NCBI GenBank assembly: GCA_039938575.1
Contig: JBDUUJ010000079.1
Coordinates: 10,067 to 74,066 of the forward strand
Source of the DNA: Nitrososphaera sp.
Lineage (GTDB): Archaea > Thermoproteota > Nitrososphaeria > Nitrososphaerales > Nitrosopumilaceae
DNA: 64,000 bases
Direction of reading: 5' to 3'
Under the pieces are notes generated by a model. That model had not been told where the DNA came from. It was given only the letters and a program-made list of their open reading frames with translations, and did not search any database. Positions 1-64,000 of this stretch are shown piece by piece (positions within the stretch are counted from its first letter, which is position 1; the number at the start of each line of letters is the position of its first letter). Both the position numbers and the translations under genes were made by a program.

Positions 1-297
1 ATAAAAATCGCAGCACATGCTTATCCAATACACACCAAGGTAAAACAAGTCATGTCATCACCCCTTATTCACATAAGTCCCAATGACGAGGCCTGGGTCG
101 CCGCAGATCTAATGTACACAAGAAAGATACGCAGGCTGCCAGTTATCGACGAAGATGAGTTGTTGGGAATAGTTACTGCTACAGATTTTATCAAACTTTA
201 CACTGTGTGCAACAGAGAAGATATGAGAAGGATGTACTACCATGCACTCACCAGAATCTTCGACGATCACAACGAAGAAACATTAGCAGCCTACTAG
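1..297 (+). CDS. CBS-domain protein (5'-partial)
   Basis: Frame open from position 1; 'MSSPLIHISPNDEAWVAADLMYTRKIRRLPVID..LLGIVTATD' is a typical CBS repeat. Confidence 0.8.
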   Translation: MKIAAHAYPIHTKVKQVMSSPLIHISPNDEAWVAADLMYTRKIRRLPVIDEDELLGIVTATDFIKLYTVCNREDMRRMYYHALTRIFDDHNEETLAAY

Positions 298-983
298 ACT
301 CGCACAATATTGCCAAGAAGATTTCCTACAAGATAAGCTACACTTGCAGCGATTGCTCCAATTAAGAGAGTCATCAGTCCTGATCTTAATAGAGGTTTTT
401 TGACGACTCTTCCTTTGATTATTCCGATTAAGAAGAATGCGATACTGGTAAAGACAATAGAATATGTAAAACTGTGTTGTGAATGATTGCCAAGTCCAAA
501 GGCATACATAATTACAAACGGTAGTATCGGAATTAATCCAATTGCGGTAAATCCCGAAATTGTGCTTATTGCTGCATGAATCGGTTTTTTGTCGTCTTCG
601 ACCAGTCCAAGCTCTTCTTTCATCATGGTATCAACCCACACTTTTTTTCTCGCAGTGATAACTTTGACTATCTCGTCGAGCAACTCACTCGTAAAACCTT
701 TTTTTGCGTAGATGTCTCGAATTTCTTGTTTTTCTGATTCTGCCATGTTATCTATTTCCCATTCCTCCCTTTTGCGTTCCTTTTCTACGAACTCGATTCT
801 GGCTTTTGTCGCCTGGTAGCTGCCTACTGCCATTGAAAAACCATCGGAAAACAGATTTGCAAACCCAAGTATGACTACGACTATTGGCGAAAGAGAGGCA
901 CCTATGGCTCCAGCAACTACCGCAAAGGTGGTCACAGAGCCGTCAAACGACCCATAAACAAAGTCTTCAAAGTACCACTTCAT
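294..983 (-). CDS. VIT1/CCC1 family Fe/Mn transporter
   Basis: Motifs VYGSFDGSVTTFAVVAG, ANLFSDGFSMA, Glu-rich cytoplasmic domain, 5 TM segments. Confidence 0.9.
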   Translation of the reverse strand: MKWYFEDFVYGSFDGSVTTFAVVAGAIGASLSPIVVVILGFANLFSDGFSMAVGSYQATKARIEFVEKERKREEWEIDNMAESEKQEIRDIYAKKGFTSELLDEIVKVITARKKVWVDTMMKEELGLVEDDKKPIHAAISTISGFTAIGLIPILPFVIMYAFGLGNHSQHSFTYSIVFTSIAFFLIGIIKGRVVKKPLLRSGLMTLLIGAIAASVAYLVGNLLGNIVRV

Positions 984-1001
984 GACAGACGCCGTGATTG
1001 T

Positions 1002-1018
1002 GTCAAATTAAAAGATCT
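1002..1018 (+). repeat. attL core (17-bp direct repeat)
   Basis: GTCAAATTAAAAGATCT, identical to 9011-9027. Confidence 0.85.
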
Positions 1019-1135
1019 TTGTCGAACGAAAATCGAAGGAAAATTTTAACCAAACTAGATTTAGGCACGATATGTTCAAAAGATCGCAAAAAAAGGTTCG
1101 ATTCCTTAAATGAAAAACCCATCCAAAATGAAAGT

Positions 1136-2221
1136 ATGAGTCAAATCTTACAGAATTTCGATTGCATGTCAGTATTTGAAGAGTATATCACAAACAAACA
1201 TACCCGAAAGCTGTATCTTGGAAGCTTTGATAGGTTCATGCGTTATTTCAAAATCACAGATCCGAGCTACTTTTTGAAGCTAACAAATGAGGAAATATAC
1301 GATATTCTCAAAAGATATCTCTTACATCTAAGGCAGAGAACAGAAAAAGGCACACTCAAAGTAAACACCATTCGAATAGAGCTTGCAGGAATTGTTCACT
1401 TTTTTACGTACAACGATAGAGTAGTGAATTGGAAAAAACTCTACAAAACCATACCTCAAAACGTCAAAAACGGGGGTGAAAAGGCGTACACTAAAGACCA
1501 AATTGGAGCACTGTTGGCAGCTACCACAAAGACAAGAAACAAGCTTTTAGTTTTATTCATGGCTTCGACTGGTGCGAGAGTAGGATCACTACCAGAACTA
1601 AAACTCAAGCATGTCAAACAAATTGAAAATTGTTACTATGTTGTCCTGTACAACGAAGAAAAGGAAGAATATGTCTCTTTTATGACTCCAGAGTGCTCAA
1701 GACTATACGAGCAATATCTCCAAATAAGAAAATCAGAAGGCGAGGTATTAACACAGGAAAGCTATCTATTCAGGCATGATTATGCGTATGGTAGAAAAAC
1801 AAACCAGCCCATAGTGCAAGATGCTGTTTACCACATTATCTCTAGAATGGTCAAAAAGTCAGGTATTGGCAGAATAAAGAAGGGCCGTAGATATGACATT
1901 CCTATTGATCATGGTTTTAGAAAGTTCTTTGCAACACAAATTAAATCAAATCCCCAACTGTCGCACAGTGTAACAGAAAGGCTCTTGGGGCATCAAGAAT
2001 ACCTGGAAAGCTCGTATTTTCTGCCAGAAATCGAGAAGCTCTTTAAAGAATACAAAAAGGCAATACCGGACCTCACAATAAACGACATTGAGGCTAAAAA
2101 CGCAGAAATAAAGCAGCTTCAGGCTCAAATCAATGAGAGAATTATGCTTGAGGATAAGATAGAACGTCAGAACCAAATAATTCGGGCTATGGCTAAGAAA
2201 CTAGGTATGGAAATTTCCTAA
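1136..2221 (+). CDS. int: Tyrosine recombinase/integrase
   Basis: Catalytic motifs STGARVGSL (R), HGFRKFF (HxxR), LLGH, SSY(F); N-terminal SAM-like core-binding region. ORF-track start 998 overlaps attL; ATG 1136 (or 1166) is more plausible. Confidence 0.92.
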   Translation: MSQILQNFDCMSVFEEYITNKHTRKLYLGSFDRFMRYFKITDPSYFLKLTNEEIYDILKRYLLHLRQRTEKGTLKVNTIRIELAGIVHFFTYNDRVVNWKKLYKTIPQNVKNGGEKAYTKDQIGALLAATTKTRNKLLVLFMASTGARVGSLPELKLKHVKQIENCYYVVLYNEEKEEYVSFMTPECSRLYEQYLQIRKSEGEVLTQESYLFRHDYAYGRKTNQPIVQDAVYHIISRMVKKSGIGRIKKGRRYDIPIDHGFRKFFATQIKSNPQLSHSVTERLLGHQEYLESSYFLPEIEKLFKEYKKAIPDLTINDIEAKNAEIKQLQAQINERIMLEDKIERQNQIIRAMAKKLGMEIS

Positions 2222-2425
2222 TACATCCACCAATTGTTCTCTCTCAGTAAACTAATTAAAATCGTCATGAACCCTAAACCATATCTACGAAATACTGCAA
2301 GATTTTAACGATCTGGGTTTGGTGGTGTTTTCTTGGTTTTATATTCTAGGGAACTTATTCCTGTAAGAATATTACAAAAATTTCATTTTTGAGTAGAACT
2401 TACTGTGTGAGAGAAAATCAACGTT

Positions 2426-3286
2426 TTACCGTCGGAGTGAGGGTTGTCCAAACACCGCAATATGTAACGAGTCTTCTAGAATATTATAATATTCATAAAT
2501 CAATTCCTCAGGAAAAAAACCCATAAAATGAAAAATTGTTTTAATTAAATCATAATCGTTATCTGACATTGCAAATTCAAATAAAATATGATCCCAAACC
2601 ATACTAAATAGCATATTATAAAACACATCATAAGAAATTATACTAGAAGAAGTCTCAAAAGGACTATAATTCACAGTTACAGATTTTTCCTTCAATGTGA
2701 ATGAATATATCGGTATGGAAATATCACGTGGAAGCTTAGGTGTAAAATGGACAAGAACTTCATTCTCTATTTGATTTATAGTTATGCATGCTATTGCATT
2801 GGTCGCGGCATTTATCAATGTTTGAATCGGTAACGATGGTAACTTTGATTTTATATCTTGCAGTATTTCGTTATAGAAAGTTTCACTGCGTTCTATGAAG
2901 GCTTTTTTTAAATTTTCATTTCCTATTTTAGGTGTAAATTTTTTGAAACGATCCATTTCAAGCTTTGAAGCATACTGCCAGAACCAAGTCAATTCTTTTT
3001 TATTGAGTTGAGTATTTTGAAAATAATACATCACACCTAAAGGTGTAATTTTATAAAATTTATCGCGTTTACCCTTCTTTCTGTCGATATATTCAATCAG
3101 TCTTAGCTTCAAAAATCGCTTCTTTCTTGAATTGAAAATCCTTCTACTACAATTTTGAAATTTATCAAAATCTGATTCTCTTAAACCCATTCCGACCTTT
3201 TTATTGCCCCATCCTCTCACTTCGGACGCATCGTAGAGTAGGCGCTGTAATACCGCCAAGTCACCTTCTATTCGTGATCTGTACAA
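2426..3286 (-). CDS. Hypothetical protein with N-terminal winged-HTH-like region (element regulator?)
   Basis: 286 aa, TTG start; 'KRFLKLRLIEYIDRKKGKRDKFYKITPLG' resembles a wHTH wing; divergent from the replication operon. Confidence 0.55.
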   Translation of the reverse strand: MYRSRIEGDLAVLQRLLYDASEVRGWGNKKVGMGLRESDFDKFQNCSRRIFNSRKKRFLKLRLIEYIDRKKGKRDKFYKITPLGVMYYFQNTQLNKKELTWFWQYASKLEMDRFKKFTPKIGNENLKKAFIERSETFYNEILQDIKSKLPSLPIQTLINAATNAIACITINQIENEVLVHFTPKLPRDISIPIYSFTLKEKSVTVNYSPFETSSSIISYDVFYNMLFSMVWDHILFEFAMSDNDYDLIKTIFHFMGFFPEELIYEYYNILEDSLHIAVFGQPSLRR

Positions 3287-3343
3287 AGCTTTGAATAGAA
3301 TAGTGCATGAACTTTATCCTTATAAAACTTGTTAAGAAGTTTC

Positions 3344-3472
3344 ATGAAAACCGTAATTGGTTTATCGCTCGAAAAAAGTATAGTGCAAAAAATCGACAGC
3401 ATGAGAGGGTTAATTCCACGATCCAGATTCGTTGAGGAATTAATCAAACAAAAGTTTGGTGATACTCAATGA
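3344..3472 (+). CDS. Ribbon-helix-helix (CopG-like) protein, 42 aa (not in ORF track)
   Basis: MKTVIGLSLEKSIVQKIDSMRGLIPRSRFVEELIKQKFGDTQ: strand-helix-turn-helix pattern; TTATAAAA at 3320-3327; ATGA overlap with the next ORF. Confidence 0.7.
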   Translation: MKTVIGLSLEKSIVQKIDSMRGLIPRSRFVEELIKQKFGDTQ

Positions 3473-3609
3473 AACAATTCTTACGATGCTGTGATAATCA
3501 ACCAAGCTCCAAGATAACCTACGCTACCGGCGAAACGTTCCTAGTGTGTAAAAATTGCAAGTCCTTACCATATTGGTCCAGATTTATTCAAAAGGAGGAA
3601 TTGATCTGA
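3469..3609 (+). CDS. Small Cys-rich putative Zn-binding protein, 46 aa (not in ORF track)
   Basis: MKQFLRCCDNQPSSKITYATGETFLVCKNCKSLPYWSRFIQKEELI; CC..CxxC; coupled to both neighbours. Confidence 0.55.
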   Translation: MKQFLRCCDNQPSSKITYATGETFLVCKNCKSLPYWSRFIQKEELI

Positions 3610-3701
3610 TGATCTATCTCATAGAATCCTTGGAAGAGAAGCTTCAGGTAACTTTCTGTAAGCTAAGACTACAGAATTTAGAAAAGGTGATAATAGGTTG
3701 A
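3609..3701 (+). CDS. 30-aa coupled micro-ORF
   Basis: MIYLIESLEEKLQVTFCKLRLQNLEKVIIG; TGATG overlap upstream, TTGA overlap with the ATPase start. Confidence 0.35.
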   Translation: MIYLIESLEEKLQVTFCKLRLQNLEKVIIG

Positions 3702-5446
3702 GTGAGCAAATTGAATGGTATTGTGAGAAATGTCCAGCGAATGAAAACCAAAACTGTGGACCATTTCCAGAAAACAACCAATTATTTCCACAAGTTAAGC
3801 AGCTCCACATTACACACAGAGGATGGAAGAAGGGAAGACAACCATCCATTTTAGAGCTTGGCGATAATTGGCCTAAAGAAAACTCGGCAGGGTTAATGAA
3901 TAATGTCATGGAATGGTGTAAAAGACAAAAGAAATTGAATTTTGAAAGCATTCAAAATTATCTGAATAATGTAATCAAAAACGATCCTAAGCTTGTCAAA
4001 AAAATACCTTACGCTTTCTTTTCTGCATACACCAATAACCCAATTAACCTAGGAATAATGGCGGACACGTCAGAAGGGAAAACATACGCTGTTATCAAAG
4101 TCGCAGAAATATTCCCAAAAAATGACATTATTATAGTTGGCAGAATGTCTCCAACGGCATTAATCCACCAACGAGGGATTTTAGTTGATCCTAATGGAAA
4201 CCCTATTGAAGAAAAAATACATGATTTGGAATCACAATTATCACAAGTCAAAACACCTGCAGAAAAACTCGTAATAAAAAACGAAATTAAGGCTCTTCTT
4301 AGAACCGCAAAAAACCTAATCGATTTGAGTGATAAGATTCTTTTATTCCTAGAACCACCAAATCCACAACTTTGGGATATTCTAAAGCCAATTCTTTCTC
4401 ACGATAAATACGAAATTGAGTACAAGACGACCCAAACAGATGGGTCTCTGAAGGTAAAAGAGTCCATAATCCGAGGTTTTCCTGCTGTTGTTTTTTGTTC
4501 AGCTAAAAACGAAGCTAGTAACCCGATCTGGAAGGAGATTGAGACTAGATTCGATATTGTAAGTCCTAACACAGAGGTGACAAAGTACAAAGAAGCTAAC
4601 AAATTCACAGCACAAAGGCTAAGCATTCCAGACTTTGCAAGATCTATGATAGAGAATCCCGATGAGAAAGAACTTGCAAAAGACTCTGTAAAAGAAATTA
4701 AAGTCTGTATTCAAAGCTATTGCAAAAATACAAAAAATCCAATCTGGAATCCTTTTGACCGTATAATTGGAGAATGTTTTCCATCAAATCAAGGAATAAC
4801 GATGAGACAGTGTGATAGGTTTCTGAGGTATTGTAATCTATCAACACTCATCAATTCTAAAGACCGTTTCAGAATAGAATTTGAAACAAAAAACGGAGAT
4901 GTAGAATCCTATCTGATATCAACCATATCAGATATTGATGTGGCAATAGATCTTACTGGTGCTGTTAGTCCGATTCCGCCAGAACGCCTCAAGTTTCTAA
5001 AAGACATCTTTGAGCCTGCCTTGGCAGAGATACTTGATGATTCAGGTATAACCACAGAGAAACTTGCCTTAAAGTACACTGAGATATATAAAAAGGAGAC
5101 AACTCCAAAGAAGATTCTAGAAAACTATGTCAGACCTTTGATGGATTATGGCATTCTGGAAGCTTTAGAAGATCTATATGACAGAAGGAGACGCTTATAC
5201 AGGTATGCAGCTAAGCCCCATACTAACAATCTGGAAATTATTCGACAACGCATAATCGAACAATCGAATAATGATGATTTATTCATATGGTCTTATATAG
5301 ATGAGCTTGAAAAAAATTCGATTGGTCGGGGTAAAATCAGAGCTATTTTGGATCCAAAAGGAAGACCTGAAGGCTGGAACCTGATACAAAAACAGATAGT
5401 GAAAACCTCTTCTGAATCGAATAATTTACAGGTGATTCACGCGTGA
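3698..5446 (+). CDS. AAA+/P-loop ATPase, putative replication helicase (N-terminal Zn finger, C-terminal wHTH)
   Basis: CEKC..H..H N-terminus; Walker A-like ADTSEGKT, Walker B-like ILLFLE, Arg-finger-like ETRF; MCM-like spacing. Confidence 0.7.
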   Translation: MSEQIEWYCEKCPANENQNCGPFPENNQLFPQVKQLHITHRGWKKGRQPSILELGDNWPKENSAGLMNNVMEWCKRQKKLNFESIQNYLNNVIKNDPKLVKKIPYAFFSAYTNNPINLGIMADTSEGKTYAVIKVAEIFPKNDIIIVGRMSPTALIHQRGILVDPNGNPIEEKIHDLESQLSQVKTPAEKLVIKNEIKALLRTAKNLIDLSDKILLFLEPPNPQLWDILKPILSHDKYEIEYKTTQTDGSLKVKESIIRGFPAVVFCSAKNEASNPIWKEIETRFDIVSPNTEVTKYKEANKFTAQRLSIPDFARSMIENPDEKELAKDSVKEIKVCIQSYCKNTKNPIWNPFDRIIGECFPSNQGITMRQCDRFLRYCNLSTLINSKDRFRIEFETKNGDVESYLISTISDIDVAIDLTGAVSPIPPERLKFLKDIFEPALAEILDDSGITTEKLALKYTEIYKKETTPKKILENYVRPLMDYGILEALEDLYDRRRRLYRYAAKPHTNNLEIIRQRIIEQSNNDDLFIWSYIDELEKNSIGRGKIRAILDPKGRPEGWNLIQKQIVKTSSESNNLQVIHA

Positions 5447-5463
5447 TTTTACGCACAGATCAA

Positions 5464-5499
5464 AATATTCGATTGTGCGATTTTGAGGAATCGAATATT
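5464..5499. repeat. 11-bp perfect inverted repeat (AATATTCGATT-N14-AATCGAATATT)
   Basis: Read directly from the sequence, immediately downstream of the ATPase. Confidence 0.75.
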
Positions 5500-5582
5500 C
5501 TACACCAAGAAATGATTTCAGACACCAAAAAAGAAAAAGGAATCCTCACCTACGAGCAGTTCTTCAGGAAACTATTGAAGAT

Positions 5583-6119
5583 TTGATTCCAGAATCCCCT
5601 ATTGACCTCTTCTTCCATCCTGATGACTACCTTCCAAAGTGGATCAAAGACTTTGTTGAAAAAAAGGGGAGTCCTCAGCTACGTAGAGACTTTCGGGAAC
5701 TTTTTGGCGATATGTACCCTGAGGATCAGAGACCCAAGGATCAGAGACCAGAGGATCAAAGTCCGCAGGATCAGAATCAAACCGGACCAGAAATTCAGAG
5801 AAAGCGTGGCGGACCGTATTCAAAACATGTAAGAGAAGTACGAAGAAAGATCATTCAAGAACACATAAAATTCAATCCCAGAACAAATGAGTATTATGTG
5901 GAGAATAAATCAGAACTGGCACGACTGCTTGGCGTTAACCGCCACACCATAGAGGCTGACATCAAGGCAATCGAAGAAGAGAGACTCGCCAGATTCGAGG
6001 AAGCATTGAGAAGAGATATGGAAGCAAGGAGAGAGGCATACAGGAGATTGAAACAGGAGGACATAAACGATATTGATTGGGGTGAGGTCTATTACGGACC
6101 TCAGGGTGGTGAGGACTGA
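5583..6119 (+). CDS. HTH-domain protein with pentapeptide tandem repeat
   Basis: 'NKSELARLLGVNRHTIEADIKAI' HTH; (P-E/K/Q-D-Q-R/S/N)x4; TTG start overlaps the stop of a 24-aa ORF (5512-5586). Confidence 0.65.
   Translation: MIPESPIDLFFHPDDYLPKWIKDFVEKKGSPQLRRDFRELFGDMYPEDQRPKDQRPEDQSPQDQNQTGPEIQRKRGGPYSKHVREVRRKIIQEHIKFNPRTNEYYVENKSELARLLGVNRHTIEADIKAIEEERLARFEEALRRDMEARREAYRRLKQEDINDIDWGEVYYGPQGGED
5718..5777 (+). repeat. 4 x 15-bp tandem repeat (CCN SAG/AAG GAT CAR ANN) in coding sequence
   Basis: cctgaggatcagaga/cccaaggatcagaga/ccagaggatcaaagt/ccgcaggatcagaat. Confidence 0.85.
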
Positions 6120-6305
6120 CTGTCTAGTTATTTTTTCCAAACTGCCCTAATTTCGTTCGTGATTTTCCGAAAAATTCTAGTATTTTGTCTAGTTTGGGTA
6201 TTCCCACAATGATGCAGCTTTCTGAGATCAAGACACTATAATTAAAGGGAATTATACAACAACCTCGATAGATTATAAATGTGCTAATTAAAAGTTCTGT
6301 TAAGA

Positions 6306-7256
6306 TTGAATCTTAAGATAACGGTTTGCATCTTCCTTGTTTTTGCCATCTCTTTTTCCTCGTTTGCAGTTTTTGCCAATACATTTCCCACGGGGTTAGA
6401 TTTTTCACAAAAGAATTTTTTTGCTAAAGAGTTTAGTGATAAGAAAAAGATCATTTTACTTGGTTCTAGCCACGTAGGACAATTGAATACAACTTACATT
6501 ACAAATTACCTAAATAAAAATGATATTGAAGTGTTTAACCTAGCTTATAATAGTGATACTCCTGAACGAAGAAGTCGCTTTCTTAATGAAATGATTGCAC
6601 TAAAACCAACTGTGGTAATATATGGAGTTTCATACAGAGATTTTCAAACCCCGTTTAATGAAAGTCCTCTTCCAGATCCAAAGTATTTTTTTAACAATTT
6701 ATCAAACGAACTAATGAAGAATGATATTACAACTAATCCAAAATTAATAACTCTAAATTTTATTAGAAATGTTCAGAACTCTTTTGTGGTGTTAAGGACG
6801 GAAGAGAAAATATTAACTTTTGATAACACACCATTTTTTTCATACAATATAGAAACACAGACACAAATAGCAAACGAAATTGAGTTGAAAAAACAGTCAC
6901 AAAGATCAGAAGCATCAAAGTTTAGTCTTGAAGCGCCAGATAAAAATAAACAAGCTGAGGCACTAATTAATTTGATTAATGAATTTGAACAAAACAATAT
7001 AAAAGTTGTATTGTTCCTTACACCACTGAATAAATATTATCTTGCGGAGATTCCTGATTCACAACACATAATTTTTAATTCCATAATTAACCATGTAATA
7101 AATGAAACAGGTGTATCGGTTTATGATTTAAGATACAAGTATAGCGAAATGCCAATCTGGGCAAACATTAGTCATGTTGCATTTAATAAGGATTCTTTGA
7201 TCTACAGTGAAGATATTGCAAAAATTATTGAAAAAGAGATCTTAGATGCTATTTAA
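6306..7256 (+). CDS. Secreted SGNH/GDSL-like (AlgJ/DltD-type) protein
   Basis: Signal peptide; block I LLGSSH, FNLAYNS, C-terminal 'WANISHVAFN'; overlaps the MBOAT start. Confidence 0.65.
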   Translation: MNLKITVCIFLVFAISFSSFAVFANTFPTGLDFSQKNFFAKEFSDKKKIILLGSSHVGQLNTTYITNYLNKNDIEVFNLAYNSDTPERRSRFLNEMIALKPTVVIYGVSYRDFQTPFNESPLPDPKYFFNNLSNELMKNDITTNPKLITLNFIRNVQNSFVVLRTEEKILTFDNTPFFSYNIETQTQIANEIELKKQSQRSEASKFSLEAPDKNKQAEALINLINEFEQNNIKVVLFLTPLNKYYLAEIPDSQHIIFNSIINHVINETGVSVYDLRYKYSEMPIWANISHVAFNKDSLIYSEDIAKIIEKEILDAI

Positions 7257-8709
7257 CACAATAGATTTTGTGATTTTCTTTATAATTGTTTTAACAACAT
7301 TAACCGTTATTAAAAAAAGAAGATTTCAGCATCTATTTCTTCTAATAGCAAGTTACTTTTTTTTCTATTATTCCAGCAATTATTTGATAGTTCTTTTGTT
7401 GATAACCACCATATGGGATTTTTACTTTGGTGAAATAATTTATAATGCAAAAACTGTAAAAACTAAAAAATTAGCTCTGGTAACAAGTTTAGCGGGGAAT
7501 TTAGGTCTGTTAGGCTTTTTTAAATATGCGGATTTTGCCATAACTCAGTTTAATTTTCTTGGGAGTTATTTTGAACTGGAGCATATTCCCCATCTGAATT
7601 TGGCATTACCAATTGCAATTTCGTTTTATACGTTTCATTCCATTACATACACTGTAAGCATATATCGTGGTCAGCTAAGACCGGTAAAATCATTTACAGA
7701 CTATGCTATCTTTGTTGCATTTTTCCCGCAGCTGGTTGCAGGGCCAATTCTCCGTGCCAAAGAATTTCTCCCACAATTAAGAGAAAAACTAGATGTTGAG
7801 GTAGGTATACGCCTGCGACAGATAATAATTCACAATCAAAATCTCAAATACGGAATAACAATGATGGCGCTTGGATTTTTCAAAAAGATGTTTTTTGCAG
7901 ATAATATCTCTCCTTTTGTAAACGAGGTTTTTGCAAATCCATTAGGGTTAGATTCATTTGCTATTGTCTTGGCCACGATAGGATTTGGAATTCAGATTTA
8001 TTGTGATTTTTCAGGCTATTCAGATATAGCTATTGGTGCAGCTTTGATTATGGGTTTTAAGATTCCCATAAATTTTAACAAACCGTACTTTGCTACTTCA
8101 CCAGCTGATTTTTGGAGAAGGTGGCACATTTCACTGTCTACGTGGCTTCGTGATTACCTGTACATACCACTTGGTGGTAACAAAAAATCCAAACTACGGA
8201 CTTATCTTAACTTGATGATTGTAATGTTTCTTGGTGGTCTGTGGCATGGGGCTGCATGGAATTTTGTACTCTGGGGCATTCTACATGGAGTCTATCTTGC
8301 CTGCCATAGATTTATTGTAAACAAGTTTCCTCATTTAACTTCAAACCAGTTCTTTAAAAGTAATTTAGGCAAAATAATTACGATCCTGATTACACAATAT
8401 CTGGTATTTTTAGCGTGGATACCATTTAGAATTGAAAATACGCAGCATATGCTTTATACAATGCAAAAGTTTGTGATTTTAGATATCCACACACATGAGA
8501 TAACTTCGTTTATACTTTCACATAAATTACCGGTTCTTTTTATGATGTTATTTGTGATACTTCACATTTATTCATACAAAAAAAATATTTTAGATAGATT
8601 TGCTTCATTACATCTTCATTGGTGGACAATCTTTTTGCTTGTAATAATGCTGCTAATAATTTTCTTTTATGATGGAAATCCTGAAGACTTTGTATATTTC
8701 AGATTCTAA
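7246..8709 (+). CDS. MBOAT family O-acyltransferase (AlgI/DltB/PatA-like)
   Basis: LPIAISFYTF, FFPQLVAGPI, DFSGYSDIAIG, NFNKPY, DFWRRWHISLS, GLWHGA. Confidence 0.95.
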   Translation: MLFNTIDFVIFFIIVLTTLTVIKKRRFQHLFLLIASYFFFYYSSNYLIVLLLITTIWDFYFGEIIYNAKTVKTKKLALVTSLAGNLGLLGFFKYADFAITQFNFLGSYFELEHIPHLNLALPIAISFYTFHSITYTVSIYRGQLRPVKSFTDYAIFVAFFPQLVAGPILRAKEFLPQLREKLDVEVGIRLRQIIIHNQNLKYGITMMALGFFKKMFFADNISPFVNEVFANPLGLDSFAIVLATIGFGIQIYCDFSGYSDIAIGAALIMGFKIPINFNKPYFATSPADFWRRWHISLSTWLRDYLYIPLGGNKKSKLRTYLNLMIVMFLGGLWHGAAWNFVLWGILHGVYLACHRFIVNKFPHLTSNQFFKSNLGKIITILITQYLVFLAWIPFRIENTQHMLYTMQKFVILDIHTHEITSFILSHKLPVLFMMLFVILHIYSYKKNILDRFASLHLHWWTIFLLVIMLLIIFFYDGNPEDFVYFRF

Positions 8710-9010
8710 TGTTGTTTGCTCATAATGACAAATTTTGTTGCTGATTCCTCACACAATACGTTCATTGACGAGTTTATTTAGCAAGATTCTACATTATGAC
8801 ACTAGTTTAAACCACGTTTCGCATAATTAAAACCCATTTAGTTGATAATAGACCTTTTGCGCAATTAACGAAAATTTACGTACAATACGGGGAACCATAT
8901 CTGAATACGCTTGCAGGCATGCTTTTTTACCCAAACCAAAAAGCAAAAAAGGCGCTAACGAGATAATAAATCTATGACTAGATCTGATTTAAAAAATTCT
9001 CTCGAAACTA

Positions 9011-9027
9011 GTCAAATTAAAAGATCT
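9011..9027 (+). repeat. attR core (17-bp direct repeat)
   Basis: GTCAAATTAAAAGATCT, identical to 1002-1018. Confidence 0.85.
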
Positions 9028-9058
9028 ATAACCGAAATGTGAAAAAACTGACTGGTTT

Positions 9059-9574
9059 TCATGGTTTCATTCTATGACCCATTTGTGAGCCCATCTTGGT
9101 CTTGTTCTCCATCATTTGCTTCATTTGTTCTAGATGTTGAGGATCATCGATCATCATTTGGTGCATTTGCTGCATCATCTGTGGATCGGCCATCATTTGC
9201 TGCATCATTTGATGCATATGATCGGAATCACTCATCATCATTTGCATCATTTTTTCCATGTGTTGAGGGTTGTCTGCCATCATTTGGTGCATTTGCTCCA
9301 CATGATTAGGATCATTCATCATGATGTCATGCATCTGACTCATCAGTTGTGGATCGGCCATCATCTGGTTCATCCAGTCGTTCATAGTTTGTGGATTTTG
9401 TCTCCATTGAGCCATCATTTGTTGCCTGAAGCTCGGATCGTTCATCATGGCCTGCATTTGTTGCGGATTCATGTGTATGTTTGTTGACATTCCTTGGAAA
9501 ACTGAATATCCTATTCCTACTCCGGCAAAAAATACGCCCACTATAATTCCTATCCAGACAGCTTGTTTTGCCAT
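9059..9574 (-). CDS. Membrane-anchored Met/His/Gln-rich repeat protein
   Basis: N-terminal TM (AVWIGIIVGVFFAGVGIG) then ~7 imperfect 'MMxDPQxMxQMHQM' repeats; likely start ATG 9574. Confidence 0.85.
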   Translation of the reverse strand: MAKQAVWIGIIVGVFFAGVGIGYSVFQGMSTNIHMNPQQMQAMMNDPSFRQQMMAQWRQNPQTMNDWMNQMMADPQLMSQMHDIMMNDPNHVEQMHQMMADNPQHMEKMMQMMMSDSDHMHQMMQQMMADPQMMQQMHQMMIDDPQHLEQMKQMMENKTKMGSQMGHRMKP

Positions 9575-9701
9575 TGATTGTGTGGTGAATCTAATTGTAT
9601 ATACCACATGCAGTCAATTTTCAATTCTGATAAGCTGCCTAAATTCTCAAAGTTGAGATTTAACTTCATTCCATAAATACAATTTTTTCTCCTCTTATGC
9701 A

Positions 9702-11342
9702 GTGTCAACCATACAAACCACCTCTGAAGGCATTCCGGTAATAGTTCTAAAGGAAGGCTCAAAACAATCAAGAGGGCGCGATGCACAGAAAAACAATATC
9801 AATGCAGCAAAAATCATTGCAGAGATAATCGCATCAAGTCTAGGACCACGAGGCATGGACAAGATGCTAGTTGACTCTATTGGCGACATCACCATTACAA
9901 ACGACGGTGCAACTATTTTAAAGGAGATCGATGTACAGCATCCTGCAGCCAAGATGATGGTCGAGGTTGCAAAGGCCACTGACAGTGAAGTCGGAGACGG
10001 CACCACATCTGCAGTTGTAATTGCAGGTTCGCTTCTGGAAAAGGCCGAAGAACTAATTGACAACGAGATTCATCCAGTAATAATCGCAGACGGCTACAAA
10101 AAGGCTTCAAAGAAGGCAATATCGTTTCTTTCCGAAATCGCAAAAAAAATCGATGTAAATGACAAGCAAACATTGGAAAAAATAGCACGCACCTCAATGC
10201 TTACGAAACTCGTTGCAGTAGAGGCAGCAGACCTTGCAAAAATAGTAGTTGAAGCAGTTCATGCAGTTATGGAAAAAAAGGATGGAGAAAACAGAGTCAC
10301 AATAAGCAATGTCAAGGTGGAAAAAAAGACTGGTGGCTCCATCTCAGACAGCAGTCTTATCAACGGCATAGTGCTTGACAAAGAAGTAGTCAATAACAAC
10401 ATGCCAAAAAAAATTCAGAATGCCAAAATCGCGTTAATTTCGGCTCCACTCGAAATAGAAAAGACCGAATTCGATGCCAAAATAAACATCTCCACTCCAA
10501 ACCAGATAAAATCGTTCATGGAGGAAGAAAATCAGATTCTGCGAGAGATGGTTGACAAGATAACGAAGACAGGTGCAAACGTAGTTCTATGTCAAAAGGG
10601 AATTGACGACATTGTACAGCATTACTTGGCAAAAGCTGGAATTTTGGCGGTTCGTAGAATCAAAGAAAGCGACATGGCAAAGCTTGCAAAGGCTACAGGC
10701 GGCAGGATAGTCGGCAATGTGGAGGATCTTACAGACAAAGACTTGGGTCTTGCACAAAATGTTGAGGAAAAACAGATTGAAGAGGACAACTGGACGTTTG
10801 TTGAGGGTTGTAAGAATCCAAAGGCTGTAACTTTTCTTATTAGAGGCGGTTCGCAGAGGGTCGTAGATGAAGTAGACAGAGCTGTCCACGATGCGCTCAT
10901 GGTGGTCAAAGATGTGATAGAGAGACCTTACTTTGTGCCTGGCGGAGGAGCCCCGGAGGCATACATTGCAACAAAACTCAGGATGTGGGCGCAGTCATTA
11001 TCTGGAAGGGAGCAGCTCGCGGTTGAAAAGTTTGCAGGAGCTCTTGAGGCAATACCTATTTCTCTTGCAAGAAACGCCGGTATGAACCCAATTGATGCGA
11101 TAACACAGATTAGGGCAAAGCAGAGCGCCGGTGAGAAATATACTGGAGTTGATGTCATAAATGGCACCATAGGGGACATAGAAAAAATAGATGTGTTTGA
11201 GCCGGTTCGCGTAAAAGAACAGGTGATCAAATCTGCAACAGAAACCGCAAACATGATACTTCGAATCGATAATGTTGTAGCAGTATCAAGAGCGCCTGCC
11301 CCGTCTGGACAAACGCCTAATCAACCACCACCTATGTATTAG
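9702..11342 (+). CDS. ths: Thermosome (group II chaperonin) subunit
   Basis: [32 protein letters not shown] motifs. Confidence 0.97.
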
Positions 11343-11347
11343 AGGCA

Positions 11348-12160
11348 TTGAAAAAAATCCTAATTACAAAGGCCAATGGTCAAAAGGTGCCATTCGATCC
11401 AAGAAAGGTTGAGTTTACCTCCATAAGGGCAGGAGCAGACCCAAGGGTTGCACGAGAGATTTCAAGACAGATCCATTCCAGAATCCACTACGGAACAACC
11501 ACCAAAGAGATCTATTCGATGGTCCTGCAGCTTTTGTCAAAGCGTGGTGGTGTCGCAATAAAGCAGAGGTACCGCCTCAAGGAGTCAATTATGCGTCTTG
11601 GCCCGGCCGGTTTTTCGTTTGAGATCTATGTGAGTCAGATTCTTGAAAATTTCGGTTACAAGACAAAATCAACTGGTAAGGAATTTCAAGGGAGGTGCAT
11701 CAAACATGAAATAGACCTTGACATGGAACATCTTGGAAAGAGATGGCTTGTCGAGTGCAAGTACCACAACATGCCTGGCAGGTATACTGGGATCAAGGAA
11801 TCACTTTACACGCATGCGAGATTTTTGGATCTTGTGGACAGCTTTGATGTCGAGATGCTTGTTTGCAACACAAAGGTATCAGACGACGTAATTACCTACT
11901 CTACCTGCATAGGTCAGAAAGTTCTATCATGGAAGTATCCCACTGGTGCAGGACTGGAAAAGATGATCGAAGACAAAAAACTTTATCCCATTACCATACT
12001 TGGACCCACGAAGTTTGAGCTGGAGGTATTTGCTAGATCCAAGACGATGTTAGCTAAAGATCTGATTGATGTGGACGTTGATGAATTTGCCAGAACCACT
12101 AGGATCCCACTTAAGCGCATCATTGCGTTGCAGAAATTGTCTAATCAAATTATTTCCTAG
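11348..12160 (+). CDS. ATP-cone + Mrr-like PD-(D/E)XK nuclease domain protein
   Basis: N-terminal 'ITKANGQKVPFDPRKV' ATP-cone; FEIYVSQIL, EID..VECK nuclease motif. Confidence 0.8.
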   Translation: MKKILITKANGQKVPFDPRKVEFTSIRAGADPRVAREISRQIHSRIHYGTTTKEIYSMVLQLLSKRGGVAIKQRYRLKESIMRLGPAGFSFEIYVSQILENFGYKTKSTGKEFQGRCIKHEIDLDMEHLGKRWLVECKYHNMPGRYTGIKESLYTHARFLDLVDSFDVEMLVCNTKVSDDVITYSTCIGQKVLSWKYPTGAGLEKMIEDKKLYPITILGPTKFELEVFARSKTMLAKDLIDVDVDEFARTTRIPLKRIIALQKLSNQIIS

Positions 12161-13076
12161 CTTGTAAAAACTCCAATACTTTGTTTATGTTGCTTCTTAC
12201 AACTGATGCCGATTTGTGCAATGAGTTCTCTTCATCTTTGCTGATTTTTATTTGGTTGATCTGCGCAACGCCATTTTTGTTTATGCAAAGTGGCACTCCT
12301 ACGCACACATCAGACAAACCATATTGACCAGACAATAGTGTGGAAGCCGGAACTGCAAGTGTGTCATTTTTTATTATGCATTTTACGACATCAAAGGTAT
12401 TTCTGGCAATGCCGAACACAGAATGACCTTTGTAGTCACGAAGGTACTTCCAGTAGTTTCTTGTCATAGAGGCAATTCTTGCTTTTTTTTGTTCATCAAG
12501 AATCTCAGTTACAGGTTTACCTACGAATTTTGCATGTGAAAAGATCGGTACCATCGAGTCATCGTGCTCACCTAGCACAAATGCATCTGTGATCTGCGAC
12601 TGGTCTGCTCCAAACTCCTCAGCTAAGAGGTACCTAAATCTGGCAGAGTCCAAACTTGATGCGACACCTATTACGCTTGTTGGTGGCAGGTTTGAGTCTT
12701 TTTGTAAAACATATGTCATCACATCGACTGGGTTTGTGACTACTAGCACTTTGGAATCAGGTGCGTATTTTGCAATCTCTTTTGCCATTCCGCGTATCAT
12801 GATGGCCTGTTCATACATTATCTCACTCCTGCTTTGCATGTGCACCATCGTACTTGCGGTAACTACAATTACTTTAGAGTCTTTGATTTTTGAGTAATCG
12901 CTAGTTCCTTTGATTGATATTGCAGATGACGGTGGAATTGCATTTGTGATGTCTAGTGCTTCACCTACTGCCTTTTTTTCTGTGCGGTTTACCAAAATGA
13001 TGTCATCTAGGCCAAAAGAGGCGCATAGAAACGCAACCGCTGAGCCCACTTTGCCACTGCCGATAATTGATATCAA
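12150..13076 (-). CDS. mdh: Malate/lactate dehydrogenase family protein
   Basis: GSGKVG, VVTNPVDVMT, LDSARFR, LGEHDDSMVP. Confidence 0.9.
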   Translation of the reverse strand: MISIIGSGKVGSAVAFLCASFGLDDIILVNRTEKKAVGEALDITNAIPPSSAISIKGTSDYSKIKDSKVIVVTASTMVHMQSRSEIMYEQAIMIRGMAKEIAKYAPDSKVLVVTNPVDVMTYVLQKDSNLPPTSVIGVASSLDSARFRYLLAEEFGADQSQITDAFVLGEHDDSMVPIFSHAKFVGKPVTEILDEQKKARIASMTRNYWKYLRDYKGHSVFGIARNTFDVVKCIIKNDTLAVPASTLLSGQYGLSDVCVGVPLCINKNGVAQINQIKISKDEENSLHKSASVVRSNINKVLEFLQARK

Positions 13077-13089
13077 TACACATCCGTCC

Positions 13090-13548
13090 TTATTCAGTCA
13101 AAGTTACACGTATTGCACGAATTGTTCCAAGAAGTTCCTTGCCGTTTGCGACATCATAGTAATTGAAGGTCTCCTCTTTTTTACTGATTATGGTTATTGT
13201 GTCGATATCAGATGGCTCCAGCAATTTTGTTTTTAACTCAACGCCGTCAACATAAAGTTGGTGCGGTTTTGTGTCCTTGTTTATCACGGTAATTATGTAT
13301 GAATAGTCACCTGCCCTCATGATGAGCTCCGGGTTTGTGCCTCCATTTCCTTCCGTACCCACCACAACTGTGTGGCCATCAAGTGTTTGAAATTCGAGTG
13401 TTTGTCTTACTACTTCTGGCCAGAATATGTTAAACTGCCTTACATAGCCTTGGCTGGCATAGCCAAATATTGCAATCAGTGCGACCCCGCCTGTGATTAG
13501 CGCAATTATGACGAATCTTTTTTCACTGTTCACGCATCTAGTTGTCAT
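13090..13548 (-). CDS. Membrane-anchored cupredoxin-like protein
   Basis: TM anchor, then 'NPELIMRAGD..ITVINKDTKPHQLYVD' beta-sandwich pattern; no Cys ligand. Confidence 0.5.
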   Translation of the reverse strand: MTTRCVNSEKRFVIIALITGGVALIAIFGYASQGYVRQFNIFWPEVVRQTLEFQTLDGHTVVVGTEGNGGTNPELIMRAGDYSYIITVINKDTKPHQLYVDGVELKTKLLEPSDIDTITIISKKEETFNYYDVANGKELLGTIRAIRVTLTE

Positions 13549-13655
13549 TTAACGTATATGTACGGCCAAGATAATTTTCATGTTTGATACCAAAGTGGTT
13601 ACTACCATCTAAAGCTCGTGGCTTCCTGCTTGACTGCATTACGATCCACTCATGC

Positions 13656-13840
13656 TTAATGCATCTTTAAGACAATTATCGCTACACCAAAATACATTGC
13701 GATTGTAGTGATGTCGCTAATAATTGTAGCAAGAGGTCCTGAAGCTATTGCTGGATCTTTTTTGAATTTGACAAGCATGATTGAAAAATAGGCTGCAAAA
13801 ACGCCTGAAATGCCATACTTAAAAATACCGCACATCCGAC
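13656..13840 (-). pseudogene. MgtE transporter C-terminal fragment
   Basis: 'KDPAIASGPLATIISDITTIAMYFGVA' is the MgtE C-terminal signature; the upstream part of the 123-aa ORF is unrelated. Confidence 0.65.
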
Positions 13841-14105
13841 TACGATTCCAAGCTTTATTTGTTGCCAACCTCGGTACTTTTTCGTTATTTTTGTGTCCAC
13901 TAGATATTCGTGACCATTTGTGTGGTTGGTTTTTGACTTCATGTCTCGTTTTTGTGAAATGGTTTTTCCAGGTTCCGTGAGGGACTAATCTGCTTTTTGG
14001 TTTAATAATACACAGTAGAAATTTCAATATCGATAATCACATGTAACATGTTAATGGTTGAAATTCTCATCTTTGATTTGTGGAAATAAAAAATCAAGTA
14101 CAGCT

Positions 14106-14366
14106 TTAATAGCTGCACTTTCTTGCAGAAGTGCCTCTGTTTGTGACGCAGACTAGGCTCTCTATGTGAGGTTTGGGCCTTGGTGGTGGAAGATCTTTTA
14201 TGTTAAGTGTTTTTTCTCCGCGGCCCAACACCAGCGTAAGGTTTCTTTCTATCTTTGCGAGTCGTTCTTGCTGCACCTTTCTGTAGCTGTCTCCTGCCCA
14301 GTTCTGTGCACCGACTTCGGTCTTTCTCCTTCCGGTTCCTCGGCCTGTAACTTTGATTACTTGCAT
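14106..14366 (-). CDS. Basic hypothetical protein, 86 aa
   Basis: TTTAAATA box ~25 bp upstream of ATG (leaderless geometry); no recognisable family. Confidence 0.5.
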   Translation of the reverse strand: MQVIKVTGRGTGRRKTEVGAQNWAGDSYRKVQQERLAKIERNLTLVLGRGEKTLNIKDLPPPRPKPHIESLVCVTNRGTSARKCSY

Positions 14367-14393
14367 AAAGTAATGTTGCTATAATTATTATTT

Positions 14394-14486
14394 AAAAAGC
14401 TAGCACACACTGTCTTGCAGAGAGAAGACTGGAAGGAGGTTAGGGAGCGTTGGGGGGAAACATAAGCAGTTGCCTTCCTTCCACTG
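14394..14486 (-). ncRNA. Candidate small structured RNA (~90 nt)
   Basis: TTAAATA box at 14507-14513, purine stem TGGAAGGAAGG pairing with CCTCCTTCCA around a pyrimidine-rich loop, second hairpin GTCTT..AAGAC, then T5. Confidence 0.4.
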
Positions 14487-14605
14487 GGTTGATTATGGTG
14501 TTTTTGTATTTAACAAGAATCGTAATTATCAGCTGTGAAAATAACTCGATTATCAACTCTGAATGACACACTACAAGTAAAATAATTCAGAACTGTACGA
14601 GCAAC

Positions 14606-15895
14606 ATGGTGGCGCTTCGCAGGCAGTTGGGACTGTTTCAGACCACCATATACGGAGTGGGACTGATCCTTGGTGCAGGCATCTATGCCTTGATAGGTGA
14701 CGCAGCTGGAGAGGCGGGGAACTCATTATGGCTCTCATTTGTTCTTGGTGCATTTGCGGCCGTATTTACCGGATTGAGCTATGCTGAATTGTCATCTATG
14801 TATCCGAAGGCGGCCGCAGAATACATATTTGTAAAAAACGCATTCAAGAATAATTTTGTCGCATTCATAGTTGGTTGGTTGACGCTTTTTACTGCAATAA
14901 TTTCTGCTTCTGCGATCGCACTCGGCTTTGGCGGATACTTTATGACCATTTCAGGTGTCCCGATCGTTGTTGCAGCCGTTATGGCAGTCATTGGATTGTC
15001 ATTTTTGAATTTCATTGGCATCCGAGAATCATCGTCGATAAATATTGTATTTACAATAATTGAGGCTGCCGGCCTTGCCTTGGTAATCTGGTTAGGCCTA
15101 GTCGTCTTTGGGAATGTGGATGTGGATTATTATGAAATGCCATTTGGGTTTTCCGGAGTGTTTGCTGCATTTACGCTTGTGTTTTTTGCATACATTGGAT
15201 TTGAAAACATTGCAAACATAGCTGAGGAGATAAAGAACCCAAGAAAGGTGCTGCCAAGGGCAATCGTACTTGCCATTTCAATTACAGCAGTCATATACAT
15301 CCTGGTTTCTTTGTCTGCAGTCAGGATTCTCAGCTGGCAGGAGCTTGATGCGTCAGTGGCGCCGCTAGCAGATGTCATAAAAAAGGCACTTGGGCAACAG
15401 TGGCAGACTGTCATCCTGTTTATTGCGTTATTTGCCACGACCAACACGATCCTCATAATGTTGGTATCAGGGTCCAGAATACTGTACGGCATTGCACGCG
15501 ACAAGTCCCTTCCCCCAATTCTTGGTACGATACACCAGAAAAGAAAGACGCCATGGTTGGCAGTAATTATCATAGGTGCCATGTCATGTGTATTTATTTT
15601 CGCAGGCGAGATTTCCACCGTTGCAAACATCTCCGTGTTTGCCATAATCATGGTCTTCATTTTTGTTAACATTTCTCTGATTTGGTTGCGCTTCAAGGAA
15701 CCAAACACTGAAAGGCCGTTCAAGGTTCCTTTGAATGTAAAATGGTTTCCTATTCTTCCAGCACTGGGAATAATCACTCCAATTCTTGGTGTCATCCAGT
15801 TTGACTCATACATCATATTGATGGGCTTTGGTGTTGTAGTAAGCGGTATTGTGTTTTATCTTGCTTACAATAAAATCAAAAGCAAAAAGTTGTGA
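14606..15895 (+). CDS. APC family amino acid permease
   Basis: GLILGAGIY, YAELSSMYPKAAAEY, FAYIGFE, EEIKNP; 12 TM. Confidence 0.95.
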   Translation: MVALRRQLGLFQTTIYGVGLILGAGIYALIGDAAGEAGNSLWLSFVLGAFAAVFTGLSYAELSSMYPKAAAEYIFVKNAFKNNFVAFIVGWLTLFTAIISASAIALGFGGYFMTISGVPIVVAAVMAVIGLSFLNFIGIRESSSINIVFTIIEAAGLALVIWLGLVVFGNVDVDYYEMPFGFSGVFAAFTLVFFAYIGFENIANIAEEIKNPRKVLPRAIVLAISITAVIYILVSLSAVRILSWQELDASVAPLADVIKKALGQQWQTVILFIALFATTNTILIMLVSGSRILYGIARDKSLPPILGTIHQKRKTPWLAVIIIGAMSCVFIFAGEISTVANISVFAIIMVFIFVNISLIWLRFKEPNTERPFKVPLNVKWFPILPALGIITPILGVIQFDSYIILMGFGVVVSGIVFYLAYNKIKSKKL

Positions 15896-15905
15896 TTTGA
15901 TATTG

Positions 15906-16148
15906 CTATCTTCCACCTTGTGATATGATGGCAGTCAGTGTGTTTGTTTCACGCAGGTGTGGTATTTTGCGGATCTTTGAGACTATCTCTTCGATTTCTT
16001 CTCTGGAATCTGCCTGGATCTTGGCAAATATGTCAAAGACGCCAAGTGTGCCGCGCACTTCTTTTATTTGATTTATCTGCATGAGTTGTTTTATTATAGC
16101 GTCTTCGTATCCAAGATCACATTGTATGAGTACGTATGCTATTTCCAT
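15906..16148 (-). CDS. Lrp/AsnC ligand-binding (RAM) domain protein
   Basis: AYVLIQC..EVRGTLGVFDIFAKI..ETNT. Confidence 0.9.
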   Translation of the reverse strand: MEIAYVLIQCDLGYEDAIIKQLMQINQIKEVRGTLGVFDIFAKIQADSREEIEEIVSKIRKIPHLRETNTLTAIISQGGR

Positions 16149-16604
16149 ATGTTAACTGAGAAGTGGGTATAATTAAATCTAAAATTATTGGTTGATGTAT
16201 CTTTTCCAGAAAGTGCCGAATTGTAACTTGATATCGTGATAAAAGATAACTAAAAACCGCATACTGCACACAAAAAATTTTAGGTATAGTCTTGATTTGA
16301 TGTTAGCTGTTTGTGTGTATTTTTACGAAAATATTTCTGAAGATGGAAACATCTGAATCTGTCTATTCTGATGCAATTGCCACAGACAAGATACTTGTGG
16401 ATCCGTGGATGAATGAGAGGACGAAATAATTTACGGAAAGAACACTCGTTTAACAGACCCTAAATCAACAAGATATATCTGGAATTAAGAATCATGTTTT
16501 TTGTTTGAGCTTCTGTAGCAAGCACCTACATGCTCATTTTAATGTTGGTTGCGATTACTAATTTTTGATAATTAGAGATTCCTTTATTGCAACACCGAGT
16601 TTGC

Positions 16605-16757
16605 CTAGATCTCTTCTATTGTGATCTTGATCTGCTTTCCATCATAATTTTTGATTACTTCTTTTACTTTGTCTGTTGGGATGATGATTATTCGCCTTTC
16701 TTTGCCGTTTGAATTGCATCCAGATTTGGCAAGCTTGGTGACAAACGTTATCTGCAT
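16605..16757 (-). CDS. AbrB/MazE-like small DNA-binding protein, 50 aa
   Basis: MQITFVTKLAKSG..RRIIIIPTDKVKEV..DGKQIKITIEEI; TATA ~25 bp upstream; the ORF-track N-terminal extension is promoter DNA. Confidence 0.5.
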   Translation of the reverse strand: MQITFVTKLAKSGCNSNGKERRIIIIPTDKVKEVIKNYDGKQIKITIEEI

Positions 16758-16780
16758 GTCGATATTAGCTTGCTGTAGTA

Positions 16781-16817
16781 TATATTTATATACTATTATA
16801 CACAATATATAAATATA
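16781..16817. promoter_or_regulatory. Back-to-back TATA elements forming a 12-bp inverted repeat
   Basis: TATATTTATATA (16781-16792) / TATATAAATATA (16806-16817) between divergent genes. Confidence 0.55.
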
Positions 16818-16824
16818 CATTATT

Positions 16825-17760
16825 ATGTATAATAGTATACTGAAAAATTTGGAAAAACACGCTAATAAAAAATTGGATGGTTGTAGAGAACACATTCTTG
16901 TCTGTGACGAAGAACATGGTGAAATGATTTGTGCAAGGTGCGGCTGCGTAGTTCAAGAAAAGATCGAAGATGAAGGACCTGAATGGCGTGCACTCGACTC
17001 GAAGATAAACAAGAGTAGAATTGGTGACGGCAGCTCGCTTACCAAACATGACATGGGCCTCTCAACTGTGATAGGTTCAGCAAACAAAGATGTCACTGGA
17101 AAGCCATTATCTGCAATTATGCGAAGCACTATTGAAAGACTCAGGATGTGGGATAGCAGAAGCCAGGCACATACTGCAGCTGATAGAAATCTCCGAAAGG
17201 CATTCTCTGAATTATCCGCACTAAAAGAAAAATTAGGATTAACTGAGGCTATTGCAGAAAAAACTGCTTACATCTACAGAAAGGCTCATGAAAAAAAACT
17301 TGTTCGTGGAAGACCCATATCGGCATTTATTTGTGCAGCCCTGTATGCTGCGTGTAGAGACAGCGAAACTCCACGTACAATAAAAGACATTCAAAAAGCA
17401 AGTGCTGTGAAATCAAAGCAGATCAACAAGTGTTACCGACAACTCGTAGAGGGCCTCGACATGAAAATGCCAGTAGTTGATCCAGTACAGTGTGTTTCAT
17501 TGATAGCAAACAAAGTAGGAGCATCAGAAAAAACAAAACGTCTTGCAGCTTCAATCTTTGTTGAATATGAAAAGACCGGTAATGCTTCCGGAAAGAGTCC
17601 GATGGCTGTTGCTGCAACCGCCGTATATTTGGCAGCAGTCAAGAACAACGAAAATTTTACACAACGGCAGGTAGCACGTGCTGCAAATATCACCGAAGTG
17701 ACAATTAGAAATAGGACACATTCGATGAGAAATAGTATCAAGTCTTTGAATACCCAGTAG
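16825..17760 (+). CDS. tfb: Transcription initiation factor IIB paralog
   Basis: Zn ribbon (DEEHGEMICARCG), GPEWR, cyclin repeats, TEVTIRNR. Confidence 0.96.
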   Translation: MYNSILKNLEKHANKKLDGCREHILVCDEEHGEMICARCGCVVQEKIEDEGPEWRALDSKINKSRIGDGSSLTKHDMGLSTVIGSANKDVTGKPLSAIMRSTIERLRMWDSRSQAHTAADRNLRKAFSELSALKEKLGLTEAIAEKTAYIYRKAHEKKLVRGRPISAFICAALYAACRDSETPRTIKDIQKASAVKSKQINKCYRQLVEGLDMKMPVVDPVQCVSLIANKVGASEKTKRLAASIFVEYEKTGNASGKSPMAVAATAVYLAAVKNNENFTQRQVARAANITEVTIRNRTHSMRNSIKSLNTQ

Positions 17761-17780
17761 GCTCTCGCAAGTACTGTGGC

Positions 17781-18125
17781 TTAGAGTATATGCGTGCCAC
17801 TTTGTTTTGTTGCAATATCAAACGCTTCTTCTACATTTGAGACAAATATTTTACCGTCGCCGGCAGTTCCCGTGTGGGCCACGTTCATTATTGCCTTGAC
17901 GACTTTATCTACTTTGGAATCATCCACTATTGTCATTATTGATTCAAGTCTGTTGTACATGGCAACAAACTTTGCAGTGCCCCTTGATCCCCTCAGTATG
18001 GGCCTTTCTCCTGTTCCGATGCCTCTTGACTGTGTGATGGTGATGCCAGTTACGCCTATTTCTTTTAGCGCGTCAGTGACTACAGCTAGCTTGTCTTCCT
18101 GTATTATTGCGTCTATTTTTTTCAT
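17781..18125 (-). CDS. glnB: Nitrogen regulatory protein P-II
   Basis: MKKIDAII, GTAGDGKIFVS, T-loop with RGSRG. Confidence 0.92.
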   Translation of the reverse strand: MKKIDAIIQEDKLAVVTDALKEIGVTGITITQSRGIGTGERPILRGSRGTAKFVAMYNRLESIMTIVDDSKVDKVVKAIMNVAHTGTAGDGKIFVSNVEEAFDIATKQSGTHIL

Positions 18126-18429
18126 GATTAGACATCACATTGTTCACTTAAAAGACAAGCCGACAATTATCAAACAAGATAGTGACATGGTGCGTTGGAA
18201 AAAGGGTAACAACTTCTCAAGATTCAGATCGTAGTAATCCTGTGGTTACCCGTTGTCTTAAAATCACAACTCCACGTAGGTTTTATGATTTTTCTTGAGT
18301 GTTATTACCCTAGTTATTAATAGCAATCATTAGATAAAAAACCTCATTTGAATATCAGTATTGATAATGTTTTCTCAAAAGTGATAATTTACATCATTAC
18401 TATAATATAAGAAATACACATACAAAACA

Positions 18430-18657
18430 ATGGAAAAAACAGCTCTCTGCCTTAACAATAACTGCTATAATGTCATACACCAGCTGACAAAGACTCTTGG
18501 TTTCCTATCTCGTGTAGACCAGTACATAGCCGATGCACAAAAAGTTGGCGACAAGGAATCTGAAAAAGTGTGGAATGCCATAAAATCAGACAGACAAAAA
18601 CATGCGGAATTATTGAGAAACTTGGTAATTAATGAAATAAAGAACACCAAGTTCTAA
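18430..18657 (+). CDS. Small helical hypothetical protein
   Basis: 75-aa ORF with TATA-like box upstream; ferritin-like half pattern (DRQKHAELL). Confidence 0.65.
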   Translation: MEKTALCLNNNCYNVIHQLTKTLGFLSRVDQYIADAQKVGDKESEKVWNAIKSDRQKHAELLRNLVINEIKNTKF

Positions 18658-18812
18658 CTTCATTTTTTAGGACCACCCAGTTTGTATTTCAGCTATAACA
18701 GGTGTCTTTAATCCTATTTCTAGTACAGTGACATACTATTTTCACATATTGGACGGCTTGTTTTTGTCGGACCAGTTGATAAAAATCGATCTGATTTTGA
18801 GTAAAATATTCA

Positions 18813-18977
18813 TCATGATCTTTTGAACAATTTCTTGACACTATGGATTGCTGTGTCTATTGGACACCATGTACAATATACATGGTGATTTTGTTTGTGT
18901 TTTTTGAGTTCATTTTCTGTGTTGAAGTTAATTTTGCATTCACCGCATACAAATCCAGAATCTTTTTGCGCAGTCAT
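18813..18977 (-). CDS. C2H2 zinc-finger micro-protein, 54 aa (not in ORF track)
   Basis: MTAQKDSGFVCGECKINFNTENELKKHKQNHHVYCTWCPID..; F-x-C-x2-C-x3-F-x5-L-x2-H-x3-H. Confidence 0.7.
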   Translation of the reverse strand: MTAQKDSGFVCGECKINFNTENELKKHKQNHHVYCTWCPIDTAIHSVKKLFKRS

Positions 18978-19125
18978 ACTTCAAGTTAGAACCACAGAAG
19001 CTAGATATAAACAGATTCTAAAATCGTTAAATTTTTTCTTGATTAATGATCAATCTTTTATGACTCCAATCTAATTATCATCATGAACCCTTTTTATTTT
19101 ACGATTTTAAAAAAGGTGGTGTCCC

Positions 19126-20364
19126 TTACTGGAAGGGATCTATGAATGGACAGTTAACAATGTGATCTTTATCCATCGGTCTTGCTAGGTTGACATCAAT
19201 CAGTCCTGCTTTTTTGTATGTGTTGATGTCATCTATAGTTTCAAGTACTGACGCAGATGACGGATCTTTCCAGCCGATCATGAAGATTCTCCACATCGGA
19301 CTGTAGTTTGGATCGCCTGGAGCGCCTACTGCAATCCCAGGCTGGAATCCCATTGGGCCAGTTCCTTTGATTCCATTCATGAACTGGAACAGATCGACTG
19401 CGGCCGAGTTTGCAATTAGCTTTGCCGACATTGGCGAGTTTGCAACACCCATCATTGTCGCAGGCATTTCAGGAGTAGCGTCAGTTACGATATAGTAGAC
19501 CGTTCTTCCATCTGGACCCCATCCTCTGTGTGCTACAAAGGTAACTGTCATTTTTTTGGTATCAATATCAAGAACTTGACCTCCTCCGTATTCAGTGCTG
19601 TCTGTGAGTGTTTTGTCTGCACGTATTTGGAGCTGACCTCCAGGCCACATAATTTGCGGCATGTTAATTACGGCCGGCAGCTCGGCAAGAGTCACCAAGC
19701 CTTCTTTCTGCGCCGCAAGTATGTCATCTTCTGATTTAAGCAGTTTTGCTTGTGCAGCATTATTCCACGTGACGTGAATGTGCGATGTCAATGCACTGTA
19801 CACTGTGGATTGTGCAGGAGTGCTAGTAAAGACCTCGCCTTGGAATCCATGTATGCCATCGCCTTTGATGCCATTGGTAAAGATGTATGTTTTTGATAGT
19901 GCGCTTTTTGGTGCATTTGCAAGAAGTGGTGCAAGCTCTACTTTCCATCCTTGTTGTTTGGTTATTATGTCTGCATGGGTTTGGTCGCTAGAGTCGGTTA
20001 TTATAAAGTAGACTGTTTCGCCATTATACCAACCCTTATGAAGTGGAATCGTTGCAGGAACATTAGCGCGTGACAGTCGTAACTTCATTTCGTCTTGAAC
20101 TTCGCTTGTTTGTTGTTGGGATTGTTTTGATTTTGCAGTAGATTGTTTGTTTATCGGTAATGGTTGGCTTGCATCTCTGGCCTCAGAACATAATCTGTCG
20201 CCACAAATTTTGTTTGCTGTCTTTGAACCATACTGATCTGTTCCAAGTCTTCCCGGCGCTTTGTTTCCCATGCTTTTAGCTGCGTCTGCTTCCACTGGAA
20301 GGTTAACTAATGCTAGGGTAATTAGCGGCAACATCAACAACAACGCCAAATATTTTGCATTCAT
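19126..20364 (-). CDS. Secreted protein with two internal repeat domains (DUF7482-like)
   Basis: Signal peptide; repeats 'HKGWYNGETVYFIITDSS..YSAL' and 'HRGWGPDGRTVYYIVTDAT..YSPM'. Confidence 0.75.
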   Translation of the reverse strand: MNAKYLALLLMLPLITLALVNLPVEADAAKSMGNKAPGRLGTDQYGSKTANKICGDRLCSEARDASQPLPINKQSTAKSKQSQQQTSEVQDEMKLRLSRANVPATIPLHKGWYNGETVYFIITDSSDQTHADIITKQQGWKVELAPLLANAPKSALSKTYIFTNGIKGDGIHGFQGEVFTSTPAQSTVYSALTSHIHVTWNNAAQAKLLKSEDDILAAQKEGLVTLAELPAVINMPQIMWPGGQLQIRADKTLTDSTEYGGGQVLDIDTKKMTVTFVAHRGWGPDGRTVYYIVTDATPEMPATMMGVANSPMSAKLIANSAAVDLFQFMNGIKGTGPMGFQPGIAVGAPGDPNYSPMWRIFMIGWKDPSSASVLETIDDINTYKKAGLIDVNLARPMDKDHIVNCPFIDPFQ

Positions 20365-20832
20365 TAGAAAACGATTGACGTTGCTTGTTTAAATGATTTT
20401 TTCCAGATCTGGGCAAATCTTTTTTTGTTGTCGAAAGATATTGTGTGCGATTCGATTCACGACTCTAGACATAAGCTCCCAGTTGTAAATCGGATCAACA
20501 ATTTTAAATTGTTAAAGAAATTTGTCAACTGTTTAATTTTTTCTTGATTGAATTTGTATGGTTTGGAAAAATCTTTTTATAAAAATCTTTTTGATGTCAT
20601 TGTTGACACGCAAATCAAAGAAACAAACATTGTTTAATGATAATTATCAGACCCTAGAATACATTAATCTCATATTGTGTCCCACGACATTTACAATGTG
20701 AATTATGAAACGCACAGATTGTAGATGTTTAACTACAGAATGTAGAGTAATCAAGTCACTTTTTGGTTGCTGCAATTGTACAGTGTTATTGCTGGTACGA
20801 AATCAATTTGTCTTAACACATAAATTAAATCG

Positions 20833-21486
20833 TTATTTTGTAGAGATGAGCATTTTTCCAAGTGTGTTAAGAGTTATCTTTGAACGTCCTCTTTCGAGCC
20901 GTTCAACATCTACTAGTCCCAGATGCACCAGCCCTTTTCCTTCCTCGTTGCCATGAATATGGTAGCTTAGGAGTGGCTTTCCAAAACCGGTTAATTTTGT
21001 GAGTTCTTCAAGACTCTCAGTTGTTCCACCTGCCTTGTCTAGAGCCTGTAGGATCTTGATTTTTGCTTCAGAGATTATTTCATTGTAGCTAAGCTTCAGT
21101 ATTGGTAGAAGCATCGGTCTTCCTTCTTCGTCTGTTCCAAATGCCTTGATCCCGTTTACAAAGGCGCACGATAGGGCGGCACAACCAATCATTTTGTCAC
21201 CTGCACTCACATTTATGAGCACTTGTTCAAAATTTCCTGCTTCTTTTTTTATGATGTCTGCAACATGTTCCATGGCGCTTCTTATGATGTCTGGTTTGGC
21301 TATCATCCTCAATGATACTGGCACTCCCAACGTAGTCTTAATGTTACGTGCAAACTCGTCAACTTCCTTGCTGTCATCCTCGTAATGAAGCAAGATTAGT
21401 TTGTGTATTGGAAAATTTCGAATTCCTGTGAGAATTCCTTCCCTGTCTTGTCCAAATGTAGCAATCTGCAGAGTTTGTTGAACCAT
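20833..21486 (-). CDS. CARF-like (Csa3/HFX_2341-type) domain + wHTH transcriptional regulator
   Basis: Rossmann-like N-terminus (IATFG, LILLH, LINVSAGDKMIGCAAL) and C-terminal 'SLEELTKLTGFGKPLLSYHI..LVDVERLERGRSKITLNTLG'. Confidence 0.8.
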   Translation of the reverse strand: MVQQTLQIATFGQDREGILTGIRNFPIHKLILLHYEDDSKEVDEFARNIKTTLGVPVSLRMIAKPDIIRSAMEHVADIIKKEAGNFEQVLINVSAGDKMIGCAALSCAFVNGIKAFGTDEEGRPMLLPILKLSYNEIISEAKIKILQALDKAGGTTESLEELTKLTGFGKPLLSYHIHGNEEGKGLVHLGLVDVERLERGRSKITLNTLGKMLISTK

Positions 21487-21522
21487 GTGTTCTGTAGCAG
21501 CGCACTATACTAAAGTGTTAAT

Positions 21523-21535
21523 TTGAACGATTCAA
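21523..21535. promoter_or_regulatory. Palindromic box TTGAA-N3-TTCAA
   Basis: TTGAACGATTCAA in the regulator/dsbA divergent region. Confidence 0.6.
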
Positions 21536-21628
21536 TTTTTACTTGAATTAAAGTAATTCGTGAATTGTTTTACAAAATCTTTAGAAATTTGGAAGAAATT
21601 TTTTATGTAATAAAAATCCGATGTTTGC

Positions 21629-22291
21629 GTGAAAAAACCGATCGTTGGAGTCATAGCAGCTGCCATAATCATCTCAATAGGTGTAGTTTATTCTAGCAAT
21701 CAGATAAATTTCAATCCTTCAGAATCCAACACCCAAAAAACATACCGTGCTATTGATACCACGTTAGGATCACCACTCTTTGGTTCAAGTACTGCTCCAG
21801 TCACAATCATAGAGTTTGGCGATTATCAGTGTCCGCAGTGTGATAAATGGTTCAAAACAGTTAGGCCGGACATTGAAGAACAATACATCAATTCAGGAAA
21901 GGCCAACCTTTACTTTGTTGACCTTGCATTTTTTGGGCCAGATTCCACAAAAGCAGCTGAGGCAACATATTGTGCGGCAGATCAAGGAAAATATTGGGAA
22001 TTTCACAACATATTGTACTCTAATCAAAAAGGAATCAATGATGGCTGGGCAAGTTCTGATAACCTCAAATCATTTGCATCTCAATTGAGTCTGGACAGAA
22101 CTCTCTTTGATAGTTGTCTTGATTCTGATAAATACAAGAAAAGAGTTGAGAAAAATGTACTGGAAGCAAAAAGAAATGGAGTCAGCAGCACTCCAACGTT
22201 CATCATAATCGGGCCAGATGGTTCACAGAAAATCGTTGAAGGTGCACAACCATTTTCAGTGTTCAAGCAGACTATAGATTCGATGATATGA
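21629..22291 (+). CDS. DsbA-family thioredoxin-fold protein, membrane anchored
   Basis: EFGDYQCPQC, cis-Pro STPTF, GAQPF. Confidence 0.93.
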   Translation: MKKPIVGVIAAAIIISIGVVYSSNQINFNPSESNTQKTYRAIDTTLGSPLFGSSTAPVTIIEFGDYQCPQCDKWFKTVRPDIEEQYINSGKANLYFVDLAFFGPDSTKAAEATYCAADQGKYWEFHNILYSNQKGINDGWASSDNLKSFASQLSLDRTLFDSCLDSDKYKKRVEKNVLEAKRNGVSSTPTFIIIGPDGSQKIVEGAQPFSVFKQTIDSMI

Positions 22292-22773
22292 TCAAAGCTG
22301 CACTTAAACTAGTCTACTCAGATCGTAGGTACATCGTAATTTCTGCAATAATTAGCATTGTGTTTTTTGTTCCACTTGCCATACTTGCAGAATACATCTT
22401 TACAACCCCATATCTTGTGCTGCATGTTACTTTTGATAATTTGCTTGGATTTGCACTGATTCTGATTGTATCAGCGATGTCGGGACTTGTAATTGGCATG
22501 AACGTGTACCGGATAAGACTGCTCCAACAGAGCCGAGCAAAAATGGGCGGAGGTTTACTAGGATCCATAATTGGTGCTTCCGCAGGTGCGTGTAGTTGTG
22601 GATCAGTGGGTTTTGCGGTAATCTCCACATTTGGAACTGTTGGCGGAATCGCAACGGCCTTTCTTTCAAATTATGAAATCCCACTCAGACTATTGGCAAT
22701 TGCAATACTTGGGTATACCTATTTCGCTACAACCAAGTCATTAATAGTAGAGTGTAAAATTAAAAAATCTTGA
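22288..22773 (+). CDS. 4-TM membrane protein with intramembrane C-S-C motif
   Basis: GACSCGSVG within hydrophobic segments; ATGA overlap with dsbA. Confidence 0.75.
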   Translation: MIKAALKLVYSDRRYIVISAIISIVFFVPLAILAEYIFTTPYLVLHVTFDNLLGFALILIVSAMSGLVIGMNVYRIRLLQQSRAKMGGGLLGSIIGASAGACSCGSVGFAVISTFGTVGGIATAFLSNYEIPLRLLAIAILGYTYFATTKSLIVECKIKKS

Positions 22774-22783
22774 ATTGTTCAAG
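22769..22783. promoter_or_regulatory. Palindromic box CTTGAA-TTG-TTCAAG
   Basis: 41 bp before TTTAATA (22811), upstream of the DUF3179 gene. Confidence 0.65.
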
Positions 22784-22833
22784 AAAAAATTTCAAGAATT
22801 GGAACAAGTCTTTAATATTTTCAAAGCGAATTT

Positions 22834-23949
22834 TTGGCGTTGAATCTCAAGTACACAATTGCGACTGTTGGTGGAGGAACAATCGTTGCATGGTTGGTTT
22901 TAGCTCTGTACATACCTCCAATGTTGCACTCATTAGAAGAAACTCGGCTTAGCAGTCAGATTGTTACAGATGTCAACTCGGAGCAGATACAGATTACAAA
23001 TGGCATCAGACATCTAGTGCCACTCGATGACATCAAAAGTGGCGGCCCTCCAAAAGATGGTATACCGTCAATCGATAACCCAGAATTTATCAATGCACAA
23101 GATGCCCAGTTTCTATCTGATGATGAGATTATCATAGGCCTGAACATCAATGGCGAAACAAAAGCTTATCCCTTAATCATTTTGGTTTGGCATGAAATAG
23201 TAAACGACAGAGTCGGGGATCTTCCAGTGGCTGTAACATACTGTCCCCTATGCTTTACAACACAAGTTTTTGAAAGGGTGATCGATGGTAAAGAAACAGA
23301 ATTTGGAACCTCTGGTAAGTTATACAACAGTAATTTGGTGATGTATGACAGAAACACTGATTCTATGTGGAGTCAAGCACTCGGAAAGGCAATAGTTGGT
23401 GAATTGACCGGTTTTGAGCTGAAACGAGTTCCATTTGATTTAGCGCGATGGTCTGACTGGAAAAAGCTTCATCCAGATACGTTGGTGCTTTCAACCCATA
23501 CTGGCTTTTCAAGGCCGTATGGCACTGATCCTTATGGTGATTATTATACAGATTCCAGAGTCATCTTTCCTGTAAAAAATGCCGATGATAGAATGCATCC
23601 AAAGGAGATAATTGTGGGCTTTGAAAACGAAAACTCTTACAAGGCATACAAACTCTCGGATATAGAATCACAAAAAATAGTAAATGATGTAATTAACGAA
23701 CAAAATCTCGTACTTGTATCAATTGCACCATTTAACGTAAGAGCATATGATGGTATGGTCGACGGCCAAGTCTTGGAGTTCACATTAGAAAGCCAGAAGA
23801 TTAAAGATGTGCAAACATCTTCAGAATGGAACTTTGATGGCCTTGCAATTTCAGGACCATTGAAGGGGAAACAGTTGAACAGATTACCGTTAAGTCCAGG
23901 ATTTTGGTTCGAATGGTTTGCATTTCATCCTGAAACCGAGGTCTACTAG
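22834..23949 (+). CDS. DUF3179-family protein
   Basis: GGPPKDGIPSID, WHEIVND, YCPLC, FGTSGKLYNSNLVMYDRNT, WFEWFAFHPET. Confidence 0.9.
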   Translation: MALNLKYTIATVGGGTIVAWLVLALYIPPMLHSLEETRLSSQIVTDVNSEQIQITNGIRHLVPLDDIKSGGPPKDGIPSIDNPEFINAQDAQFLSDDEIIIGLNINGETKAYPLIILVWHEIVNDRVGDLPVAVTYCPLCFTTQVFERVIDGKETEFGTSGKLYNSNLVMYDRNTDSMWSQALGKAIVGELTGFELKRVPFDLARWSDWKKLHPDTLVLSTHTGFSRPYGTDPYGDYYTDSRVIFPVKNADDRMHPKEIIVGFENENSYKAYKLSDIESQKIVNDVINEQNLVLVSIAPFNVRAYDGMVDGQVLEFTLESQKIKDVQTSSEWNFDGLAISGPLKGKQLNRLPLSPGFWFEWFAFHPETEVY

Positions 23950-23952
23950 TCA

Positions 23953-24435
23953 TTGAGATCGTTGATCAAAGCGATCTTATTTGGAAGTGTTACCATTTTG
24001 ACATATCTTTTGGTGGTGATAGTCACAACGCCTGCCCTCGATCCAGTAAGTGCAGTTTCGGCTGCCATCCAGCTAAATTCACCCATCATATTTGGAATGG
24101 GCCTGGGAGTAGGACTGCAGTTATTTCTATCCGACCAGTCCAAAAAATTTGGGTGTAGTATTGCTAAAAGAAGAGTGACGGGAGGTAATTCTGGCACTAC
24201 GGCGCTTACATCATTTTTTTCTTTTTTTTCACTTGTGCCTCTTGGCTGTTGCAGTTGGTGGCTGTATGTGATTTCGTTTTTGCCAAGCGTATTTGGTGTT
24301 GGTGTGTCTGCCAGTTTGATAAATTATAGTCAACCGTTATCTTATGTTGGACTAACCATCATTTTTGGGTACAACTTGACGATATTTTATAAAATCAAAC
24401 AGAAGCAAAGACAGACAAAACAATTGAAAACTTGA
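23953..24435 (+). CDS. Membrane protein with intramembrane CC motif
   Basis: 4 TM; PLGCCSWW; MerT/MerC-like Cys placement. Confidence 0.7.
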   Translation: MRSLIKAILFGSVTILTYLLVVIVTTPALDPVSAVSAAIQLNSPIIFGMGLGVGLQLFLSDQSKKFGCSIAKRRVTGGNSGTTALTSFFSFFSLVPLGCCSWWLYVISFLPSVFGVGVSASLINYSQPLSYVGLTIIFGYNLTIFYKIKQKQRQTKQLKT

Positions 24436-24609
24436 ACAGCCGGTAGGAGACATGCATTATGTGAACCGGCTGGCCAAGCTTTGGGTCGTCAGAGGCGTTA
24501 CAGTACGCTGTTTTTGATAGCCTTGAAACTATGCCAATCTTTGATATTAAAAAACAATATCTGCAATTTCCCAAGTTATTTTTTAACAGTTAAATCCCAG
24601 TTACGACTT

Positions 24610-24623
24610 TTGAATTGTTCAAG
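24610..24623. promoter_or_regulatory. Palindromic box TTGAA-TTG-TTCAAG
   Basis: 14 bp identical to 22770-22783; 41 bp before TTATAGA (24651). Confidence 0.65.
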
Positions 24624-24681
24624 TTGAATTTGAATTATTTCAGATCAAACTTATAGACTTTGAAAAGATTATGTCTCTTCA

Positions 24682-25932
24682 ATGAAACCACAAAAAATAA
24701 TGTTGTTTGCATTGGCTGCAGTTTCTTTGATGTTGTTGCCATTGCTTGTATGGTTTCCAGAACACGACGACCATTTAGCGTTGGCACAAAAGACACCAGC
24801 CACTAAAAACGAGCCACTTTCAGATGCTTCCAATAACGTTCAGGTCGATTTTGAGGTACCAAGTACAGTCTACGTCAACGAGCTGACTACACTCAAAATG
24901 AGAATAACTGATAAAGAATCCGGGGCACCGCTTTCCCACGTAGATTGGGCAATAGCTGTAAAGGATCCTTTTGGCAATGTCGTCTACAAGACCACAACTG
25001 CACATTCACACGCAGGACAAATGGACATCAATGTAGCGTTTCCAATAGCAGGAACAAACATCGTGTCTCTTACAGCTTCTTCAATAGGATTCAAAATGAT
25101 GGGCATGGATGTGCCAGCAATGGCGCGTACGCACACAGTTCTTTCAGGGGATATCATGGGAGGATGGAAGACAGATCCCGACAATAACTTTGGTACAAGA
25201 ACATATGAGTTTCCAGTGACAGTTCTGAGTGAAAAACAACTCAATACGATCAAGAGCTCAGAGGGCAACATGCTCAACTTTGAGATGGCAATAAATGCAG
25301 ACCAAATAGTTGCTGGACAGCCAGTAACTTTGGTATTTACTTTGACCAACGCCGATGATGGTTCCATGATAACACACCCAGACATGCAATTAAAGGTAAG
25401 AACCGGTAGTTTGGTGATATCGCAATCTGCCCCAGTCGATGGAATGATGGGAATGAACGGCATATACCATGGCCATACCGGTGTGTACACACTAACGACT
25501 ACATTTCCAAGGCCTGGCCTCTATCTCCTAAATGCGGATCTGAATTCGCTGCCGGTTTCAAACGTGCAGTTTGGACAGGCAAGCACTAGATTCGTGTTAC
25601 AGGTAGCAGATTCTACCAGCCCATCAGAGGTTGTTTCAACCCAGTCTACACCCGGTTTAAACACTGTCAACATAGTTGGAATCGAGTCGCCGTTCTTTGA
25701 GCCGAATTCGATAAATGTCAAAGCAGGAACGACTCTCACATTTGCCAATGTTGATGGCAACATACACACGGTTACCTCCGTAAAGAGCGGAACGATAGAA
25801 CCTGATGGTAGCTTTGACAGCGGATTAATGAAAGCAGGAGACACATTTACAGTAAAACTTGACAAGCCCGGTACATACGAGTATGTCTGTGTAATTCACA
25901 CAGGAATGAAAGGAACTGTGAATGTATCCTGA
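24682..25932 (+). CDS. Secreted multidomain protein with C-terminal type-1 blue-copper (plastocyanin/azurin) domain
   Basis: C-terminal H(TVTS)..C-x2-H-x2-M; two N-terminal Ig-like domains with His/Met patches (AHSHAG, MMGMNGIYHGH). Confidence 0.88.
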   Translation: MKPQKIMLFALAAVSLMLLPLLVWFPEHDDHLALAQKTPATKNEPLSDASNNVQVDFEVPSTVYVNELTTLKMRITDKESGAPLSHVDWAIAVKDPFGNVVYKTTTAHSHAGQMDINVAFPIAGTNIVSLTASSIGFKMMGMDVPAMARTHTVLSGDIMGGWKTDPDNNFGTRTYEFPVTVLSEKQLNTIKSSEGNMLNFEMAINADQIVAGQPVTLVFTLTNADDGSMITHPDMQLKVRTGSLVISQSAPVDGMMGMNGIYHGHTGVYTLTTTFPRPGLYLLNADLNSLPVSNVQFGQASTRFVLQVADSTSPSEVVSTQSTPGLNTVNIVGIESPFFEPNSINVKAGTTLTFANVDGNIHTVTSVKSGTIEPDGSFDSGLMKAGDTFTVKLDKPGTYEYVCVIHTGMKGTVNVS

Positions 25933-26110
25933 CCTTTTTTATTATCAAGATATTGCCCTGGTTTGAATTTAGTGATTTGCAACGCAAGCTAGCAAGTAAA
26001 AAATTCTAAAACCCAGCAGTGAACGGCAAAAAATTTGTAATATTTTGTACGATCCTCCAATTCAATAAAAAGATTTTTAACAAGTCTTCAAACGTTTTTC
26101 GCGTAAGGGG

Positions 26111-26473
26111 ATGCACAAGCAGCTTAGTCCAATAGAGATATGCAAACATGTCTTGAGTTTGGATGATTCGATTAGATTTGTAGGCAGGATAAAGGAGCGA
26201 AAAGTCATTGCGTTTGCCAGACACCCGAACAAAAAACCACTTTTGGATACGGAACTTGGGAACCTGGCACACTACCAAGCATCGGTAAAAGCAAGCATGG
26301 AAGAAATGTTTGATGATGCGTTAGGAAAGACGAATTGGATGATAACTGCAAAAGAAAAAGTCAAACTAGTCACCATGTTTTTGGATGATGGTCTTCTCAT
26401 ATTCTCACTTGAAGTAGACTCAGACCATGACAGGATAATAAAACAGATCCAAAATCTTAACATGCCGTTATAA
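26111..26473 (+). CDS. Thaumarchaeal sensor-fold (DUF6659-like) protein
   Basis: LSLDDSIRFVGRI..LG..W..KVKLVT pattern. Confidence 0.6.
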   Translation: MHKQLSPIEICKHVLSLDDSIRFVGRIKERKVIAFARHPNKKPLLDTELGNLAHYQASVKASMEEMFDDALGKTNWMITAKEKVKLVTMFLDDGLLIFSLEVDSDHDRIIKQIQNLNMPL

Positions 26474-26530
26474 AAAAGAGATCATCCAGAATAATACTGC
26501 CAGCCAAACAAAGTTCTGCTGAACGGTTAA

Positions 26531-26773
26531 TCAGACCGTAAAGTCGCTATCAAACATTCTCATGTGTATATCCGGCATCATAGATATGCCAATCAAAATC
26601 GGAATGAAAAATATTGCAAATCCTATGGCAACAAGTATTATTCCCAAAAGCAGACAGTTTTTTGCCCTTTTTGGGTCATCCTCTTTGATTATAAAATACG
26701 CAATGACTCCGCCTATCACATTAAACAAAATAGGTAGCAGAAACCACCAGGCACTACGCCTTCTAACTTCCAT
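26531..26773 (-). CDS. Small 2-TM membrane protein
   Basis: MEVRRRSAWWFLLPILFNVIGGVIAY..DPKRAKNCLLLG; ORF-track start lies inside ubiD. Confidence 0.75.
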   Translation of the reverse strand: MEVRRRSAWWFLLPILFNVIGGVIAYFIIKEDDPKRAKNCLLLGIILVAIGFAIFFIPILIGISMMPDIHMRMFDSDFTV

Positions 26774-26804
26774 GATATGATTTGGTTCATTGAGGTAAAA
26801 AACC

Positions 26805-28142
26805 TCACTTAACTGAGAGATATTTTTTGAGTGTAATATTTTCTTGCCCTGGTATACGGGCAATCTCAAATCCTTCCTTTCTTTTTGAAAGTGACTTTGT
26901 TGCATCAACTCCAAGCTTTGCAGTCAAAAGATTTTTTTGATCACTTGATGGGTCAAGGCTTGAGCCTCGTACCTTTTCAATTACCGTAAGGCCCCTGTCT
27001 GCCTGAAACCTTGTTGCCATTGCGTATTCTACCTGGACTGGATCCGAGGGGTCAATATCGTCGTCCACTACCGTGACCATTTTGAGGGAACGGTGTGACG
27101 CAAATGTCTTTTCAATTGCTTTTTTTGCATCAGACTCTTTTTTCTTTGATATCTGCACAACTGCGTGCAGCCAGTTGCATCCGCCGTCGCTCATCACAAC
27201 TCGTCTTGTCTGTGGCACAGCTTTTTTGAGTTCATAGTTGAGCTTTGCCTCAATTGGCATGCCCATAAGCAGCCTGTGCTCTGAGTATCCGGACAAGATA
27301 TCATGGAAGATGGCGTTGTTTCTGTAGTAGAGTTTTTGAAGCTCAAATACCGGCTGCTCCCTTGCAAAGTCGTATGTTCTGAGCATTTCGACCATCCATT
27401 CCTTGTGTGTTCTGTCTGCAAGTATTCGGCCCTCCATGACTATTTCTGCACCGGAAGGAACCGACATAGATGAATATGGTATCTTTGTGAGCGTGAGCTT
27501 GCCACCAAGAAGGCTGTTTGCTATCTCGAGTTCGTCTTGACCCCATTCTGCCTGGTATGCACCTGCAATGGAAATTGCCGGGTGCACGCCTACGGTTATT
27601 GCCACTTTGAGATCCTCGCCGTGCTCCTTTGCATCCACAAACGTTCTGTGCAGGTGCCGGCCCTCCACCATGCGTACAGAAAAATGCGTTTTATCAAGTG
27701 GCATAAGCCTGTGAAACGAAGAGTTTTGTGTCTTTTTTTCTGGATTCTTGGCATAAATTATGGACGAGGTAACAAATGGTCCTGGTTCTTTTTCAAAATG
27801 AGTCACAATAGGCAAATCTAAAAGATTCTTTGAGCTGTTCTCAAAGAATTTTGCATCAGATACTATTTTGGGCCTCTTTTTGTTTTTTATTGCCAGAATC
27901 ATTTTGTCGTGTATCTTTGGCTCAGTTGCACCGATTGCCTTTGCGAATCTATTTCTTGTTCCGACCAAGTTTGCGACAAGACGCAGCCTGCTTTCTTTGA
28001 TGTTCTCAAACAATAGTGCATTTGAGCCGTCTACTTTGGCAGTGACTGCAGCGATCTCATATTTAGTTGAGACTCTTTTTTTGATGATGGAAAGCTGGCC
28101 TGATTTTTTTATCTGATCAATGTAAGTTCGTATGTCTGTCAA
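26805..28142 (-). CDS. ubiD: UbiD family decarboxylase
   Basis: KYEIAA, VVDDDID, VEYAMATRFQAD, SLDPS. Confidence 0.92.
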   Translation of the reverse strand: MTDIRTYIDQIKKSGQLSIIKKRVSTKYEIAAVTAKVDGSNALLFENIKESRLRLVANLVGTRNRFAKAIGATEPKIHDKMILAIKNKKRPKIVSDAKFFENSSKNLLDLPIVTHFEKEPGPFVTSSIIYAKNPEKKTQNSSFHRLMPLDKTHFSVRMVEGRHLHRTFVDAKEHGEDLKVAITVGVHPAISIAGAYQAEWGQDELEIANSLLGGKLTLTKIPYSSMSVPSGAEIVMEGRILADRTHKEWMVEMLRTYDFAREQPVFELQKLYYRNNAIFHDILSGYSEHRLLMGMPIEAKLNYELKKAVPQTRRVVMSDGGCNWLHAVVQISKKKESDAKKAIEKTFASHRSLKMVTVVDDDIDPSDPVQVEYAMATRFQADRGLTVIEKVRGSSLDPSSDQKNLLTAKLGVDATKSLSKRKEGFEIARIPGQENITLKKYLSVK

Positions 28143-28474
28143 TTCCTGACTGCCTCCGTTATCTTCTCAATTAGAACCTTGCTTGCATCTTTTCCAAGCT
28201 CTCCCTTTGCCGATAGTGAAACTATGCAGACACCACGCGCCTCCGATGCTAGCTTTTGAGAAATTAGTTTCAAAAAAAGAGAATCATGGCGAATCGGTAT
28301 GATTTCAGACGAGCTGGGAGACGGCCCAATTGCAACTGAGATCATCGTTGCACCTAATTTTTTGGCACCTTCGGTAATAGAGATAAAAAAACCGTTATCG
28401 TACTTTAAGATGGAAACATCAAATTTCCGATTATCTGTTTCCACAGATATTACTCTGTGGTCAGAACTTGACAT
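28139..28474 (-). CDS. Proteasome assembly chaperone (PAC4-like) protein
   Basis: 111 aa, ILKYDNGFFISITEG..LGA beta-rich pattern. Confidence 0.5.
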   Translation of the reverse strand: MSSSDHRVISVETDNRKFDVSILKYDNGFFISITEGAKKLGATMISVAIGPSPSSSEIIPIRHDSLFLKLISQKLASEARGVCIVSLSAKGELGKDASKVLIEKITEAVRN

Positions 28475-28491
28475 TAATTGCTTGGATAGAC

Positions 28492-28734
28492 TTATGCCTT
28501 TATTGCTATTGCTTCTGCTTCTTGAGCTTCAGCTTCAACTCTGGCACGCAGCTTGGCTTTGTACTTGAGATTTCGTGGTTTTGTTCTCAGTCTGTAACCA
28601 CAGCATGGGCACCACAGTCCTTCCCATTTGATGAAGATTTCACAAATCTGACAACGTCTCTGTCCTGAAGCATAACGTCCAGTTCCTACTGGCTTTTGTG
28701 CCTTGTATCTGGAGCAGATTCCCTTACATGTCAT
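28492..28734 (-). CDS. Conserved Cys-rich Zn-binding protein
   Basis: CKGIC, RCQICE, CPCCGYRLRTKPR. Confidence 0.8.
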   Translation of the reverse strand: MTCKGICSRYKAQKPVGTGRYASGQRRCQICEIFIKWEGLWCPCCGYRLRTKPRNLKYKAKLRARVEAEAQEAEAIAIKA

Positions 28735-28990
28735 GTTTTGTCATTATGTTATAGGATTCGCAAATATTTAAGGATGGATCTAAAATTTCTAGATGTTTTT
28801 TTTAAAAAAATTGTAAAAATTTTTTGGCGGTTGCGTGATTAGCTCGATCAATTTGAAAAAACCTTGAAAAGTTGTATAAATATCTAACGATTTTTTTCCA
28901 ATGGTATATTATGCCCCTAGAAAGGCGAATTTCGCGGTTTTTTGGGTCATTTTTGAACGATTTTTGCTGGATTTCTGGATTTTTATGGAC

Positions 28991-29653
28991 CTATCCCGTC
29001 CTCGAAAGCGGCAAAACAAAGTGCCTGTATCCTTGGCGCTGCGCTATGTATTTTGCTGACATCATGTCCCGTTCGCCCCGCTTGTTGTAGTTTTTTATCT
29101 TTCTTGTTGTTTTTTGCTCGTCTACAAACTCCAGCTCAAAGTGCGAGCAGAATTTCAGATTCAACAGACTTGTGATCTGTTTTGCAACTTGCATATTGCC
29201 GTTTCCAATTTTGACTATTTTTTTCTCTGCTCTGAGGCCGCCCAGTATTTTTGCTACGTGTGAGGCAAGCTCATCTGGCGACGTATACAAACCACGTTCT
29301 ATTTCCTTGCCAAGATACATTACGACAAGGCCGATTCTCTGGCCTGGGTCGATTCCGATTATGAGCTCGTGCTGGTTTAGTCCTGAATCCAGCTTCTCAA
29401 TTATTATTCCCTGAATGACAGTAGGATCCTCTTTGAGTATGTCCTCGTTTAAAATGAGCTGGTTTGCAGATTTTGGAGATTCGAGTGCCGTCGTAAATAT
29501 TAGATTTCCAGGATAGTTTGGTATTTCATTAGGTAGCAGCGAGTCATACTTGAGATTTAAAAACTTGAGTGCTTTGACGAACTGGAAGTAGGATTTACCG
29601 TAGGTGGTGGCAATCCCAATGCGGCAATCATCTAATGCGCTGATACCATTCAT
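28991..29653 (-). CDS. Hypothetical protein with RNase H-like (IGIDPG) domain
   Basis: IIGIDPGQRIG..VKIGNG..FVDE..D motifs, YqgF/RuvC-like. Confidence 0.55.
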   Translation of the reverse strand: MNGISALDDCRIGIATTYGKSYFQFVKALKFLNLKYDSLLPNEIPNYPGNLIFTTALESPKSANQLILNEDILKEDPTVIQGIIIEKLDSGLNQHELIIGIDPGQRIGLVVMYLGKEIERGLYTSPDELASHVAKILGGLRAEKKIVKIGNGNMQVAKQITSLLNLKFCSHFELEFVDEQKTTRKIKNYNKRGERDMMSAKYIAQRQGYRHFVLPLSRTG

Positions 29654-29676
29654 TGTAAATTTGCCGATTTAAGGGT

Positions 29677-30027
29677 TTACGGCTTCAAAATTGTTGACAC
29701 GACGCTGTCTACTGCCTCATCAAACTTGGAGTCAATTGTGGACTTGAGCTTGTCCAGTTTTGCTGCCCCGTCGGATGCTATCTTTTTTGCCTGTTGCTCT
29801 GCCTTGGATTTAGTCTCCGCAATTATCGCCTCTGCCTCCTTTATGGCCATTTGTGTGACCTTTTCTTTGAGCAATTCGAGTTCTTTTTGGGCCTTGGAAT
29901 TGAGTGCTTTTTTCATGTCTGCTACCTTGGAGTTTAGCGAGTCAAGGTCATTTTCAAGTTCTGCTAGAGACTTGATGATTTTGCTTACCTTGGAGTCTGC
30001 TACGGCGGTTTGGGCTACTTCCTTCAT
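29677..30027 (-). CDS. Coiled-coil protein, A/V-ATPase subunit H/G-like
   Basis: All-helical, AIKEAEAIIAETKSKAEQQAKKI. Confidence 0.5.
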   Translation of the reverse strand: MKEVAQTAVADSKVSKIIKSLAELENDLDSLNSKVADMKKALNSKAQKELELLKEKVTQMAIKEAEAIIAETKSKAEQQAKKIASDGAAKLDKLKSTIDSKFDEAVDSVVSTILKP

Positions 30028-30061
30028 ATCTGAAGACCGCCGACATCCATAATTAAAGCCT

Positions 30062-30403
30062 TCATTTGGTACTCAAAAGCAGGATCGCCCTTGCAAGATC
30101 GCCACCTGTTTCCTTTAGGGCGTTTGTAGCAACTTCAGGGGTGACATTTGCTTGCTGGCACACAAGCATTATGTCTTCTTCTGAAAAGACTGGTGTTTCC
30201 AGTTCTTTTTCTTCGTAGCTGTTTGCAATTACCTGAAAAATAGAATTATCTTTTGACCTCATTTCAGTGACTGCCGGTTTGGTGATTATGATCTCTTTTT
30301 TGTCGGTCTTGATTATTACCTCCTGGACATTTGTGACCTCTTTCATATCAAAGCCCATCCTGTCCAGCATTCGCCGCATTTCGCGGTTTCCGCCGCGCAT
30401 CAT
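30062..30403 (-). CDS. nac: Nascent polypeptide-associated complex protein
   Basis: EMRRMLDRMG, VQEVIIK, C-terminal UBA (GDLARAILLL). Confidence 0.93.
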   Translation of the reverse strand: MMRGGNREMRRMLDRMGFDMKEVTNVQEVIIKTDKKEIIITKPAVTEMRSKDNSIFQVIANSYEEKELETPVFSEEDIMLVCQQANVTPEVATNALKETGGDLARAILLLSTK

Positions 30404-30873
30404 GCCTGTTTTTCCACCACCGTAGGTTTTAAACTATGCCTGATTTTCACTGCTACGCCTCGTTTTAACGACATCATCATATCAGAATTCACCATGGCGC
30501 GCCCTACTGCGATCACCTTATCTTGGTACAAAACAGGCACATCAGCTCCAATTAGCACCCTTTTCCCTGCTCGGACTACATGTTTGCAAAAGACGGATTT
30601 TCCTTCCTCCACAAACGGCTTTGATTCATCGTTTATTTCGATGCAGTTCTCTCTGAATTTTTTACCCTTCAGCAAGATTTGTGCAAAATATGGAGTTATT
30701 GCAAGACCTCCATCTATTCTCAGTGTGCAAAGGAGTTTTTTGTCGCAGTACACTTCACGAATTCTGCCTGTTTTTTTAGAGAATGTGATCTCTATGTCTT
30801 TTGGAAGATATCTTGATGTGCCACTACCAAACAATGCGTCAAGGGTATGCCTTAGCTTCAGAATATGATCCAT
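30400..30873 (-). CDS. PUA-domain protein (archaeosine TGT/ArcS C-terminal-like)
   Basis: SKKTGRIREVY, GKSVFCKHV, IAVGRA, GVAVKIRH. Confidence 0.85.
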   Translation of the reverse strand: MDHILKLRHTLDALFGSGTSRYLPKDIEITFSKKTGRIREVYCDKKLLCTLRIDGGLAITPYFAQILLKGKKFRENCIEINDESKPFVEEGKSVFCKHVVRAGKRVLIGADVPVLYQDKVIAVGRAMVNSDMMMSLKRGVAVKIRHSLKPTVVEKQA

Positions 30874-30990
30874 GATGACAGTTTGAGGTCTTGTGGGTTT
30901 AATATGTCAAAAGTGGACTAATCTGCCGGATGGAGAACCAGATTTTACAATTGTAAACTATACTACATATTAATCCACAAAACCAATCAC

Positions 30991-31383
30991 GTGTTGATGA
31001 ATACCACCCAATTTACTACAGCGATTCTAGGCATGTTAATTGTCGGTGCCAGCATACAGTATGTATTGGCCGCAAACGGCGATACGGCAAAAACCAATAA
31101 AATTACACCGAAAACCAATGTAAACCTCGGAGAACTTGCAAAAAATCTCCAATTTGTTAAAACTATGATTGCATATATGAAAAAAGATCACTCGTTCACT
31201 CAAGACATCATAACTGCGATGCTAAAAGATCCCATGTTACGGCTGCAATTAATTGGACACATGACAGAAAACAAGGACGCTATGAAACAGATGACGGAGA
31301 TGATTGGTCATGGTGCAAAAGCTAACAAAATGAAGAACATGGATCATTCCAAAATGTGGATAAAAAAGAATTCCACAGATTAG
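30991..31383 (+). CDS. Secreted Met-rich hypothetical protein
   Basis: Signal peptide; AMLKDPMLR..MKQMTEM..MKNMDHSKM. Confidence 0.65.
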   Translation: MLMNTTQFTTAILGMLIVGASIQYVLAANGDTAKTNKITPKTNVNLGELAKNLQFVKTMIAYMKKDHSFTQDIITAMLKDPMLRLQLIGHMTENKDAMKQMTEMIGHGAKANKMKNMDHSKMWIKKNSTD

Positions 31384-31520
31384 GCACTTGTTTTGAAGCT
31401 ATTGAAATATCGTTTCCATTAGTGCAAGAGTGCAGCAGCTAGTTTCTTCTTGCATGCTTGTAAGACATAGATTGCATACCGACTTTATAATCTATATAGA
31501 AGTTTGATTCACTACATGGT

Positions 31521-32570
31521 ATGTCGGAGCGTGAGGAGACACGGAGACTCCAGTTCACAGGCAAGTCATCGTATATAGTTTCATTGCCAAAGCAGTGGGT
31601 CATGGATTTGGGCCTAAAGCAGGGAGACCAGATAGTAATTACCCGAGAAGGCAAGTCTTCACTCAAAATACTACCTGCAAAAGACCAGACAAAATCTGCA
31701 CAAATAGAAGACGCAGTTTTGGAAATAGCAAGAGATGATGATAACGCATCGATTATTCGAAAGCTCATCTCGCTTTACTTTCTTGGGTATAAAACTATAC
31801 AGATAAAACCGAAAGCAGACAGGCTGCAGCCAGGACAGCGCAATGCCATAAAATCTGCAGTCAAGGGCATGCTGATGGGGGCAGAGATAATTTCTGATTC
31901 GGTAGACGGAATCACCATACAGGTCCTCGTAAATCTGCTTGAGCTCTCAGTTGATGGCGCCTTTAAGCGGATGCTTCACTTGGCAAAATCGATGTTAAGA
32001 GATGCGCTCTTAGCAGTAAGGGAGGGAAATCTGGATCTGGCAAGAGAAGTAATTGACTCTGATGACGAAGTTGACAGATTTGGTTTTTACATAATCAGGC
32101 AGCTAAAGATCGCAATTCAAAACGAGTTTATGTTAAAAGAAATGGGGTTCACCAATCCAAGACAGTGCCTCGGTTACAGACTTATTGTCAAACATATAGA
32201 AAGAACAGGCGACCATGCAGTCCTCATATCGAAGGACCTCCTCGAATTCAAAAAGTCGGTAAGAAAGGAAGCAATGGAAAAGATTGACGATCTCTGCGAG
32301 TTTGCCATTTCTGTTCTGGACGAATCATGCCTTGCTCTCTTTAAGGAAGATTTTGCGCAAGCAGAACACGCAATTGAAAAGGCTTCAGAGATATCCAAGT
32401 ACGAAAAAAAGATACTAGAGTCCATAAAATCCATCAAAGACGAGGAAGAAGCATACAGAATACGAAGAATGTCAGAAAACATTACAAGAATTGCTGAATA
32501 CGCAAGCGATATTGCGGAAATCGTACTAAACATGAATATAGAAAAGATGCTAAGCAGGCCTAGATTCTAA
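31521..32570 (+). CDS. phoU: Phosphate uptake regulator (AbrB + PhoU domains)
   Basis: [33 protein letters not shown]. Confidence 0.9.
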
Positions 32571-32581
32571 AGAGCCTTGCC

Positions 32582-33709
32582 ATGACACAAACTGCAATTC
32601 TGATTACTTATGACAACGACGACTCTGTAAAAGAGGCATTGGGCCTGTGCGAAGCAGCAAACTACAAAGTGGCAAAAATACTAAGGCAAAAGTTTCTCAA
32701 CAAGACAAAATATGGAATCGGTGAGGGAAAGCTCGAAGAGCTCAGAGAGCTTGTTGCAAAGATAAAACCCGATGTTATAATTTATGACGAAGTACTCAAG
32801 CCGAGCCAGAGCTACAACTTGGCATCAAAGCTGAAAATGAATATACTGGATCGAGAGTCTTTGATTTTGGAGATATTTGAAAAAAGATCGTCAAGTTACG
32901 AGTCACATCTTCAGATCAAGCTAGCACAGCTTCGATATGAAATGTCAAGGGCAAAAGAAAAGGTTCGACTCGCGAAGATGGGCGAGCAGCCAGGCTTTAT
33001 GGGAATTGGCATGTACGAAGTCGACACATACTACAACGACATACAAAACAGAATGAAGAGCGTCAAATCAAAGCTTGCAAAGACCGGAAAGCAGAGGGCG
33101 TTGCACAGAGAAGCGCGGAGACGAGTAGGCCTCAAAACGATTTCACTTGCAGGCTACACGTCGGCTGGCAAGACCACCTTATTCAACACCCTGACTGGCG
33201 AGACTAAGGAGGAGAGCCCGGAGTTATTTACTACTCTTTCCACTACAACAAGAAAGATTCTGATTGACAAAAAGCCGGTTCTGATATCAGATACTGTTGG
33301 CTTTATCAGCAAGCTTCCTGCATACATGATTGAGGCTTTCAAGTCCACACTTGAGGAGCTTCGCTATGCAGATGTCGTAATCGTCGTAGTTGATGTAAGC
33401 GATTCTGAACTGGAACTAAAGAAAAAGTTTCAAAGCTGCCTCAAGACGCTATCGGATCTTGACGTGGACCAAGAACGCGTCATTTTTGCGCTCAACAAGT
33501 CCGATTTGATAGGCCCAGAAGACATAGTAAGGAGGGCCGAGCTTGTAGGATTGAGTGAAAGTAGAAAGTGGGTTCCAATTTCTGCAACCACTGGTGAGAA
33601 CATCTCAAAGCTGCTTGAGCTTGTAAGCAGGATGCTTGAAACATCAAAGCAGCAAATAAAAGAGATTCCGCCAAAGCAGGATCTGGCAAAGTTCTATGAA
33701 GAAGATTGA
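32582..33709 (+). CDS. hflX: GTPase HflX
   Basis: [27 protein letters not shown]. Confidence 0.95.
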
Positions 33710-34223
33710 GGTGCTAAGAATCGGCCAACGTCTAGTCAGAGATGACAGGGTGACTACCCATGTTGCGCTTGTCGCAAGGGCGTTTGGCGCATCAAAAATA
33801 TTTATGAACGAAGTAAACCCGGAAATCAAAGATACACTTGATAAGGTAAACAGATCGTGGGGGGGCGGATTTGAATTAGAGTTTATTGATGATTGGAAAA
33901 AGCTCCTCAAGTCAAAGAAAAAATCCGCAAAGATCGTTCACCTTACTATGTACGGTGAAAGCGTAAACGACGTACAAGAAAAGTTGAGAAAAGAAGATGA
34001 GCTCCTAGTCGTCGTTGGCGCAGAAAAGGTTCCTCGTGAAGTCTATGACTATGCAGACTACAATGTTGCTGTAGGAAACCAGCCGCACTCCGAAGTAAGC
34101 GCACTTGCAATAATTCTCGATAGGATTCAAAATGGAAAACAGTTTGATATCAAGCACAGTAACGCACGACTGGAGATAGTACCAAGTAAGAAAGGCAAAA
34201 AAGTCATCATAAAAAGCGATTGA
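33696..34223 (+). CDS. trm56: tRNA (cytidine(56)-2'-O)-methyltransferase
   Basis: [38 protein letters not shown]. Confidence 0.95.
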
Positions 34224-34229
34224 TTAATT

Positions 34230-34769
34230 ATGTCCGAAACTCAACCAAAGTTATTGGTCGAGTCATACGAAGATCCGTTTGTTAGGATCGCTGCAATGAT
34301 TGGTGGAGACGAATACCTCAAAGTGGCCCGTGCGCTGCTCAAAGCAGAAGACGCAACAGACGAAGAAATTGCCAGCTCAACTGGACTTAGGATAAACATG
34401 GTAAGAAAGGTGCTTTACGATCTTTTTGGAAAAGCCCTCATCACAGGAATTCGCGTAAAGGACGAACGAAAAGGCTGGTTTGTCTACAGGTGGCGCTCAA
34501 GAAAAGATGAGGTAGAGAACTTTATCGAGAACCAGAAAAAAAAGATTGCGGACAGATTGCAGCAAAGACTTGACTATGAGAACTCGTCACAGTTCTATCA
34601 TTGCGGCAACGAAGACTGTCCTAGGATCACCTTTGAGACTGCACTTGAGATGTTCTTCAAATGCCCAAGGTGCGGTGGCGTTGTGAATCTCAAGAAAAAT
34701 GACAAGCTCAAAAAGGCACTAGAGTCAAAAATCACAGAAATAAGAAACGACATGCGTCGTCATCTCTGA
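34230..34769 (+). CDS. tfe: Transcription factor E (TFE alpha)
   Basis: wHTH (TDEEIA..VRKVLYDL, GWFVYRW) + Zn ribbon (CGNEDC..CPRCG). Confidence 0.95.
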   Translation: MSETQPKLLVESYEDPFVRIAAMIGGDEYLKVARALLKAEDATDEEIASSTGLRINMVRKVLYDLFGKALITGIRVKDERKGWFVYRWRSRKDEVENFIENQKKKIADRLQQRLDYENSSQFYHCGNEDCPRITFETALEMFFKCPRCGGVVNLKKNDKLKKALESKITEIRNDMRRHL

Positions 34770-35413
34770 TAGTGCAACACGATTTCACTATCATAACGCA
34801 CGGCTTTTTTCAGCTTCAGTTTTAATGAATCTGCAATATTTGCAAATCCAGCTCCTTCTACTAGGGTGGTTGCAGCTGTTCCGCCGACCAGACATGGCGA
34901 TATAGTGACTATGACTTCATCTACAAGTCCTTTGCTTACGAAATCCCAGTTGGTTGTCCCCCCACCTTCAAGTAAGATGGTTCTGATTCCTTGTTTGTAG
35001 AGAATCTTGAGGAGTTTTTTTATCTCTACTTTAGTTTTTCCTGCAGTTATCATCTTGATTGGATATCTTGCAAGCTTTGAGAGATTCTTCTTTGGTGCTG
35101 TTTTTGAGACTGCAATGATTGTTGGAATTAGATGGGATGTTTTTATTATCTTTGAGCATGTGGAGATTTCTGCACGTGAATCAAGAATTATTCTTGTTGG
35201 GTTTTTTCCCTTTACGTATCGCACAGTAAGTAGTGGATCGTCTTTTTTGACTGTGTTTTTGCCCACCAGTATTGCGTCGGAGCTGGCACGCAGTCTGTGC
35301 ACTCGTACTTTGTCGTGCTTTGAGGATATCTCCGAGTTACCTGTCTTTGTGGCGATTTTGCCGTCCAACGAGACTGCCGCGCTCAGAATTATGTGTGGTC
35401 TAGATTTTGCCAT
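34760..35413 (-). CDS. ribD: 2,5-diamino-6-ribosylamino-pyrimidinone 5'-phosphate reductase (RibD C-terminal/ArfC)
   Basis: SLDGKIA, DAILVG, DDPLLTVR, LLEGGG. Confidence 0.92.
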   Translation of the reverse strand: MAKSRPHIILSAAVSLDGKIATKTGNSEISSKHDKVRVHRLRASSDAILVGKNTVKKDDPLLTVRYVKGKNPTRIILDSRAEISTCSKIIKTSHLIPTIIAVSKTAPKKNLSKLARYPIKMITAGKTKVEIKKLLKILYKQGIRTILLEGGGTTNWDFVSKGLVDEVIVTISPCLVGGTAATTLVEGAGFANIADSLKLKLKKAVRYDSEIVLHYQR

Positions 35414-36572
35414 GAACTATTTTGCCTCCAACCATGACTGCCCTTATTGTGGATTCAGATGCCCTGTGCACTATTGCGGCGTACGGGTTGAACATCGGCT
35501 CAAAATCAAGCGCATGCCTCTCAAAGAATATTCCATCTGCGAAATATCCTGGCTCAATTGAGCCGATTTTTCTTCCAAGTAGCACGCCACCGTTTACTGT
35601 AGCCATTTTTAGTATCTGTTTTGGGTCTAGTCTTTTTTTGTTCAGACCCATATACACCTTCCATGCGTAATCCATCTCCTTGAACATGTCTGGTGAGTTT
35701 ATCATGACATTGTCTGTTCCTATTGCGACAATGCAGCCGTTTTGTTGCATGTATACAAAATCTGGAATTCCTTCTGCAAGCGATGCGTTTGCTCTTGGAC
35801 ACACCACTATTCCGCGTGTCTTTTTTGCAGCTACACTCAGATCGGATCTTGATGCATACGTCATGTGCACAAGAAAATGTGGCTTTGCAAGAAGCGCTCT
35901 TGCAGTTTCTGATCTTTTTGTAGTTTTCATGGAGACGGTAGAGCTTTCTTGAGTTTCTGCGCTATGTATGGCCCGAATTTTTTTTGTTCTAGAATATGCA
36001 CGCAAAACAGAATCGCTGTTTTCATTTGGCCCGCTGATGCCGATGCCGTCACAGTATTTTAGTATTGATTCAAGCTCTTTTTTTCTGTCAGTCGGCAGTG
36101 GTGTGTTTTTTTTGATCTGGTTTTTGTCTTGATAATACTCTACTCTGCCAAGAATCACTCCCCGAATCGGCACCTCTTCTAGTACACTTTTTAACAACAT
36201 GATACCTTCCAGGCCGCCTTCTCTGAAATCAACAAAAGTTGTAATTCCTTTTTTGAGCATGGAGTAGCAAGTGTTTTTCATAAAATGTGTAAGGTGCTCA
36301 GGGTTTGAGTTGTTCAGGATTTTTCTTTTTGCGCCCAACATTGGATGTATTTTGCTATCCACTGATCCTTTCAATGCGGCGTCTTTTCCTATAGAATCGC
36401 CTATATGGGTGTGCATGTTTACAAAACCTGGCACAAGCAAAAGCCCTTGGCAGTCAACAATATCTTTGCTGTCAGACTGTTTTACAAAAAGACCGTTTGA
36501 TGTCTGCAGGGTGGTAGATGAAACATATTCTAGGTCTTTGCCGTACAGAACGCTGACATTTTTTAAAAGCAT
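35400..36572 (-). CDS. Metal-dependent amidohydrolase
   Basis: PGFVNMHTHIGD, HSAE, LVHMT, VAIGTDN. Confidence 0.88.
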   Translation of the reverse strand: MLLKNVSVLYGKDLEYVSSTTLQTSNGLFVKQSDSKDIVDCQGLLLVPGFVNMHTHIGDSIGKDAALKGSVDSKIHPMLGAKRKILNNSNPEHLTHFMKNTCYSMLKKGITTFVDFREGGLEGIMLLKSVLEEVPIRGVILGRVEYYQDKNQIKKNTPLPTDRKKELESILKYCDGIGISGPNENSDSVLRAYSRTKKIRAIHSAETQESSTVSMKTTKRSETARALLAKPHFLVHMTYASRSDLSVAAKKTRGIVVCPRANASLAEGIPDFVYMQQNGCIVAIGTDNVMINSPDMFKEMDYAWKVYMGLNKKRLDPKQILKMATVNGGVLLGRKIGSIEPGYFADGIFFERHALDFEPMFNPYAAIVHRASESTIRAVMVGGKIVHGKI

Positions 36573-37318
36573 GACATTTCGTATATGGCAGGTTTTTCTT
36601 TTCCTGCCTTCCTGATTTCTCTAATTGTGTCAAGCGAGTTGGTTGCAAGCTTGACTGCTTCTCTTGCTGTTTTTGCCGTTCCTATGCCGCAGTTGAATGT
36701 AATGCCGAACTCTTTTTTTGCTAGTTCCAAGAATTCCTGTGCATCTTTTTTTGCATTATCGGTTCCCACCACCATAAAGTTGTCTCCCCCCATGAAAAAC
36801 GCAAGAGATTTTTTTGCCATAAAAAATTCAGACATTCTTGCATACAGCTTAAAGATGATTGAAGAGATCTCGTAAGGAGATTTTGTTTTTCTTGTTGATG
36901 TGATGTTTTCAACATCAAAATGCATTATCGTCACTTTCTGGTTTGCGGTGCCGTTGACAAATCCATAAACTGTGTTTTTCTGATCCAAGACGACTTGCTT
37001 CATCTTTGCTTCATATGCCTTTAGATTCGCATCAAAGGGATTGTCGGCATACCCAATTGACATAGACATCTTGAGGCTTGACGCTTTTGCTAACTTTTGC
37101 TGGATTTCAATGTGGTCATCAAGCCCAAGACCGTTTGTGATGACAAAAAACTCGTCAAACCGGTTGGAGAATACAAGGCAGTTTTTCTCTGAGAAGAGTT
37201 TTTGCAGCTCTCTGTACAGGTTTGCCTGCAGCATCTGCAACTCATGCTCTCTGTCTGAGCCAAGCGTCAGTGTCCACGGTCCGTACTCTGTTATTTTTAC
37301 TATAGTAAGCTGGATCAT
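36563..37318 (-). CDS. gch3: GTP cyclohydrolase IIa/III
   Basis: YGPWTLTLGSDREHELQMLQA, RFDE, FMGGDN. Confidence 0.93.
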   Translation of the reverse strand: MIQLTIVKITEYGPWTLTLGSDREHELQMLQANLYRELQKLFSEKNCLVFSNRFDEFFVITNGLGLDDHIEIQQKLAKASSLKMSMSIGYADNPFDANLKAYEAKMKQVVLDQKNTVYGFVNGTANQKVTIMHFDVENITSTRKTKSPYEISSIIFKLYARMSEFFMAKKSLAFFMGGDNFMVVGTDNAKKDAQEFLELAKKEFGITFNCGIGTAKTAREAVKLATNSLDTIREIRKAGKEKPAIYEMSCF

Positions 37319-37728
37319 CGAATCTTTTCAAGCTCCTTTGATATCTTGAACACTGCTTCAACGGCACGTTCTGCTACGGGTCTGATTCTAGCGTGGGCAT
37401 GCCTTTGCTGCATTCCGGGTCCTGATATTCCAAGTGAGACTGGTTTTTGGTACTTTATGGATAGTTCTGTAAGTGATTTTGCCGTCGAATTTGCGATTGT
37501 TTCGTCGTGCTTTGTTTGCCCCTTTATGATGGCGCCAAGCGTGACTACGCCGTCTACGTCCTTTTTTTGCAATAATGCGTCAACTATTAGCGGCATATCA
37601 TAAGCCCCAGGAGCCTTGCACGAATATTTGACTTCCAGTTTGAGAGCCCTTGCTTTTTCCAACGCAACTTGAAGCATTCTTGATGTTATCTCTTCGTTGA
37701 ACTCCGCCGTCACTATTGCAATATTCAA
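37315..37728 (-). CDS. ribH: 6,7-dimethyl-8-ribityllumazine synthase
   Basis: IAIVTAEFN, PGAYDMP, LGAIIKGQTKHD; TTG start 37728. Confidence 0.95.
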   Translation of the reverse strand: MNIAIVTAEFNEEITSRMLQVALEKARALKLEVKYSCKAPGAYDMPLIVDALLQKKDVDGVVTLGAIIKGQTKHDETIANSTAKSLTELSIKYQKPVSLGISGPGMQQRHAHARIRPVAERAVEAVFKISKELEKIR

Positions 37729-37729
37729 A

Positions 37730-38404
37730 TTAGTGCACCTTTGAGAATTCGAGGAGTTCTTTGCCATCGACAAACGGGATGGCGTTTTCCTTTGCAAATT
37801 TCTGTGCCTTTTCTACCGTCAGCGCAGAATAGGTTTGCGAGTCCATCATCTCGCAGATTGCAGTCATTGGTGTGAGCTTTGCAAGCTCTGCCAGATATAC
37901 AGACATTTCTGTGTGTCCCTGTCTGCTTGCAAGAAGGCCGTTTGATGCCAAAAGCAGCGGTACGTGTCCAGGTGTAGTAAATGATGAGACGAACTCTTTT
38001 TTTGGATCATCTGTGTGGTAGATGTTTGCCATCTCTTTGATTGTCATGGCCCTGTCCCTGTCGGTGATCCCAGTGTAGGTTTGTTTGTGGTTTATTGAGA
38101 TCGAAAATGTAGGGTGGTCTCCATATGGCGCTGTACCCATGATCATCTGTTTGATGTCAGCATCCAAATCGGCAGAGCCGGAAAGTATGTTGTGCATGTA
38201 TTTTAGGTTAAGAGATTTTGCAAAAGAGTCCTTTATTGCAAGACAAATGAGCCCGCCTGCATTCTGGCGCATCCTTGAGATGTGTTCTGGTGTCACAAAC
38301 TGTGCGGCCACTACCATATCCACCTCGTTTTCACGGCCACCTGAATCGTACAGAAGCACAAACTCACCGCGCTTTAGGGAGGATATTGCGTCTTGAAGAC
38401 TCAT
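37730..38404 (-). CDS. ribB: 3,4-dihydroxy-2-butanone-4-phosphate synthase
   Basis: RENEVD, GLICLA, TGITDRDR, PGHV, RQGHTE, ICEM. Confidence 0.95.
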   Translation of the reverse strand: MSLQDAISSLKRGEFVLLYDSGGRENEVDMVVAAQFVTPEHISRMRQNAGGLICLAIKDSFAKSLNLKYMHNILSGSADLDADIKQMIMGTAPYGDHPTFSISINHKQTYTGITDRDRAMTIKEMANIYHTDDPKKEFVSSFTTPGHVPLLLASNGLLASRQGHTEMSVYLAELAKLTPMTAICEMMDSQTYSALTVEKAQKFAKENAIPFVDGKELLEFSKVH

Positions 38405-38476
38405 GTTCAAAATTGGTTTTGCATGAATAATAAAGGTTACTCAAAAATTAGTAATTACCACTAAATTGGTAGTAGT

Positions 38477-39067
38477 TCATTCGTGTTTTAAAAGATATTT
38501 GCCTAAAATATCGGTTTCAATATTAACCTTATCGCCAACTTGTTTTGTTTGAAAGTTTGTCACTTCAACTGTATGTGGAATAAGGCATACTGATGCCAGA
38601 TTTTTTTTGATGTCTACTACAGTTAGACTTATTCCATCTATTGCGATCGAGCCTTTTTGCACTACAAATCTAGAGAGATGTTTTGGTATCTCAAACCACA
38701 CTTTGATCTCTTTTGGCCTTTTTTCAATTTTTTTTATGGTGCCGACTCCGTCTACGTGTCCAAGAACAAAGTGGCCCTCCATCCTGTCCCCCACCTTAAG
38801 ACTCCTTTCTATGTTGACAATGCTGCCCACCTTGAGGTTTCCAAGGTCGGTCTTCTTTGTTGTTTCGTCTATCATCTCAAAGTCGCATTTTGATTTTGAG
38901 ATCCCAGTTACCGTAAGGCAGACCCCGTTGAGTGCCACGCTTTGGCCTATCTTGAGACCCTTTGCGTTCTTGCCAAGATCCACAGTCATCTTTACTGCGC
39001 TTCTTCTATTGGTGTTTTTGCTCAGCGAGAGCACCTTGCCTACACCTTCGACTATGCCTGTAAACAA
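38477..39067 (-). CDS. ribE: Riboflavin synthase (bacterial-type alpha chain)
   Basis: MFTGIV N-terminus, NGVCLTV, GHFVLGHVDG, KGSIAIDGISLTV. Confidence 0.95.
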   Translation of the reverse strand: MFTGIVEGVGKVLSLSKNTNRRSAVKMTVDLGKNAKGLKIGQSVALNGVCLTVTGISKSKCDFEMIDETTKKTDLGNLKVGSIVNIERSLKVGDRMEGHFVLGHVDGVGTIKKIEKRPKEIKVWFEIPKHLSRFVVQKGSIAIDGISLTVVDIKKNLASVCLIPHTVEVTNFQTKQVGDKVNIETDILGKYLLKHE

Positions 39068-39175
39068 TTTCAGCTAGCAAAGTGCAGACATGGTATAAAT
39101 TGATTCTTTTTGGATAATAGATTCAACGTTGATAATCATGGATTGTTTTAATAGAAATTCTCGCACCGGTATTGT

Positions 39176-39295
39176 ATGATGAGTAAGAGATGTGATTGTG
39201 GCAGCTGTGGCCACGAAATGGTAGATGAGTGTTACAAAAAAGAATGCAGGTGTTGCCTAAGTGATCATCAAGGTCCGTTTGGGAAAAACCGGTGA
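39176..39295 (+). CDS. Metallothionein-like Cys/His-rich micro-protein, 39 aa (not in ORF track)
   Basis: MMSKRCDCGSCGHEMVDECYKKECRCCLSDHQGPFGKNR: 7 Cys + 2 His. Confidence 0.65.
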   Translation: MMSKRCDCGSCGHEMVDECYKKECRCCLSDHQGPFGKNR

Positions 39296-39430
39296 TCTGG
39301 TGTACCACAATGCTAACAAGTCTACTTAGAATTAGGAAAAATTTGCCTACCAACAAATGCACGATAGATTTTTCAAGTTTTTGTTTTCCATAGTCTTGCT
39401 CAAATATACCAAAATGCAAGTAATTTTTTG

Positions 39431-40018
39431 TTATAATGTCTTTGGGAATTCAGATGGTGGATTTATCGATCCCAACTCTTCGGCTCTAGCAAGGTTGCCT
39501 TCAAAGAGGCCTTTTCCTATGTGGATATTGTCTATGTGTGAAGACAGCGACTTTTTGTCATCAAATATCGAAGAGCAGTACGGGCACTTGATCTTGTTAG
39601 GAATTTCAAGTTCGGGTAAAACTACTGCTTGTCTTGCAATATTTCCTACCAAGACCTTCTGTGACGCGATACCAATAGGCACTTTATTGTCCATGACGAC
39701 GACTCTGCGAACATTGTTTTTGCTCATCATAGCTATGGCGTCTTTTACTGCGGCGTTTTTGTTTATAGTGACAAGAGGTGTTCGCATGATTTCTTTTAGT
39801 TTTGTCTTTGTAGGATCTTTTCCTTTTGCCACAACATCAAATAGAATGTCCCGGTGTGTAACAATGCCATTTATGTCGTTGTTATTCATAATCAGCAGGC
39901 TGTCTATTCCGTGCTCCTCCATTTTTTTTACACCTTCAGACACACTCTGGTTTCCATCCTGAATTACAAATGACTTGTCTGTGAAATTTGAAATGGGTTG
40001 TTCGAGTGCATTTCCCAT
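39431..40018 (-). CDS. CBS-pair protein with C2H2 zinc finger
   Basis: Two CBS repeats + KCPYCSSIFDDKKSLSSHIDNIH. Confidence 0.88.
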   Translation of the reverse strand: MGNALEQPISNFTDKSFVIQDGNQSVSEGVKKMEEHGIDSLLIMNNNDINGIVTHRDILFDVVAKGKDPTKTKLKEIMRTPLVTINKNAAVKDAIAMMSKNNVRRVVVMDNKVPIGIASQKVLVGNIARQAVVLPELEIPNKIKCPYCSSIFDDKKSLSSHIDNIHIGKGLFEGNLARAEELGSINPPSEFPKTL

Positions 40019-40241
40019 ACTTTTTTCTTGGTTAGCATCGATTTAAGCCACAGATCGATTCTCAACTCTGAGAACTGTCCTTCTTGTTCTGTGTTTGGAG
40101 AAAATAGTTGCCTGATGGATTTTAAGACAAACAAACTAGAATCATTTTTTTGTCAAGTCATCACTAATCAACCCGGCAGAATCGTCTTTCTCAATATTTT
40201 TACAGCAGTAATGCAAATGGCCTGCATTGACATCAACCTTA

Positions 40242-41108
40242 ATGGAAAAGATTTTGTTTGGTATTGCAAAGCAATGGATTGCCGGTGATACAATCTCTGA
40301 CGCACTGTCTGCTGCGCAGGACTCTTACAGAAACGGCATGGGTGTGATCATCAACAAGCTGGGTGAATACCAGACCTCAAAACAAGCCATAGAAAGAACA
40401 ATCGACGAGTACAAGACAATCATGCAGTCATTTAGGAAATGGCGCATCCATGCAGGCATCTCAGTCAAACCCACACAGGTCGGCATGTCAAGAAGCAAAA
40501 ATGAGTGCCTGCAGAACTTTGAGGCCCTCATCAAGGCTGCCGCCTCCTCGCAAACTTTTGTGTGGATAGACATGGAATCATCTGAGCACACAGACGAGAC
40601 TATCCAGTTGTACGAAAATCTATTTGCAAGATACGAAAGACTTGGCCTAGCTTTGCAGGCAAACCTCAAAAGAACCCAAGGAGACCTCGTAGACCTACTT
40701 TCAATTGGTGCAAAAATTCGGCTGGTCAAAGGCGCCTATAAGGAGAATGGCAATATTGCATTTAAGACAAAACATGACATTGATCAAAATTACCTGAAGT
40801 TGCTGAAGGTTTTGTTTCAAAAGGGCAACGAGTTTGGAGTGGCCACGCATGACTCCAAAATGATCGGTACTGCAATCAAGCTGGCAAGAAAATACGAGCG
40901 TAAATTTGAATTCCAGATGCTTCGAGGCATCAGAGATGAGCTGAAACCCTATCTTCTCAAAAAAGGATTCTCTCTTTCAGAATACATCCCGTATGGCACA
41001 AACTGGCTTCCGTATTCCATTCGCAGGCTCAAGGAACGAAAGCGAAACATCTTGCTTCTTGGAAGCTCATTTATTTCCAAGTACAAAATCCCAAGAAGGC
41101 ATTCGTAG
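40242..41108 (+). CDS. Proline dehydrogenase (monofunctional)
   Basis: ISVKPTQVG, WIDME, RLVKGAY, ATHD, EFQMLRG, YIPYG..YSIRRL. Confidence 0.92.
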   Translation: MEKILFGIAKQWIAGDTISDALSAAQDSYRNGMGVIINKLGEYQTSKQAIERTIDEYKTIMQSFRKWRIHAGISVKPTQVGMSRSKNECLQNFEALIKAAASSQTFVWIDMESSEHTDETIQLYENLFARYERLGLALQANLKRTQGDLVDLLSIGAKIRLVKGAYKENGNIAFKTKHDIDQNYLKLLKVLFQKGNEFGVATHDSKMIGTAIKLARKYERKFEFQMLRGIRDELKPYLLKKGFSLSEYIPYGTNWLPYSIRRLKERKRNILLLGSSFISKYKIPRRHS

Positions 41109-41154
41109 AATTTCTACTTGAACATTATAAGGTAAAGAGTGAAGCTTTTGCTCA

Positions 41155-42282
41155 ATGAAGATAGCTGGAATCACACTGATTCTACTTGTAGCAACACTTG
41201 CAGTTCCATTGGAGCATGCGTTGGCACAGACTGCAATCTCGTCTCCACCAACAGGCCTTAGCGCCAAAGCTGTATCTGGCTCTCAGATCAATTTGAGCTG
41301 GACTGCACCTCAAAACAGTACTATAAACGGCGTAAACGGATACAGAATAGAGCAAGACATAGGCTGCATTGGAATATTTTCAGTTCTTGTTGAAAATACC
41401 ACATCAGCTAGCACTACATTCTCAAGTACAGGTCTGTTAAGCGACTTTTGCTATTCATACCGGGTATCTGCACTTAATTCGGCAGGCGCAAGCGCCACAT
41501 CCAACATAGCTTCTGCCACCACTTACGGAACACCAAATGCACCTACAGGGCTGATAGTGACTGCAATATCTAGCTCCTCATTAAAGCTGAGCTGGAATCC
41601 ACCATCCGACGATGGAGGAAGTGCGGTAACTGGATACCAAATTCAAAGAAACGGCACGATTCTTGTGACAAACACAGGTAACAACCAAACTACGTATCTG
41701 GACACAGGTCTATCACCACAACATCAACAGACCTATCGCGTAGCTGCATGGAATGTCGTAGGACTTGGAGCCTTCTCGGCAAACGTAACCAAGGCGACAA
41801 ACCAGACCAATACTCAACCCACACCCAAGGATAACCTGGGACAGGCAGTCTCCGATTTTGTACAAAAAAGAAACGAATTGTTCAAAAAACAGCGTGAAGA
41901 GACACTAAAGATAATCAGAGAATGCACTGAAAAAGTGAAAAATGCAAACGCCACGCAGATAAAGGAAATAAAAGATGACTGCCGCGAGGCACTCCATTCA
42001 ATTAAGGAAAAATACAAAGAGGCACGAAAGCAGTTCCAGCAGGATTTCAAAACATTCAGAGAGAGTACCAAGTTGTTGCTCAAAGAGGCAAAGAAGGCCG
42101 ATTTAGTAGAAAAACACGATGTAAAAGAGATCAAGCGTGAAATCAAGTCACTTGAAAATGAGACAAAGCAAGCTGAAAAACAATTAAAACACGACATCAA
42201 AGAATTCAAAAAAGAAGTAAAAAAACAGAAAAAAGAAGTAAAAAAGGAAAAGAAAAGCGACCGAGATGACGAAGAGGACTAA
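41155..42282 (+). CDS. Secreted protein: two fibronectin type III domains + charged coiled-coil tail
   Basis: PTGL..INLSWTAP..YRVSALN; LSWNPPSDDGGSAVTGY..YRVAAWN; K/E-rich C-terminus. Confidence 0.9.
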   Translation: MKIAGITLILLVATLAVPLEHALAQTAISSPPTGLSAKAVSGSQINLSWTAPQNSTINGVNGYRIEQDIGCIGIFSVLVENTTSASTTFSSTGLLSDFCYSYRVSALNSAGASATSNIASATTYGTPNAPTGLIVTAISSSSLKLSWNPPSDDGGSAVTGYQIQRNGTILVTNTGNNQTTYLDTGLSPQHQQTYRVAAWNVVGLGAFSANVTKATNQTNTQPTPKDNLGQAVSDFVQKRNELFKKQREETLKIIRECTEKVKNANATQIKEIKDDCREALHSIKEKYKEARKQFQQDFKTFRESTKLLLKEAKKADLVEKHDVKEIKREIKSLENETKQAEKQLKHDIKEFKKEVKKQKKEVKKEKKSDRDDEED

Positions 42283-42515
42283 CGTTAGATCTCCCCAAAC
42301 CCTCTTTTTGTGAATTATTCATGCGACCTACCACAGAAGACTGGATTACACAAAAAGACAAAAGCGCGGAAAAGGATTCCTCAAGATACTTGTAGACGTC
42401 GTAGCTGCAGAGTCTTGCAGTAAGGAAATAGCTCAGCACGTATGATTCAATTCATTTGAAATATTCGGGCAGAATCTGCAAGGTTTTGAAATCTTTACAC
42501 AGGATTGATTTTACG

Positions 42516-43319
42516 TTAAAATTCCTTTAGCTTACTTTCCTGGAACGGCTCTGATTCATACCAGCAGTACCTAAAATAATCAAGACACCATTCATGAAAC
42601 ATTGGATCCGTGCTGTAGAACGCTTCTGTTATGTCATACTCCCCGTTGATGTTTGGGAATGATATTGTTGCTTCTTTTTCATTGAGAACGATCGAAGTCT
42701 GAATCGTCTTTGTCATCTTTCTTTCGATTAAACCCTTTTCGATTAGCTTGTTGTAGTTGAGCTTTTGCAGCAGCTTCTTTCGTCCCTTTGGCACTATTGT
42801 AGATTCTGCAAGAATATAGTTGAACTTGATACCTTTTTCGATTCTTTTTACCTTTGGCTCGATTATGTCGAGTGGTATTTCAGCTAGCATCTCGTAAATG
42901 TACTCGTTTGCGTTCTTGTATACGGACTTCCATTGCTCAAGTACCTTGGTGACACCTTTGATATAATGCGAGTTTGCAAGCTGGCCTATTCTCATTATGA
43001 ACTTTGGTGGAATGTCGCCAAAGTTGTGATCCTCAAAGTATTTTCTGTTCTCAGAGAGAAAAATTATTGACGGTATTTGAGAACAGATAGTTTTTCCGTA
43101 GGTGGTGAGCGCGTAATAGCCGTCTAGGTCTTTTGTGATAAAACCACCGTCTTCGAGTCGCGCAAAGTTTCTGTGTACCTCCTGTGCCGTAGCACCTATT
43201 TCCTTTGCCATCGTAGTAACTTTGGATTTTTTCTCAAGAAGCTTGAATATGATCTGCAACCTCTGCTGACTTGATAACTCCAAGAAATTGTTCGCAGCCT
43301 CTTCATACAGGTTTACCAT
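42516..43319 (-). CDS. ArsR-like wHTH regulator with C-terminal effector domain (thaumarchaeal family)
   Basis: RLQIIFKL..EVHRNFARL..YALTTYG; C-terminal LNEKEA..FHEWCLDYF. Confidence 0.85.
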   Translation of the reverse strand: MVNLYEEAANNFLELSSQQRLQIIFKLLEKKSKVTTMAKEIGATAQEVHRNFARLEDGGFITKDLDGYYALTTYGKTICSQIPSIIFLSENRKYFEDHNFGDIPPKFIMRIGQLANSHYIKGVTKVLEQWKSVYKNANEYIYEMLAEIPLDIIEPKVKRIEKGIKFNYILAESTIVPKGRKKLLQKLNYNKLIEKGLIERKMTKTIQTSIVLNEKEATISFPNINGEYDITEAFYSTDPMFHEWCLDYFRYCWYESEPFQESKLKEF

Positions 43320-43443
43320 TTTACAACAGATCTAATTTGTTGCCATAAAAAAACGATTGGGATCTACAATTTACACTCGTTTGTAGTTGGCACTAGGCTC
43401 AATTATTAGCATTATTTATTAATTTAATTTGCTCAGAATCAAT

Positions 43444-44277
43444 GTGGTATATCTGCGTACCAAAACAGTCAAAGGTGAGAAATATGCTTATTTGGTTCGA
43501 AGCGTCTGGGATCCAAAGAAAGGTACGTCAAAGCAAGAAACAATCAAGTACCTTGGAAAGGCATCGGAGATAACAAAGGAAGACATTCCTGTAGAGTACA
43601 GAAACGAGCCAAGTGTGATTTCATTCCTTGCATCAGATGAAACAATGGATTTGAAGAAAAAAGAAGAGATGCTATCAAAGCTAAGAGAACAGCTGTTTCG
43701 ATTTTTCATGCAAGGCGACATCGAAGGTGCAAAGAAGCTTTATGAAAATTACAGGACAAATTCTGGCACTTCCAGTTTTTTTGAGAAGATCCTCACGCCG
43801 ACCATGTACCACGTAGGGGATCTTTGGGCAAAAAACAAGATAAGTATCGCAGACGAGCATGTGTGTAGTAATGTAGCAACAACCCTAGTCAAGATAATTT
43901 TTGGTAGAAACACGACTCAGCCTAAGAAAAAAACCGTTCTGATTTGTACGCCGGAAGGGGAACAGCACTGCCTTGGAGCCAACATCTTGGAGTCATATCT
44001 TTCATGCAATGGGTTTAAAATCTATAATTTATCACCATCAGAGCCTCACGAATCAATTGTAAAGTTTGTCGAGTCTACAAAGCCAGATGCGGTGTTCGTT
44101 TCAGTGACGCTTTCGGACAACATCAAACCAGCACAAAGACTCATTCGAAAAATCAAAACTAGATCCACTGTGCCTATTTTTGTGGGTGGACAGGCAGTAA
44201 AATATGATGGTGCTGATTTTGACGCCAGGGTGATACGCGACACGAGTCTGAAAAATCTCTCAAAACTGCTTAACTAG
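43444..44277 (+). CDS. Cobalamin-binding (CarH/LitR-like) protein with atypical N-terminal DNA-binding-like domain
   Basis: W-x9-EH (WAKNKISIADEH) and ExHxxG (EQHCLG) motifs; N-terminus YLRTKTVKGEKYAYLVRSVWDPKKGTSKQETIKYLG. Confidence 0.85.
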   Translation: MVYLRTKTVKGEKYAYLVRSVWDPKKGTSKQETIKYLGKASEITKEDIPVEYRNEPSVISFLASDETMDLKKKEEMLSKLREQLFRFFMQGDIEGAKKLYENYRTNSGTSSFFEKILTPTMYHVGDLWAKNKISIADEHVCSNVATTLVKIIFGRNTTQPKKKTVLICTPEGEQHCLGANILESYLSCNGFKIYNLSPSEPHESIVKFVESTKPDAVFVSVTLSDNIKPAQRLIRKIKTRSTVPIFVGGQAVKYDGADFDARVIRDTSLKNLSKLLN

Positions 44278-44346
44278 TTTCCAAGGCTTAAAAAAATTAG
44301 CACTAGGCAATATAATTATCACTAGTTTATATAATAAAATCACGAA

Positions 44347-45099
44347 TTGAACTCAATGAAACACAAACAAAACACATCCTGCGATGCGACCAAAATCAAG
44401 ATACTTGCATTGGTTGTTGCAGCCTCGCTGCTCTTTAGTATGACTGCAGTGCAGGTTGCCCATGCTGACCACACTAAAGAAAAAAAACAGATCAAAAAAG
44501 AATCCAAAGACAAAAAGATTAATGAAAAAAAGATAAAAAAAGAAATCAAAAAGCCAAGTCAGAAAAAACCTGTTGTTATCACAGAGACAAGAACATCTGC
44601 AAACACTATCGAATCACAACTAAAAGCTTGCAAAGAAAAACAAACAGAGCGTGAGCAGTACGAATGTGAAAAACAAATCAAAACACAACAAGAGCTTGAA
44701 ACATTCAAACAAAAATCAACAAAATACCAAGTAGGGCCGATTACTTTCTATTATGCAGGTGCAAAGGTTGAAAAAAGCGGCGGAAAAGACATTGTAAACC
44801 TCAGATTCCTGGTGGAAAACACCGGCTCAAAGGACAACGTGACGTTGTACTGCACAGGCCCTGCAGTGTGTAATTATGATGTATCCGACGGTAAGACCAT
44901 CTACAAGTACTCATCACAGGACTTTACCAACGGTCAAGTTGTGCTAAAGCCAGGACAGTCAAGATACATCAACATGTTGTTTGGTCCTGCTATAGGTTAT
45001 GGAAGCTACGTTGATTTCAAGTTTGACCCAACAAAACAGTACACATTCAATATAAGGGAGCCATGGGGCTCTGCCAGCATACCACTCAACCTACAGTGA
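44347..45099 (+). CDS. Secreted protein, Lys-rich linker + C-terminal beta-sandwich
   Basis: Signal peptide (VQVAHA); C-x12-C pair; C-terminal Ig-like domain. Confidence 0.7.
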   Translation: MNSMKHKQNTSCDATKIKILALVVAASLLFSMTAVQVAHADHTKEKKQIKKESKDKKINEKKIKKEIKKPSQKKPVVITETRTSANTIESQLKACKEKQTEREQYECEKQIKTQQELETFKQKSTKYQVGPITFYYAGAKVEKSGGKDIVNLRFLVENTGSKDNVTLYCTGPAVCNYDVSDGKTIYKYSSQDFTNGQVVLKPGQSRYINMLFGPAIGYGSYVDFKFDPTKQYTFNIREPWGSASIPLNLQ

Positions 45100-46152
45100 C
45101 TGGATCCGCACTAACCCCCATATTTTTTGCGAAAATCTTACTGCGAATATTCCAGATATTGTACCTACAAGGCTCAAAATCGGCGCAACAATTGGAACCA
45201 TTTCAAAATAGATGTGCGACGTAATGCTTGGCCATATTATCTTGTGATATAGAATCTCGTTGTACGTGTATGTGATTATAGGGTAGTACATAAAAAACCA
45301 GGTGCTCCCACAGATACCACCTGCAACATACAGGCTTTTTGCGCCTTTTGTTTTGGATATTAGCATGTCTGCTAGAATAATTGGAATTAAAGCAAGCAGG
45401 TAAAATGGAATTGTGTGGACAAGCGAGTTGTTTGGAATTATTGCAGTAAGAGTCATCATACCAAGAAACGACGCACCGATGATGCTTACAACTCCAAATC
45501 GATTTTGTGCGAGCAGCGCCGCAAAAATGAAAACCGTCGTGATCAAAAAGGGATACGAAAAAGCGGCAAATGAAGCTGCAAACACAGGATGGGGATTGAA
45601 ATCAAAATAATCCGTATCTGAAAATGGAAGTGAAAATGAGTAGAGCAGGCCGGTAATGGAGAACCATACTGGTACAAGCGAGATCACAATAAAAAGCCTA
45701 GCAAACTTTGAGTTCGAAATATGTTTAACCAAATTCACCAGTGCACCAATGCTAGATAGTATCATGCCAGATATCAGAACAAGATGCGGGGGGCTGAGCA
45801 GGCCATCTAAGCCGAAATTAGAATGCCAAACAAAATCTGCTGGACCTGCAGTCAAGAGAAGCGCTATACCGGTGCCACATACTTTGACGCCGTCACTGAG
45901 GTTTTCCGGTTTTTTTAATTTGAACCAACTTTGAAGTGACAGCAAAAATCCGCAAAGTGCGATTCCAACACCAGTATAGAGTACCAGGTGTGGTGGGGCA
46001 AAAAACGTTTCTGGTTTGTTGAGTATGTGGTTTGTGATATCCCAGCTTCCTCCACTTGTGACCAGAATTATCCCAAGGCTGACAACAATGTTGCTTGCAA
46101 GCATAAGTTTTGAGTAATCCATGCAGCCTTGTGCCACCAGTTGTCTTTTCAT
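45091..46152 (-). CDS. Polytopic membrane protein with two D-x3-H-x12-H motifs (PmoC/AmoC-like metal sites)
   Basis: WDITNHILNKPETFFAPPH and ADFVWHSNFGLDGLLSPPH; ~9-10 TM. Confidence 0.8.
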   Translation of the reverse strand: MKRQLVAQGCMDYSKLMLASNIVVSLGIILVTSGGSWDITNHILNKPETFFAPPHLVLYTGVGIALCGFLLSLQSWFKLKKPENLSDGVKVCGTGIALLLTAGPADFVWHSNFGLDGLLSPPHLVLISGMILSSIGALVNLVKHISNSKFARLFIVISLVPVWFSITGLLYSFSLPFSDTDYFDFNPHPVFAASFAAFSYPFLITTVFIFAALLAQNRFGVVSIIGASFLGMMTLTAIIPNNSLVHTIPFYLLALIPIILADMLISKTKGAKSLYVAGGICGSTWFFMYYPIITYTYNEILYHKIIWPSITSHIYFEMVPIVAPILSLVGTISGIFAVRFSQKIWGLVRIQSL

Positions 46153-46724
46153 TATTTTACAACTTCTACTGTGTGTTCCTGCACAAATTCATTTTGCTGA
46201 TCTTGCAGGCCGTATGTAGGAAAATGTGATTGGTTGTCAACGTGTGGCATCGCGACGGTCTTTGCATATAGTTTGAAAGTGCCTGTTTCCTTTGGTGTTA
46301 TTTGCAGTACCATTTTGAAGGTCTCGCCGTTTTTTGATGGTCTGCTGTATGCCTCAATGAATGGGTATTTTGCAAGAATCGTCTTTTGGCCGGCGCTATA
46401 CTCCGAGCTCACTTCTTGTCCCTTTTGTATCATTCTTGGTGACTGTAAAAAATTGTATGATATCACCTTGACATTTTCCAGATCACTGTTTTGCGGAAAG
46501 GCGATCGTCACTGTCTGCAAGTCTGCCGCATCACCATTGTTGTATGCTGTGATTTCCGCTTCAAACGATTCGCCAAGTGTTATTTGCTGTGCACTCAAAG
46601 TAATGTTAAGCGTCGGTCGAGGGTGGACAACTGTGACGCTTTGATATGTTTGTGGGAACACAAATATCACCAGAACAAAGTATGTTGTCATAACAGTAGC
46701 TGCAACAAGATAGATTTTTTGCAA
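46152..46724 (-). CDS. Membrane-anchored Ig-like (CARDB-type) protein
   Basis: N-terminal TM; EITAYNNGDAAD..; 1-bp overlap with the downstream membrane protein. Confidence 0.65.
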   Translation of the reverse strand: MQKIYLVAATVMTTYFVLVIFVFPQTYQSVTVVHPRPTLNITLSAQQITLGESFEAEITAYNNGDAADLQTVTIAFPQNSDLENVKVISYNFLQSPRMIQKGQEVSSEYSAGQKTILAKYPFIEAYSRPSKNGETFKMVLQITPKETGTFKLYAKTVAMPHVDNQSHFPTYGLQDQQNEFVQEHTVEVVK

Positions 46725-46824
46725 TTGTTGACGTATTTTTCTTTCTTTATTTACAGATTGGGGTTAGCACTAGAGTTTTAATTTTGGCGTGTTTTATATA
46801 TTGAAACTTGGAACAGATCTTCAA

Positions 46825-47154
46825 ATGCGCGTTTGGGATGTGTCCCCAAGTATTTTATGTAAAAACCATTTGTTGGGCGAACATCGCGAGATACACGCAA
46901 TTTGGTCGATTCTCACTACAGACAAAAAAGGTTATTTGCATCATCCAGAGACAATTAGGTGGAAAGGCAGACTAAATGCGTTGTACCACAGACACAACAT
47001 GCTCGCTACCGAAATGAGCCGGCGTGGATATAAACACCAAAGCCCACTAGACAGAAAATTTGCAAATGGTAGTAAGATACAAACAGAATTCGTCGATTCG
47101 CCACAAAAACAAATCAAGATATTAAAGCGGAAAAACTGTGATTGTCGAATTTAA
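46825..47154 (+). CDS. Pyrimidine dimer DNA glycosylase/endonuclease V family
   Basis: MRVWD..LCKNHLLGEHREIH..HPETIRW..RHNMLATEMSRRGYKHQSP. Confidence 0.85.
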   Translation: MRVWDVSPSILCKNHLLGEHREIHAIWSILTTDKKGYLHHPETIRWKGRLNALYHRHNMLATEMSRRGYKHQSPLDRKFANGSKIQTEFVDSPQKQIKILKRKNCDCRI

Positions 47155-47155
47155 T

Positions 47156-48013
47156 TTATTTTTTTGCAAGCTCCAATAGTGCTTTGGCCCTTTTGTAATG
47201 AACCTCATCTACCATCTTTCCTTCCACCACCGTTGCACCCCTACCCCTCTTGGTTGATTCAAGATATGTATCGCAGACTTTTTTTGCCCACTCCAGTTCC
47301 GCTTCGTTTGGTGCAAACACTTCATGCGCAGTTTGAATTTGGTCTGGATGAATGATGCTTTTTCCTACATAACCTAAGCTCTTTCCTATTATGCAGTCTT
47401 GTTTTAAGCCGTCCACATCCTTTAGATCCTGCCAGATTGCATCTATTGCATACACTCCTGCCGCCTTTGCATCAAGTGGTATCTTGGCCCTTGCATATTT
47501 TGCTCCCTCCGGCTGCTTTGTGTACTCGATACCCATGTCATTTAGGAGGTCGAATACTCCAAATACGACTGCTTCAACCCTGTTGCTGCAGGAGGCAATT
47601 TCATACGTGTTGACTACGCCCTGCGCTGACTCGATTGAAGGCATCAATGGAATTTTCCCAAGCTTTCGTTTCTTTTCAAGGCCTGCGACAATCTTTTGGA
47701 TTTTGAGCAGTTGGCCTGCGTCATTTACCTTGGGAATGACTATGCCGTCGAGCCCCTTTTGCACTATTTCTTGTAGGTCATCAGGGATCCTGCCTGACGC
47801 AGGAGAATTCGTCCGCACGTAAATGTCAGCAGCATAAGACGATCTTTGCTTGAGTGCGTCCTTGATTAGGCTTCGAGCAGTTTTTTTCTCTGCATCTGGC
47901 ACAGAGTCCTCCAGATCAAAACACACAATATCTGCCGGAACGGTCTTTGCCTTTTCTAAAAATCTTGGGTTGTTTCCTGGGACAAATAAAAGGCTGCGAA
48001 AAAGCCTCGACAT
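47156..48013 (-). CDS. citE: CitE/HpcH family CoA-ester lyase
   Basis: RSLLFVPG, DLEDSV, VFGVFD, GKSIIHPDQI, GKMVDEVH. Confidence 0.9.
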   Translation of the reverse strand: MSRLFRSLLFVPGNNPRFLEKAKTVPADIVCFDLEDSVPDAEKKTARSLIKDALKQRSSYAADIYVRTNSPASGRIPDDLQEIVQKGLDGIVIPKVNDAGQLLKIQKIVAGLEKKRKLGKIPLMPSIESAQGVVNTYEIASCSNRVEAVVFGVFDLLNDMGIEYTKQPEGAKYARAKIPLDAKAAGVYAIDAIWQDLKDVDGLKQDCIIGKSLGYVGKSIIHPDQIQTAHEVFAPNEAELEWAKKVCDTYLESTKRGRGATVVEGKMVDEVHYKRAKALLELAKK

Positions 48014-48022
48014 AGAAAAGAC

Positions 48023-49102
48023 TTAGGCGCCTTCAGGTTTCATCAAGATTTTGCCAAAGAGTCCTTTGCCTGTCAGCATCTTGGTGTGAGCTTGTGCTGC
48101 TTGCTCAAAGCTCCACACAGAATCAATTACTGCCTTTATCTTTCCTTTGCCCATCCAGTACAATCCGTCTTCTAGCTCTGCTCTCGTTCCCTGAGTTGAG
48201 CCCAGGATGTTTGTTCCCTTAAAGAAGATGTGCCTGAGATCTGTCTTTGCATCGTATCCGGTTGTCGCCCCACATGTAACCAGTGTTGCACCGTACTTGA
48301 GTAATGTGAGTTGTGGGTTCCAGTGGGTCTGGCCGATGTGGTCGAACGTTACATCAACGCCGGGTGCTCCACCCGTAGATTTTGCTATCTCTTTGGTGAT
48401 TTTGAATACTTCTTTGCTCCAGTCCTCCTTTCTGTGGTCCACTGCGTAGTCTGCACCAAGCTTGAGGCATTTGTCTAGCTTGTCACCGCTTGCAGTAGCG
48501 ATGACTGTACATCCATATAGCTTTGCAATCTGGATTCCAAATGTGCCTACTCCTGAGCCTCCGCCCATGATGAGCACTGTTTGGCCTGGCTTTATCTTGG
48601 CCCTTCCTACCAGCATATGCCATGCCGTCAAAATAGTCATTGAAGCTGCTGCGGCCTCGTCATATGAGACGCCGTCTGGTATCTTGACGACGTTTACTTC
48701 GGGCAGATGAGTCATCTCAGAATAAGCACCCCACGTAGGACCTGTCTGGAATCCCCAGATGGTTCTTTTTGTACAATCGTATTCGCGTCCGTCGGTGCAC
48801 GCTTTGCATACGCGACATGACATGTTAGAATGAGAGACTACTCTGTCGCCGACCTTGATCGTCGTCACATCTTCTCCTACCGCAATTACGTCTCCTGCAG
48901 CATCAGAGCCTGAGACGTGTGGTAGTGGTACTGCAACTGGTTGCCCACGCATTCCCCAGATGTCGTTATAGTTTAAGGCGGCTGCTCTTACTTTGAAAAC
49001 AACTTCGTTTGGTTTCGGTTTTGGATCAGCAATTTCTTTTACTTTGAGGATTTTAGCATAATTATCATCCGGCGCATATTCTTCATAAACTACGGCCTTC
49101 AT
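48023..49102 (-). CDS. Zinc-binding MDR dehydrogenase (candidate acryloyl-CoA reductase of the 3HP/4HB cycle)
   Basis: ALNYNDIW, GSDAAG, CRVCKAC..C, GGGSGVG; the specific function is inference. Confidence 0.85.
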   Translation of the reverse strand: MKAVVYEEYAPDDNYAKILKVKEIADPKPKPNEVVFKVRAAALNYNDIWGMRGQPVAVPLPHVSGSDAAGDVIAVGEDVTTIKVGDRVVSHSNMSCRVCKACTDGREYDCTKRTIWGFQTGPTWGAYSEMTHLPEVNVVKIPDGVSYDEAAAASMTILTAWHMLVGRAKIKPGQTVLIMGGGSGVGTFGIQIAKLYGCTVIATASGDKLDKCLKLGADYAVDHRKEDWSKEVFKITKEIAKSTGGAPGVDVTFDHIGQTHWNPQLTLLKYGATLVTCGATTGYDAKTDLRHIFFKGTNILGSTQGTRAELEDGLYWMGKGKIKAVIDSVWSFEQAAQAHTKMLTGKGLFGKILMKPEGA

Positions 49103-49232
49103 GATTTGGTTTCAATAACAACCCCTAATTATATTTTGTTTGATCAGGTTCTGTTAACTTAGCGGGCGTTTGTTCTTCGTGTTAACTGTCAGGCGCTGAC
49201 TGGCATTTTGAATTAATGTGATCCATTTGTTA

Positions 49233-49508
49233 TCATCTTCTGTTTATTTTGAAATCTCGTTTTGGTTGTTGGATCGACATCAGTATTTGTTTTAGCTGTT
49301 CATCTGAGAGTTGGGTGCTGATCCTTCCTTGCGAGGCCATTCCGATCAGATAGTTTTCAACCAGTGCAGCTAGGTCCGGTTTTACCATCTTGATGTTGTT
49401 TAGCCGCAGTCTTGCCTCAGATGAGAGAAGCTGTTTTAATATGAGCTCTTTTTGCGCTGCAATCTGGGCGTCACGTTGAGAATTTGACTCGTCTGGCTCA
49501 TAGCTCAT
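49233..49508 (-). CDS. PDCD5-family DNA-binding protein
   Basis: LSSEARLRLNNIKMVKPDLA..VENYLI. Confidence 0.92.
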   Translation of the reverse strand: MSYEPDESNSQRDAQIAAQKELILKQLLSSEARLRLNNIKMVKPDLAALVENYLIGMASQGRISTQLSDEQLKQILMSIQQPKRDFKINRR

Positions 49509-49517
49509 AGTGTATCA

Positions 49518-49970
49518 CTATGAATATATTTTCAGAATCGGGTTTTGTGCTGCAAGTTCGTTCAGTATTTCTGATGCTAGTCTGTCAAGTTTTTTCATTC
49601 CCTGGTGCGTCACCACTCTGCCTTTTCCTTGGACTTTTTCGACATAGCCTAACTTTTCGAGCTCGTGTACGGCGTTTCTAATTATTGCACCTCCTGCATC
49701 CCTGTGGTGAGAAAGTGCATAACCCACAGCCTTTGAACCACCATACTCGGTTCTCAGGTCATTTATGCCGATTGGGCCGTGAAGGTATATCTTTCGAAAA
49801 ATGGAAGCGCAACGCTTGTACCACCAATCCCTTTCGTGTGGAGGTCTTTGTTTGTGCGAGCCGGTCTTGACAAACGATGCCCACTCCGGCTTGGCAATAT
49901 TTTCACTTTTTAGTATCTCAGCCAGTCTTGATATGAGAATGTCTGCTGGTACATCGTATACTTTTGCCAT
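49518..49970 (-). CDS. rps19e: 30S ribosomal protein S19e
   Basis: PEWASFVKTG, WWYKRCAS, YGG, LEKLGYV. Confidence 0.97.
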   Translation of the reverse strand: MAKVYDVPADILISRLAEILKSENIAKPEWASFVKTGSHKQRPPHERDWWYKRCASIFRKIYLHGPIGINDLRTEYGGSKAVGYALSHHRDAGGAIIRNAVHELEKLGYVEKVQGKGRVVTHQGMKKLDRLASEILNELAAQNPILKIYS

Positions 49971-50001
49971 GTGAAAGACAAACTTGTAAGAGGTCTTATA
50001 A

Positions 50002-50310
50002 TCATTTGGGACTTGAAATGACTTTGCGGTACGTGTGGTGGCAGAACCGGCAGGTTATTCGTACCGACTTGAGTGTGGATCGGCCCACTCGGATCTTAGA
50101 GTCAACGCCTGGCGCAATGAAAGATTTGCATTTTTTGCAGAACTGCATCCTGATCTCATATGGGAGTCTTATTTTGTGTTTGGTGCTGATTTTTCTTGCG
50201 AGGCTTGCCTGCCTTTGGGCAAGCTCTGGATTTTTTTTAGCATTGTGCTGTGCCTCCCTTAGCAGAGTTTGGATTCTCTCAAGTGCTATTTTTTTGAGAT
50301 CCGCCTTCAT
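50002..50310 (-). CDS. rnp4: RNase P protein component 4 (Rpp21)
   Basis: IALERI, FCKKC, ITCRFC. Confidence 0.92.
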   Translation of the reverse strand: MKADLKKIALERIQTLLREAQHNAKKNPELAQRQASLARKISTKHKIRLPYEIRMQFCKKCKSFIAPGVDSKIRVGRSTLKSVRITCRFCHHTYRKVISSPK

Positions 50311-50400
50311 TAACTGATGGACAGTCTGGTCGACTTAAAAATTCGATCTTGAGGTTTGTTGATTAATATGGCTGCATGATTTGTTTTCTAAAATCGGACA

Positions 50401-51438
50401 ATGCGTACCAGAATAGTCAAAGTCAATCCAAAAAAGCCCTCCCCCCAAAAAATAAGAGAGGCCGCAAAACTCATCAGGCGTGGAAAGTTAGTGGCGTTTC
50501 CCACCGAAACTGTGTACGGGATTGGTGCAAATGCGCTAAACTCTGCAGCAGTCAAAAAGATCTTTGAAGTAAAGGGGAGGCCTCCAGACAACCCCCTCAT
50601 AATTCACATTTATGACAAAGATGACATTTTATTTTTGACAAAGAATGTTCCGAGGACAGCTCAGAAATTGATAGACATGTTTTGGCCTGGGCCACTGACC
50701 ATAGTTTTAAAAAAATCAGAGATTGTTCCCCAAGCAGTTACAGGCGGCCTCGATACAGTCGCAGTTCGTATGCCTGCAAATAAAATTGCGCAGCTTTTGA
50801 TCAAAGAAGCAGGTGTGCCAATTGCCGCACCGTCGGCAAACCTAGCTGGAAGGCCGAGTCCCACTGTGGCAAGACACGTCTTTGATGATTTAGGTGGCAA
50901 AGTGGATTTGATAATAGATGGCGGTAAAACAAAAATTGGAATAGAATCTACCGTAATTGACGTCACTGGGAAAAGGCCTATGTTACTAAGACCTGGCGGT
51001 GTTACACTTGAGCAGCTTCAAAAGGCAATAGGGAAGGTGGTGATTCATCCAGTCGTCAGGGGAAAGACCACCAAACAAGTTCACAGATCACCGGGGATGA
51101 AGTACAGACATTATTCTCCAAAGGCAAGGATAATTCTCATCGAAGGTCCAGTCTTTAAAGTAAATGCAGCGATTTCTAAACTGCTTAGGTCATTTAAGAA
51201 ACAACGAAAGCGTGTCGGCATACTTGCAACCCAGAAAAACTACTCTCAAAGCTCGGATCTCACCAAGTATCTTGGTTCAAGTCACGCCGATATTGCAGCA
51301 AATCTTTTTGAAGCATTCAGAGAATTTGATGCAAAGAAGATCGATGTCATACTTGCTCAAGGAATCAGTAGAGCTGGCCTGGGCCTTGGCATCATGAATA
51401 GATTAAGCAAGGCAGCATACAAAAAAATTCAAGTTTAA
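50401..51438 (+). CDS. sua5: Threonylcarbamoyl-AMP synthase Sua5/TsaC
   Basis: FPTETVYG, KGRPPDNPLI, PSANLAGRPSPT, PGMKYRHY. Confidence 0.96.
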   Translation: MRTRIVKVNPKKPSPQKIREAAKLIRRGKLVAFPTETVYGIGANALNSAAVKKIFEVKGRPPDNPLIIHIYDKDDILFLTKNVPRTAQKLIDMFWPGPLTIVLKKSEIVPQAVTGGLDTVAVRMPANKIAQLLIKEAGVPIAAPSANLAGRPSPTVARHVFDDLGGKVDLIIDGGKTKIGIESTVIDVTGKRPMLLRPGGVTLEQLQKAIGKVVIHPVVRGKTTKQVHRSPGMKYRHYSPKARIILIEGPVFKVNAAISKLLRSFKKQRKRVGILATQKNYSQSSDLTKYLGSSHADIAANLFEAFREFDAKKIDVILAQGISRAGLGLGIMNRLSKAAYKKIQV

Positions 51439-51546
51439 GAGACTCTTGAAGGTAGCATATGATTCTGTACTAAACTCCAGCTCTTGACTTTCATGTCTGA
51501 TAATCTTTGGTGTGTTTTTAAGCAAAAATTATCAAGTGGTGTCATA

Positions 51547-52428
51547 ATGGAGACTTCAACTCATCGTAGCATTTCCGAATTAACACTTGATGAATTATTT
51601 CCCAAGACACTTACTGATTCACCCTGTGTCTACATCGATAAAGACAGAGAGGTGTGGGTTGCAACAGAGATGTGTGCGCAATATTTGGAATCTGTAGTAG
51701 ACTCGATAGTGGTTGTGGATGGCGATGGCATTCCGATCGGCATAGTTGGAGGTTACGACTTGCTTGATAATCTACGCAAGAACTCTACACGAGATTTTCA
51801 GTACAAGTTCAACGTAGAGCAAATAATGTTTCGTGACGTACCAGAAGTAGAAAAGCAAACAAAACTCAAAGACCTGATAGCAAAATGGCAAGATACGAGG
51901 CGGGCGTTTGCGATTCTTAGCAACGGCTCCGACGCATATTCTGCCATTTCCGCAAGAAAAATGCTGGATGTTGGAATGCGATGCAAGACCGACCTTACCG
52001 CCTCGTCAATGCCAAAAAGCAAGATCATTACTTTTCATCCAGACGACACATTGGACAAATTAGTTAACATTATGTTTGAAAACAAGACAAGAAAACTCGT
52101 TTTGGAGAACTCAAACCAATTTATCAGCGACAGATTGATTCTAGCAGAAATCTCCCGAGTACTGAAATTTGAAAAAACTGTTGAATCACTTTTGGACATT
52201 CCAGCAAAACAGATCAGATTAGATTATGCGAAAACGATTACAGAGGATCTGCCATTTGATTATCTTTGTTCACTTATGAACAAGATGGAGCATCCTTATG
52301 TGCTCTACAAAGATACAGCCATCAGTCCATGGGATGTTTGCCTTGCATTAAAGTCAGATGAGATGAAAGGACCACTCACGACTGGAATGCAAAAGAAATG
52401 CCCCCACTGTGGTAAAGATATTGTATAA
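51547..52428 (+). CDS. Degenerate multi-CBS protein with C-terminal Zn ribbon
   Basis: PIGIVGGYDLL CBS-type segments; KKCPHCGKD. Confidence 0.7.
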   Translation: METSTHRSISELTLDELFPKTLTDSPCVYIDKDREVWVATEMCAQYLESVVDSIVVVDGDGIPIGIVGGYDLLDNLRKNSTRDFQYKFNVEQIMFRDVPEVEKQTKLKDLIAKWQDTRRAFAILSNGSDAYSAISARKMLDVGMRCKTDLTASSMPKSKIITFHPDDTLDKLVNIMFENKTRKLVLENSNQFISDRLILAEISRVLKFEKTVESLLDIPAKQIRLDYAKTITEDLPFDYLCSLMNKMEHPYVLYKDTAISPWDVCLALKSDEMKGPLTTGMQKKCPHCGKDIV

Positions 52429-52903
52429 CCTATCACCAAAGTTTTGCCCGCTTTTTGTGTGTCTGTTTCGATGGAGTCTGGGTTTGGAGTGAAGATTTTG
52501 CACTTTGTGTTAGCTTTTTTGTGTTATCATGATCGGTTCTGTGGTTCTTATCGACTACTACCTCTTAACAACCAACTTGCTTCCATCGACTCAGGATTAG
52601 TGGCTGGAAAAAATCCACATTCCCCTTCACTGCTTCAAAGCCCTCTGATGGCAAAACCTGCTCCACCCATTGTATGTGATGTTCATTGATGCTACTAGTT
52701 AAACAGTTACATTCAATACATACAACACAATTTGCCACTCAAATCTATCAGGCAAAAATTCACACCAAACACAGGACAGCTACAAATGATGTAGTTTGTT
52801 GCAAGCGGTGTTGACCTTGATATAACTTGTAAGCTCATTTTTTGGTAGCACCCGATAAGTTGGCCACAGAACATCATGATCTATTGATCTAACATATTCT
52901 AAG

Positions 52904-52976
52904 TGCGGCCGCCGGGATTTGAACCCGGGTAACGGGCTTGGAAGGCCAGCGTACTACCAGACTATACTACGGCCGC
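52904..52976 (-). tRNA. tRNA-Gly (TCC)
   Basis: GCGGCCG acceptor stem, anticodon loop CTTCCAA, T-arm CCGGG TTCAAAT CCCGG, discriminator A, no encoded CCA. Confidence 0.95.
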
Positions 52977-52998
52977 ACAAAACACAAGCATTTTGCGC

Positions 52999-53667
52999 CT
53001 ACATAAAAATGGTTTTCTCGTATTCATAGAGAATACGGGCCACGACGACGTGAGCCTCAAGTGGCCGCTGCTCGACTTTGTATATGAAATCCATCTTGTT
53101 TTTGACTTGCTCAGAAAAATCTCCTTTTGGAAATCCTCCCACGACAAGGCACGTTCCGTCATTGCATAATTTGGCGATACCTTCATAGCTGTTTTTTTGT
53201 CCATCAGATGAGAGTCCAATTACCTGTTTTGGCTTTATTTTGTCAATCAGCTCAGAAAATGTCATCTCCTTTAACTCAAAGAGTTTCTTGTCTGTACTTT
53301 TGATTATTTTTTCAGAAAATAGCTGTTCCATTATTCCTGCGAACCTGTGATACGATTTTGGAAGTCTGACGCCGGAACCCACAGATATGACCTTGTCGTC
53401 AATTGTGTGGACGAATACCGTGATTTCGTCTTCTTCATACAACGGTATGCTGCATGCTTCAAGGAGGCAAAAATGCACTATATCCGGCCTGCCCCTCTTT
53501 ATCTCGTTGTCAAGTCCCTTCATGGCGGCAAAGTGCCATGAGTTGTCAAGCAGTACTTGCGATGGAGTTTTCCCGAACCTTTTGCAGTAAGAAACAACGG
53601 AGTTGTGGTGCCACAACTCCTTTGGCACCAATTCAAGAGATGATTCTGCAATCACAAGGTAAAGCAT
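52999..53667 (-). CDS. nep1: Nep1/Emg1 SSU rRNA pseudouridine N1-methyltransferase
   Basis: LLDNSWH, RGRPDIVH, RLPKSY.RF.G, VGGFPKG. Confidence 0.93.
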   Translation of the reverse strand: MLYLVIAESSLELVPKELWHHNSVVSYCKRFGKTPSQVLLDNSWHFAAMKGLDNEIKRGRPDIVHFCLLEACSIPLYEEDEITVFVHTIDDKVISVGSGVRLPKSYHRFAGIMEQLFSEKIIKSTDKKLFELKEMTFSELIDKIKPKQVIGLSSDGQKNSYEGIAKLCNDGTCLVVGGFPKGDFSEQVKNKMDFIYKVEQRPLEAHVVVARILYEYEKTIFM

Positions 53668-53678
53668 TCAAAGAATTG

Positions 53679-54782
53679 CTAGCTTGACTGTATTTGTTTT
53701 TTGAGCTCGTCCCAGGCAGGCTTTGGCGTATTGTCTACTTTGATTAGGCCTGCGCTGCATGTATAGCTTCCCAGTCTCTCTCTTACGTACTGGTCGCCGG
53801 CTATTGCTACTGTTGATTCTGGGAACTCTTCTTGTATTGTGCAGCTTCCTTGGGGCCTGTCAAACTGCCTGTACCAGTTGAGGAACTCGATCTTTGAGCT
53901 GTTTTTCCTGTAAAACTCGTACGCTACTTTAACAAATTCGGCCTGATCTTCTTCACTTCCCAACACGTAATCATCTGTGCCCCAGCTTACCTCAAAGAAT
54001 GCGACTTGCTTGCCAGGCACCATCTCAAGTGCCTTTTGCAGATCCGCCTGCGCTTCCTGCGGCGTCTTGGATATCTCGTTTAGTCTGTCCACTGGAAGAT
54101 AGGTAAACGCCACAAAGTCTCCCTGAGACCCAACATCAGAAACATAGTGCTCAAGTTTTTTGTTTAGTACGTTGTTTAGTGAAAAGGCGTTGCCAAATTT
54201 GACGTTTGGATGCTTTTGTTTTAGTTCGGAATATACATTACCAAAGAACTCTTTGTACAGACCCACGCTCCCTTCTGCGTCATCAAAGTAAGAGTCTAGG
54301 CTTCCACCTATTATGACGTAGTCTATTGCGCCATCATACCTTGAGAGTATGGCGTCAAGTACCTTGACTGTTTTTTGCTCAAGGTTGGTGCCAAAGCTAG
54401 GCGTGCCCATCCACTCCGGGTACGGGCCGACGATTCTACCGTTTACCACAGAAAAATACAGTGTGGTTTGCAGTCCATTGTTTTTGTTAAAGCTCATCAA
54501 AATGTCTGTGTCCTTCCAGTTGTACTGGTTTTGTTGTGGCTCGATGTGGTTCCAGAACAGATACAGATTCGTCCTTCCTGCTCCAGTAAGTGATGCTTCG
54601 CCGTAAACCTTCTTTAGCTGGTCTAGTGTGACCTGTGATGTTGGGGTGTTAATGACGAGGCCGAGTTTTTGGTTTTTCAGTGTCTCAGTTGGTTTTTGGG
54701 ATCCCGTTGTCGGAATCAACACAAGTACGGCCATTGCTATAGCTATTGCCACTCCGATTGCAACAAAGACTTTTTTGTCCAT
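53679..54782 (-). CDS. Membrane-anchored glycoside-hydrolase-like TIM-barrel protein
   Basis: FWNHIEPQQNQYNW, AFTYLP, AFFEVSW, GLIKVDNTPKPAW. Confidence 0.65.
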   Translation of the reverse strand: MDKKVFVAIGVAIAIAMAVLVLIPTTGSQKPTETLKNQKLGLVINTPTSQVTLDQLKKVYGEASLTGAGRTNLYLFWNHIEPQQNQYNWKDTDILMSFNKNNGLQTTLYFSVVNGRIVGPYPEWMGTPSFGTNLEQKTVKVLDAILSRYDGAIDYVIIGGSLDSYFDDAEGSVGLYKEFFGNVYSELKQKHPNVKFGNAFSLNNVLNKKLEHYVSDVGSQGDFVAFTYLPVDRLNEISKTPQEAQADLQKALEMVPGKQVAFFEVSWGTDDYVLGSEEDQAEFVKVAYEFYRKNSSKIEFLNWYRQFDRPQGSCTIQEEFPESTVAIAGDQYVRERLGSYTCSAGLIKVDNTPKPAWDELKKQIQSS

Positions 54783-54885
54783 AGATTTGCCAGTAGAAAA
54801 GAAGGTAAAAGAGTTGCGCTGGTTGGTTCTGTGGTTCTGTTGACGGGTGCTGGTTCTAGTCGGATCTTACGCTTTTCCGGAGATT

Positions 54886-57800
54886 TCATCCTGATGTGCA
54901 ACCAGAGAATCCGCACTCGATGCAGATGCTGCATCCTTCAACGAAGACGAGGTTGTTCTTGCATGATGGGCACAACAGCTCCTCGCTTACCTCTTCTTTG
55001 ATCTGGCTTTCCTTGAGTGGCTCCTCTGGTATCTTGAGTGCCAGCGCGTTGTTTACCTGTGTTCTGATGTACGGGTTTTTGATGTTCTTTGCAATAAAGT
55101 CGCGCAGGTATGTGCTTGGCTCCACCTCAAATGTCTTTTCTGCGTTTTCGCTTGTCATATGCAATACTTGGGTGTGTCTTGAGCCGTCACGGTACACAGT
55201 GATTCCTTTGAGCCCAAGCTCGTGAGCCAAAAGATATGCTGCTTTTACGTCGTCTGCTGAGACATCGTGTGGCATGTTGATCGTCTTTGCGATTGCATTT
55301 CCGATCCATTCTTGCCAGACTGCCTGCGCCATGAGGTGATCGGACCAGTGTATGTCCATTGCGGTGACAAAGATATTTTGGATCCATTCTGGGATTTCCG
55401 GCAGCCCCCTCACTGAGCCGTAGTTGTCAGCTATTTTGGCAAGAATCTCGTCAGAGTAGAGTCCATTTTCGCGCAGTACCTGTTCGAAGATCTTGTTTGT
55501 GTAAAAGAACCTTCCAACTGTTACGCGCTTTTCAAAGACCAGTGCAAATGTTGGTTCCATGCCGTTTGAGCAGTCGGCAATCATGGAAAGCGTTCCGGTT
55601 GGAGCAACGGTGGTTGTGAGTACGTTTCTGATGCCATTCTTTTTGATTTTGGCAATTAGGGCGTCCCAGTCGTAATAGTGCTCGCTTTTTGGCTTTTCAT
55701 AGTATCCTGCAATTGGTATCTTTCCTTCAGGATATTCGGTCTTTGGACACAGATCGAATTCGCCTCTTGAGCGAGCAAGAGCCACACTTTCTTCCATGGA
55801 GTAATATGTGAGTGCTTCTGCAAGCTTTGATTGGAACTCGTATCCTTCCTTGGAATTGTATGGGATTCTAAGCTTGTACAGCAGATCTGCCACTCCCATA
55901 ACACCTAGTCCTATTCTTCTTGATTCTTTTGATGCCTTGTCGATTTCCGGAACCGGATAATTATTCATGTCGATTACGTTGTCCAAGAATCGTGTTGTCT
56001 TTCGTATTGTCTCTTCATATCTTTGCCAGTCAAACTCGTATTGGCCGTCAGCCTTCCTTTTCACAAGGTTTGCCAAGTTGATCGAGCCAAGGTTGCATGA
56101 CTCGTATGGATACAAGCTTTGTTCTCCACAGTTGTGAACTACAATCCCATTTGCCACGAAGGCATTGATGCCTGGTACTTGTGCATCATACACAACCTCC
56201 GTACCGTCTTCGATTAGTTCAGAAAACACTGCTGTTTGTTTCTGCAAGACGATGTAGTTTTTGCCCTCTGTTTCAGTATGTGCCAAAATGATGCTATCGC
56301 CAGCTTTGAGCTGTCCAGCTTCTTTCCACTCAAACGACAGTCCGTTTTGTTTTACTGCCACTTTGTGATCCTTAGTTAATCTAAGTTCGTATCCTTCTTT
56401 GGTTCTTAATTTGTATACTGGTTTTACTCCGGTGACAAAGAAGCCATCTGATCGCCACACAGTACCGTTTACAACTGCTTCAAAAGGAGTTCCGATTAGA
56501 TCTCTGACCATTCTTGGCCCTTCTGATGTTGCAATCCAGGTATCAGCTGTGACGCATGGGTTGGTGGCCCTCAGTGGCATGCCCCTTGCCTTTGCAAATA
56601 CGTTGTACTTGTTGATGTTATCAAAGAAGATCAGTCCCGGCTCTGCGCTCTTCCAAGCTGACAGTGCAATAATGTCGATGAGTTGGTGGGCGTTGACCTC
56701 TTTTACTGGAGATCTGTCGCGCGGGCTGCGAAGGGTGTACTTGCCGTCTGGGCTGTCAACCAATGCGGCCCAAAAGTCCTCCCAGATTCCCACACTTACG
56801 TTAAAGTTCTCCAGAATTCCTGGCTGCGTCTTGTTTGTGATGAATTTTTCAATGTCGGGGTGCCAGACCTCCAGGATTCCCATGTTTGCACCTCTTCGCT
56901 TGCCTCCCTGCTTGACCACCTCGGTTACGGTATTTATGATGTTCATAAACGAGACAGGTCCTGATGCCACGCCCGATGTCGAGGCCACAATGTCTCCTTC
57001 GTGCCTCAGATCTGAGTAATTGATTCCGACTCCTCCGCCTGACTTGAAGATTAGTGCTGCGTCTGATGTAGACTTCATGATGTCGTTCATATCGTCTGGC
57101 ATTCCAAGCACGAAGCAGGCCGACAGCTGTCCTAGTCGCGCCCCTGCGTTCATCATGGTAGGAGAGTTTGGCAAAAAGTCCTGCTCGGTCATCAAAGTAT
57201 AGTATTCGTTGATTCTTTCCGCATAGCTATCAAACTTTTTAGCTGCAATGAGTGTCAGAACCTCTTTGAAGCTCTTCTTCATCTGGCCACGCTTTGCCAA
57301 GTAGATGTAGTGGTTGATCAAGCCGCGGAAGTGGTATTTGTTAAGATAGTACTGGCCTATCTTGAACTTGTAATCAAAGTCGTCAAGCTTTGCAAGATAC
57401 TTTCTTGCTTCCTCGATATCCTGTGGGATGTTTCCTTCTTTTGAGAAGAGTTCAGAGTCATACAGGAGGTCACCTATTCCTACTAGGATCGCTACCCTCT
57501 CGAACATCTGGCTTGGGCTCTCAATTATCTCGTTTTTGTTGTTGCGTAGAAGGTACCTTGATGCTAGAACCCGCAGGCAGTTGAGGTCAAATGATTTTGC
57601 TACAGGGTCAAGTGATTTTGTATTTAGAACCTTCATTTTGTCTTCACGGATTTTGCGGCGCTCGTGTCTGTACAAAATGTAAGACTTGGCAATTTCGCCG
57701 TAGCCCATCTCGATCAGAGTTGATTCCACCATATCCTGCACGTCTTCGACACTTGGCGGACTGGAAGCTGAAAATCCCTGCTGGATTAGCTTCGATAAAA

Positions 57801-57966
57801 CTCCTCCAGTCAGCTCCTCTGCTATTTTGCGGTCTGGCTGGCCGTTTGCCACCAGAGCCTTGTAGATCGCATTAGTGATCTTTTCTTTGTTAAATGCTGT
57901 AATCCGACCGTCTCTTTTCTTAACGTCGACGATCGAACTTTCTATTTGAGAAAAATCTGTTGTCAT
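54886..57966 (-). CDS. nrdJ: Adenosylcobalamin-dependent ribonucleotide reductase (class II) with ATP-cone, intein-containing
   Basis: ATP-cone VKKRDG; PNSPT, QLSACF, GGKRRGANM, TNP/CGE, ESCNLGS, VAPTGT; ATG 57966 with upstream GAGGG. Confidence 0.96.
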   Translation of the reverse strand: MTTDFSQIESSIVDVKKRDGRITAFNKEKITNAIYKALVANGQPDRKIAEELTGGVLSKLIQQGFSASSPPSVEDVQDMVESTLIEMGYGEIAKSYILYRHERRKIREDKMKVLNTKSLDPVAKSFDLNCLRVLASRYLLRNNKNEIIESPSQMFERVAILVGIGDLLYDSELFSKEGNIPQDIEEARKYLAKLDDFDYKFKIGQYYLNKYHFRGLINHYIYLAKRGQMKKSFKEVLTLIAAKKFDSYAERINEYYTLMTEQDFLPNSPTMMNAGARLGQLSACFVLGMPDDMNDIMKSTSDAALIFKSGGGVGINYSDLRHEGDIVASTSGVASGPVSFMNIINTVTEVVKQGGKRRGANMGILEVWHPDIEKFITNKTQPGILENFNVSVGIWEDFWAALVDSPDGKYTLRSPRDRSPVKEVNAHQLIDIIALSAWKSAEPGLIFFDNINKYNVFAKARGMPLRATNPCVTADTWIATSEGPRMVRDLIGTPFEAVVNGTVWRSDGFFVTGVKPVYKLRTKEGYELRLTKDHKVAVKQNGLSFEWKEAGQLKAGDSIILAHTETEGKNYIVLQKQTAVFSELIEDGTEVVYDAQVPGINAFVANGIVVHNCGEQSLYPYESCNLGSINLANLVKRKADGQYEFDWQRYEETIRKTTRFLDNVIDMNNYPVPEIDKASKESRRIGLGVMGVADLLYKLRIPYNSKEGYEFQSKLAEALTYYSMEESVALARSRGEFDLCPKTEYPEGKIPIAGYYEKPKSEHYYDWDALIAKIKKNGIRNVLTTTVAPTGTLSMIADCSNGMEPTFALVFEKRVTVGRFFYTNKIFEQVLRENGLYSDEILAKIADNYGSVRGLPEIPEWIQNIFVTAMDIHWSDHLMAQAVWQEWIGNAIAKTINMPHDVSADDVKAAYLLAHELGLKGITVYRDGSRHTQVLHMTSENAEKTFEVEPSTYLRDFIAKNIKNPYIRTQVNNALALKIPEEPLKESQIKEEVSEELLCPSCKNNLVFVEGCSICIECGFSGCTSG
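56131..56556 (-). mobile_element. Mini-intein (142 aa, no homing endonuclease) in NrdJ
   Basis: Starts CVTADTWIAT, block B LRLTKDH, block F VYDAQV, ends VVHN followed by C+1; removal restores ..ATNP-CGEQ.. Confidence 0.95.
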
Positions 57967-58179
57967 AATGTCTCCCCTCACTAGGTAAAACCATATTGGA
58001 TATAACCCTGACTGCCAAAGATTTCAGATTTTAGCTCAACAATGTTTACACCATTCCAAGAAATTTTGGAAAGGTTGTTCCTAAACCCACATACGAATTT
58101 AGTTAATTTCAAAGTGGATCCATTCTCTGATACTGATTAATTTTTATCCCACAAAAATAGATGTTGCGAATTTCGATTT

Positions 58180-60282
58180 TTAGCTAAGTATGAACGGCGA
58201 TTTACATGCAGGGCATTTGTCAAAGAGTTTTTCATCCTTGAAGCCGCAGTTGCCGCAGATCGGCACCTCTTTGCTTGGCCTAAATGAGCCTACCAGATCG
58301 CCGGCTTTCTCTATTGCCTTCCTGATATCGTCTGTTTTGGAGTCCTTCTCAAAGCGGAGTCTGACTAAAAGCCCGCCGTTGAGGAGTTTGGCTACCTTGT
58401 TTGTCTCGGCAACCTTTTCTGCCTTGGGGCTCAAAGAGTCGATCTCAGACGATAAAATGACTACACCTTCCGAATAACTTTCCCCTTCGAGGGATTTTAG
58501 AACCGACATTTTACCATATTTTTCTCCGTCAAGGGAGCCAAACCTTGCTGTTCCGTCGCTCTCAGTCATGCAGACTACCACTGTGTCGCCCATCTCTTTG
58601 CCCTTCTTTTCTGCCACATCTACTGCAGTTTGGATCACTTTGTGGATCACGTCACGGCCTTCCTTGTCGTCGTTGTATCCAAGTATGCTAAAGACTGCTT
58701 CTTTGAGGCCTACCAAATTTACTACAAGGCAGATTGAGCTTCGTTGCATGTACTGCGTGTTTGCCGCCAGGACCGGGTTTAGTCCCCTTCTTGTGAGATC
58801 GGAGATGTCTTTTTTGCGCAACGACATTGCTGCAAGGGCAGGCTTCATCAGCAATGCAAGTCTGGCCCTAAAATAAGTCTCGTCCTTGTTTGACTCAAAC
58901 GCAAGTCTTGGCAGGTTGATCGTAAGTGACTGCAAGTTGATCGATGACGTACTGTTTTTTCCTTTGATCCTCAAGACGCCACTGTACGAAGACTCGTCCT
59001 TTGAGAAGAGGACTTTGCCTCCAAGCGAAATTATCTCTGCAACTGTCTGAGACACATCTGCGATCTTACCTGATGCGTAATCGATTATGATGCCCACTTG
59101 GGGCGCCGGAGTCATCTTGACATAAGTCTTGTATGCGTTCAGTATTGCTTGCACCACCTTTGGTTCTGCGCTAAGCTGGAGCCTAAATGAGACTAGAGTT
59201 GGCTCTTTTGTATACTTGGATGATACAGAGGAGGTGGCAAATGCACCCACTAGTTTTTCTTCAAGCTCAGAGAGGTTCTTTGCATACTTTGAGCAAAGTT
59301 GTACGAGGCCGTCAAGAACCACTTCCTTTGAGGCTTCCTTTGAGACAAGCGAGATCATCATAGAAAGAGATGACATGAGGTTGTCAAGTGTCTTTACTGT
59401 TGGAATTCTTGTGACGCCTAGATATTTGCCTTTGAGATCAAGTCCGTCCTCGATGAGCTCCTTTATGTTAAAGAAGATCGTGTCTGGCAAAAGCGACCAT
59501 ATGCCTGGATTTGAGATGTGAATGTCGCCTGAGAGGTGCGAGTCTGCCACATCCTTTGGAAGGGTATTTAAAAGGAGGTTTTCTGCAAATACTGCCTGGC
59601 CTGCCTTAAAGAAGAGGCCCTGTGAACCATTATCAATATTGTCTACGTTTGTGAGCATCTCTTGGACGTCAAATACTGGCATCCCGAGCCTGGCAAGTTT
59701 GTTTCTGTACTCTTCGTGGCCGTGCTCAAGGAGTACAGAGTTTACCATTTCTCGGATAAGTGAGCCTGTAAGGTAGGTGGTCTGGTATTTGTAGATGCGG
59801 TTTTCCACCTCTTCTGTGATTTTTTGGGCAAGTTCCAGAGGAAGGCTGCCTTCTCGAACCAGTGACTGGATTATCTTGTGCGAGTTGAACTCTTCGATGG
59901 ATTCGTGCGAGGTTCTCACATACATCTTGCCGCTTTCGATGATTGAACGCTCCTCGATCTGCCTTGCAAGACTCAGTACTAGCTTGCCAAGATTTGTGAT
60001 TGTGTACCTGCGCTCCGATTTGTTTAGTGCAACAAGTGATTGTCTGAGAAGCTTTCTTAGGTGGTACGCAAATTTCCCACTTTCTTTTTTTGACTTGAAG
60101 CCTGCAAGTGATTTAAGCTCGGAATAAGTAAGTGGCCCCTTTGAGTTGAGGATCCGCAAAATGTCGATCCTGTTGGGGCTTGCCATTACGGAGAAGATCA
60201 TCCTGACACGCTTTGATGTGGATTGTAAAATGCCACCGCTCTTCTTGGGATCTACTGTCCCAGTGGCCACTTCGATGCTCAT
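58180..60282 (-). CDS. ArsR-HTH + ATP-cone + NrdD-like (class III RNR-derived) protein, apparently catalytically inactive
   Basis: HTH (NRIDILRIL..TYSEL..FAYHLRKL), ATP-cone, HLSGDIHI, TINLPRLA, NLVGLKEA, C-terminal CxxC..CxxC; no RxxGY glycyl motif. Confidence 0.85.
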   Translation of the reverse strand: MSIEVATGTVDPKKSGGILQSTSKRVRMIFSVMASPNRIDILRILNSKGPLTYSELKSLAGFKSKKESGKFAYHLRKLLRQSLVALNKSERRYTITNLGKLVLSLARQIEERSIIESGKMYVRTSHESIEEFNSHKIIQSLVREGSLPLELAQKITEEVENRIYKYQTTYLTGSLIREMVNSVLLEHGHEEYRNKLARLGMPVFDVQEMLTNVDNIDNGSQGLFFKAGQAVFAENLLLNTLPKDVADSHLSGDIHISNPGIWSLLPDTIFFNIKELIEDGLDLKGKYLGVTRIPTVKTLDNLMSSLSMMISLVSKEASKEVVLDGLVQLCSKYAKNLSELEEKLVGAFATSSVSSKYTKEPTLVSFRLQLSAEPKVVQAILNAYKTYVKMTPAPQVGIIIDYASGKIADVSQTVAEIISLGGKVLFSKDESSYSGVLRIKGKNSTSSINLQSLTINLPRLAFESNKDETYFRARLALLMKPALAAMSLRKKDISDLTRRGLNPVLAANTQYMQRSSICLVVNLVGLKEAVFSILGYNDDKEGRDVIHKVIQTAVDVAEKKGKEMGDTVVVCMTESDGTARFGSLDGEKYGKMSVLKSLEGESYSEGVVILSSEIDSLSPKAEKVAETNKVAKLLNGGLLVRLRFEKDSKTDDIRKAIEKAGDLVGSFRPSKEVPICGNCGFKDEKLFDKCPACKSPFILS

Positions 60283-60345
60283 TGGTATGCCTAAAGATCA
60301 GTAGTAAATAAGATTTGTGCTGTAATTTGCAACAACCTTTTTTGA

Positions 60346-60507
60346 TCAGTTCTTGTTTACTTCGACTGAAAATTCTGATGTCGAAAGTGTTTGTCCACAT
60401 GAAGGACATTTGTTGTTGTAGTGTTTCATTACATCTTTGATCGACTTGAGCATCTTCATGTTGGAGATCTTTGCTCCACACTTTCCGCAAATTACTTCAA
60501 CAGACAA
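60346..60507 (-). CDS. Zn-ribbon micro-protein, 53 aa (not in ORF track)
   Basis: MSVEVICGKCGAKIS..NNKCPSCGQTL; TTG start. Confidence 0.7.
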   Translation of the reverse strand: MSVEVICGKCGAKISNMKMLKSIKDVMKHYNNKCPSCGQTLSTSEFSVEVNKN

Positions 60508-60579
60508 CGAACAAAGTCTTTTTCTTGAAACTATTAAGAATCTTTTTTGAAATTTGTTAATTAATTCGCTAAAATTGAT

Positions 60580-60945
60580 TTACTGTTTTTCCAAAAGTAT
60601 GCCGCGGTCGTCGTATCCTATTATCTTGATCTTTGAGCCCACGGGCAATTGGTCTGGCGAGCTGATCCCGCCAAGGAATCCGGATATTCTAAGATCGTAT
60701 CCGTCCAGATTCATTACCACCCAGGCGTAAGGCGTGTACTTTTCAAAGCCAGCAGGTGGTACCGTGATTATGGTATACGTGGCAACCGTGCCTATTCCCT
60801 CAAGAAATTTGTTCTCAAAGCCCTTGTTGCCGCAGTTTTGACAAAAGTATACTGTTGCAAGATGGAGGTGGCCGCACTTTGTGCATTTTTTCGTGAGGAC
60901 TCTACCAGATTTGAGGGCATCTATGAATTCTTGCTTAATTGACAA
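60580..60945 (-). CDS. DUF35 family Zn-ribbon/OB-fold protein (thiolase partner)
   Basis: KCTKCG..FCQNCG, GTVATYTII, PYAWVV. Confidence 0.92.
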   Translation of the reverse strand: MSIKQEFIDALKSGRVLTKKCTKCGHLHLATVYFCQNCGNKGFENKFLEGIGTVATYTIITVPPAGFEKYTPYAWVVMNLDGYDLRISGFLGGISSPDQLPVGSKIKIIGYDDRGILLEKQ

Positions 60946-60949
60946 GGTC

Positions 60950-62104
60950 TTACACGCTTTTGAAGATGTGGACTGCGCAGCTTGCCCCCGTTGCGCCAAA
61001 ATTGTGGGTAAGGCCTATGTGGGCGTCTTTGACTGTCCTTTCTCCTGCCTTTCCTGTTAACTGCTCAAAAACCTCAACTACCTGTCCTACGCCGGTTGCT
61101 CCGATCGGGTGGCCTTTTGCCTTTAGGCCGCCAGATGGATTTATTGGGATGTCACCATTGCGTGCTGTCCTTCCTTCTCTTACTGCCTGTACTCCTTTAC
61201 CTTTTTCAAAGAACCCTAGGTCTTCTGTATCCACTATCTCTGCTATTGTAAAGCAGTCGTGGACCTCAGCAAAGTCAATGTCTTTTGGAGTTATGCCGGC
61301 CATCTTGTACGCTGCTTGCGCTGCAATCTTTGTACTTGGGATAGTCGTCATATGATCCCTGCCTTGCAGGGTTGCCGGTGATCCTCCCCTTCCTGATCCA
61401 ATAACTTCGATGTAGTTTTTAGAGTGAGCCTTTGCGAATTTTTCGTTACAAAGAATGACTGCACTTGCACCGTCTGAAAACGGGCAGCAGTCGTAAAGCT
61501 TGAGTGGGCTTGCTACAACCGCAGACTTCATCACATCGTCCACTGTGATCTTTTTTCTGAGATGTGCTTTTGGGTTGAGCAGACCGTTGTCGTGGTTCTT
61601 TACTGCGACAAGAGCTAAATCTTCCTCAGTTGCTTTGAATTCAGTCATATAAGCTCGTGCCATTGATGCAAAGAGTCCGGGGAACGATGCACCTGCACCA
61701 CCCTCATAGAAGAAATCAGAACAGTAAGAAAAGTAAGTCGTGGTCCATTCAGTGCCAGTATGTGTTACTTTTTCCACACCCGTGACCAAAACTGCGTCGT
61801 AAAATCCTGCTGCCACATTTGCAAATGCCTCTCTGAATGATACTGAGCCGCTTCCACATGCAGACTCGATTGACAGTGAAGGTTTTTCTGGAATGCCAAG
61901 ATTGCTCATGATTACTGGTCCTAGGTGGACTTGCTTGTCTGCTATCCCAAAGACGTTTGAGATGTAGCCTGCCTGGATCTCTTTTGGATCGATTCCTGCA
62001 CTTTCGATTGCCCCGACTGATGCTTCAATAGTGATATCTGTGATGCTGTCTTGTAATTTTCCATATTTGGTGCTGCCTGCACCAAGAACGCAAACCTTTT
62101 CCAC
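60950..62104 (-). CDS. Archaeal thiolase (acetyl-CoA acetyltransferase)
   Basis: ESACGSG, KNHDNG, SDGASA, AEVHDCF, NPSGGLKAKGHPIGATG. Confidence 0.95.
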   Translation of the reverse strand: MEKVCVLGAGSTKYGKLQDSITDITIEASVGAIESAGIDPKEIQAGYISNVFGIADKQVHLGPVIMSNLGIPEKPSLSIESACGSGSVSFREAFANVAAGFYDAVLVTGVEKVTHTGTEWTTTYFSYCSDFFYEGGAGASFPGLFASMARAYMTEFKATEEDLALVAVKNHDNGLLNPKAHLRKKITVDDVMKSAVVASPLKLYDCCPFSDGASAVILCNEKFAKAHSKNYIEVIGSGRGGSPATLQGRDHMTTIPSTKIAAQAAYKMAGITPKDIDFAEVHDCFTIAEIVDTEDLGFFEKGKGVQAVREGRTARNGDIPINPSGGLKAKGHPIGATGVGQVVEVFEQLTGKAGERTVKDAHIGLTHNFGATGASCAVHIFKSV

Positions 62105-62157
62105 AACACTACCTGACCCAATCCATATAAAAATTCTTCAACCAATTATTCATTGAG

Positions 62158-62607
62158 ATGCGTCGTCCAGCTGGAGCGATTCTGATTACCAAATCTGCAA
62201 GAAACAAGATAAGGATCACTGCTAACAAAGTCAACTTGCTCAGATCCGAGATACGGCAGTATTTTGATAAAAACAGCTATCTGTCGTGGTCTGCAAGCAA
62301 AAAAAAGTACGTCGTTTTGGGTTCAAATGAGCCAAAAAACGGCCTTGTTGTGTGTCCAAGCTGCAAGGTTGGAAAGCTCATGGTGATACGCTCCAGGTCT
62401 ACAAAAAAACGCTTCATTGGATGTTCCAACTATTACAACGGATGCAGGGCCTCATCTCCTCTCCTCCAAAAGGCCATGCTCTGTGTGACAAAGATACCGT
62501 GCGAGCGCTGTCTGTGGCCCCAGCTGCTGTTTCGCTATTCCAGAAGGCAAAAGTGGAAAAAACAGTGCGCAAACATCAACTGTCCCAGTCGGGGCCCTAA
62601 AGCCTGA
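62158..62607 (+). CDS. Topoisomerase-type C4 Zn-ribbon protein
   Basis: CPSCKVGKL..RFIGCSNYYNGC; CERC..CANINC. Confidence 0.75.
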   Translation: MRRPAGAILITKSARNKIRITANKVNLLRSEIRQYFDKNSYLSWSASKKKYVVLGSNEPKNGLVVCPSCKVGKLMVIRSRSTKKRFIGCSNYYNGCRASSPLLQKAMLCVTKIPCERCLWPQLLFRYSRRQKWKKQCANINCPSRGPKA

Positions 62608-63406
62608 GATCAGAGTAAACGTCGGTTCTTCTGTTTTTCAAAAGGGGCAGGGTCTGCCTTGTCTTTCTTACCTTGGCAGATTCTATTTCTGCATATCCTA
62701 TTCCTTGTTTTTTTTTCATATCGAGAAGGATATTGCCAAAAGGATCTACTACCAGGCTTCTGCCGCAGTATATGTTTCCCACCTGATCTGGCGCTATCAC
62801 ATAGCACCCGTTTTCAATTGCACGGCTTTTGTTCATCGTGAGCCAGTGATCTACTTTGTTTTTGCCTTTGACCCAGGCAGACGGCACAACAAGAATCTCA
62901 GAGCCGGATGTTGCAAGAATGCGCGACATCTCCGGAAAGCGCAGATCATAACATATGAGCATGCCAAGTTTGCCTGCACCGGTATTGACAGGCTTTGAGA
63001 TTTTCGAGCCGGCTGCCAGTTTTGCAGATTCTTTGAATCCAAGTGCATCATAAAGGTGGAGCTTGCGATATTTTGAGACAAGTTTGCCGGCCTTGTTTAT
63101 GACAAAGGCGGTATCATAAACTCTGTTTTTGAGTTTGCTTTTTTCATACATCGTGCCGACCACGAATATAGAATGTTTTTTTGCGGCCGCTGAAATTGCC
63201 TTTACAAAATCTCCATTAATTGTTTCCGCAAGTGTGGCAAGTTCTCTTGGTGACTGTTTTGAATTTGTATAAAGCATCATAAATTCCGGAAATGCGCAAA
63301 GCTTTGCGTCGTTGTTTGCAGCTTGTTTGATGTAATTGAGAATTTTTTTTAGATTTTCTTGTTTGTTTGTAGATGCGGTAAACTGTACAACTGCTATCTT
63401 TGTCAT
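62597..63406 (-). CDS. Carbon-nitrogen hydrolase (Nit1-like)
   Basis: FPE, YRKLHLYD, ICYDLRFPE triad. Confidence 0.93.
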   Translation of the reverse strand: MTKIAVVQFTASTNKQENLKKILNYIKQAANNDAKLCAFPEFMMLYTNSKQSPRELATLAETINGDFVKAISAAAKKHSIFVVGTMYEKSKLKNRVYDTAFVINKAGKLVSKYRKLHLYDALGFKESAKLAAGSKISKPVNTGAGKLGMLICYDLRFPEMSRILATSGSEILVVPSAWVKGKNKVDHWLTMNKSRAIENGCYVIAPDQVGNIYCGRSLVVDPFGNILLDMKKKQGIGYAEIESAKVRKTRQTLPLLKNRRTDVYSDLRL

Positions 63407-63442
63407 ACTATGAATAAAAATTGTGAAAATAAAAAGTGATGC

Positions 63443-63619
63443 TTAGAGTGGATTGCCTGCCATGTACCAATTCTCTTTTGGATTGTCCTCAAAGACAACT
63501 ATTACGTGGCTTTCCTTTGTCTTGAGGATCTCAACTGCAGATTTTGTGATTGCTTTTGCAAATTCTTCTTTTTGCTGTTGAGTCCTTCCAGGATACATCG
63601 ACACAGTGATTATTGGCAT
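63443..63619 (-). CDS. 4-oxalocrotonate tautomerase family protein, 58 aa (not in ORF track)
   Basis: M-P1 start; PIITVSMYPGRTQQQKEEFAKAIT..VIVVFEDNPKENW. Confidence 0.88.
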   Translation of the reverse strand: MPIITVSMYPGRTQQQKEEFAKAITKSAVEILKTKESHVIVVFEDNPKENWYMAGNPL

Positions 63620-63650
63620 GAGGGCGTGTTTTTCTTACTTGATTTATTCT

Positions 63651-63998
63651 TTAGTCTCCCCTCCAGCCATACCTTGAGCCGTACATGAATTCTGATTGGT
63701 GTGTCTTTTTGTACAGAAAGCCTGTCGCAAGGCCGATGAGAAAACCTCCTATGTGTGCCAAGTAGGCCACTCCACCAGCACCAAAACCAAATCCTCCAAT
63801 CAAAAAGGGTATTATATTCTGGAAGATGAGCCAGAAAGGCAAGAACCATTTTGCTGGTACATGCGCCATCCTCCAAAAGAACCCCATCATAATGAAGGTA
63901 GTGATCCTTGCGCGTGAAAACATCACAAGATAGGCACCAAGAACACCGGATATTGCGCCTGATGCACCAACGGCCGGAACTGGGCTGCTTGGATCTCC
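63651..63998 (-). CDS. Rhomboid intramembrane serine protease (5'-partial)
   Basis: VGASGAISGVLGAY and AHIGG motifs; frame runs off the window end. Confidence 0.92.
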   Translation of the reverse strand, partial: GDPSSPVPAVGASGAISGVLGAYLVMFSRARITTFIMMGFFWRMAHVPAKWFLPFWLIFQNIIPFLIGGFGFGAGGVAYLAHIGGFLIGLATGFLYKKTHQSEFMYGSRYGWRGD

Positions 63999-64000
63999 AG

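What the first reader, a model, noticed from the sequence alone, without database searches (positions are those of the whole stretch)
21523..24657. TTGAA-N3-TTCAA operator repeated at fixed 41-bp spacing from three TATA boxes
Perfect palindromes occur at 21523, 22770 and 24610 (the last two share 14 bp), with a degenerate copy GTGAATTGTTTTA at 21560. The copies at 21560, 22770 and 24610 each start exactly 41 bp before a TATA-like sequence (21601 TTTTAT, 22811 TTTAATA, 24651 TTATAGA), the geometry of an archaeal activator site. The 21523 copy lies next to the regulator's own promoter (autoregulation). I saw no other perfect copy but did not scan exhaustively.
Basis: partly seen in the sequence, partly recalled or inferred. 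Interest (0 to 1): 0.7.

Follow-up and report, generated by a model that had tools for sequence, protein, structure and literature searches.

The report
Conserved operator of an archaeal regulon
The repeated palindrome is a real regulatory DNA site, conserved across ammonia-oxidizing archaea at fixed distances from promoters, and it most likely lets a Csa3-like (CARF plus winged-helix) regulator control itself and a set of exported thiol-redox and copper proteins.

Summary
TTGAANNNTTCAA occurs perfectly at 21523, 22770 and 24610, all intergenic. A fourth copy, at 44696, lies inside an ORF. About 0.42 copies are expected per window.

In 80 loci from other ammonia-oxidizing archaea, the same motif starts 49-50 nt before the start codon of the DUF6293 regulator and ends 8 nt before its TATA-like box. 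The consensus is better written TTGAAC-N-GTTCAA. This holds down to about 51% protein identity.

The motif also sits 67-73 nt before the start codons of DsbA, DUF3179, cupredoxin, DUF7482, thioredoxin, DoxX and a Met-rich membrane protein.

A matrix built only from orthologous regulator promoters ranks the three window sites first. It also finds sites at 24582 and 20504, and weakly at 19019 and 20524.

The regulator model matches Csa3 and keeps the CARF ligand-binding signature. No cas gene was seen among the annotated neighbours, and no long direct-repeat family was found in the window.

Autoregulation and a shared operator are well supported by comparison. Activation versus repression and the sensed signal remain untested.

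The parts
20833..21486 (-). Regulator gene (REG), 217 aa. DUF6293/HFX_2341 family, with an N-terminal CARF-like domain and a C-terminal winged HTH.
   Evidence: Pfam PF19810 scores 42.3 bits against a cut-off of 30. The AF2 model (pLDDT 77) has Csa3 structures 6wxq, 2wte and 6w11 as top Foldseek hits, E about 1e-9. N92-V-S94-A-G-D-K98 and T10 match the CARF signature (PMC4012209).
21523..21535 (.). Operator O-REG, TTGAACGATTCAA. It spans -49 to -37 from the REG ATG and ends 8 nt upstream of the REG TATA-like box.
   Evidence: The same position is occupied in about 70 orthologous loci. PWM score 17.0.
21508..21514 (-). TATA-like box of the REG promoter (TTTAGTA, -28 from the ATG). The mRNA is inferred to be leaderless.
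   Evidence: TTTAGTA (Nitrosopumilales) or CTTATTA (Nitrososphaerales) recurs at this position in nearly all of the orthologous promoters. The TSS is not mapped.
21543..21548 (.). Conserved extra half-site (TTGAAT, which reads ATTCAA toward REG), 20 bp upstream of O-REG.
   Evidence: ATTCAAG or GTTAAAG is conserved at this offset in REG promoters.
21560..21572 (.). Degenerate operator O-dsbA, GTGAATTGTTTTA, 69 nt before the dsbA GTG and 41 bp before the TATA box at 21601.
   Evidence: The orthologous positions hold better sites in L003, L005, L006 and L032, all at d=69.
21588..21594 (+). Promoter-proximal box TTTGGAA of the dsbA promoter. It may be a weak half-site 21 bp from the main operator.
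   Evidence: The consensus ATTTGGAAaAA lies at +27 to +37 from the site start in 47 aligned target promoters. It is not a general promoter feature in the window.
21601..21608 (+). TATA-like box of the dsbA-TM1 operon.
   Evidence: The spacing is conserved.
21629..22773 (+). dsbA-like thioredoxin (21629-22291, CPQC motif) overlapping TM1 (22288-22773, a Cys-motif membrane protein). The two are inferred to form one operon.
   Evidence: Pfam Thioredoxin_4 at 1.5e-31 and DSBA at 2.8e-14. TM1 has no Pfam hit.
22770..22782 (.). Operator O-DUF3179, TTGAATTGTTCAA. It overlaps the TM1 stop codon and lies 70 nt before the conserved TTG at 22840.
   Evidence: Top PWM hit at 19.9. It is a conserved block, with no indels between it and the TATA box, in the 9-sequence alignment A2.
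22798..22804 (+). Proximal box ATTGGAA of the DUF3179 promoter.
   Evidence: Conserved block GATyTGGAMMAA in A2.
22811..22818 (+). TATA box TTTAATAT of the DUF3179-TM2 operon.
   Evidence: Invariant in A2.
22834..24435 (+). DUF3179 (CPLC motif; the likely true start is the TTG at 22840) followed by TM2 (23953-24435, CC motif).
   Evidence: Pfam DUF3179 at 2.5e-111. The conserved GTTGAAT at the start is seen in A2.
24582..24594 (.). Second, upstream operator of the cupredoxin promoter, TTTAACAGTTAAA.
   Evidence: PWM score 14.9, the 4th best hit in the window. A counterpart exists in L001, TTTAACAGTTGAA.
24610..24622 (.). Operator O-cup, TTGAATTGTTCAA, 72 nt before the ATG and 41 bp before TTATAGA at 24651.
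   Evidence: PWM score 19.2. L001 has its site at the same d=72 and L030 at d=70.
24651..24657 (+). TATA-like box of the cupredoxin gene.
   Evidence: cTTATAGA is conserved in L001, L004 and L030.
24682..25932 (+). Exported protein with a C-terminal plastocyanin/azurin-type copper domain.
   Evidence: Pfam Copper-bind at 2.5e-11 and Cupredoxin_1 at 2.4e-7.
20504..20516 (.). Operator upstream of DUF7482 (reads TTTAACAATTTAA toward the gene). It starts 41 bp before the TATA-like CTTATGTC at 20475 and 152 nt before the ATG.
   Evidence: PWM score 11.9. Sequence. L001 has the same arrangement.
20524..20536 (.). Weaker tandem site (TTAAACAGTTGAC), 20 bp further upstream of DUF7482.
   Evidence: PWM score 5.5. 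Sequence.
19126..20364 (-). Exported DUF7482 protein, the gene most consistently linked to REG.
   Evidence: Pfam DUF7482 at 2.8e-107. Linked to REG in both AOA orders.
19019..19031 (.). Degenerate operator TTTAACGATTTTA, 8 nt before the TATA box TTATATCT of a small Zn-finger gene.
   Evidence: (repeat D4). Orthologs carry TTGAACnGTTCAA starting 49 nt before the ATG.
18813..18977 (-). 54-aa C2H2 zinc-finger protein, a regulon member with regulator-like promoter geometry.
   Evidence: An orthologue (cluster 8, locus L009) hits Pfam zf-C2H2_6 weakly (24.2 bits, just under the 25-bit cut-off), and the window protein is homologous to that cluster.

Best explanation
The 13-bp palindrome (consensus TTGAAC-N-GTTCAA) is the operator of a regulon conserved across ammonia-oxidizing archaea. 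The adjacent gene (20833-21486, DUF6293/HFX_2341 family) encodes a Csa3-like protein with an N-terminal CARF-type ligand-binding domain and a C-terminal winged helix. It most likely binds the palindrome as a homodimer.

There are two promoter geometries.
- Class I: its own promoter and that of a small Zn-finger gene. The operator ends 8 nt upstream of the TATA box, abutting the BRE. This implies autoregulation.
- Class II: the effector promoters (dsbA-TM1, DUF3179-TM2, cupredoxin, DUF7482; in relatives also thioredoxin, DoxX, a Met-rich membrane protein, an EgtB-like enzyme and a radical-SAM enzyme). The strong operator starts 41 bp before the TATA box, about 70 nt before the start codon of an apparently leaderless mRNA. 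An A-tract follows it. A conserved weak half-site (ATTTGGAA) lies 21 bp downstream, next to the BRE.

This suggests cooperative occupancy of two positions two helical turns apart, which then helps or hinders TFB/TBP recruitment. Every site lies upstream of BRE/TATA, so I favour activation at the effector promoters (about 45%) over repression (about 35%) or a mixed role (about 20%).

The targets are exported CxxC, thiol and copper proteins. That points to a thiol/copper or oxidative-stress response, with the CARF pocket sensing a small, probably nucleotide-like, ligand.

Shown: the sites, their conservation, their spacing, and the regulator's fold. Inferred: who binds, the direction of regulation, and the signal.
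For: 1. Chance is excluded. There are 4 perfect copies against 0.42 expected. A PWM built only from orthologous REG promoters, with the window left out, ranks 22770, 24610, 21523 and 24582 as the top four of 64 kb.
2. In 27 Nitrosopumilales loci there are 100 hits in 66.7 kb of intergenic DNA and 9 in 300 kb of coding DNA.
3. The site is found 8 nt upstream of the TATA-like box in nearly all of the 72 REG promoters aligned on that box, spanning 98% to 51% protein identity, and starts 49-50 nt before the inferred start codon wherever that start is well placed.
4. Of 104 non-REG site-gene pairs, 41 have the site start 67-73 nt before the start codon. The consensus of 47 target promoters gives TATA at +41 and the ATTTGGAA box. 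The 9-sequence alignment A2 has no indels between operator and TATA.
5. REG stays linked to DUF7482, DUF3179, TM2, DsbA and TM1 despite rearranged order and orientation in both AOA orders.
6. All three REG paralogues of one MAG (L021, L023, L080) carry the site.
7. REG is Csa3-like (Foldseek E 1.9e-9, full length) with an intact CARF signature (PMC4012209). Csa3a binds an imperfect palindrome immediately upstream of promoters and activates them (PMC5587795).
8. In the Nitrosotalea-like loci, one palindrome sits between divergent promoters, 8 nt from TATA on one side and 28 nt on the other.
Against: There is no binding, TSS or expression data. No RNA runs hold this sequence.

That REG, rather than another factor, binds the site is inferred from autoregulatory placement and linkage only.

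The only characterised family member, HFX_2341, looks mainly like a repressor, and its site is unknown (PMC11434293).

The window's dsbA, DUF7482 and Zn-finger sites are degenerate. The 20504 site scores 11.9, within the range shuffled sequence reaches, and the sites at 20524, 19019 and 21560 score lower still.

The TATA and leaderless-mRNA assignments rest on sequence and spacing alone.
Confidence: 0.8

Rival explanations
1. The operator and regulator are as above, but the regulator is a repressor. It binds tightly next to the BRE of its own promoter (negative autoregulation). At effector promoters it spreads cooperatively from the strong distal site to the weak proximal ATTTGGAA half-site, which blocks TFB/TBP. 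Ligand binding to the CARF domain releases it.
For: HFX_2341 deletion mostly raises expression, and its over-expression represses cas genes (PMC11434293, read). Csa3b is a repressor (title and abstract of PMC5389559, listed). The proximal box lies 6-7 nt from TATA, where the BRE is expected. Negative autoregulation is the commonest arrangement for prokaryotic transcription factors (general knowledge).
Against: No site overlaps or follows the TATA box or TSS, which is the usual place for archaeal repressors. The strong sites at effector promoters are 28 nt upstream of TATA. Csa3a, the closest structural match, activates from a site immediately upstream of the promoter (PMC5587795).
Confidence: 0.35
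2. The palindrome is recognised by a different DNA-binding protein, and the DUF6293 gene is merely one member of that factor's regulon. Candidates are the co-regulated small C2H2 Zn-finger protein or an unlinked transcription factor.
For: No direct binding evidence links REG to the site. A small Zn-finger gene carries the operator in REG-like geometry in the window and in the Nitrosotalea-like and related loci.
Against: The Zn-finger gene was detected by tblastn only in the window and 12 of the Nitrosopumilales-type loci. The REG-proximal site is found in nearly all of the 72 REG promoters examined, including Nitrososphaerales. REG has the dimeric wHTH architecture expected for a 13-bp palindrome. 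REG is the only regulator linked to the targets across both orders.
Confidence: 0.12
3. The copies are chance matches, or a structural or mobile repeat (an RNA hairpin, terminator or MITE remnant), and have no role in transcription initiation.
For: The sequence is AT-rich and short. One perfect copy (44696) sits in coding DNA. The 22770 copy overlaps a stop codon and could form a 7-bp hairpin of -5.2 kcal/mol.
Against: Spacing to TATA and start codons is fixed across about 50% protein divergence. Hits are about 50-fold denser in intergenic DNA. The other hairpins are negligible, at -0.7 to -2.5 kcal/mol. No Rfam family matches. No longer repeat surrounds the sites, apart from the related promoter modules.
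Confidence: 0.02

Closest known systems
Csa3a / Csa3b of Sulfolobales (CARF-wHTH transcription factors of type I-A CRISPR-Cas)
   Same: The predicted two-domain fold is the same: Csa3 structures are the top Foldseek hits over the full length. The CARF signature after strand 4 is conserved (PMC4012209). Csa3a binds an imperfect palindrome immediately upstream of BRE/TATA and activates (PMC5587795), which matches the class I geometry here.
   Different: Sequence identity is only about 19%, and profile searches of PDB sequences find nothing. No cas genes were seen among the neighbours annotated in these loci, and no long direct-repeat family was found in the window. The targets are exported thiol and copper proteins, not cas or DNA-repair genes. 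The ligand is unknown. The operator sequence and the two-tier promoter architecture are specific to this family.
HFX_2341 of Haloferax mediterranei (founding member of Pfam PF19810 / DUF6293)
   Same: It belongs to the same Pfam family. It is a CRISPR-unlinked, vertically inherited, Csa3a-like regulator (PMC11434293).
   Different: HFX_2341 is 308 aa against 217 aa here. Its binding site and direct targets are unknown. Its reported effects are on transport and metabolism genes and on cas genes, mostly repression. Here a precise operator and a compact regulon can be read from the genomes.
SurR of Thermococcales (redox-switched wHTH regulator, motif GTTn3AAC)
   Same: This comparison is from my own knowledge, not tested here. 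SurR is an archaeal palindrome-binding wHTH regulator of a redox/sulfur regulon. It is autoregulated, and its effect depends on the site's position relative to BRE/TATA.
   Different: The motif arrangement differs (AAC-N-GTT inside TTGAACnGTTCAA, against GTT-N3-AAC). The protein architecture is unrelated (CARF-wHTH against two wHTH domains with a CxxC switch).
Promoter motif of Cu-limitation-induced genes in Nitrososphaera viennensis (TTCSGSMTTTGWACYANT; PMC7785015)
   Same: It is also a shared upstream motif, 35-70 nt before start codons, of copper-related genes in an ammonia-oxidizing archaeon. It contains TTGWAC.
   Different: With up to 3 mismatches it does not coincide with any of the operator positions in the 80 loci or the window. 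Its right half (YANT) and 5' extension do not fit the palindrome.

Membership tests
DUF6293 / HFX_2341-like regulators (Pfam PF19810) | Match to the HFX_2341_N model above the gathering threshold | tested here: met
   42.3 bits against a cut-off of 30, residues 7-116. All of the 120 listed close homologues but one partial sequence carry PF19810.
Csa3-type CARF-wHTH transcription factors | N-terminal CARF Rossmann-like fold followed by a C-terminal winged HTH | tested here: met
   The AF2 model (pLDDT 77) gives 6wxq, 2wte and 6w11 (Csa3) as best Foldseek hits over 225-230 columns, E 2e-9 to 7e-9. Other CARF proteins follow.
Csa3-type CARF-wHTH transcription factors | CARF ligand-pocket signature: S/T at the end of strand 1 and [DN]x[ST]xxx[RK] after strand 4 | tested here: met
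   T10 ends strand 5-10. N92-V-S94-A-G-D-K98 follows strand 88-92. T10, N92, S94 and K98 are invariant in 25 sequences. The signature is as defined in PMC4012209.
Csa3-type CARF-wHTH transcription factors | Genomic association with CRISPR-Cas loci | tested here: not met
   The neighbours are DUF7482, DUF3179, DsbA and housekeeping genes, with no cas genes among those annotated. A scan for direct repeats of 22 nt or more found no multi-copy family in the window. Only about 16 kb per locus was examined.
Csa3-type CARF-wHTH transcription factors | Binding of cyclic tetra-adenylate in the CARF pocket | not testable with these tools
   This needs a biochemical assay. The pocket signature is present, but ligand identity cannot be read from it.
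Csa3-type CARF-wHTH transcription factors | Binds a palindromic site immediately upstream of BRE/TATA | tested here: inconclusive
   A conserved palindrome ends 8 nt before the TATA box of the regulator's own promoter. Binding itself is not shown.
Archaeal upstream activator sites (Ptr2, TFB-RF1 or SurR-activating type) | Site located upstream of BRE/TATA, not overlapping the TATA box or TSS | tested here: met
   Wherever a TATA-like box could be assigned, the operators end 8 nt or 28 nt upstream of it. TATA and TSS are assigned from sequence only.
Archaeal upstream activator sites (Ptr2, TFB-RF1 or SurR-activating type) | Regulator stimulates TBP/TFB recruitment and transcription | not testable with these tools
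   No RNA data hold this sequence. An in vitro transcription experiment is needed.
SurR regulon operator | Motif GTTn3AAC | tested here: not met
   The consensus here is TTGAAC-N-GTTCAA. The core is AAC-N-GTT, which is a different half-site order and spacing.
N. viennensis Cu-limitation promoter motif (PMC7785015) | Match to TTCSGSMTTTGWACYANT at the regulated promoters | tested here: not met
   The 40 matches with up to 3 mismatches in the 80 loci plus the window are scattered. None lies at an operator position.

The most novel reading that the evidence does not exclude
A CARF-domain transcription factor that has nothing to do with CRISPR is a core regulator in all ammonia-oxidizing archaea. 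It would couple an unknown small-molecule, possibly nucleotide, second messenger, or a redox or copper cue sensed through its invariant Cys102, to an exported thiol-oxidoreductase and copper-protein regulon. It would do so through a two-tier promoter code: operator 8 nt from TATA for regulatory genes, and operator 28 nt from TATA plus a weak proximal half-site for effector genes. This would be a new signalling pathway in organisms that drive global nitrification. It would also be the first defined operator for the DUF6293 family.
Probability: 0.3. Interest if true: 0.8.

Novelty: new variant of a known kind. Interest (0 to 1): 0.62.

Why it matters
Ammonia-oxidizing archaea depend heavily on copper enzymes and are sensitive to oxidative stress. 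They lack genetic tools, and almost nothing is known about their transcription factors' binding sites.

This finding supplies a precise, testable cis-element. It names a candidate regulator present in essentially every AOA genome examined. It also yields a regulon of mostly uncharacterised exported proteins (DUF3179, DUF7482, two Cys-motif membrane proteins, a Met-rich membrane protein) that are thereby tied functionally to DsbA, thioredoxin and cupredoxin.

It also shows a CARF/Csa3-like sensor domain recruited outside CRISPR immunity, which raises the question of what ligand it reads.

The literature searches found no description of this operator or regulon.

Tried and rejected
1. Identity with the Cu-limitation motif of N. 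viennensis (PMC7785015). Tested with up to 3 mismatches in all loci; no coincidence with the operators.
2. A metagenome-wide pattern scan, TTGAACNGTTCAA-N14-17-TTGGAA, meant to widen the regulon. Not used.
3. RNA evidence for TSS or expression. Only DNA metagenomes (hot spring and microbial mat) hold the window, and no RNA run does. A related JGI locus could not be submitted.
4. An RNA element or terminator. There is no Rfam match at E<=1 apart from a meaningless 16-bit hit, and the hairpins are weak.
5. The ATTTGGAA box as a general promoter/BRE feature, or as the mark of the neighbouring TFB paralogue (16825-17760). The box is absent from other window promoters. The TFB gene is linked only in one close relative.
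6. Sequence-only search of PDB with the protein and with its profile. No significant hit; only the fold comparison revealed Csa3.
7. TM1 and TM2 as paralogues. No BLASTP similarity.
8. The copy at 44696 as a fifth operator. It lies inside an ORF and scores 13.1, within the range reached by shuffled sequence.


Full report
**Observation.**
- TTGAACGATTCAA lies at 21523-21535.
- TTGAATTGTTCAA lies at 22770-22782 and 24610-24622. These two share 14 bp.
- The degenerate copy GTGAATTGTTTTA lies at 21560-21572.
- TATA-like strings begin exactly 41 bp after the starts of the last three sites, at 21601, 22811 and 24651.

An exhaustive search finds four perfect TTGAANNNTTCAA copies in the 64-kb window against 0.42 expected; 1 of 100 shuffles reached four. 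The fourth copy, at 44696, lies inside ORF 44347-45099 and is probably chance. With one mismatch the motif is not enriched overall, at 14 against 9.4. The signal is therefore the cluster of perfect intergenic copies.

**Gene context**. The window comes from a Nitrosotenuis-like ammonia-oxidizing archaeon. Best protein matches are 88-95% identical and labelled Candidatus Nitrosotenuis. Only hot-spring and microbial-mat DNA metagenomes hold the sequence. The cluster contains:

| Coordinates | Strand | Product |
|---|---|---|
| 18813-18977 | - | 54-aa C2H2 Zn-finger protein |
| 19126-20364 | - | Exported DUF7482 protein |
| 20833-21486 | - | Regulator REG (Pfam HFX_2341_N / DUF6293) |
| 21629-22291 | + | DsbA-like thioredoxin, CPQC motif |
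| 22288-22773 | + | TM1, Cys-motif membrane protein, overlaps dsbA |
| 22834-23949 | + | DUF3179, CPLC motif |
| 23953-24435 | + | TM2, a second Cys-motif membrane protein |
| 24682-25932 | + | Exported protein ending in a plastocyanin-type copper domain |

**Conservation at the regulator's promoter.** A scan of one genome per GTDB species, using a profile of REG, returned 80 loci from Nitrosotenuis, Nitrosotalea, other Nitrosopumilaceae and Nitrososphaerales. Protein identity ranged from 98% to 51%.

REG stays next to DUF7482, DUF3179, TM2, DsbA and TM1 in both orders, although gene order and orientation differ. In almost every Nitrosopumilales locus a perfect or one-mismatch copy starts 49-50 nt before the REG start codon.

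I aligned 72 REG promoters on their TATA-like box and start codon, not on the motif. They show this architecture:
- a half-site, ATTCAAG or GTTAAAG;
- about 13 nt;
- TTGAAC-N-GTTCAA;
- 8 nt, conserved and BRE-like (nTyAATAC);
- TTTAGTA in Nitrosopumilales or CTTATTA in Nitrososphaerales;
- about 21 nt to the start codon.

In Nitrososphaerales the right half drifts to GTTRRAG, but the inner AAC-N-GTT and the 8-nt gap persist. The motif is therefore better written TTGAAC-N-GTTCAA (TTKAAY-N-RTTMAA) than TTGAA-N3-TTCAA.

**Test on the window.** I built a PWM from the 26 Nitrosopumilales REG-promoter sites only, excluding the window, and scanned the window.

| 13-mer start | PWM score | Context |
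|---|---|---|
| 22770 | 19.9 | DUF3179 promoter |
| 24610 | 19.2 | Cupredoxin promoter |
| 21523 | 17.0 | REG promoter |
| 24582 | 14.9 | Second site, cupredoxin promoter |
| 6526 | 13.3 | Coding DNA |
| 44696 | 13.1 | Coding DNA |
| 20504 | 11.9 | Upstream of DUF7482 |

The shuffle maximum averaged 13.0, with a 95th percentile of 16.5.

Across 27 Nitrosopumilales loci, 100 hits scoring 11 or more fall in 66.7 kb of intergenic DNA and 9 fall in 300 kb of coding DNA. Twenty-six of those loci supplied the training sites.

**Targets and spacing.** The genes downstream of the intergenic hits cluster into these families:
- REG;
- DUF7482;
- DsbA;
- DUF3179;
- cupredoxin;
- a Met-rich membrane protein;
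- DoxX;
- thioredoxin;
- TM1;
- an EgtB-like protein (DinB_2 plus FGE-sulfatase domains);
- a radical-SAM enzyme;
- the small Zn-finger protein.

Of 104 non-REG site-gene pairs, 41 have the site start 67-73 nt before the start codon. A minor mode lies at 49 nt.

The consensus of 47 such promoters is TTGAACnGTTCAA-gaaaAAaTT-N5-ATTTGGAAaAA-ttc-TTTTAnA. This places the TATA box 41 bp after the site start. A 9-genome alignment of DUF3179 promoters has no indel between operator and TATA. Its conserved blocks are the operator, the A-tract, GATyTGGAMMAA, TCTTTAATATTTT and the start region GTTGAAT. That last block points to the TTG at 22840 as the real start, 70 nt from the site.

The window's DUF7482 obeys it from a distal promoter: the site at 20516-20504 on the minus strand is followed 41 bp later by CTTATGTC at 20475, and L001 has the same arrangement.

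**Two promoter classes.** In class I (REG and the Zn-finger gene) the operator ends 8 nt before the TATA box. The window example is TTTAACGATTTTA at 19031-19019 (reading on the minus strand; 19019-19031 on the plus strand), then 8 nt, then TTATATCT. In class II (the effector genes) 28 nt separate the operator from TATA.

In class II, the conserved ATTTGGAA box lies 21 bp downstream of the operator and 6-7 nt before TATA. It resembles the GTTGGAG right half-site used in Nitrososphaerales. In Nitrososphaerales TM2 promoters a full second site occupies that position, for example TTTAATTCTTCAA, 7 nt, CTTTAACTGTTGGAG, 8 nt, TAAATAG. I therefore read the box as a weak proximal half-site, two helical turns from the strong one.

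The box is absent from other promoters in the window. It is not tied to the nearby TFB paralogue. In the Nitrosotalea-like loci one palindrome serves two divergent promoters, class I toward the Zn-finger gene and class II toward the Met-rich membrane protein.

**The regulator.**
- Sequence searches of PDB find nothing significant.
- An AlphaFold model built from a 25-sequence alignment has mean pLDDT 77.
- Its best Foldseek matches, over the full length, are the CARF-wHTH factor Csa3 (6wxq, 2wte, 6w11; E about 2e-9). Other CARF proteins follow.
- The CARF pocket signature defined by Makarova et al. (PMC4012209) is intact and invariant. T10 ends strand 1, and N92-V-S94-A-G-D-K98 follows strand 4.
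- Cys102 is also invariant.
- No cas genes were seen among the neighbours annotated in the loci examined. A scan for direct repeats of 22 nt or more found no multi-copy family in the window.

The only study of the family concerns HFX_2341 of Haloferax mediterranei. It describes a Csa3a-like, CRISPR-unlinked global regulator that acts mostly as a repressor, with no binding site known (PMC11434293). Csa3a of Sulfolobus binds an imperfect palindrome immediately upstream of promoters and activates them (PMC5587795).

**Mechanism.**
- Shown: the operator, its conservation, its two fixed geometries, its linkage to REG, and the fold of REG.
- Inferred: REG dimers bind the palindrome. REG autoregulates. 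At effector promoters a strong distal site and a weak BRE-adjacent site are occupied cooperatively.

Direction of regulation cannot be settled. Every site is upstream of BRE/TATA, and an A-tract follows the operator. A repressor that occludes the BRE through the proximal site, as the HFX_2341 data suggest, remains a serious rival.

The targets are DsbA, thioredoxin, the CxxC protein DUF3179 (a known selenoprotein/thiol-oxidoreductase-type family, papers listed), DoxX, an EgtB-like enzyme, cupredoxin and a Met-rich membrane protein. This content suggests a response to thiol, oxidative or copper stress. That is inference only.

**Comparison with known systems and novelty.**
- The regulator meets the fold and signature criteria of Csa3-type factors, but not the CRISPR association. 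It is a member of Pfam PF19810.
- The operator differs from SurR's GTTn3AAC.
- The operator does not coincide with the Cu-limitation motif reported for N. viennensis.
- Literature searches found no description of this operator or regulon in ammonia-oxidizing archaea.

I class it as a new variant of a known kind. It is a conventional autoregulated palindromic operator, but it belongs to an uncharacterised, CRISPR-independent CARF regulator family. It has an unusual two-tier promoter code, and it is present across a globally important archaeal lineage.

**Limits.** There are no transcript, TSS or binding data. The metagenome pattern scan was uninformative. Gene starts in the related loci come from a simple ORF rule. 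Only about 16 kb around each regulator was examined, so the full regulon and the presence of ligand-synthesising enzymes elsewhere in these genomes are unknown.

Noticed in passing
L201 vs L202 (related JGI contigs; cassette at L202:9103-13435): Contigs encoding the identical regulator protein differ by presence or absence of the whole five-gene cassette (cupredoxin, TM2, DUF3179, TM1, DsbA) between the regulator and DUF7482. The cassette therefore appears to be gained or lost as a unit within one population.
   Followed up: no
window 18813-18977 (-) and 19019-19031: A 54-aa C2H2 zinc-finger protein gene carries a degenerate copy of the operator 8 nt before its TATA box. Orthologues in the Nitrosotalea-like and related loci carry near-perfect copies starting 49 nt before the ATG, sharing the palindrome with a divergent Met-rich membrane protein gene.
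   Followed up: partly
window 22288-22773 and 23953-24435: Two roughly 160-aa membrane proteins carry Cys motifs (CSCGS and GCCSWW) and have no Pfam family. Each lies immediately downstream of, and is probably co-translated with, an exported CxxC protein (DsbA and DUF3179). They are candidate DsbB/VKOR-like redox partners. They are not similar to each other by BLASTP.
   Followed up: partly
window 9102-9374: A direct-repeat family with 42-nt and 84-nt start-to-start spacing (copies of 105 nt, 60-76% identical to the reference copy) lies inside the ORF 9059-9607 on the minus strand.
   Followed up: no
window 16825-17760 (+) and 17781-18125 (-): A TFB (TFIIB-like) paralogue and a PII-like protein, both named from their sequences only, lie just outside the regulon. 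Their linkage to it is seen only in the close relative L003, so they are probably unrelated to the operator.
   Followed up: yes
window 44696-44708: A fourth perfect TTGAANNNTTCAA (TTGAAACATTCAA) lies inside ORF 44347-45099, whose product is Lys-rich with a hydrophobic N-terminal stretch. It is not at a promoter and is probably chance.
   Followed up: yes
L021, L023, L080 (one MAG, REEA14): One Nitrosotalea-like genome encodes three paralogues of the regulator. Each has the operator 49-50 nt before its start codon, which suggests cross-regulation among paralogues.
   Followed up: no

What the first reader, a model, noticed from the sequence alone, without database searches (positions are those of the whole stretch)
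35400..36572. Amidohydrolase embedded in the riboflavin operon: candidate missing enzyme
It overlaps gch3 upstream and the reductase downstream. The archaeal route needs a formamide hydrolase (ArfB) after GTP cyclohydrolase III and a pyrimidine deaminase. Neither is in this operon, and the reductase lacks a deaminase domain. This metal-dependent hydrolase could supply one or both steps. The operon also mixes archaeal early steps with a bacterial-type riboflavin synthase.
Basis: partly seen in the sequence, partly recalled or inferred. Interest (0 to 1): 0.55.

Follow-up and report, generated by a model that had tools for sequence, protein, structure and literature searches.

The report
Predicted archaeal riboflavin pyrimidine deaminase gene
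This gene in an ammonia-oxidising archaeon very probably encodes the deaminase step of archaeal vitamin B2 and coenzyme F420 synthesis, for which I found no published assay, but its family was already proposed for that job in 2010 and 2017, so it is a well-supported rediscovery.

Summary
35400-36572(-) is an intact 390-aa metal-dependent hydrolase overlapping gch3 (10 nt) and arfC (14 nt), in a Ca. Nitrosotenuis-like genome. It belongs to NCBIfam PRK07213 and is the only genome hit of M. jannaschii MJ0699 (32%). That family was already proposed in print as the archaeal pyrimidine deaminase 'PyrD' (PMC5397151, PMC8305020); I found no assay.

The deaminase reading is well supported. It has the HxH/HxxE/H/D site of aromatic deaminases and lies behind tandem RbkR-type operators. 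In 201 sampled phylum genomes it occurs in 82 of 83 that need the deaminated precursor (gch3+ribH, or cofG) and in 1 of 118 others. Lineages without gch3 carry it in AH-arfC-cofG-cofH operons.

The 'also replaces ArfB' reading is weak. The genome has a separate creatininase-family gene, and in other archaea such a gene shares the operon, or is fused, with this hydrolase. A bacterial-type riboflavin synthase in archaea is also published.

This scan reported the same family before on other DNA (28 notes match). Verdict: a real gene, a known prediction, low novelty.

The parts
35400..36572 (-). Metal-dependent amidohydrolase of the PRK07213 / MJ0699 ('PyrD') family; predicted deaminase of 2,5-diamino-6-ribitylamino-4(3H)-pyrimidinone 5'-phosphate. 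Site residues H54, H56, H203, E206, H236, D287; family-specific D59, K82, E118, R143, R260, N288
34760..35413 (-). arfC, reductase-only RibD C-terminal protein (archaeal pyrimidine reductase)
   Evidence: PF01872; TIGR01508 above cut-off
36563..37318 (-). gch3/arfA, GTP cyclohydrolase III
   Evidence: PF05165 178.6 bits
37315..37797 (-). ribH, lumazine synthase (true start probably the TTG at 37728, just after the ribB stop)
   Evidence: PF00885, TIGR00114; sequence
37730..38410 (-). ribB, DHBP synthase
   Evidence: PF00926, TIGR00506
38427..38434 (-). TATA-like box (TTTATTAT) directly after the operators
   Evidence: sequence; same position in relatives
38437..38472 (.). Two adjacent RbkR-type palindromes (TTAC-N10-GTAA; one exact at 38437-38454, one with 1 mismatch at 38455-38472)
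   Evidence: at least one site in 82 of 85 ribB upstream regions, usually a tandem pair 18 nt apart; motif as published for Thaumarchaeota (PMC5397151)
38477..39067 (-). ribE, bacterial-type (alpha-chain) riboflavin synthase
   Evidence: PF00677; TIGR00187 above cut-off

Best explanation
The protein is the archaeal pyrimidine deaminase of the flavin/deazaflavin pathway. Gch3 opens GTP to the formylated pyrimidine, a creatininase-family enzyme removes formate, and ArfC reduces ribosyl to ribityl. This enzyme then hydrolyses the C2 amino group of 2,5-diamino-6-ribitylamino-4(3H)-pyrimidinone 5'-phosphate to give the 2,4-dione, which after dephosphorylation feeds both RibH (riboflavin) and CofG/CofH (FO/F420). 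Inferred mechanism, from solved relatives: one Zn/Fe ion held by H54, H56, H203 and D287 activates water, with H236 as base; E206 of HxxE protonates the ring; ammonia leaves. Conserved K82, R143 and R260 may bind the ribityl phosphate. Shown here: family, intact site, fold, synteny, operator, distribution. Inferred: the substrate, its phosphorylation state and the chemistry.
For: (1) All six deaminase-type site residues are invariant across 30 diverse members. The AF2 model (pLDDT 91.7) matches MTA/adenosine, isocytosine and guanine deaminases and AtzA, TMq about 0.8-0.85. Isocytosine and guanine carry the same 2-amino-4-oxo-pyrimidine group as the proposed substrate (established chemistry). 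(2) It is single copy and sits between gch3 and arfC across AOA. It is linked to rib genes in other families too, e.g. adjacent to gch3 in 9/9 genomes of family f29 (coordinates). (3) Where gch3/ribH were not found it sits with arfC, cofG and cofH (G151, G243, G173, G275, G270, G223), the other pathway that needs the deaminated product. (4) Profile scores are bimodal (>=297 vs <=164 bits). The gene is in 82/83 genomes with gch3+ribH or cofG and in 1/118 others; without the AOA family the figure is 51/52. In 18 class-level genomes, the same 8 have gch3 and the hydrolase (7 of those 8 were picked from earlier hydrolase hits). (5) No RibA and no RibD-type deaminase domain were found in this 99.9%-complete genome, which has cofG/cofH. 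(6) It lies in an RbkR-type controlled unit. (7) It is the sole genome hit of MJ0699, the published candidate.
Against: No enzyme assay or knockout was found in the searchable literature; three older papers I tried to open were not held. In M. jannaschii, Methanotorris and Methanobacterium the gene is not near rib genes, and in several euryarchaeotes it is linked to Usp/CBS genes. Related, probably bacterial members sit in catabolic-looking clusters, so the fold and family do not fix the substrate. Genomes are kin, so the co-occurrence counts are not independent, and the profile was partly built from genomes chosen for having gch3. One gch3+ribH genome (G317, 170 contigs) lacks a hit.
Confidence: 0.8

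Rival explanations
1. The enzyme is bifunctional, or mainly a formamide hydrolase that replaces ArfB in ammonia-oxidising archaea, deformylating the Gch3 product.
For: It follows gch3 directly. The genome's creatininase-family gene is unlinked (next to purU), scores only 43 bits against the ArfB model (cut-off 180), and does not group with rib-linked creatininase-family proteins in an unresolved quick tree. One genome (G310, 98% complete) has a full operon with the hydrolase but no creatininase-family hit.
Against: A creatininase-family gene is present in 76 of 77 gch3 genomes (the family is also common elsewhere, 147/201) and is single copy in all 31 AOA-family genomes. It lies in the same operon as the hydrolase in G003, G006, G022 and G167 and is fused to it in P0212. 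A protein annotated as creatininase and unlike ArfB in sequence was shown to deformylate this substrate (PMC9478397), so a low ArfB score does not exclude the role. The hydrolase persists in 7 genomes with no gch3 found. The site is of deaminase type.
Confidence: 0.06
2. It is a flavin-pathway deaminase but acts at another point, on the unreduced ribosyl compound (bacterial order) or on the dephosphorylated ribityl compound.
For: Sequence cannot fix the order. No phosphatase is assigned for archaea (PMC8305020 supplement).
Against: Reviews state that reduction precedes deamination in archaea. ArfC passes TIGR01508, whose named substrate is the diamino compound. Conserved basic residues suit a phosphorylated substrate (inferred).
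Confidence: 0.08
3. It is a nucleobase/nucleoside or pterin deaminase unrelated to flavin synthesis, and the gap is filled by another protein such as the dCMP-deaminase-like gene on C41.
For: The closest solved relatives are MTA/adenosine/guanine deaminases. Some euryarchaeal and bacterial contexts are unrelated to flavins.
Against: It follows two different consumers of the same precursor (rib and cof operons). It is nearly absent where neither is found. Family-specific residues separate it from the MTA/SAH-type paralogs. The C41 protein matches ComEB/dCMP-deaminase-type models, not RibD.
Confidence: 0.06

Closest known systems
'PyrD', predicted archaeal pyrimidine deaminase (Osterman, Overbeek, Rodionov 2010, as cited in PMC5397151); candidates MJ0699/Q58110 and HVO_2483 (PMC8305020); database label 'Pyrimidine deaminase archaeal predicted'; NCBIfam NF005552/PRK07213 'chlorohydrolase'
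   Same: Above the NF005552 cut-off (317.7 > 294); 32% identical to MJ0699 over 394 aligned residues, with 20 of 21 checked key residues identical; same proposed role and the same clustering argument
   Different: Nothing of substance; this is the AOA ortholog. MJ0699 is not in a rib operon, whereas this copy is.
Amidohydrolase-superfamily aromatic deaminases (PA3170-type MTA/adenosine deaminase 4gbd/4dyk, TM0936, isocytosine deaminase Vcz 7ww2, guanine deaminase, AtzA/TrzN)
   Same: Fold and HxH / HxxE / H / D catalytic set
   Different: Only 16-22% identity; family-specific HxHxxD, DFRE, CxRxN and GTDN motifs; far below those families' cut-offs
ArfB (MJ0116) and BrbF formamide hydrolases
   Same: Same pathway; metal-dependent C-N hydrolases
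   Different: They are creatininase-family proteins. This protein has no creatininase domain, and a separate creatininase-family gene exists in the genome.
RibD deaminase domain / yeast Rib2
   Same: Equivalent reaction (Rib2 also acts after reduction)
   Different: Cytidine-deaminase (CDA) fold, unrelated to this TIM-barrel enzyme

Membership tests
PRK07213 / MJ0699 ('PyrD') family | Score above the NF005552 cut-off | tested here: met
   317.7 vs 294 bits
PRK07213 / MJ0699 ('PyrD') family | Orthology to MJ0699 | tested here: met
   MJ0699 (P0395 = Q58110) has this gene as its only tblastn hit in the genome, E 4.6e-51. Both fall on the same side of the split from 9 paralogs (SH-aLRT 89, quick tree). 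The reverse search against the whole M. jannaschii proteome was not run.
PRK07213 / MJ0699 ('PyrD') family | Clustering and co-occurrence with riboflavin pathway genes | tested here: met
PRK07213 / MJ0699 ('PyrD') family | Orthology to HVO_2483 | not tested
   Sequence not obtained; NF005552 rings in H. volcanii at E<=1e-30 (control)
Archaeal pyrimidine deaminase (function) | Deaminates the reduced diaminopyrimidinone phosphate | not testable with these tools
   Needs an assay; none found in the papers searched
Amidohydrolase-superfamily aromatic deaminases | HxH, HxxE, His and Asp site on a (beta/alpha)8 barrel | tested here: met
   3D distances in the model were not measured
ArfB/BrbF formamide hydrolase | Creatininase domain PF02633 / NF033501 | tested here: not met
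   No such hit for this protein; the family is encoded elsewhere in the genome
MTA/SAH, 5'-deoxyadenosine, guanine, 8-oxoguanine deaminases; chlorohydrolases AtzA/TrzN | NCBIfam equivalog cut-offs | tested here: not met
   All about 100 bits or less against cut-offs of 375-779
RibD/Rib2 CDA-type deaminase | PF00383 CDA domain | tested here: not met

The most novel reading that the evidence does not exclude
In ammonia-oxidising archaea (and genomes such as G310) this one TIM-barrel enzyme performs both deformylation of the Gch3 product and deamination, replacing ArfB, while the purU-linked creatininase-family gene does something else.
Probability: 0.06. Interest if true: 0.55.

Novelty: already known. 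Interest (0 to 1): 0.2.

Why it matters
The deaminase is an unproven step of archaeal riboflavin and F420 synthesis, so an assay would close a real gap, including for methanogens. But the candidate family has been named since 2010 and is a standing annotation label. This locus adds support (operator, rib and cof operon linkage, a creatininase fusion) and a mesophilic protein to express, but no new idea.

Tried and rejected
ArfB role for this protein: rejected as unlikely (see rivals). Assigning the genome's creatininase-family gene firmly as ArfB: not achieved; it is below the NF033501 cut-off and the quick tree leaves its relations open. RibA: none in the genome or in five gch3-less genomes. 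The dCMP-deaminase-like gene as the pyrimidine deaminase: no RibD match, unlinked. NF005552 at E<=1e-30 missed divergent members in family f21, so a custom profile (A2) was used instead. The search for related loci returned only close AOA. I looked for essentiality or assay data for MJ0699 and the M. maripaludis ortholog (CAF30936; I inferred the tag MMP1380 from the accession): no hit, and three papers were not held. A single RbkR-like site is not significant in the window (37 matches vs 23 expected); the tandem pair at a conserved position is the evidence, and I ran no shuffle control for the 82/85 count.

Full report
Observation. The ORF at 35400-36572 on the minus strand is intact (390 aa, ATG start) and overlaps the upstream gene by 10 nt and the downstream gene by 14 nt. 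Reading on the minus strand, the cluster is ribE (bacterial-type alpha riboflavin synthase), ribB, ribH, gch3, the amidohydrolase (AH) and arfC. ArfC matches only the reductase half of the bifunctional RibD model and passes the archaeal reductase model TIGR01508. The nearest named proteins come from Candidatus Nitrosotenuis (87-88%), so the host is very likely an ammonia-oxidising archaeon of that genus. The assembly is 99.87% complete.

Family. The protein passes the cut-off of NCBIfam NF005552 (PRK07213 'chlorohydrolase', 317.7 vs 294 bits) and is far below the cut-offs of the characterised deaminase families. An AlphaFold model (pLDDT 91.7) matches MTA/adenosine deaminases, isocytosine deaminase Vcz, guanine deaminase and AtzA/TrzN at 16-22% identity. 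In 30 diverse members H54, H56, H203, E206, H236 and D287 are invariant, as are D59, K82, E118, N262 and N288. The first six are the mononuclear-metal HxH/HxxE/H/D set of amidohydrolase-fold aromatic deaminases (established knowledge). A profile of these members scores true members at 297 bits or more and paralogs at 164 or less.

It is the published candidate. PMC5397151 says a candidate archaeal pyrimidine deaminase, 'PyrD', was proposed from clustering and co-occurrence (its ref. 10, 2010) and 'remains to be tested'. PMC8305020 names HVO_2483 and MJ0699 as the candidates. I retrieved MJ0699 (P0395 = Q58110). It aligns over the full length at 32%, has this gene as its only hit in the genome, scores 316 bits on the family profile, and shares 20 of 21 checked key residues. 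A neighbouring Methanocaldococcus cluster carries the label 'Pyrimidine deaminase archaeal predicted'. I found no assay in the searchable library; some older papers were not held. Earlier notes of this scan reached the same reading on other genomes (28 notes match). I saw them only after forming and testing my own reading.

Support for the deaminase role. (a) gch3-AH-arfC are adjacent in 78 of 80 named AOA loci, and the order is kept in other families of the order and class. (b) Two adjacent TTAC-N10-GTAA palindromes lie just upstream of a TATA-like box before ribB. At least one site is present in 82 of 85 relatives, matching the published thaumarchaeal RbkR operator. (c) In other Thermoproteota families the gene is again next to rib genes, e.g. 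adjacent to gch3 in all nine f29 genomes; in f21, f23 and f34 it is unlinked but present. (d) In six genomes where gch3 and ribH were not found it sits with arfC, cofG and cofH. CofG/CofH use the deaminated product, so the gene follows the compound, not one end product. (e) Among 201 phylum genomes, 83 have gch3+ribH or cofG, and 82 of them have AH; only 1 of the other 118 does (G265, fragmentary, where AH is next to arfC). Two genomes with an orphan ribH lack it. In 18 class-level genomes the same 8 carry gch3 and AH, and a closed same-order genome (G146) lacks both. Kin are not independent and the profile was partly built from gch3 genomes, so these counts are supportive, not a statistical test. 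(f) This genome has no RibA and no RibD-type deaminase, but has cofG/cofH.

The ArfB question. The genome has one creatininase-family gene (C16:44671-45315) next to purU. Its ExHG..D, NGHxGN and HA..ETS motifs look intact. It is single copy in all 31 sampled genomes of the family and forms one AOA clade. It scores only 43 bits on the ArfB model, and the tree does not tie it to rib-linked homologs, so its role is unproven. But a protein annotated as creatininase and unlike ArfB in sequence does this reaction in Sinorhizobium (PMC9478397). Creatininase-family genes share the operon with AH in G003, G006, G022 and G167, and one metagenomic protein fuses the two domains (P0212). That points to two complementary enzymes. 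The one hint for double duty is G310, a full operon with AH and no creatininase-family hit.

Caveats. In Methanococcales and Methanobacterium the gene is not near rib genes, and in several euryarchaeotes it travels with Usp/CBS genes. Related, probably bacterial members lie in catabolic-looking clusters and vary at K82 and N262. The substrate and the order of steps are inferred.

Verdict. This is a real, intact gene, very probably the archaeal pyrimidine deaminase (about 0.8; about 0.88 including a different point of action). It is unlikely to replace ArfB (about 0.06). The prediction is already published and the 'mixed' operon is already tabulated. Novelty: already known, as an untested prediction. 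Interest 0.2.

Noticed in passing
window 38437-38472: Tandem RbkR-type operator and TATA-like box between ribE and ribB, conserved across AOA; suggests ribE lies outside the regulated ribB-ribH-gch3-AH-arfC unit.
   Followed up: yes
L001:1483-3038 (G000 C16): Single-copy creatininase-family gene coupled to purU (formyltetrahydrofolate deformylase) in nearly all AOA checked; best candidate for the ArfB step in AOA, unproven.
   Followed up: partly
P0212; L263:7001-8629: 542-aa fusion of a creatininase-family domain with this amidohydrolase family in a JGI metagenome contig; no rib genes are annotated next to it.
   Followed up: partly
L137-L140 (G151, G243, G173, G275): AH-arfC-cofG-cofH operons in genomes where gch3, ribA and ribH were not found; G151 (100% complete) and G243 also lack a creatininase-family gene. 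How these genomes make the pyrimidine from GTP is unexplained.
   Followed up: partly
L157 (G310): Complete arfC-ribB-ribC-like-ribH-gch3-AH operon in a 98%-complete genome with no creatininase-family hit.
   Followed up: partly
L118:1745-1790: In one Nitrosopumilaceae MAG, gch3 seems collapsed to a roughly 45-nt remnant between ribH and AH (deletion or assembly artefact).
   Followed up: partly
L086:6449-6826: arfC matches only from residue 92, well after the AH stop; possibly broken or interrupted in this MAG.
   Followed up: no
L270, L271, L273, L274: In euryarchaeotes the hydrolase is often followed by Usp and/or CBS-domain genes; in Methanosalsum the same string ends in a RibD_C reductase.
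   Followed up: no
L265-L268: Probably bacterial members of the same hydrolase family lie in catabolic-looking clusters (MmgE/PrpD, luciferase-like, 2Fe-2S subunit, other amidohydrolases); likely a different substrate.
   Followed up: no
L229:6767-7231 and L228:1196-1636: Orphan ribH genes in genomes (G309, G234) where gch3, cofG and the hydrolase were not found.
   Followed up: partly
window 41155-42282: Secreted-looking protein with two fibronectin-type-III-like repeats and a long K/E-rich C-terminal helix (judged by eye).
   Followed up: no

What the first reader, a model, noticed from the sequence alone, without database searches (positions are those of the whole stretch)
43444..44277. CarH-type B12 photoreceptor module with an IS1634-transposase-like N-terminal domain instead of MerR HTH
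Both CarH cobalamin motifs (W-x9-EH, ExHxxG) are intact. The N-terminus (YLRTKTVKGEKYAYLVRSVWDPKKGTSKQETIKYLG) resembles, from memory, the beta-sheet DNA-binding N-terminus of IS1634 transposases. This suggests a domesticated transposase domain forming a light- or B12-sensing regulator. AOA make B12 and are photoinhibited, and a pyrimidine-dimer glycosylase lies ~2.5 kb away.
Basis: partly seen in the sequence, partly recalled or inferred. Interest (0 to 1): 0.65.

Follow-up and report, generated by a model that had tools for sequence, protein, structure and literature searches.

The report
Archaeal B12 light-sensor regulator, transposase-derived DNA reader
Ammonia-oxidising archaea carry a conserved protein that joins a vitamin-B12 light-sensor module to a small DNA-binding domain shared with IS1634 transposases, and its likely binding sites sit in the promoters of a small set of genes, including a UV-repair gene, so it is a strong candidate for the first light-sensing gene switch in these archaea.

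Summary
Window 43444-44277 (+) encodes a 277-aa protein with a CarH-type B12 module. W-x9-EH and E-x-H-x-x-G are invariant in 31 homologues, and its closest solved structures are all B12 photoreceptors. There is no MerR helix-turn-helix. Residues 1-40 are predicted to form a three-stranded beta sheet, and this is the most conserved part of the protein.

New here is a bipartite operator, TTRGCACTAK-N9-TTRNCAYYA, abutting the TATA box. It lies 56-61 nt before the start codon in 78 of 81 Nitrosopumilaceae loci. The same operator precedes neighbouring genes: a phytoene-desaturase-like flavoenzyme, an SDR, a secreted protein, small membrane proteins, TspO and a RudS-like gene. In the window it precedes the secreted neighbour, and in weaker form the pyrimidine-dimer glycosylase.

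The same GCACTA core lies in both terminal inverted repeats of archaeal IS1634 elements. This ties the beta domain to that DNA word.

Best reading: a B12-dependent repressor relieved by light. Cofactor binding, light response and DNA binding are all untested. I found no description of it in the searchable literature. Whole-genome scanning was unavailable.

The parts
43444..44277 (+). CarH-like gene, 277 aa (GTG start), stop included
   Evidence: ORF list. More than 300 homologues, all starting MVYLR. Coordinates checked.
43444..43563 (+). N-terminal beta domain, residues 1-40: three long antiparallel strands, IS1634-transposase type, proposed sequence-specific DNA reader
   Evidence: AF2 strands E2-9, E12-23, E28-39; pLDDT about 90 when folded alone. 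Invariant Y3 R5 K7 V9 Y14 Y16 L17 V18 S20 W22 K25 Q31 K35 Y36 L37 G38. hhalign to IS1634 transposases 98.5%.
43564..43650 (+). Conserved linker, residues 41-69 (..DIPxxYRNDP..), also present in distant high-GC homologues as DVPxEYR
   Evidence: D47, P49 and S64 invariant; I48 and Y52 at least 90%. Same motif in P0202, P0212 and others.
43651..43911 (+). Four-helix bundle (B12-binding_2) carrying W128 (43825-43827) and E138-H139 (43855-43860), the W-x9-EH adenosyl-pocket motif
   Evidence: Pfam PF02607. Alignment to TtCarH. Invariant columns. Coordinates.
43933..44217 (+). Rossmann B12-binding domain with E173-Q-H175-C-L-G178 (43960-43977); H175 is the predicted lower axial cobalt ligand
   Evidence: Pfam PF02310. 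Alignment to the GErHeiG segment of TtCarH. Invariant E173, H175, G178.
43387..43426 (+). Operator 1 plus TATA of the CarH-like gene: half-sites TTGGCACTAG (43387-43396) and TTAGCATTAT (43406-43415), then TATTTATTAA; first base 57 nt before the GTG
   Evidence: PWM score 30.3 bits, none in 10 shuffles of the window. Same architecture in 78 of 81 loci with an unconserved 9-nt spacer.
44297..44336 (+). Operator 2 plus TATA of the downstream gene: TTAGCACTAG (44297-44306), TTATCACTAG (44316-44325), TTTATATAA
   Evidence: PWM score 28.3 bits. The orthologous promoter carries the site in 20 loci of the genome set and 15 metagenome contigs.
44356..45099 (+). Operator-controlled neighbour: exported or anchored 247-aa protein of unknown family, a proposed regulon member
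   Evidence: Within 6 kb of the CarH-like gene in 61 of 80 loci. No Pfam or NCBIfam family.
46764..46802 (+). Weaker operator-like site at the glycosylase promoter: perfect distal half-site TTAGCACTAG (46764-46773), degenerate proximal TTTGGCGTGT, TATA TTTTATATAT; 61 nt before the ATG at 46825
   Evidence: Same arrangement in L001 and L002. The half-site occurs 4 times in the window against 0.34 expected.
46825..47154 (+). Pyrimidine-dimer DNA glycosylase (UV-damage repair), a probable regulon member
   Evidence: Pfam Pyr_excise, E 6.8e-28. In other genomes it sits in operons behind a full operator (L023, L074).

Best explanation
The gene encodes a cobalamin-dependent transcription factor of ammonia-oxidising archaea.

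The C-terminal two thirds form a CarH-type adenosylcobalamin photoreceptor module: a four-helix bundle with W-x9-EH capping a Rossmann domain with a His-on ligand. The first 40 residues form a three-stranded beta-sheet domain shared with IS1634 transposases, and this domain reads the DNA word (T)TRGCACTA(G/T).

Two such words form a direct repeat 19 bp apart. The proximal word lies on the BRE position directly upstream of the TATA box. This arrangement occurs in the promoters of its own gene and of a small regulon.

By analogy with CarH, the B12-loaded oligomer would occupy both words in the dark and block TFB/TBP. Photolysis of the Co-C bond would loosen the oligomer and release the promoters.

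Shown here: domain identities, motif conservation, homology to the transposase domain, operator conservation and geometry, regulon membership, and the same word in IS1634 ends.

Inferred: that this protein rather than another factor binds the operator, that the cofactor is AdoCbl, that the signal is light, and that the effect is repression.
For: B12 module:
- Pfam finds both B12 domains. The top PDB sequence hits are a cobalamin-binding protein (8j2x, 8j2w; named photocobilin) and CarH.
- All 50 Foldseek matches shown are B12 photoreceptors (8j2w E 3e-14, 8jbs, TtCarH).
- W-x9-EH and ExHxxG are invariant. These motifs mark light-dependent CarH-like receptors (PMC10979010).

N-terminal domain:
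- It is the best conserved part of the protein. AF2 predicts three strands at pLDDT about 90.
- A profile search of 1.84e9 proteins finds it on a true IS1634 transposase, on HNH nucleases, on AbiEii and in tandem copies. All of these partners act on nucleic acids or belong to mobile or defence systems.
- hhalign gives 98.5%.

Operator:
- TTRGCACTAK-N9-TTRNCAYYA plus TATA sits 56-59 nt before the start codon in 78 of 81 loci, with no conservation in the spacer.
- There are 226 sites in 870 kb against 0-2 in shuffles. 142 of the 228 sites scanned (the 80 loci plus the window) have an ORF starting 56-59 nt downstream.
- The window holds exactly two full sites, both at promoters, plus a half-site promoter at the glycosylase gene.

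Link between domain and word:
- When archaeal IS1634 elements are scanned with the archaeal half-site matrix, the three best positions are the left inverted repeat, the right inverted repeat and a palindrome at the transposase start. The third-best score exceeds all 200 shuffles in L202, L203 and L208.

Regulon content fits light stress:
- It includes a pyrimidine-dimer glycosylase, a RudS-like TudS-DUF1722 protein, TspO, and an SDR plus a phytoene-desaturase-like flavoenzyme.
- Bacterial LitR/CarH clusters hold an SDR, a FAD oxidoreductase, photolyase and RudS (PMC9758184; PMC11417400).

Other points:
- The neighbouring ArsR-like regulator is adjacent in only 8 of 80 loci, so it is not the conserved partner of the operator.
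- No second copy of the beta domain lies in the window or in any 12-kb locus.
Against: - No experiment supports any step. Cofactor binding, light response, oligomer state and DNA binding are all inferred.
- The His next to the Trp, which forms the bis-His photoproduct in Thermus CarH (H132), is absent: the residue after W128 is A, S, E, M, Q or I. Photocobilins also lack it and are photoactive (alignment; PMC10979010).
- The beta domain has no significant structural relative in the PDB, so DNA binding by this fold is not established.
- No photolyase or carotenoid pathway gene was seen with the operator. Many regulon members are small membrane proteins of unknown function.
- The whole genome could not be scanned, so another protein carrying the same domain elsewhere in the genome is not excluded.
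- The IS motif varies between lineages: L205, L207 and L209 keep only ..ACTA...
- The proximal half-site sits where a BRE would be, so a specialised TFB is an alternative reader.
Confidence: 0.55

Rival explanations
1. The protein is a cobalamin-status sensor working in the dark. It binds the operator only when loaded with, or free of, B12. It tunes membrane and redox genes to cofactor supply, and light plays no physiological role.
For: The B12 module is intact. These archaea are major cobalamin producers (PMC4303638, listed). Many regulon members have no evident link to light.
Against: No cobalamin synthesis or transport gene, and no B12-dependent enzyme gene, was seen with the operator. The W-x9-EH motif is characteristic of the photoreceptor subclass. 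The regulon includes a UV-damage glycosylase, TspO and a RudS-like gene.
Confidence: 0.15
2. The operator is read by a different factor, such as a specialised TFB paralogue or an unlinked regulator. The CarH-like protein is merely one of its targets and acts through protein contacts, like the cobalamin-binding antirepressor AerR, or as a corrinoid carrier.
For: The proximal half-site lies at the BRE position. TFB paralogue genes lie nearby in several loci. AerR is among the PDB matches (7te2, E 6e-5). The beta fold has no solved DNA-binding relative.
Against: A second, identical word lies 19 bp upstream of the BRE position, which a TFB would not need. The same word lies in the inverted repeats and at the transposase start of IS1634 elements whose transposases carry the homologous domain. 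That is hard to explain unless the domain reads the word. The domain's other fusion partners are nucleases and transposases.
Confidence: 0.12
3. It is a corrinoid protein of a methyltransferase system, as the automatic label 'methanogenic corrinoid protein MtbC1' says.
For: JGI labels. Weak NCBIfam hits to corrinoid proteins.
Against: All such hits fall far below cut-off (44.5 against 215; 39 against 370). No methyltransferase partner appears in any of the neighbourhoods examined. The best structural matches are photoreceptors. The extra N-terminal domain and the operator have no place in that role.
Confidence: 0.02

Closest known systems
CarH / class I LitR (Myxococcus xanthus, Thermus thermophilus, Bacillus megaterium): AdoCbl-dependent light-sensing repressors
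   Same: Same sensor module: a four-helix bundle plus a Rossmann domain, W-x9-EH, and E/DxHxxG with a His-on ligand. The N-terminal DNA-binding part is joined by a linker. The gene carries its own operator. The operator is made of direct repeats overlapping core promoter elements. My own knowledge: the TtCarH operator is three tandem 11-bp direct repeats, PDB 5c8e.
   Different: The DNA-binding domain is not a MerR winged helix but an all-beta domain of IS1634-transposase type. The organism is an archaeon, so the blocked machinery would be TBP/TFB rather than sigma-RNA polymerase. There are two repeats 19 bp apart. The His next to the Trp (H132 of TtCarH) is missing. The NCBIfam CarH model scores 63.5 against a cut-off of 400.
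Photocobilins and other CarH-like B12 modules fused to non-MerR partners (PDB 8j2w, 8j2x, 8j2y; PMC10979010)
   Same: They are the best sequence and fold match of the B12 module. They share the principle that the photoactive B12 module is a portable sensor joined to varied output domains. They also lack the His after the Trp.
   Different: Photocobilins carry a C-terminal globin-like bilin domain and control enzymes. Here the partner is N-terminal, is a DNA reader, and there is no bilin domain.
IS1634-family transposases (NCBIfam NF033559), especially archaeal ones such as P0240 and P0271-P0287
   Same: Homologous N-terminal beta domain: 55% identity over 42 residues and hhalign 98.5%. The DNA word in their terminal inverted repeats and at the transposase start (TAGGCACTAT, TAGCCACTAG) matches the operator half-site.
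   Different: There is no DDE catalytic domain and there are no inverted repeats around the gene. It is a single-copy core gene in conserved chromosomal context across a family of archaea.
AerR / PpaA cobalamin-binding antirepressors of purple bacteria (PDB 7te2)
   Same: A B12-binding module used for light- and redox-linked gene control (E 6e-5).
   Different: AerR has no DNA-binding domain and works through CrtJ. Its match is far weaker than that of CarH or photocobilin.

Membership tests
CarH / class I LitR photoreceptor repressors | N-terminal MerR-type winged helix-turn-helix | tested here: not met
   No MerR or other HTH model matches at E<=10. AF2 shows three beta strands.
CarH / class I LitR photoreceptor repressors | C-terminal four-helix bundle plus Rossmann B12-binding domain | tested here: met
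   PF02607 and PF02310 above cut-off. Foldseek to TtCarH gives E about 1e-12 and target-normalised TM 0.8.
CarH / class I LitR photoreceptor repressors | W-x9-EH motif and E/DxHxxG lower-ligand motif | tested here: met
   W128, E138, H139, E173, H175 and G178 are invariant in 31 sequences and align to the TtCarH motifs.
CarH / class I LitR photoreceptor repressors | Curated family score (NCBIfam NF052513 equivalog) | tested here: not met
   63.5 bits against a cut-off of 400.
CarH / class I LitR photoreceptor repressors | AdoCbl binding, dark-state oligomer on the operator, light-driven release | not testable with these tools
   Needs purified protein, spectroscopy, SEC and band-shifts.
IS1634 family transposase | N-terminal beta domain (M-x-[FY]-[VI]-R..K..G..Y.YLV.S.WD...K..RQ..[VI].YLG) | tested here: met
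   Profile hit to P0240 at E 2.4e-7 among 1.84e9 proteins. hhalign 98.5%. BLASTP 55% over 42 aa.
IS1634 family transposase | DDE catalytic domain (PF01609 / NF033559 body) | tested here: not met
   Only B12 domains follow the N-terminus.
IS1634 family transposase | Terminal inverted repeats around the gene, multiple copies, variable context | tested here: not met
   The gene lies in conserved synteny in 80 loci. The repeats nearby are direct and sit in promoters.
Corrinoid methyltransfer proteins (MtbC/MtaC/MtgC) | Curated family scores and adjacent cognate methyltransferases | tested here: not met
   All NCBIfam hits are far below cut-off. No methyltransferase appears in the neighbourhoods.
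Arm-type / AP2-like integrase DNA-binding domains | Three-stranded sheet packed on a helix, detectable by fold or profile | tested here: not met
   No Pfam Arm or AP2 model matches. The best Foldseek E against the PDB is 0.15, and no integrase or AP2 entry is among the 50 matches shown.

The most novel reading that the evidence does not exclude
The DNA reader and its binding sites were domesticated together. On this reading, an IS1634-type element gave ammonia-oxidising archaea the transposase N-terminal domain, which became fused to a B12 photoreceptor module. It also gave copies of its inverted-repeat word, which became promoter operators. A mobile element would thus have seeded a whole light-response regulon in a lineage whose photoinhibition has long lacked a molecular sensor. 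A corollary is that the beta domain is a new, widespread class of sequence-specific DNA-binding domain in archaea and bacteria.
Probability: 0.3. Interest if true: 0.9.

Novelty: new variant of a known kind. Interest (0 to 1): 0.78.

Why it matters
Ammonia-oxidising archaea drive marine and soil nitrification, make much of the ocean's cobalamin and are inhibited by light. No photoreceptor or light-responsive regulator is known for them. This protein is conserved across Nitrosopumilaceae, with relatives in at least 199 species genomes. It comes with a defined operator and target genes, so the question becomes directly testable with band-shifts, spectroscopy and light/dark RNA-seq.

The work also assigns a probable function and a DNA word to the uncharacterised N-terminal domain of IS1634 transposases. 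It gives a rare prokaryotic case of a transposase DNA-binding domain reused in a cellular regulator with its specificity kept. It also adds a compact all-beta DNA-binding output to the toolbox of B12-based optogenetic parts.

Tried and rejected
- Pfam and NCBIfam scans of the N-terminus alone at E<=10 found nothing.
- Foldseek of the isolated N-terminal model against the PDB found nothing significant. The weak PC4 likeness (probability 0.91, TM 0.41) was not taken further.
- The first motif lead, GCACTAGGC as a 9-mer, is not enriched with one mismatch allowed (9 found, 7 expected). It was replaced by the bipartite matrix.
- My first regular expression for the repeats was too strict.
- The ArsR-like divergent neighbour was considered as the operator's reader and rejected, because it is adjacent in only 8 of 80 loci.
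- Whole-genome search and download were shut, so no genome-wide regulon and no test of co-occurrence across archaeal orders were possible.
- The high-GC relatives L211 and L212 gave no clear operator with the Nitrosopumilaceae matrix.
- RNA evidence is thin. No RNA run holds the window. Contigs of sediment metatranscriptomes cover the gene of L031 but carry no strand or start information.
- Literature searches for an earlier description found none. No paper on the IS1634 N-terminal domain was found either.

Full report
**1. What is in the sequence**

Window 43444-44277 (+) is an open frame of 277 codons starting at GTG. The longer TTG form is not used by relatives, which all begin MVYLR.

Pfam finds B12-binding_2 (E 3.3e-13) and B12-binding (E 1e-14) and nothing else. 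The best NCBIfam model is CarH, but at 63.5 bits against a cut-off of 400. Corrinoid-protein and MetH models score lower.

Against PDB sequences the best matches are photocobilins (8j2x, 8j2w) and Thermus CarH. W128...E138-H139 and G-E173-x-H175-x-x-G178 align to the same residues of CarH. In an alignment of 31 homologues down to 52% identity these residues are invariant.

The AlphaFold2 model (pLDDT 86) has the expected four-helix bundle and Rossmann domain. All 50 Foldseek matches shown from the PDB are B12 photoreceptors: photocobilin (E 3e-14), the Chloracidobacterium MerR-B12 domain, and TtCarH.

The photocobilin paper states that W-x-EH and E/DxH mark light-dependent CarH-like receptors (PMC10979010).

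One difference from Thermus CarH is that the His after the Trp (H132, the upper ligand of the photoproduct) is absent. Photocobilins lack it too.

**2. The N-terminus**

Residues 1-65 are the most conserved part of the protein. They match no Pfam or NCBIfam model, even at E<=10.

Folded alone with 18 homologues, the piece reaches pLDDT 89. It forms three long antiparallel strands (2-9, 12-23, 28-39) followed by short helical turns. Foldseek finds no significant relative in the PDB (best E 0.15), and no integrase Arm or AP2 entry is among the 50 matches shown. The 'Arm-type' option is therefore not supported.

A profile of the domain was searched against 1.84 billion representative proteins and gave 352 hits. 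Of the best 150, 52 carry the B12 module. The rest include:
- P0240, a genuine IS1634 transposase (NF033559 215 bits against a cut-off of 100; DDE_Tnp_1);
- HNH endonucleases (P0218, P0256);
- an AbiEii nucleotidyltransferase (P0241);
- a tandem two-domain protein (P0221);
- a set of proteins of about 170 aa with no assigned family.

Relatives of P0240 all keep the domain, for example MSFVRTKTIRGRKYQYLVESVWDPVKKQPRQRVVKYLG. More distant IS1634 relatives of P0240 keep a recognisable version.

Profile-profile comparison of the two alignments gives probability 98.5% and E 1.5e-15. Pairwise BLASTP gives 55% identity over 42 residues.

**3. A conserved operator**

I fetched 80 loci from one genome per species, all Nitrosopumilaceae; 199 species had a relative. 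I then lined up the DNA before the start codon.

In 78 of 81 sequences the same arrangement appears: TT(A/G)GCACTA(G/T), nine unconserved bases, TT(A/G)GCA(C/T)(C/T)A, then directly a TATA box (TTAAATA or TTATATA). The first base lies 56-59 nt before the start codon. Information content is high in both words and near zero in the spacer.

A position matrix of the two words finds exactly two sites in the 64-kb window: 43387 (30.3 bits) and 44297 (28.3 bits). Ten shuffles gave none. In the 80 loci it finds 226 sites, against 0-2 in shuffles. Of the 228 sites counted with the window included, 142 have an ORF starting 56-59 nt downstream.

The geometry places the proximal word where an archaeal BRE would lie. 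It also implies leaderless or nearly leaderless mRNAs. This is inferred from spacing. The only RNA evidence is that metatranscriptome contigs cover the gene but not the upstream region.

**4. The regulon**

Clustering the ORFs behind the sites gives the following families:
- the CarH-like gene itself (77 loci);
- an amine-oxidase-fold flavoenzyme most like HpnE or phytoene desaturase (32 loci);
- the family of the window's downstream neighbour, an exported protein with no known domain (20 loci);
- an NAD-dependent epimerase/SDR with a membrane tail (17 loci);
- small membrane proteins, zinc-ribbon proteins, and a TudS-DUF1722 (RudS-like) protein.

These genes form a compact island around the regulator: [secreted][SDR][small TM] < > [CarH-like][flavoenzyme] <.

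A scan of metagenome contigs with the pattern adds TspO/MBR, further membrane proteins, a type-2 NADH-dehydrogenase-like protein and a cyclase-like protein.

In L023 and L074 it is in an operon behind a full operator.

In the window, and in L001 and L002, its promoter has a perfect distal word (46764 TTAGCACTAG), a degenerate proximal word and a TATA box in the usual register. The half-site occurs four times in the window against 0.34 expected. Three of the four are these promoters.

For comparison, bacterial LitR/CarH clusters contain photolyase, an SDR and a FAD-dependent oxidoreductase (PMC9758184). RudS genes often lie in light-responsive operons (PMC11417400). The content therefore fits light or photo-oxidative stress better than B12 economy. 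No photolyase or carotenoid pathway gene was seen.

**5. Who reads the operator?**

The ArsR-like gene divergent from the CarH-like gene in the window is adjacent in only 8 of 80 loci.

The strongest argument comes from the transposons. Two identical copies of one archaeal IS1634 element sit in different contexts, L203 1461-3188 and L204 1167-2894, and delimit the element.

Both of its ends read ACCTGAATTTT..TATAGGCACTATG. A third copy, paired with an inverted one, overlaps the transposase start codon. A second, GC-rich lineage (L202) has TAGCCACTAGG at both ends and near the start. A third lineage (L205) has TTAGCCACTAC. Two further lineages keep only ..ACTA(T/G)G.

I scanned these elements, about 1.8 kb each, with the half-site matrix derived only from the ammonia oxidisers. 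The three best positions are the left end, the right end and the start region in L202, L203 and L208. The third-best score exceeds all 200 shuffles. L203 and L208 are close relatives, so this amounts to two independent lineages plus a weaker third.

Proteins carrying homologous beta domains are thus associated with the same DNA word in two unrelated settings. That is what is expected if the domain reads that word. No second copy of the domain lies in the window or in any of the loci. The rest of the genome could not be searched.

**6. Mechanism proposed, and its weak points**

By analogy with CarH, the B12-loaded protein would oligomerise through the sensor module. It would place two or more beta domains on the direct repeats and occlude the BRE/TATA region. 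It would be released when light cleaves the Co-C bond.

The steps shown are the parts, their conservation, the homology and the site architecture. The steps inferred are cofactor identity, light response, oligomer state, repression rather than activation, and the protein-operator pairing.

The rivals are a dark B12 sensor, a different reader of the operator with this protein acting AerR-like, and a corrinoid carrier.

**7. Known or new**

B12 photoreceptor modules fused to non-MerR partners are recognised, but most lack characterisation. I found no paper that mentions Nitrosopumilus-type archaea together with CarH. I found none on the IS1634 N-terminal domain.

Public labels for the family are 'methanogenic corrinoid protein MtbC1', 'histidine kinase', 'cobalamin-dependent protein' and occasionally 'MerR family light-induced regulator'. 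None of these fits.

The same fusion also occurs in high-GC archaea. I rate it a new variant of a known kind: a known sensor with a new DNA-binding output, in a new domain of life for this type of regulator, and with a defined operator.

**Limits**

Only 12-kb neighbourhoods and a capped metagenome sample were scanned, so the regulon list is partial.

Noticed in passing
L203 1461-3188 (= L204 1167-2894); also L208, L202: An archaeal IS1634 element of 1728 bp is delimited by two identical copies. Its ends carry about 30-bp inverted repeats with TAGGCACTAT some 20 nt inside each tip. A near-perfect palindrome, ATAGTGCCTA-T-TAGGCACTAT, sits on the transposase start codon, which suggests autoregulation of the transposase by its own N-terminal domain.
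   Followed up: partly
proteins P0218, P0256, P0241, P0221, P0224-P0270: The same 40-residue beta domain is fused to HNH endonucleases, an AbiEii nucleotidyltransferase, and a family of about 170 aa with no assigned function. It also occurs as a tandem pair. It looks like a widespread, unnamed DNA-targeting module.
   Followed up: partly
L052, L026, L065, L077, L061, L036 (about 400 nt before the glycosylase gene): In several Nitrosopumilus genomes the pyrimidine-dimer glycosylase follows a TFB-like gene and a small zinc-ribbon gene, and is followed by a PPOX-class flavoprotein and a 104-aa membrane protein. A TFB paralogue may therefore belong to the same island.
   Followed up: no
window 42788-42797 (+): A fourth exact half-site, TTGGCACTAT, lies inside the coding region of the ArsR-like gene (42516-43319, minus strand). 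It has no TATA box or partner word and may be chance.
   Followed up: no
window 42516-43319 (-): The divergent neighbour is a winged-helix regulator of the HVO_A0261/FilR1 type (Pfam hits below cut-off). It is linked to the CarH-like gene only in the Nitrosotenuis-like genomes (8 of 80 loci).
   Followed up: partly
L211 8001-8885 and L212 8001-8864: High-GC (66%) archaeal contigs encode the same beta-domain plus B12 fusion with the DVPxEYR linker. In L211 the gene starts 3 nt after an MMPL transporter gene. In L212 an NmrA/epimerase gene lies 1.5 kb downstream. The Nitrosopumilaceae operator matrix finds no clear site there.
   Followed up: partly
protein P0228 (942 aa): A repetitive, low-complexity protein gave eight weak matches to part of the N-terminal profile. 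This is probably a compositional artefact.
   Followed up: no
L081 5987-7144 and 5418-5990: In Nitrosopumilus sp. ECS24A2, an NreA-type DNA-repair gene (Nre_N/Nre_C) and a stand-alone DUF1722 gene lie 3-4 kb from the CarH-like gene.
   Followed up: no

What the first reader, a model, noticed from the sequence alone, without database searches (positions are those of the whole stretch)
56131..56556. Mini-intein sitting on the catalytic thiyl cysteine of NrdJ
The 142-aa, endonuclease-free intein is inserted at TNP/CGE, a known RNR intein site. Its C+1 nucleophile is the radical-forming Cys, so dNTP synthesis depends on splicing. Loss of the homing endonuclease with retention of the intein hints at persistence or use as a redox/metal-conditional switch. 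Inteins appear uncommon in AOA, so it may have been acquired from a virus or another archaeon.
Basis: partly seen in the sequence, partly recalled or inferred. Interest (0 to 1): 0.65.

Follow-up and report, generated by a model that had tools for sequence, protein, structure and literature searches.

The report
Endonuclease-free intein in archaeal NrdJ
The B12-dependent ribonucleotide reductase gene of a hot-spring ammonia-oxidising archaeon (Nitrosotenuis) is interrupted, just before its catalytic cysteine, by a real 142-residue self-splicing mini-intein; this is an ordinary element at that enzyme's commonest intein site, and its relatives in the same genus show empty, nuclease-bearing and nuclease-free versions side by side.

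Summary
Window 56131..56556 (minus strand) encodes a 142-aa class-1 mini-intein, CVTADT...VVHN. It sits between TNP and CGEQ of a 1026-aa class II ribonucleotide reductase (NrdJ). The +1 Cys aligns with Cys322 of Thermotoga maritima NrdJ, which from memory is the thiyl-radical residue.

All splicing residues are present. The modelled fold matches solved mini-inteins. No endonuclease domain is present.

The site is the most frequent intein site in class I/II RNRs, and more than 110 other NrdJ proteins carry homologous inteins there. So this is a new member of a known kind.

Among the 121 nearest NrdJ clusters, 103 are empty, 11 carry a 363-aa LAGLIDADG intein and 7 carry the mini-intein. Apart from one more distant archaeal NrdJ, all occupied alleles lie in the Nitrosotenuis clade.

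- The mini-intein is under purifying selection and has co-diverged with its host gene.
- The full-size intein is still homing. Ca. N. uzonensis has both an occupied and an empty allele, with a co-conversion tract between them.

The best explanation is a homing-cycle remnant that persists because only precise deletion is tolerated at this site. The redox/metal switch idea has no support here, and neither does a viral origin.

The parts
54886..57966 (-). nrdJ precursor gene, 1026 codons plus stop. It encodes a class II (adenosylcobalamin-type) ribonucleotide reductase with an ATP-cone, an all-alpha domain, the barrel and a C-terminal Cys-rich finger. The likely start is ATG at 57966 (MTTDFSQ), as in all homologues; the mechanical ORF runs on to GTG at 57981.
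   Evidence: Homologues P0002-P0008 all start MTTDFSQ and are 1024-1026 aa or 1247 aa long.
56557..57966 (-). N-extein, 470 aa, ending ...GMPLRATNP (Pro at -1).
   Evidence: N-extein length is 1410 nt in every allele compared.
56131..56556 (-). Mini-intein, 142 aa, class 1, HINT fold, no homing endonuclease.
56554..56556 (-). Block A nucleophile Cys1 (TGC), the only Cys in the intein.
   Evidence: Invariant in alignment A1.
56365..56376 (-). Block B motif T61-K-D-H64 (TxxH).
   Evidence: T61 and H64 are invariant in A1.
56236..56280 (-). Short linker (about residues 93-107, HTETEGKNYIVLQKQ) at the place where relatives carry a ~220-aa LAGLIDADG endonuclease. It is the only lower-confidence part of the model.
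   Evidence: Alignment with the full-size inteins P0008/P0014. pLDDT is about 70 over residues 91-110.
56185..56187 (-). Block F Asp124 (VYD).
   Evidence: Invariant in A1.
56131..56136 (-). Block G His141-Asn142. The terminal Asn cyclises to release the intein.
   Evidence: Invariant in A1.
56128..56130 (-). Cys+1 (TGT). It is both the splicing nucleophile and the finger-loop Cys of NrdJ that would form the thiyl radical.
   Evidence: It aligns to residue 322 of T. maritima NrdJ in STNPCGE. [quoted passage not shown]
54886..56130 (-). C-extein, 414 aa plus stop, beginning [13 protein letters not shown] and ending in a Cys-rich zinc finger (CPSC...CSICIECGFSGC).
   Evidence: The zinc-finger family is described in PMC5704485.

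Best explanation
This is a canonical class-1 mini-intein. It belongs to the large allelic family of inteins inserted directly before the thiyl-radical cysteine of class I/II ribonucleotide reductases.

Mechanism (inferred from conserved residues, not assayed):
1. The 1026-aa precursor is inactive, because a 142-aa HINT domain splits the finger loop.
2. Cys1 makes a thioester with Pro-1.
3. Cys+1 attacks that thioester.
4. Asn142 cyclises and releases the intein.
5. An S-to-N shift yields the mature 884-aa NrdJ with the TNPCGE loop restored.

Evolution (shown by comparison): a LAGLIDADG-bearing intein of the same family circulates by homing in the genus Nitrosotenuis. One lineage lost the nuclease once. 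The resulting mini-intein cannot move by itself. It has been passed down vertically in a subclade that includes this genome, and it stays under purifying selection because an unspliced or imprecisely deleted allele of what is probably the only working RNR should be lethal. An occupied site also cannot be cut by the circulating endonuclease. The window therefore shows the nuclease-free stage of the classical homing cycle, not a host-evolved switch.
For: - **Anatomy and fold:**
- **Family size:** more than 110 NrdJ proteins have NP|C...HN|CGE inteins, mostly ~375 aa with LAGLIDADG. An exhaustive search found 2149 representative clusters at E<=1e-3 and 775 at E<=1e-10.
- **Literature on the site:** PMC2677866.
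- **Allele census by C-extein similarity:** 103 empty, 11 full and 7 mini among the 121 nearest clusters.
- **Mini-inteins share one origin:** they have the same deletion and a shared 4-aa gap, and form one clade (99/93; 77/82).
- **Purifying selection and co-divergence:** omega is 0.07-0.21. Intein dS is 0.22-0.58 against extein dS 0.54-0.66 in the closest pairs, and about 2 against about 2 for L087/L088.
- **Active homing of the full-size form:** it needs 10 state changes for 11 rows on the extein tree. Both LAGLIDADG motifs are intact, and the HEN domain has omega 0.10.
- **Polymorphism within one species:** Ca. N. uzonensis has an occupied allele (CDI04934.1) and an empty one (CAE6492271.1). 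Their extein proteins are identical. 33 of their 73 nucleotide differences lie between -18 and +122 nt of the site (P=6e-23).
- **Neighbouring gene:** the NrdD-like gene ends straight after its zinc ribbon, with no glycyl-radical tail.
Against: - Splicing was not observed. No proteomic or RNA data were available, and the runs found were metagenomic contigs only.
- Descent of the mini clade from the AOA full-size clade is well supported only in the small data set (99/97). When mini-inteins from other hosts are added, that grouping disappears, although an AU test does not reject it (p=0.4).
- One empty allele (P0122/L102) sits next to the WIN group with no visible conversion tract. Loss or exchange of the mini-intein therefore does occur.
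Confidence: 0.85

Rival explanations
1. Conditional-splicing switch. The mini-intein is kept because the host uses it to gate NrdJ maturation, and so dNTP supply, by redox state, Cu/Zn, NO or temperature. The gate could be a Cys1-Cys+1 disulfide or metal binding at the splice junction.
For: - Cys1 and Cys+1 are both cysteines and are adjacent in the precursor.
- Pro-1 is (from memory) an unfavourable residue for the first step.
- The organism comes from hot-spring and microbial-mat metagenomes.
- The intein is under purifying selection.
- Conditional or beneficial inteins are documented elsewhere: Pho RadA (PMC4513877) and the Aquifex R2 intein that aids iron loading (PMC8772380).
Against: - Purifying selection is expected for any intein in an essential gene.
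- There is no second conserved Cys in the intein, and none in the last 40 N-extein residues.
- Cys1, Pro-1 and Cys+1 are shared by all >110 inteins at this site, in unrelated hosts, so they are site features and not an AOA adaptation.
- Close relatives do without the intein. 103 of 121 nearest clusters are empty, including one 98% identical in the C-extein.
Confidence: 0.08
2. Frequency-dependent 'immunity' allele. The mini-intein is maintained because it blocks the recognition site of the costly LAGLIDADG intein circulating in the same genus. Empty, nuclease-bearing and nuclease-free alleles then coexist in rock-paper-scissors fashion.
For: - All three allele types coexist in one genus, and two of them in one named species.
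- The full-size intein is actively homing.
- Theory predicts such coexistence (PMC3229294; PMC1654191).
Against: - No allele-frequency data were obtained within single populations. The laid contigs showed only the occupied form of this strain.
- The mini clade looks old and vertically inherited rather than cycling.
- This reading largely adds to the best explanation rather than replacing it.
Confidence: 0.35
3. Recent horizontal acquisition of the mini-intein from a virus or a non-AOA organism.
For: - The family spans bacteria, viruses and archaea.
- With more mini-inteins included, the AOA mini clade groups weakly (64/84) with minis from other hosts.
Against: - The best viral matches are 40-51% identical, and all are full-size.
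- Intein dS matches extein dS.
- Intein GC is 43.7% against 46.6% for the gene.
- The extein flanks of WIN show no conversion tract against its nearest relatives.
- A nuclease-free intein has no means of homing.
Confidence: 0.04

Closest known systems
Contiguous inteins inserted directly N-terminal to the thiyl-radical Cys of class I/II RNRs (the 'RIR1' inteins of InBase; Dassa et al. 2009, PMC2677866)
   Same: The insertion point is identical (NP|C, with Cys+1 the radical Cys). Sequence is homologous, at 40-64% identity in the splicing halves to >110 NrdJ inteins. Chemistry is class 1.
   Different: Most members carry a LAGLIDADG endonuclease of ~220 aa; this one has a ~15-aa linker in its place. 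The host is an ammonia-oxidising archaeon, a group in which I found no published description of an RNR intein.
LAGLIDADG intein of Candidatus Nitrosotenuis uzonensis NrdJ (CDI04934.1 / WP_052370020.1, in the cluster of P0008)
   Same: Same genus, same site and same gene neighbourhood (HTH-NrdD-like, nrdJ, 365-aa gene, EMG1). Exteins are 93% identical. The first 21 intein residues are identical.
   Different: It is 363 aa with an intact endonuclease under selection, and it is still mobile. Splicing-domain identity to the window's intein is only about 60-64%. The genome paper (PMC3835317) has no occurrence of the word 'intein'.
Mth RIR1 mini-intein of Methanothermobacter thermautotrophicus class II RNR (134 aa; used in pTWIN2 vectors)
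   Same: From memory, it is a natural archaeal mini-intein in the same enzyme with Pro-1 and Cys+1. Its use as a small contiguous intein is confirmed in PMC7784762 and PMC7765530.
   Different: I did not compare its sequence or site here, so treat the resemblance as a lead and not a test.
Npu/Ssp DnaB and Mtu RecA mini-inteins (4o1r, 1mi8, 6frh, 2in0)
   Same: They are the best structural and sequence matches among solved structures: TM 0.75-0.84 with the same HINT fold and the same blocks.
   Different: They have different host proteins and sites. Identity is only ~25%, and several are engineered deletions rather than natural minis.

Membership tests
Class 1 intein (HINT splicing domain) | In-frame insert in a conserved host protein whose homologues are contiguous across the site | tested here: met
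   103 close NrdJ homologues read ATNPCGEQ uninterrupted. The extein aligns gaplessly to 1xje.
Class 1 intein (HINT splicing domain) | Block A Cys/Ser1, block B TxxH, block F Asp, block G His-Asn, and a +1 Cys/Ser/Thr | tested here: met
   C1, T61/H64, D124, H141-N142 and C+1 are all present and invariant across 13 aligned inteins. The block F second His is Asn in this whole family (GINAF).
Class 1 intein (HINT splicing domain) | HINT fold | tested here: met
   The model has pLDDT 91.9. Foldseek gives E 1.5e-10 and TM 0.78-0.84 to solved inteins, and also matches Hedgehog HINT.
Class 1 intein (HINT splicing domain) | Autocatalytic protein splicing | not testable with these tools
   It is inferred from intact residues, omega 0.07-0.21 and the essential host gene.
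Mini-intein | No homing-endonuclease domain between the splicing halves | tested here: met
   It is 142 aa long. Pfam finds no LAGLIDADG, HNH or other nuclease. Aligned relatives carry PF14528 at the gap.
RNR thiyl-Cys-site allelic intein family | Insertion directly N-terminal to the finger-loop radical Cys, and sequence homology to other inteins at that site | tested here: met
   with PMC2677866.
Conditional (redox-trap type) intein | A second Cys placed to form a disulfide with Cys1 (in the intein or near -3 of the N-extein) | tested here: not met
   The intein's only Cys is Cys1. There is none in the last 40 N-extein residues.
Conditional (redox-trap type) intein | Cys1-Cys+1 disulfide, or metal or temperature control of splicing | not testable with these tools
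   Both cysteines exist, but they do so in every intein at this site. An assay is needed.
Class II ribonucleotide reductase (NrdJ), host protein | RNR barrel with finger-loop Cys, closest to solved B12-dependent enzymes | tested here: met
   PF02867 at 1.3e-143. The best PDB match is T. maritima B12-dependent RNR at 2e-119. Sources name the homologues adenosylcobalamin-dependent. Cofactor binding itself was not tested.

The most novel reading that the evidence does not exclude
The mini-intein may be more than a stranded parasite. In these hot-spring Nitrosotenuis it could act as a post-translational gate on the cell's only working ribonucleotide reductase. Splicing at the Pro-1/Cys1...Cys+1 junction would be slowed or blocked by oxidants, NO, copper/zinc or temperature, so that DNA-precursor synthesis pauses under stress.

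A lesser but likelier novelty is that the coexistence of empty, nuclease-bearing and nuclease-free alleles, together with a fresh co-conversion tract, gives direct evidence of ongoing DNA exchange between AOA cells in nature.
Probability: 0.1. Interest if true: 0.6.

Novelty: new member of a known kind. Interest (0 to 1): 0.3.

Why it matters
By itself this is one more intein at the best-known RNR site, so it is mainly an annotation point. The gene product is an 884-aa NrdJ after splicing, and databases list the 1026-aa precursor without comment.

The comparative result has more value. One genus of ammonia-oxidising archaea holds all three stages of the homing cycle at a single site. A named species (Ca. 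N. uzonensis) is polymorphic for the nuclease-bearing intein and shows a clear co-conversion tract. Homing requires that DNA from one cell enters another, so this is a usable marker of gene flow in AOA, in the way inteins have been used in Halobacteria (PMC4071816).

The natural 142-aa Cys1/Cys+1 mini-intein from a moderately thermophilic host may also interest protein engineers.

Tried and rejected
- **Biased first survey:** the genome contigs survey with the spliced extein returned 80 loci, all empty. I do not use '0 of 80' as a frequency. Ranking seems to follow the best contiguous segment, which pushes split (occupied) alleles down the list. The census by C-extein region replaces it.
- **Single-sequence AlphaFold:** this failed (pLDDT 38.9). 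The alignment-based run was used instead.
- **Viral donor idea:** the phage and IMG/VR searches gave only 22-51% identical inteins, so I rejected it.
- **Metagenome contigs:** laying contigs of four runs on the locus showed the occupied allele at depth ~116 with no exact empty-site joint. The joints listed come from other organisms. Contigs cannot show absence.
- **Other inteins in the window:** a tblastn of all collected inteins against the window found no second intein of this family.
- **Wider intein tree:** it did not resolve whether the AOA mini clade descends from the AOA full-size clade.
- **Mth RIR1:** I could not compare its sequence, because no copy is held in the tools.
Full report
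**1. What is in the sequence**

ORF 54886..57981 on the minus strand is a class II ribonucleotide reductase. Pfam finds the RNR barrel (1.3e-143), an ATP-cone, the all-alpha domain and an intein splicing domain. It finds no nuclease domain.

Translating 56131-56556 on the minus strand gives 142 residues, from Cys to Asn: CVTADTWIATSEGPRMVRDLIGTPFEAVVNGTVWRSDGFFVTGVKPVYKLRTKEGYELRLTKDHKVAVKQNGLSFEWKEAGQLKAGDSIILAHTETEGKNYIVLQKQTAVFSELIEDGTEVVYDAQVPGINAFVANGIVVHN. The flanks are ...LRATNP and [13 protein letters not shown]....

All homologues start at MTTDFSQ. The true start is therefore probably ATG at 57966, giving a 1026-aa precursor and an 884-aa mature protein.

**2. It is a real intein**

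- The insert alone matches solved mini-inteins by sequence: Npu DnaB 2.6e-8, also Ssp DnaB, Mtu RecA and Pho RadA.
- A single-sequence AlphaFold model was useless (pLDDT 38.9).
- With a 13-row alignment of inteins taken from fetched loci (A1) the model reached pLDDT 91.9 and pTM 0.85.
- Foldseek placed that model on DnaB, RecA and GyrA inteins, with E down to 1.5e-10 and TM 0.75-0.84.
- The invariant columns of A1 include C1, T61, H64, D124, H141 and N142. These are blocks A, B, F and G of a class-1 intein, and the +1 residue is Cys.
- The only weakly modelled stretch is residues ~91-110. That is the linker standing where relatives carry an endonuclease.

**3. The site**

With the intein removed, the protein aligns end to end with T. 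maritima B12-dependent RNR (1xje/1xjk, E about 2e-119). The +1 Cys falls on residue 322 in STNPCGE. From memory, Cys322 is the thiyl-radical Cys of that enzyme.

The literature I read says that the finger loop carries the conserved Cys that abstracts the 3' hydrogen (PMC4493059). [quoted passage not shown] RNR is the second most common intein host in bacteria and the fourth in archaea (PMC4760082).

**4. Family**

A search restricted to the intein part of the precursor returned 199 proteins. Almost all of the listed 120 read NP|CVTADTW...HN|CGE, with inteins of ~360-380 aa carrying PF14528 LAGLIDADG.

An exhaustive phmmer search of 1.84 billion representatives found 2149 clusters at E<=1e-3 and 775 at E<=1e-10. 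These include independent mini-inteins of 127-157 aa at the same finger-loop site in other RNR lineages.

Viral contigs and phage genomes also carry same-site inteins, but at only 22-51% identity, and those examined in IMG/VR are full-size. Earlier notes of this scan on other genomes reached the same view, that this site is ordinary.

**5. Who has it among AOA**

The first survey (genome contigs, spliced extein) gave 80 loci of Nitrosotenuis, Nitrosopumilaceae, Nitrosotalea and Nitrosopelagicus, all with an empty site. I set that count aside. The list seems to be ranked by the best contiguous segment, which penalises split alleles.

A search on the C-extein alone is blind to the intein. Of the 121 nearest 90%-identity clusters, counting the window:
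- 103 are empty.
- 11 carry a full-size intein (ten of 363 aa, one of 355 aa).
- 7 carry a mini-intein of 140-143 aa.

All occupied alleles fall in the Nitrosotenuis clade, except P0014, whose extein is only ~65% identical. Gene order around nrdJ is the same in all of them: HTH-ATP-cone-NrdD-like gene, nrdJ, a 365-aa gene, then EMG1.

A published survey counted one intein-bearing gene in 18 Thaumarchaeota genomes (PMC10643990). Another noted two PolB1 inteins in N. gargensis (PMC4104785). I found no paper describing an RNR intein in AOA.

**6. History of the mini-intein**

All seven mini-inteins share the same deletion of the endonuclease region, and a 4-residue gap after KDHKVA. They form one clade, supported 99/93 and 77/82. 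A single loss of the nuclease is the simplest reading.

In the closest pairs (WIN, L085, L086, L090):
- Intein dN/dS is 0.07-0.21.
- Intein dS is 0.22-0.58, against extein dS of 0.54-0.66.

For the more distant L087/L088, both intein dS and extein dS are about 2. The intein has therefore diverged together with its host gene under purifying selection. It evolves 4-6 times faster at the protein level than the extein.

The extein flanks of the window show no local excess of differences against its nearest relatives. Intein GC (43.7%) is close to that of the gene (46.6%). This is vertical inheritance within a subclade, not recent import.

One empty allele (P0122/L102, 8.1% nucleotide divergence) sits beside the WIN group. 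Precise loss, or replacement by an empty allele, also happens.

Whether the mini clade descends from the AOA full-size clade is likely but not settled. Support is 99/97 with a small outgroup set. The grouping is lost when other mini-inteins are added, yet it is not rejected (AU p=0.4).

**7. The full-size sibling is still homing**

On the extein tree the 11 full-size alleles need 10 changes of state. Several sit next to nearly identical empty alleles.

The cluster of P0008 contains the NrdJ of Ca. Nitrosotenuis uzonensis (CDI04934.1, 1247 aa). P0134 is an empty 884-aa NrdJ also labelled Ca. N. uzonensis (CAE6492271.1). For the occupied P0008 locus (L081) and the empty P0134 locus (L101):
- The extein proteins are identical.
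- At the DNA level they differ at 73 of 2655 positions.
- 33 of those differences lie between -18 and +122 nt of the insertion point, where about 4 are expected (P=6e-23).
- The upstream 3 kb differ by 1.2%.

That is a co-conversion tract. In that stretch L081 resembles the L104/L105 lineage more than it resembles its own close relative.

A second pair (L104 full, L105 empty) differs by 1.1% with no tract. That is presence/absence polymorphism inside one population.

Both LAGLIDADG motifs are intact (LMGLMIGDG, KGLFDADG). The nuclease domain has dN/dS 0.10. P0014's intein nests among the Nitrosotenuis ones although its host gene is distant, which is a transfer between lineages.

**8. Mechanism and rivals**

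The best-supported account is the nuclease-free stage of the homing cycle (PMC1654191). The intein splices by the standard four steps. It cannot be lost except by exact deletion, because it splits the catalytic loop of an essential enzyme (PMC2814812). It also makes its allele uncuttable by the circulating nuclease.

Models predict that empty, nuclease-bearing and nuclease-free alleles can coexist (PMC3229294). The census here fits that picture.

The switch idea is not excluded, but nothing here favours it:
- The intein has a single Cys, and no Cys lies in the last 40 N-extein residues.
- Pro-1, Cys1 and Cys+1 are common to all inteins at this site.
- Most close relatives live without the intein.

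'dNTP synthesis depends on splicing' holds if NrdJ is the only working RNR. The neighbouring NrdD-like gene (58180-60282) has an HTH and an ATP-cone, and it ends right after its zinc ribbon with no glycyl-radical tail. The rest of the genome could not be searched.

**9. Source**

The exact sequence is held by hot-spring and microbial-mat metagenome runs. In the best run the contig covers the whole locus at word depth ~116 with no differences. No RNA or proteome evidence was available.

**10. Verdict**

It is a new member of a known kind.

The added value is the three-allele picture in Nitrosotenuis and the co-conversion tract in Ca. N. uzonensis, which can be used as a marker of gene flow in AOA.

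Noticed in passing
L081:6001-9744 versus L101:3001-5655 (Ca. Nitrosotenuis uzonensis alleles): One named AOA species has both a LAGLIDADG-intein allele (CDI04934.1) and an empty allele (CAE6492271.1) of nrdJ. The extein proteins are identical. Synonymous differences are packed into -18..+122 nt of the site, which is a co-conversion tract. The published genome paper does not mention an intein.
   Followed up: yes
window 58180-60282 (-): A 700-aa protein with HTH_20/DUF7347, an ATP-cone and an NrdD-like barrel. It ends just after its Cys4 ribbon with no glycyl-radical tail. It is syntenic upstream of nrdJ in every Nitrosotenuis locus fetched.
   Followed up: partly
L084:950-4789: An archaeal NrdJ only ~65% identical in its extein carries a 363-aa intein that nests among the Nitrosotenuis full-size inteins (sister to P0161). 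This suggests intein transfer between distant archaeal lineages. The host organism was not identified.
   Followed up: partly
window 54886-54990 (-), C-terminus of NrdJ: A Cys-rich tail, CPSCKNNLVFVEGCSICIECGFSGC. It is the zinc-finger domain reported for most class II RNRs as the electron-delivery module (PMC5704485).
   Followed up: no
window 57966-57981 (-): The mechanical ORF starts at GTG 57981, but all homologues start at the ATG five codons downstream (MTTDFSQ). The real start is probably 57966.
   Followed up: partly
window 56024-56115, contig of run X10: A low-depth contig from a mat metagenome departs from the window at 56115. It reads on as ...LVVHN|CGEQP, which is the C-terminal junction of another organism's intein at the same RNR site. 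Several same-site inteins therefore coexist in such mats.
   Followed up: no
P0301, P0323, P0349, P0380, P0392 (representative library): Mini-inteins of 127-149 aa, up to 59% identical to this one, sit at NP|C in RNR-like hosts whose C-flank is CMEIL, CAEEPL, CVEVG or CNEIL rather than CGEQ. The family crosses RNR subclasses and loses its nuclease repeatedly.
   Followed up: partly
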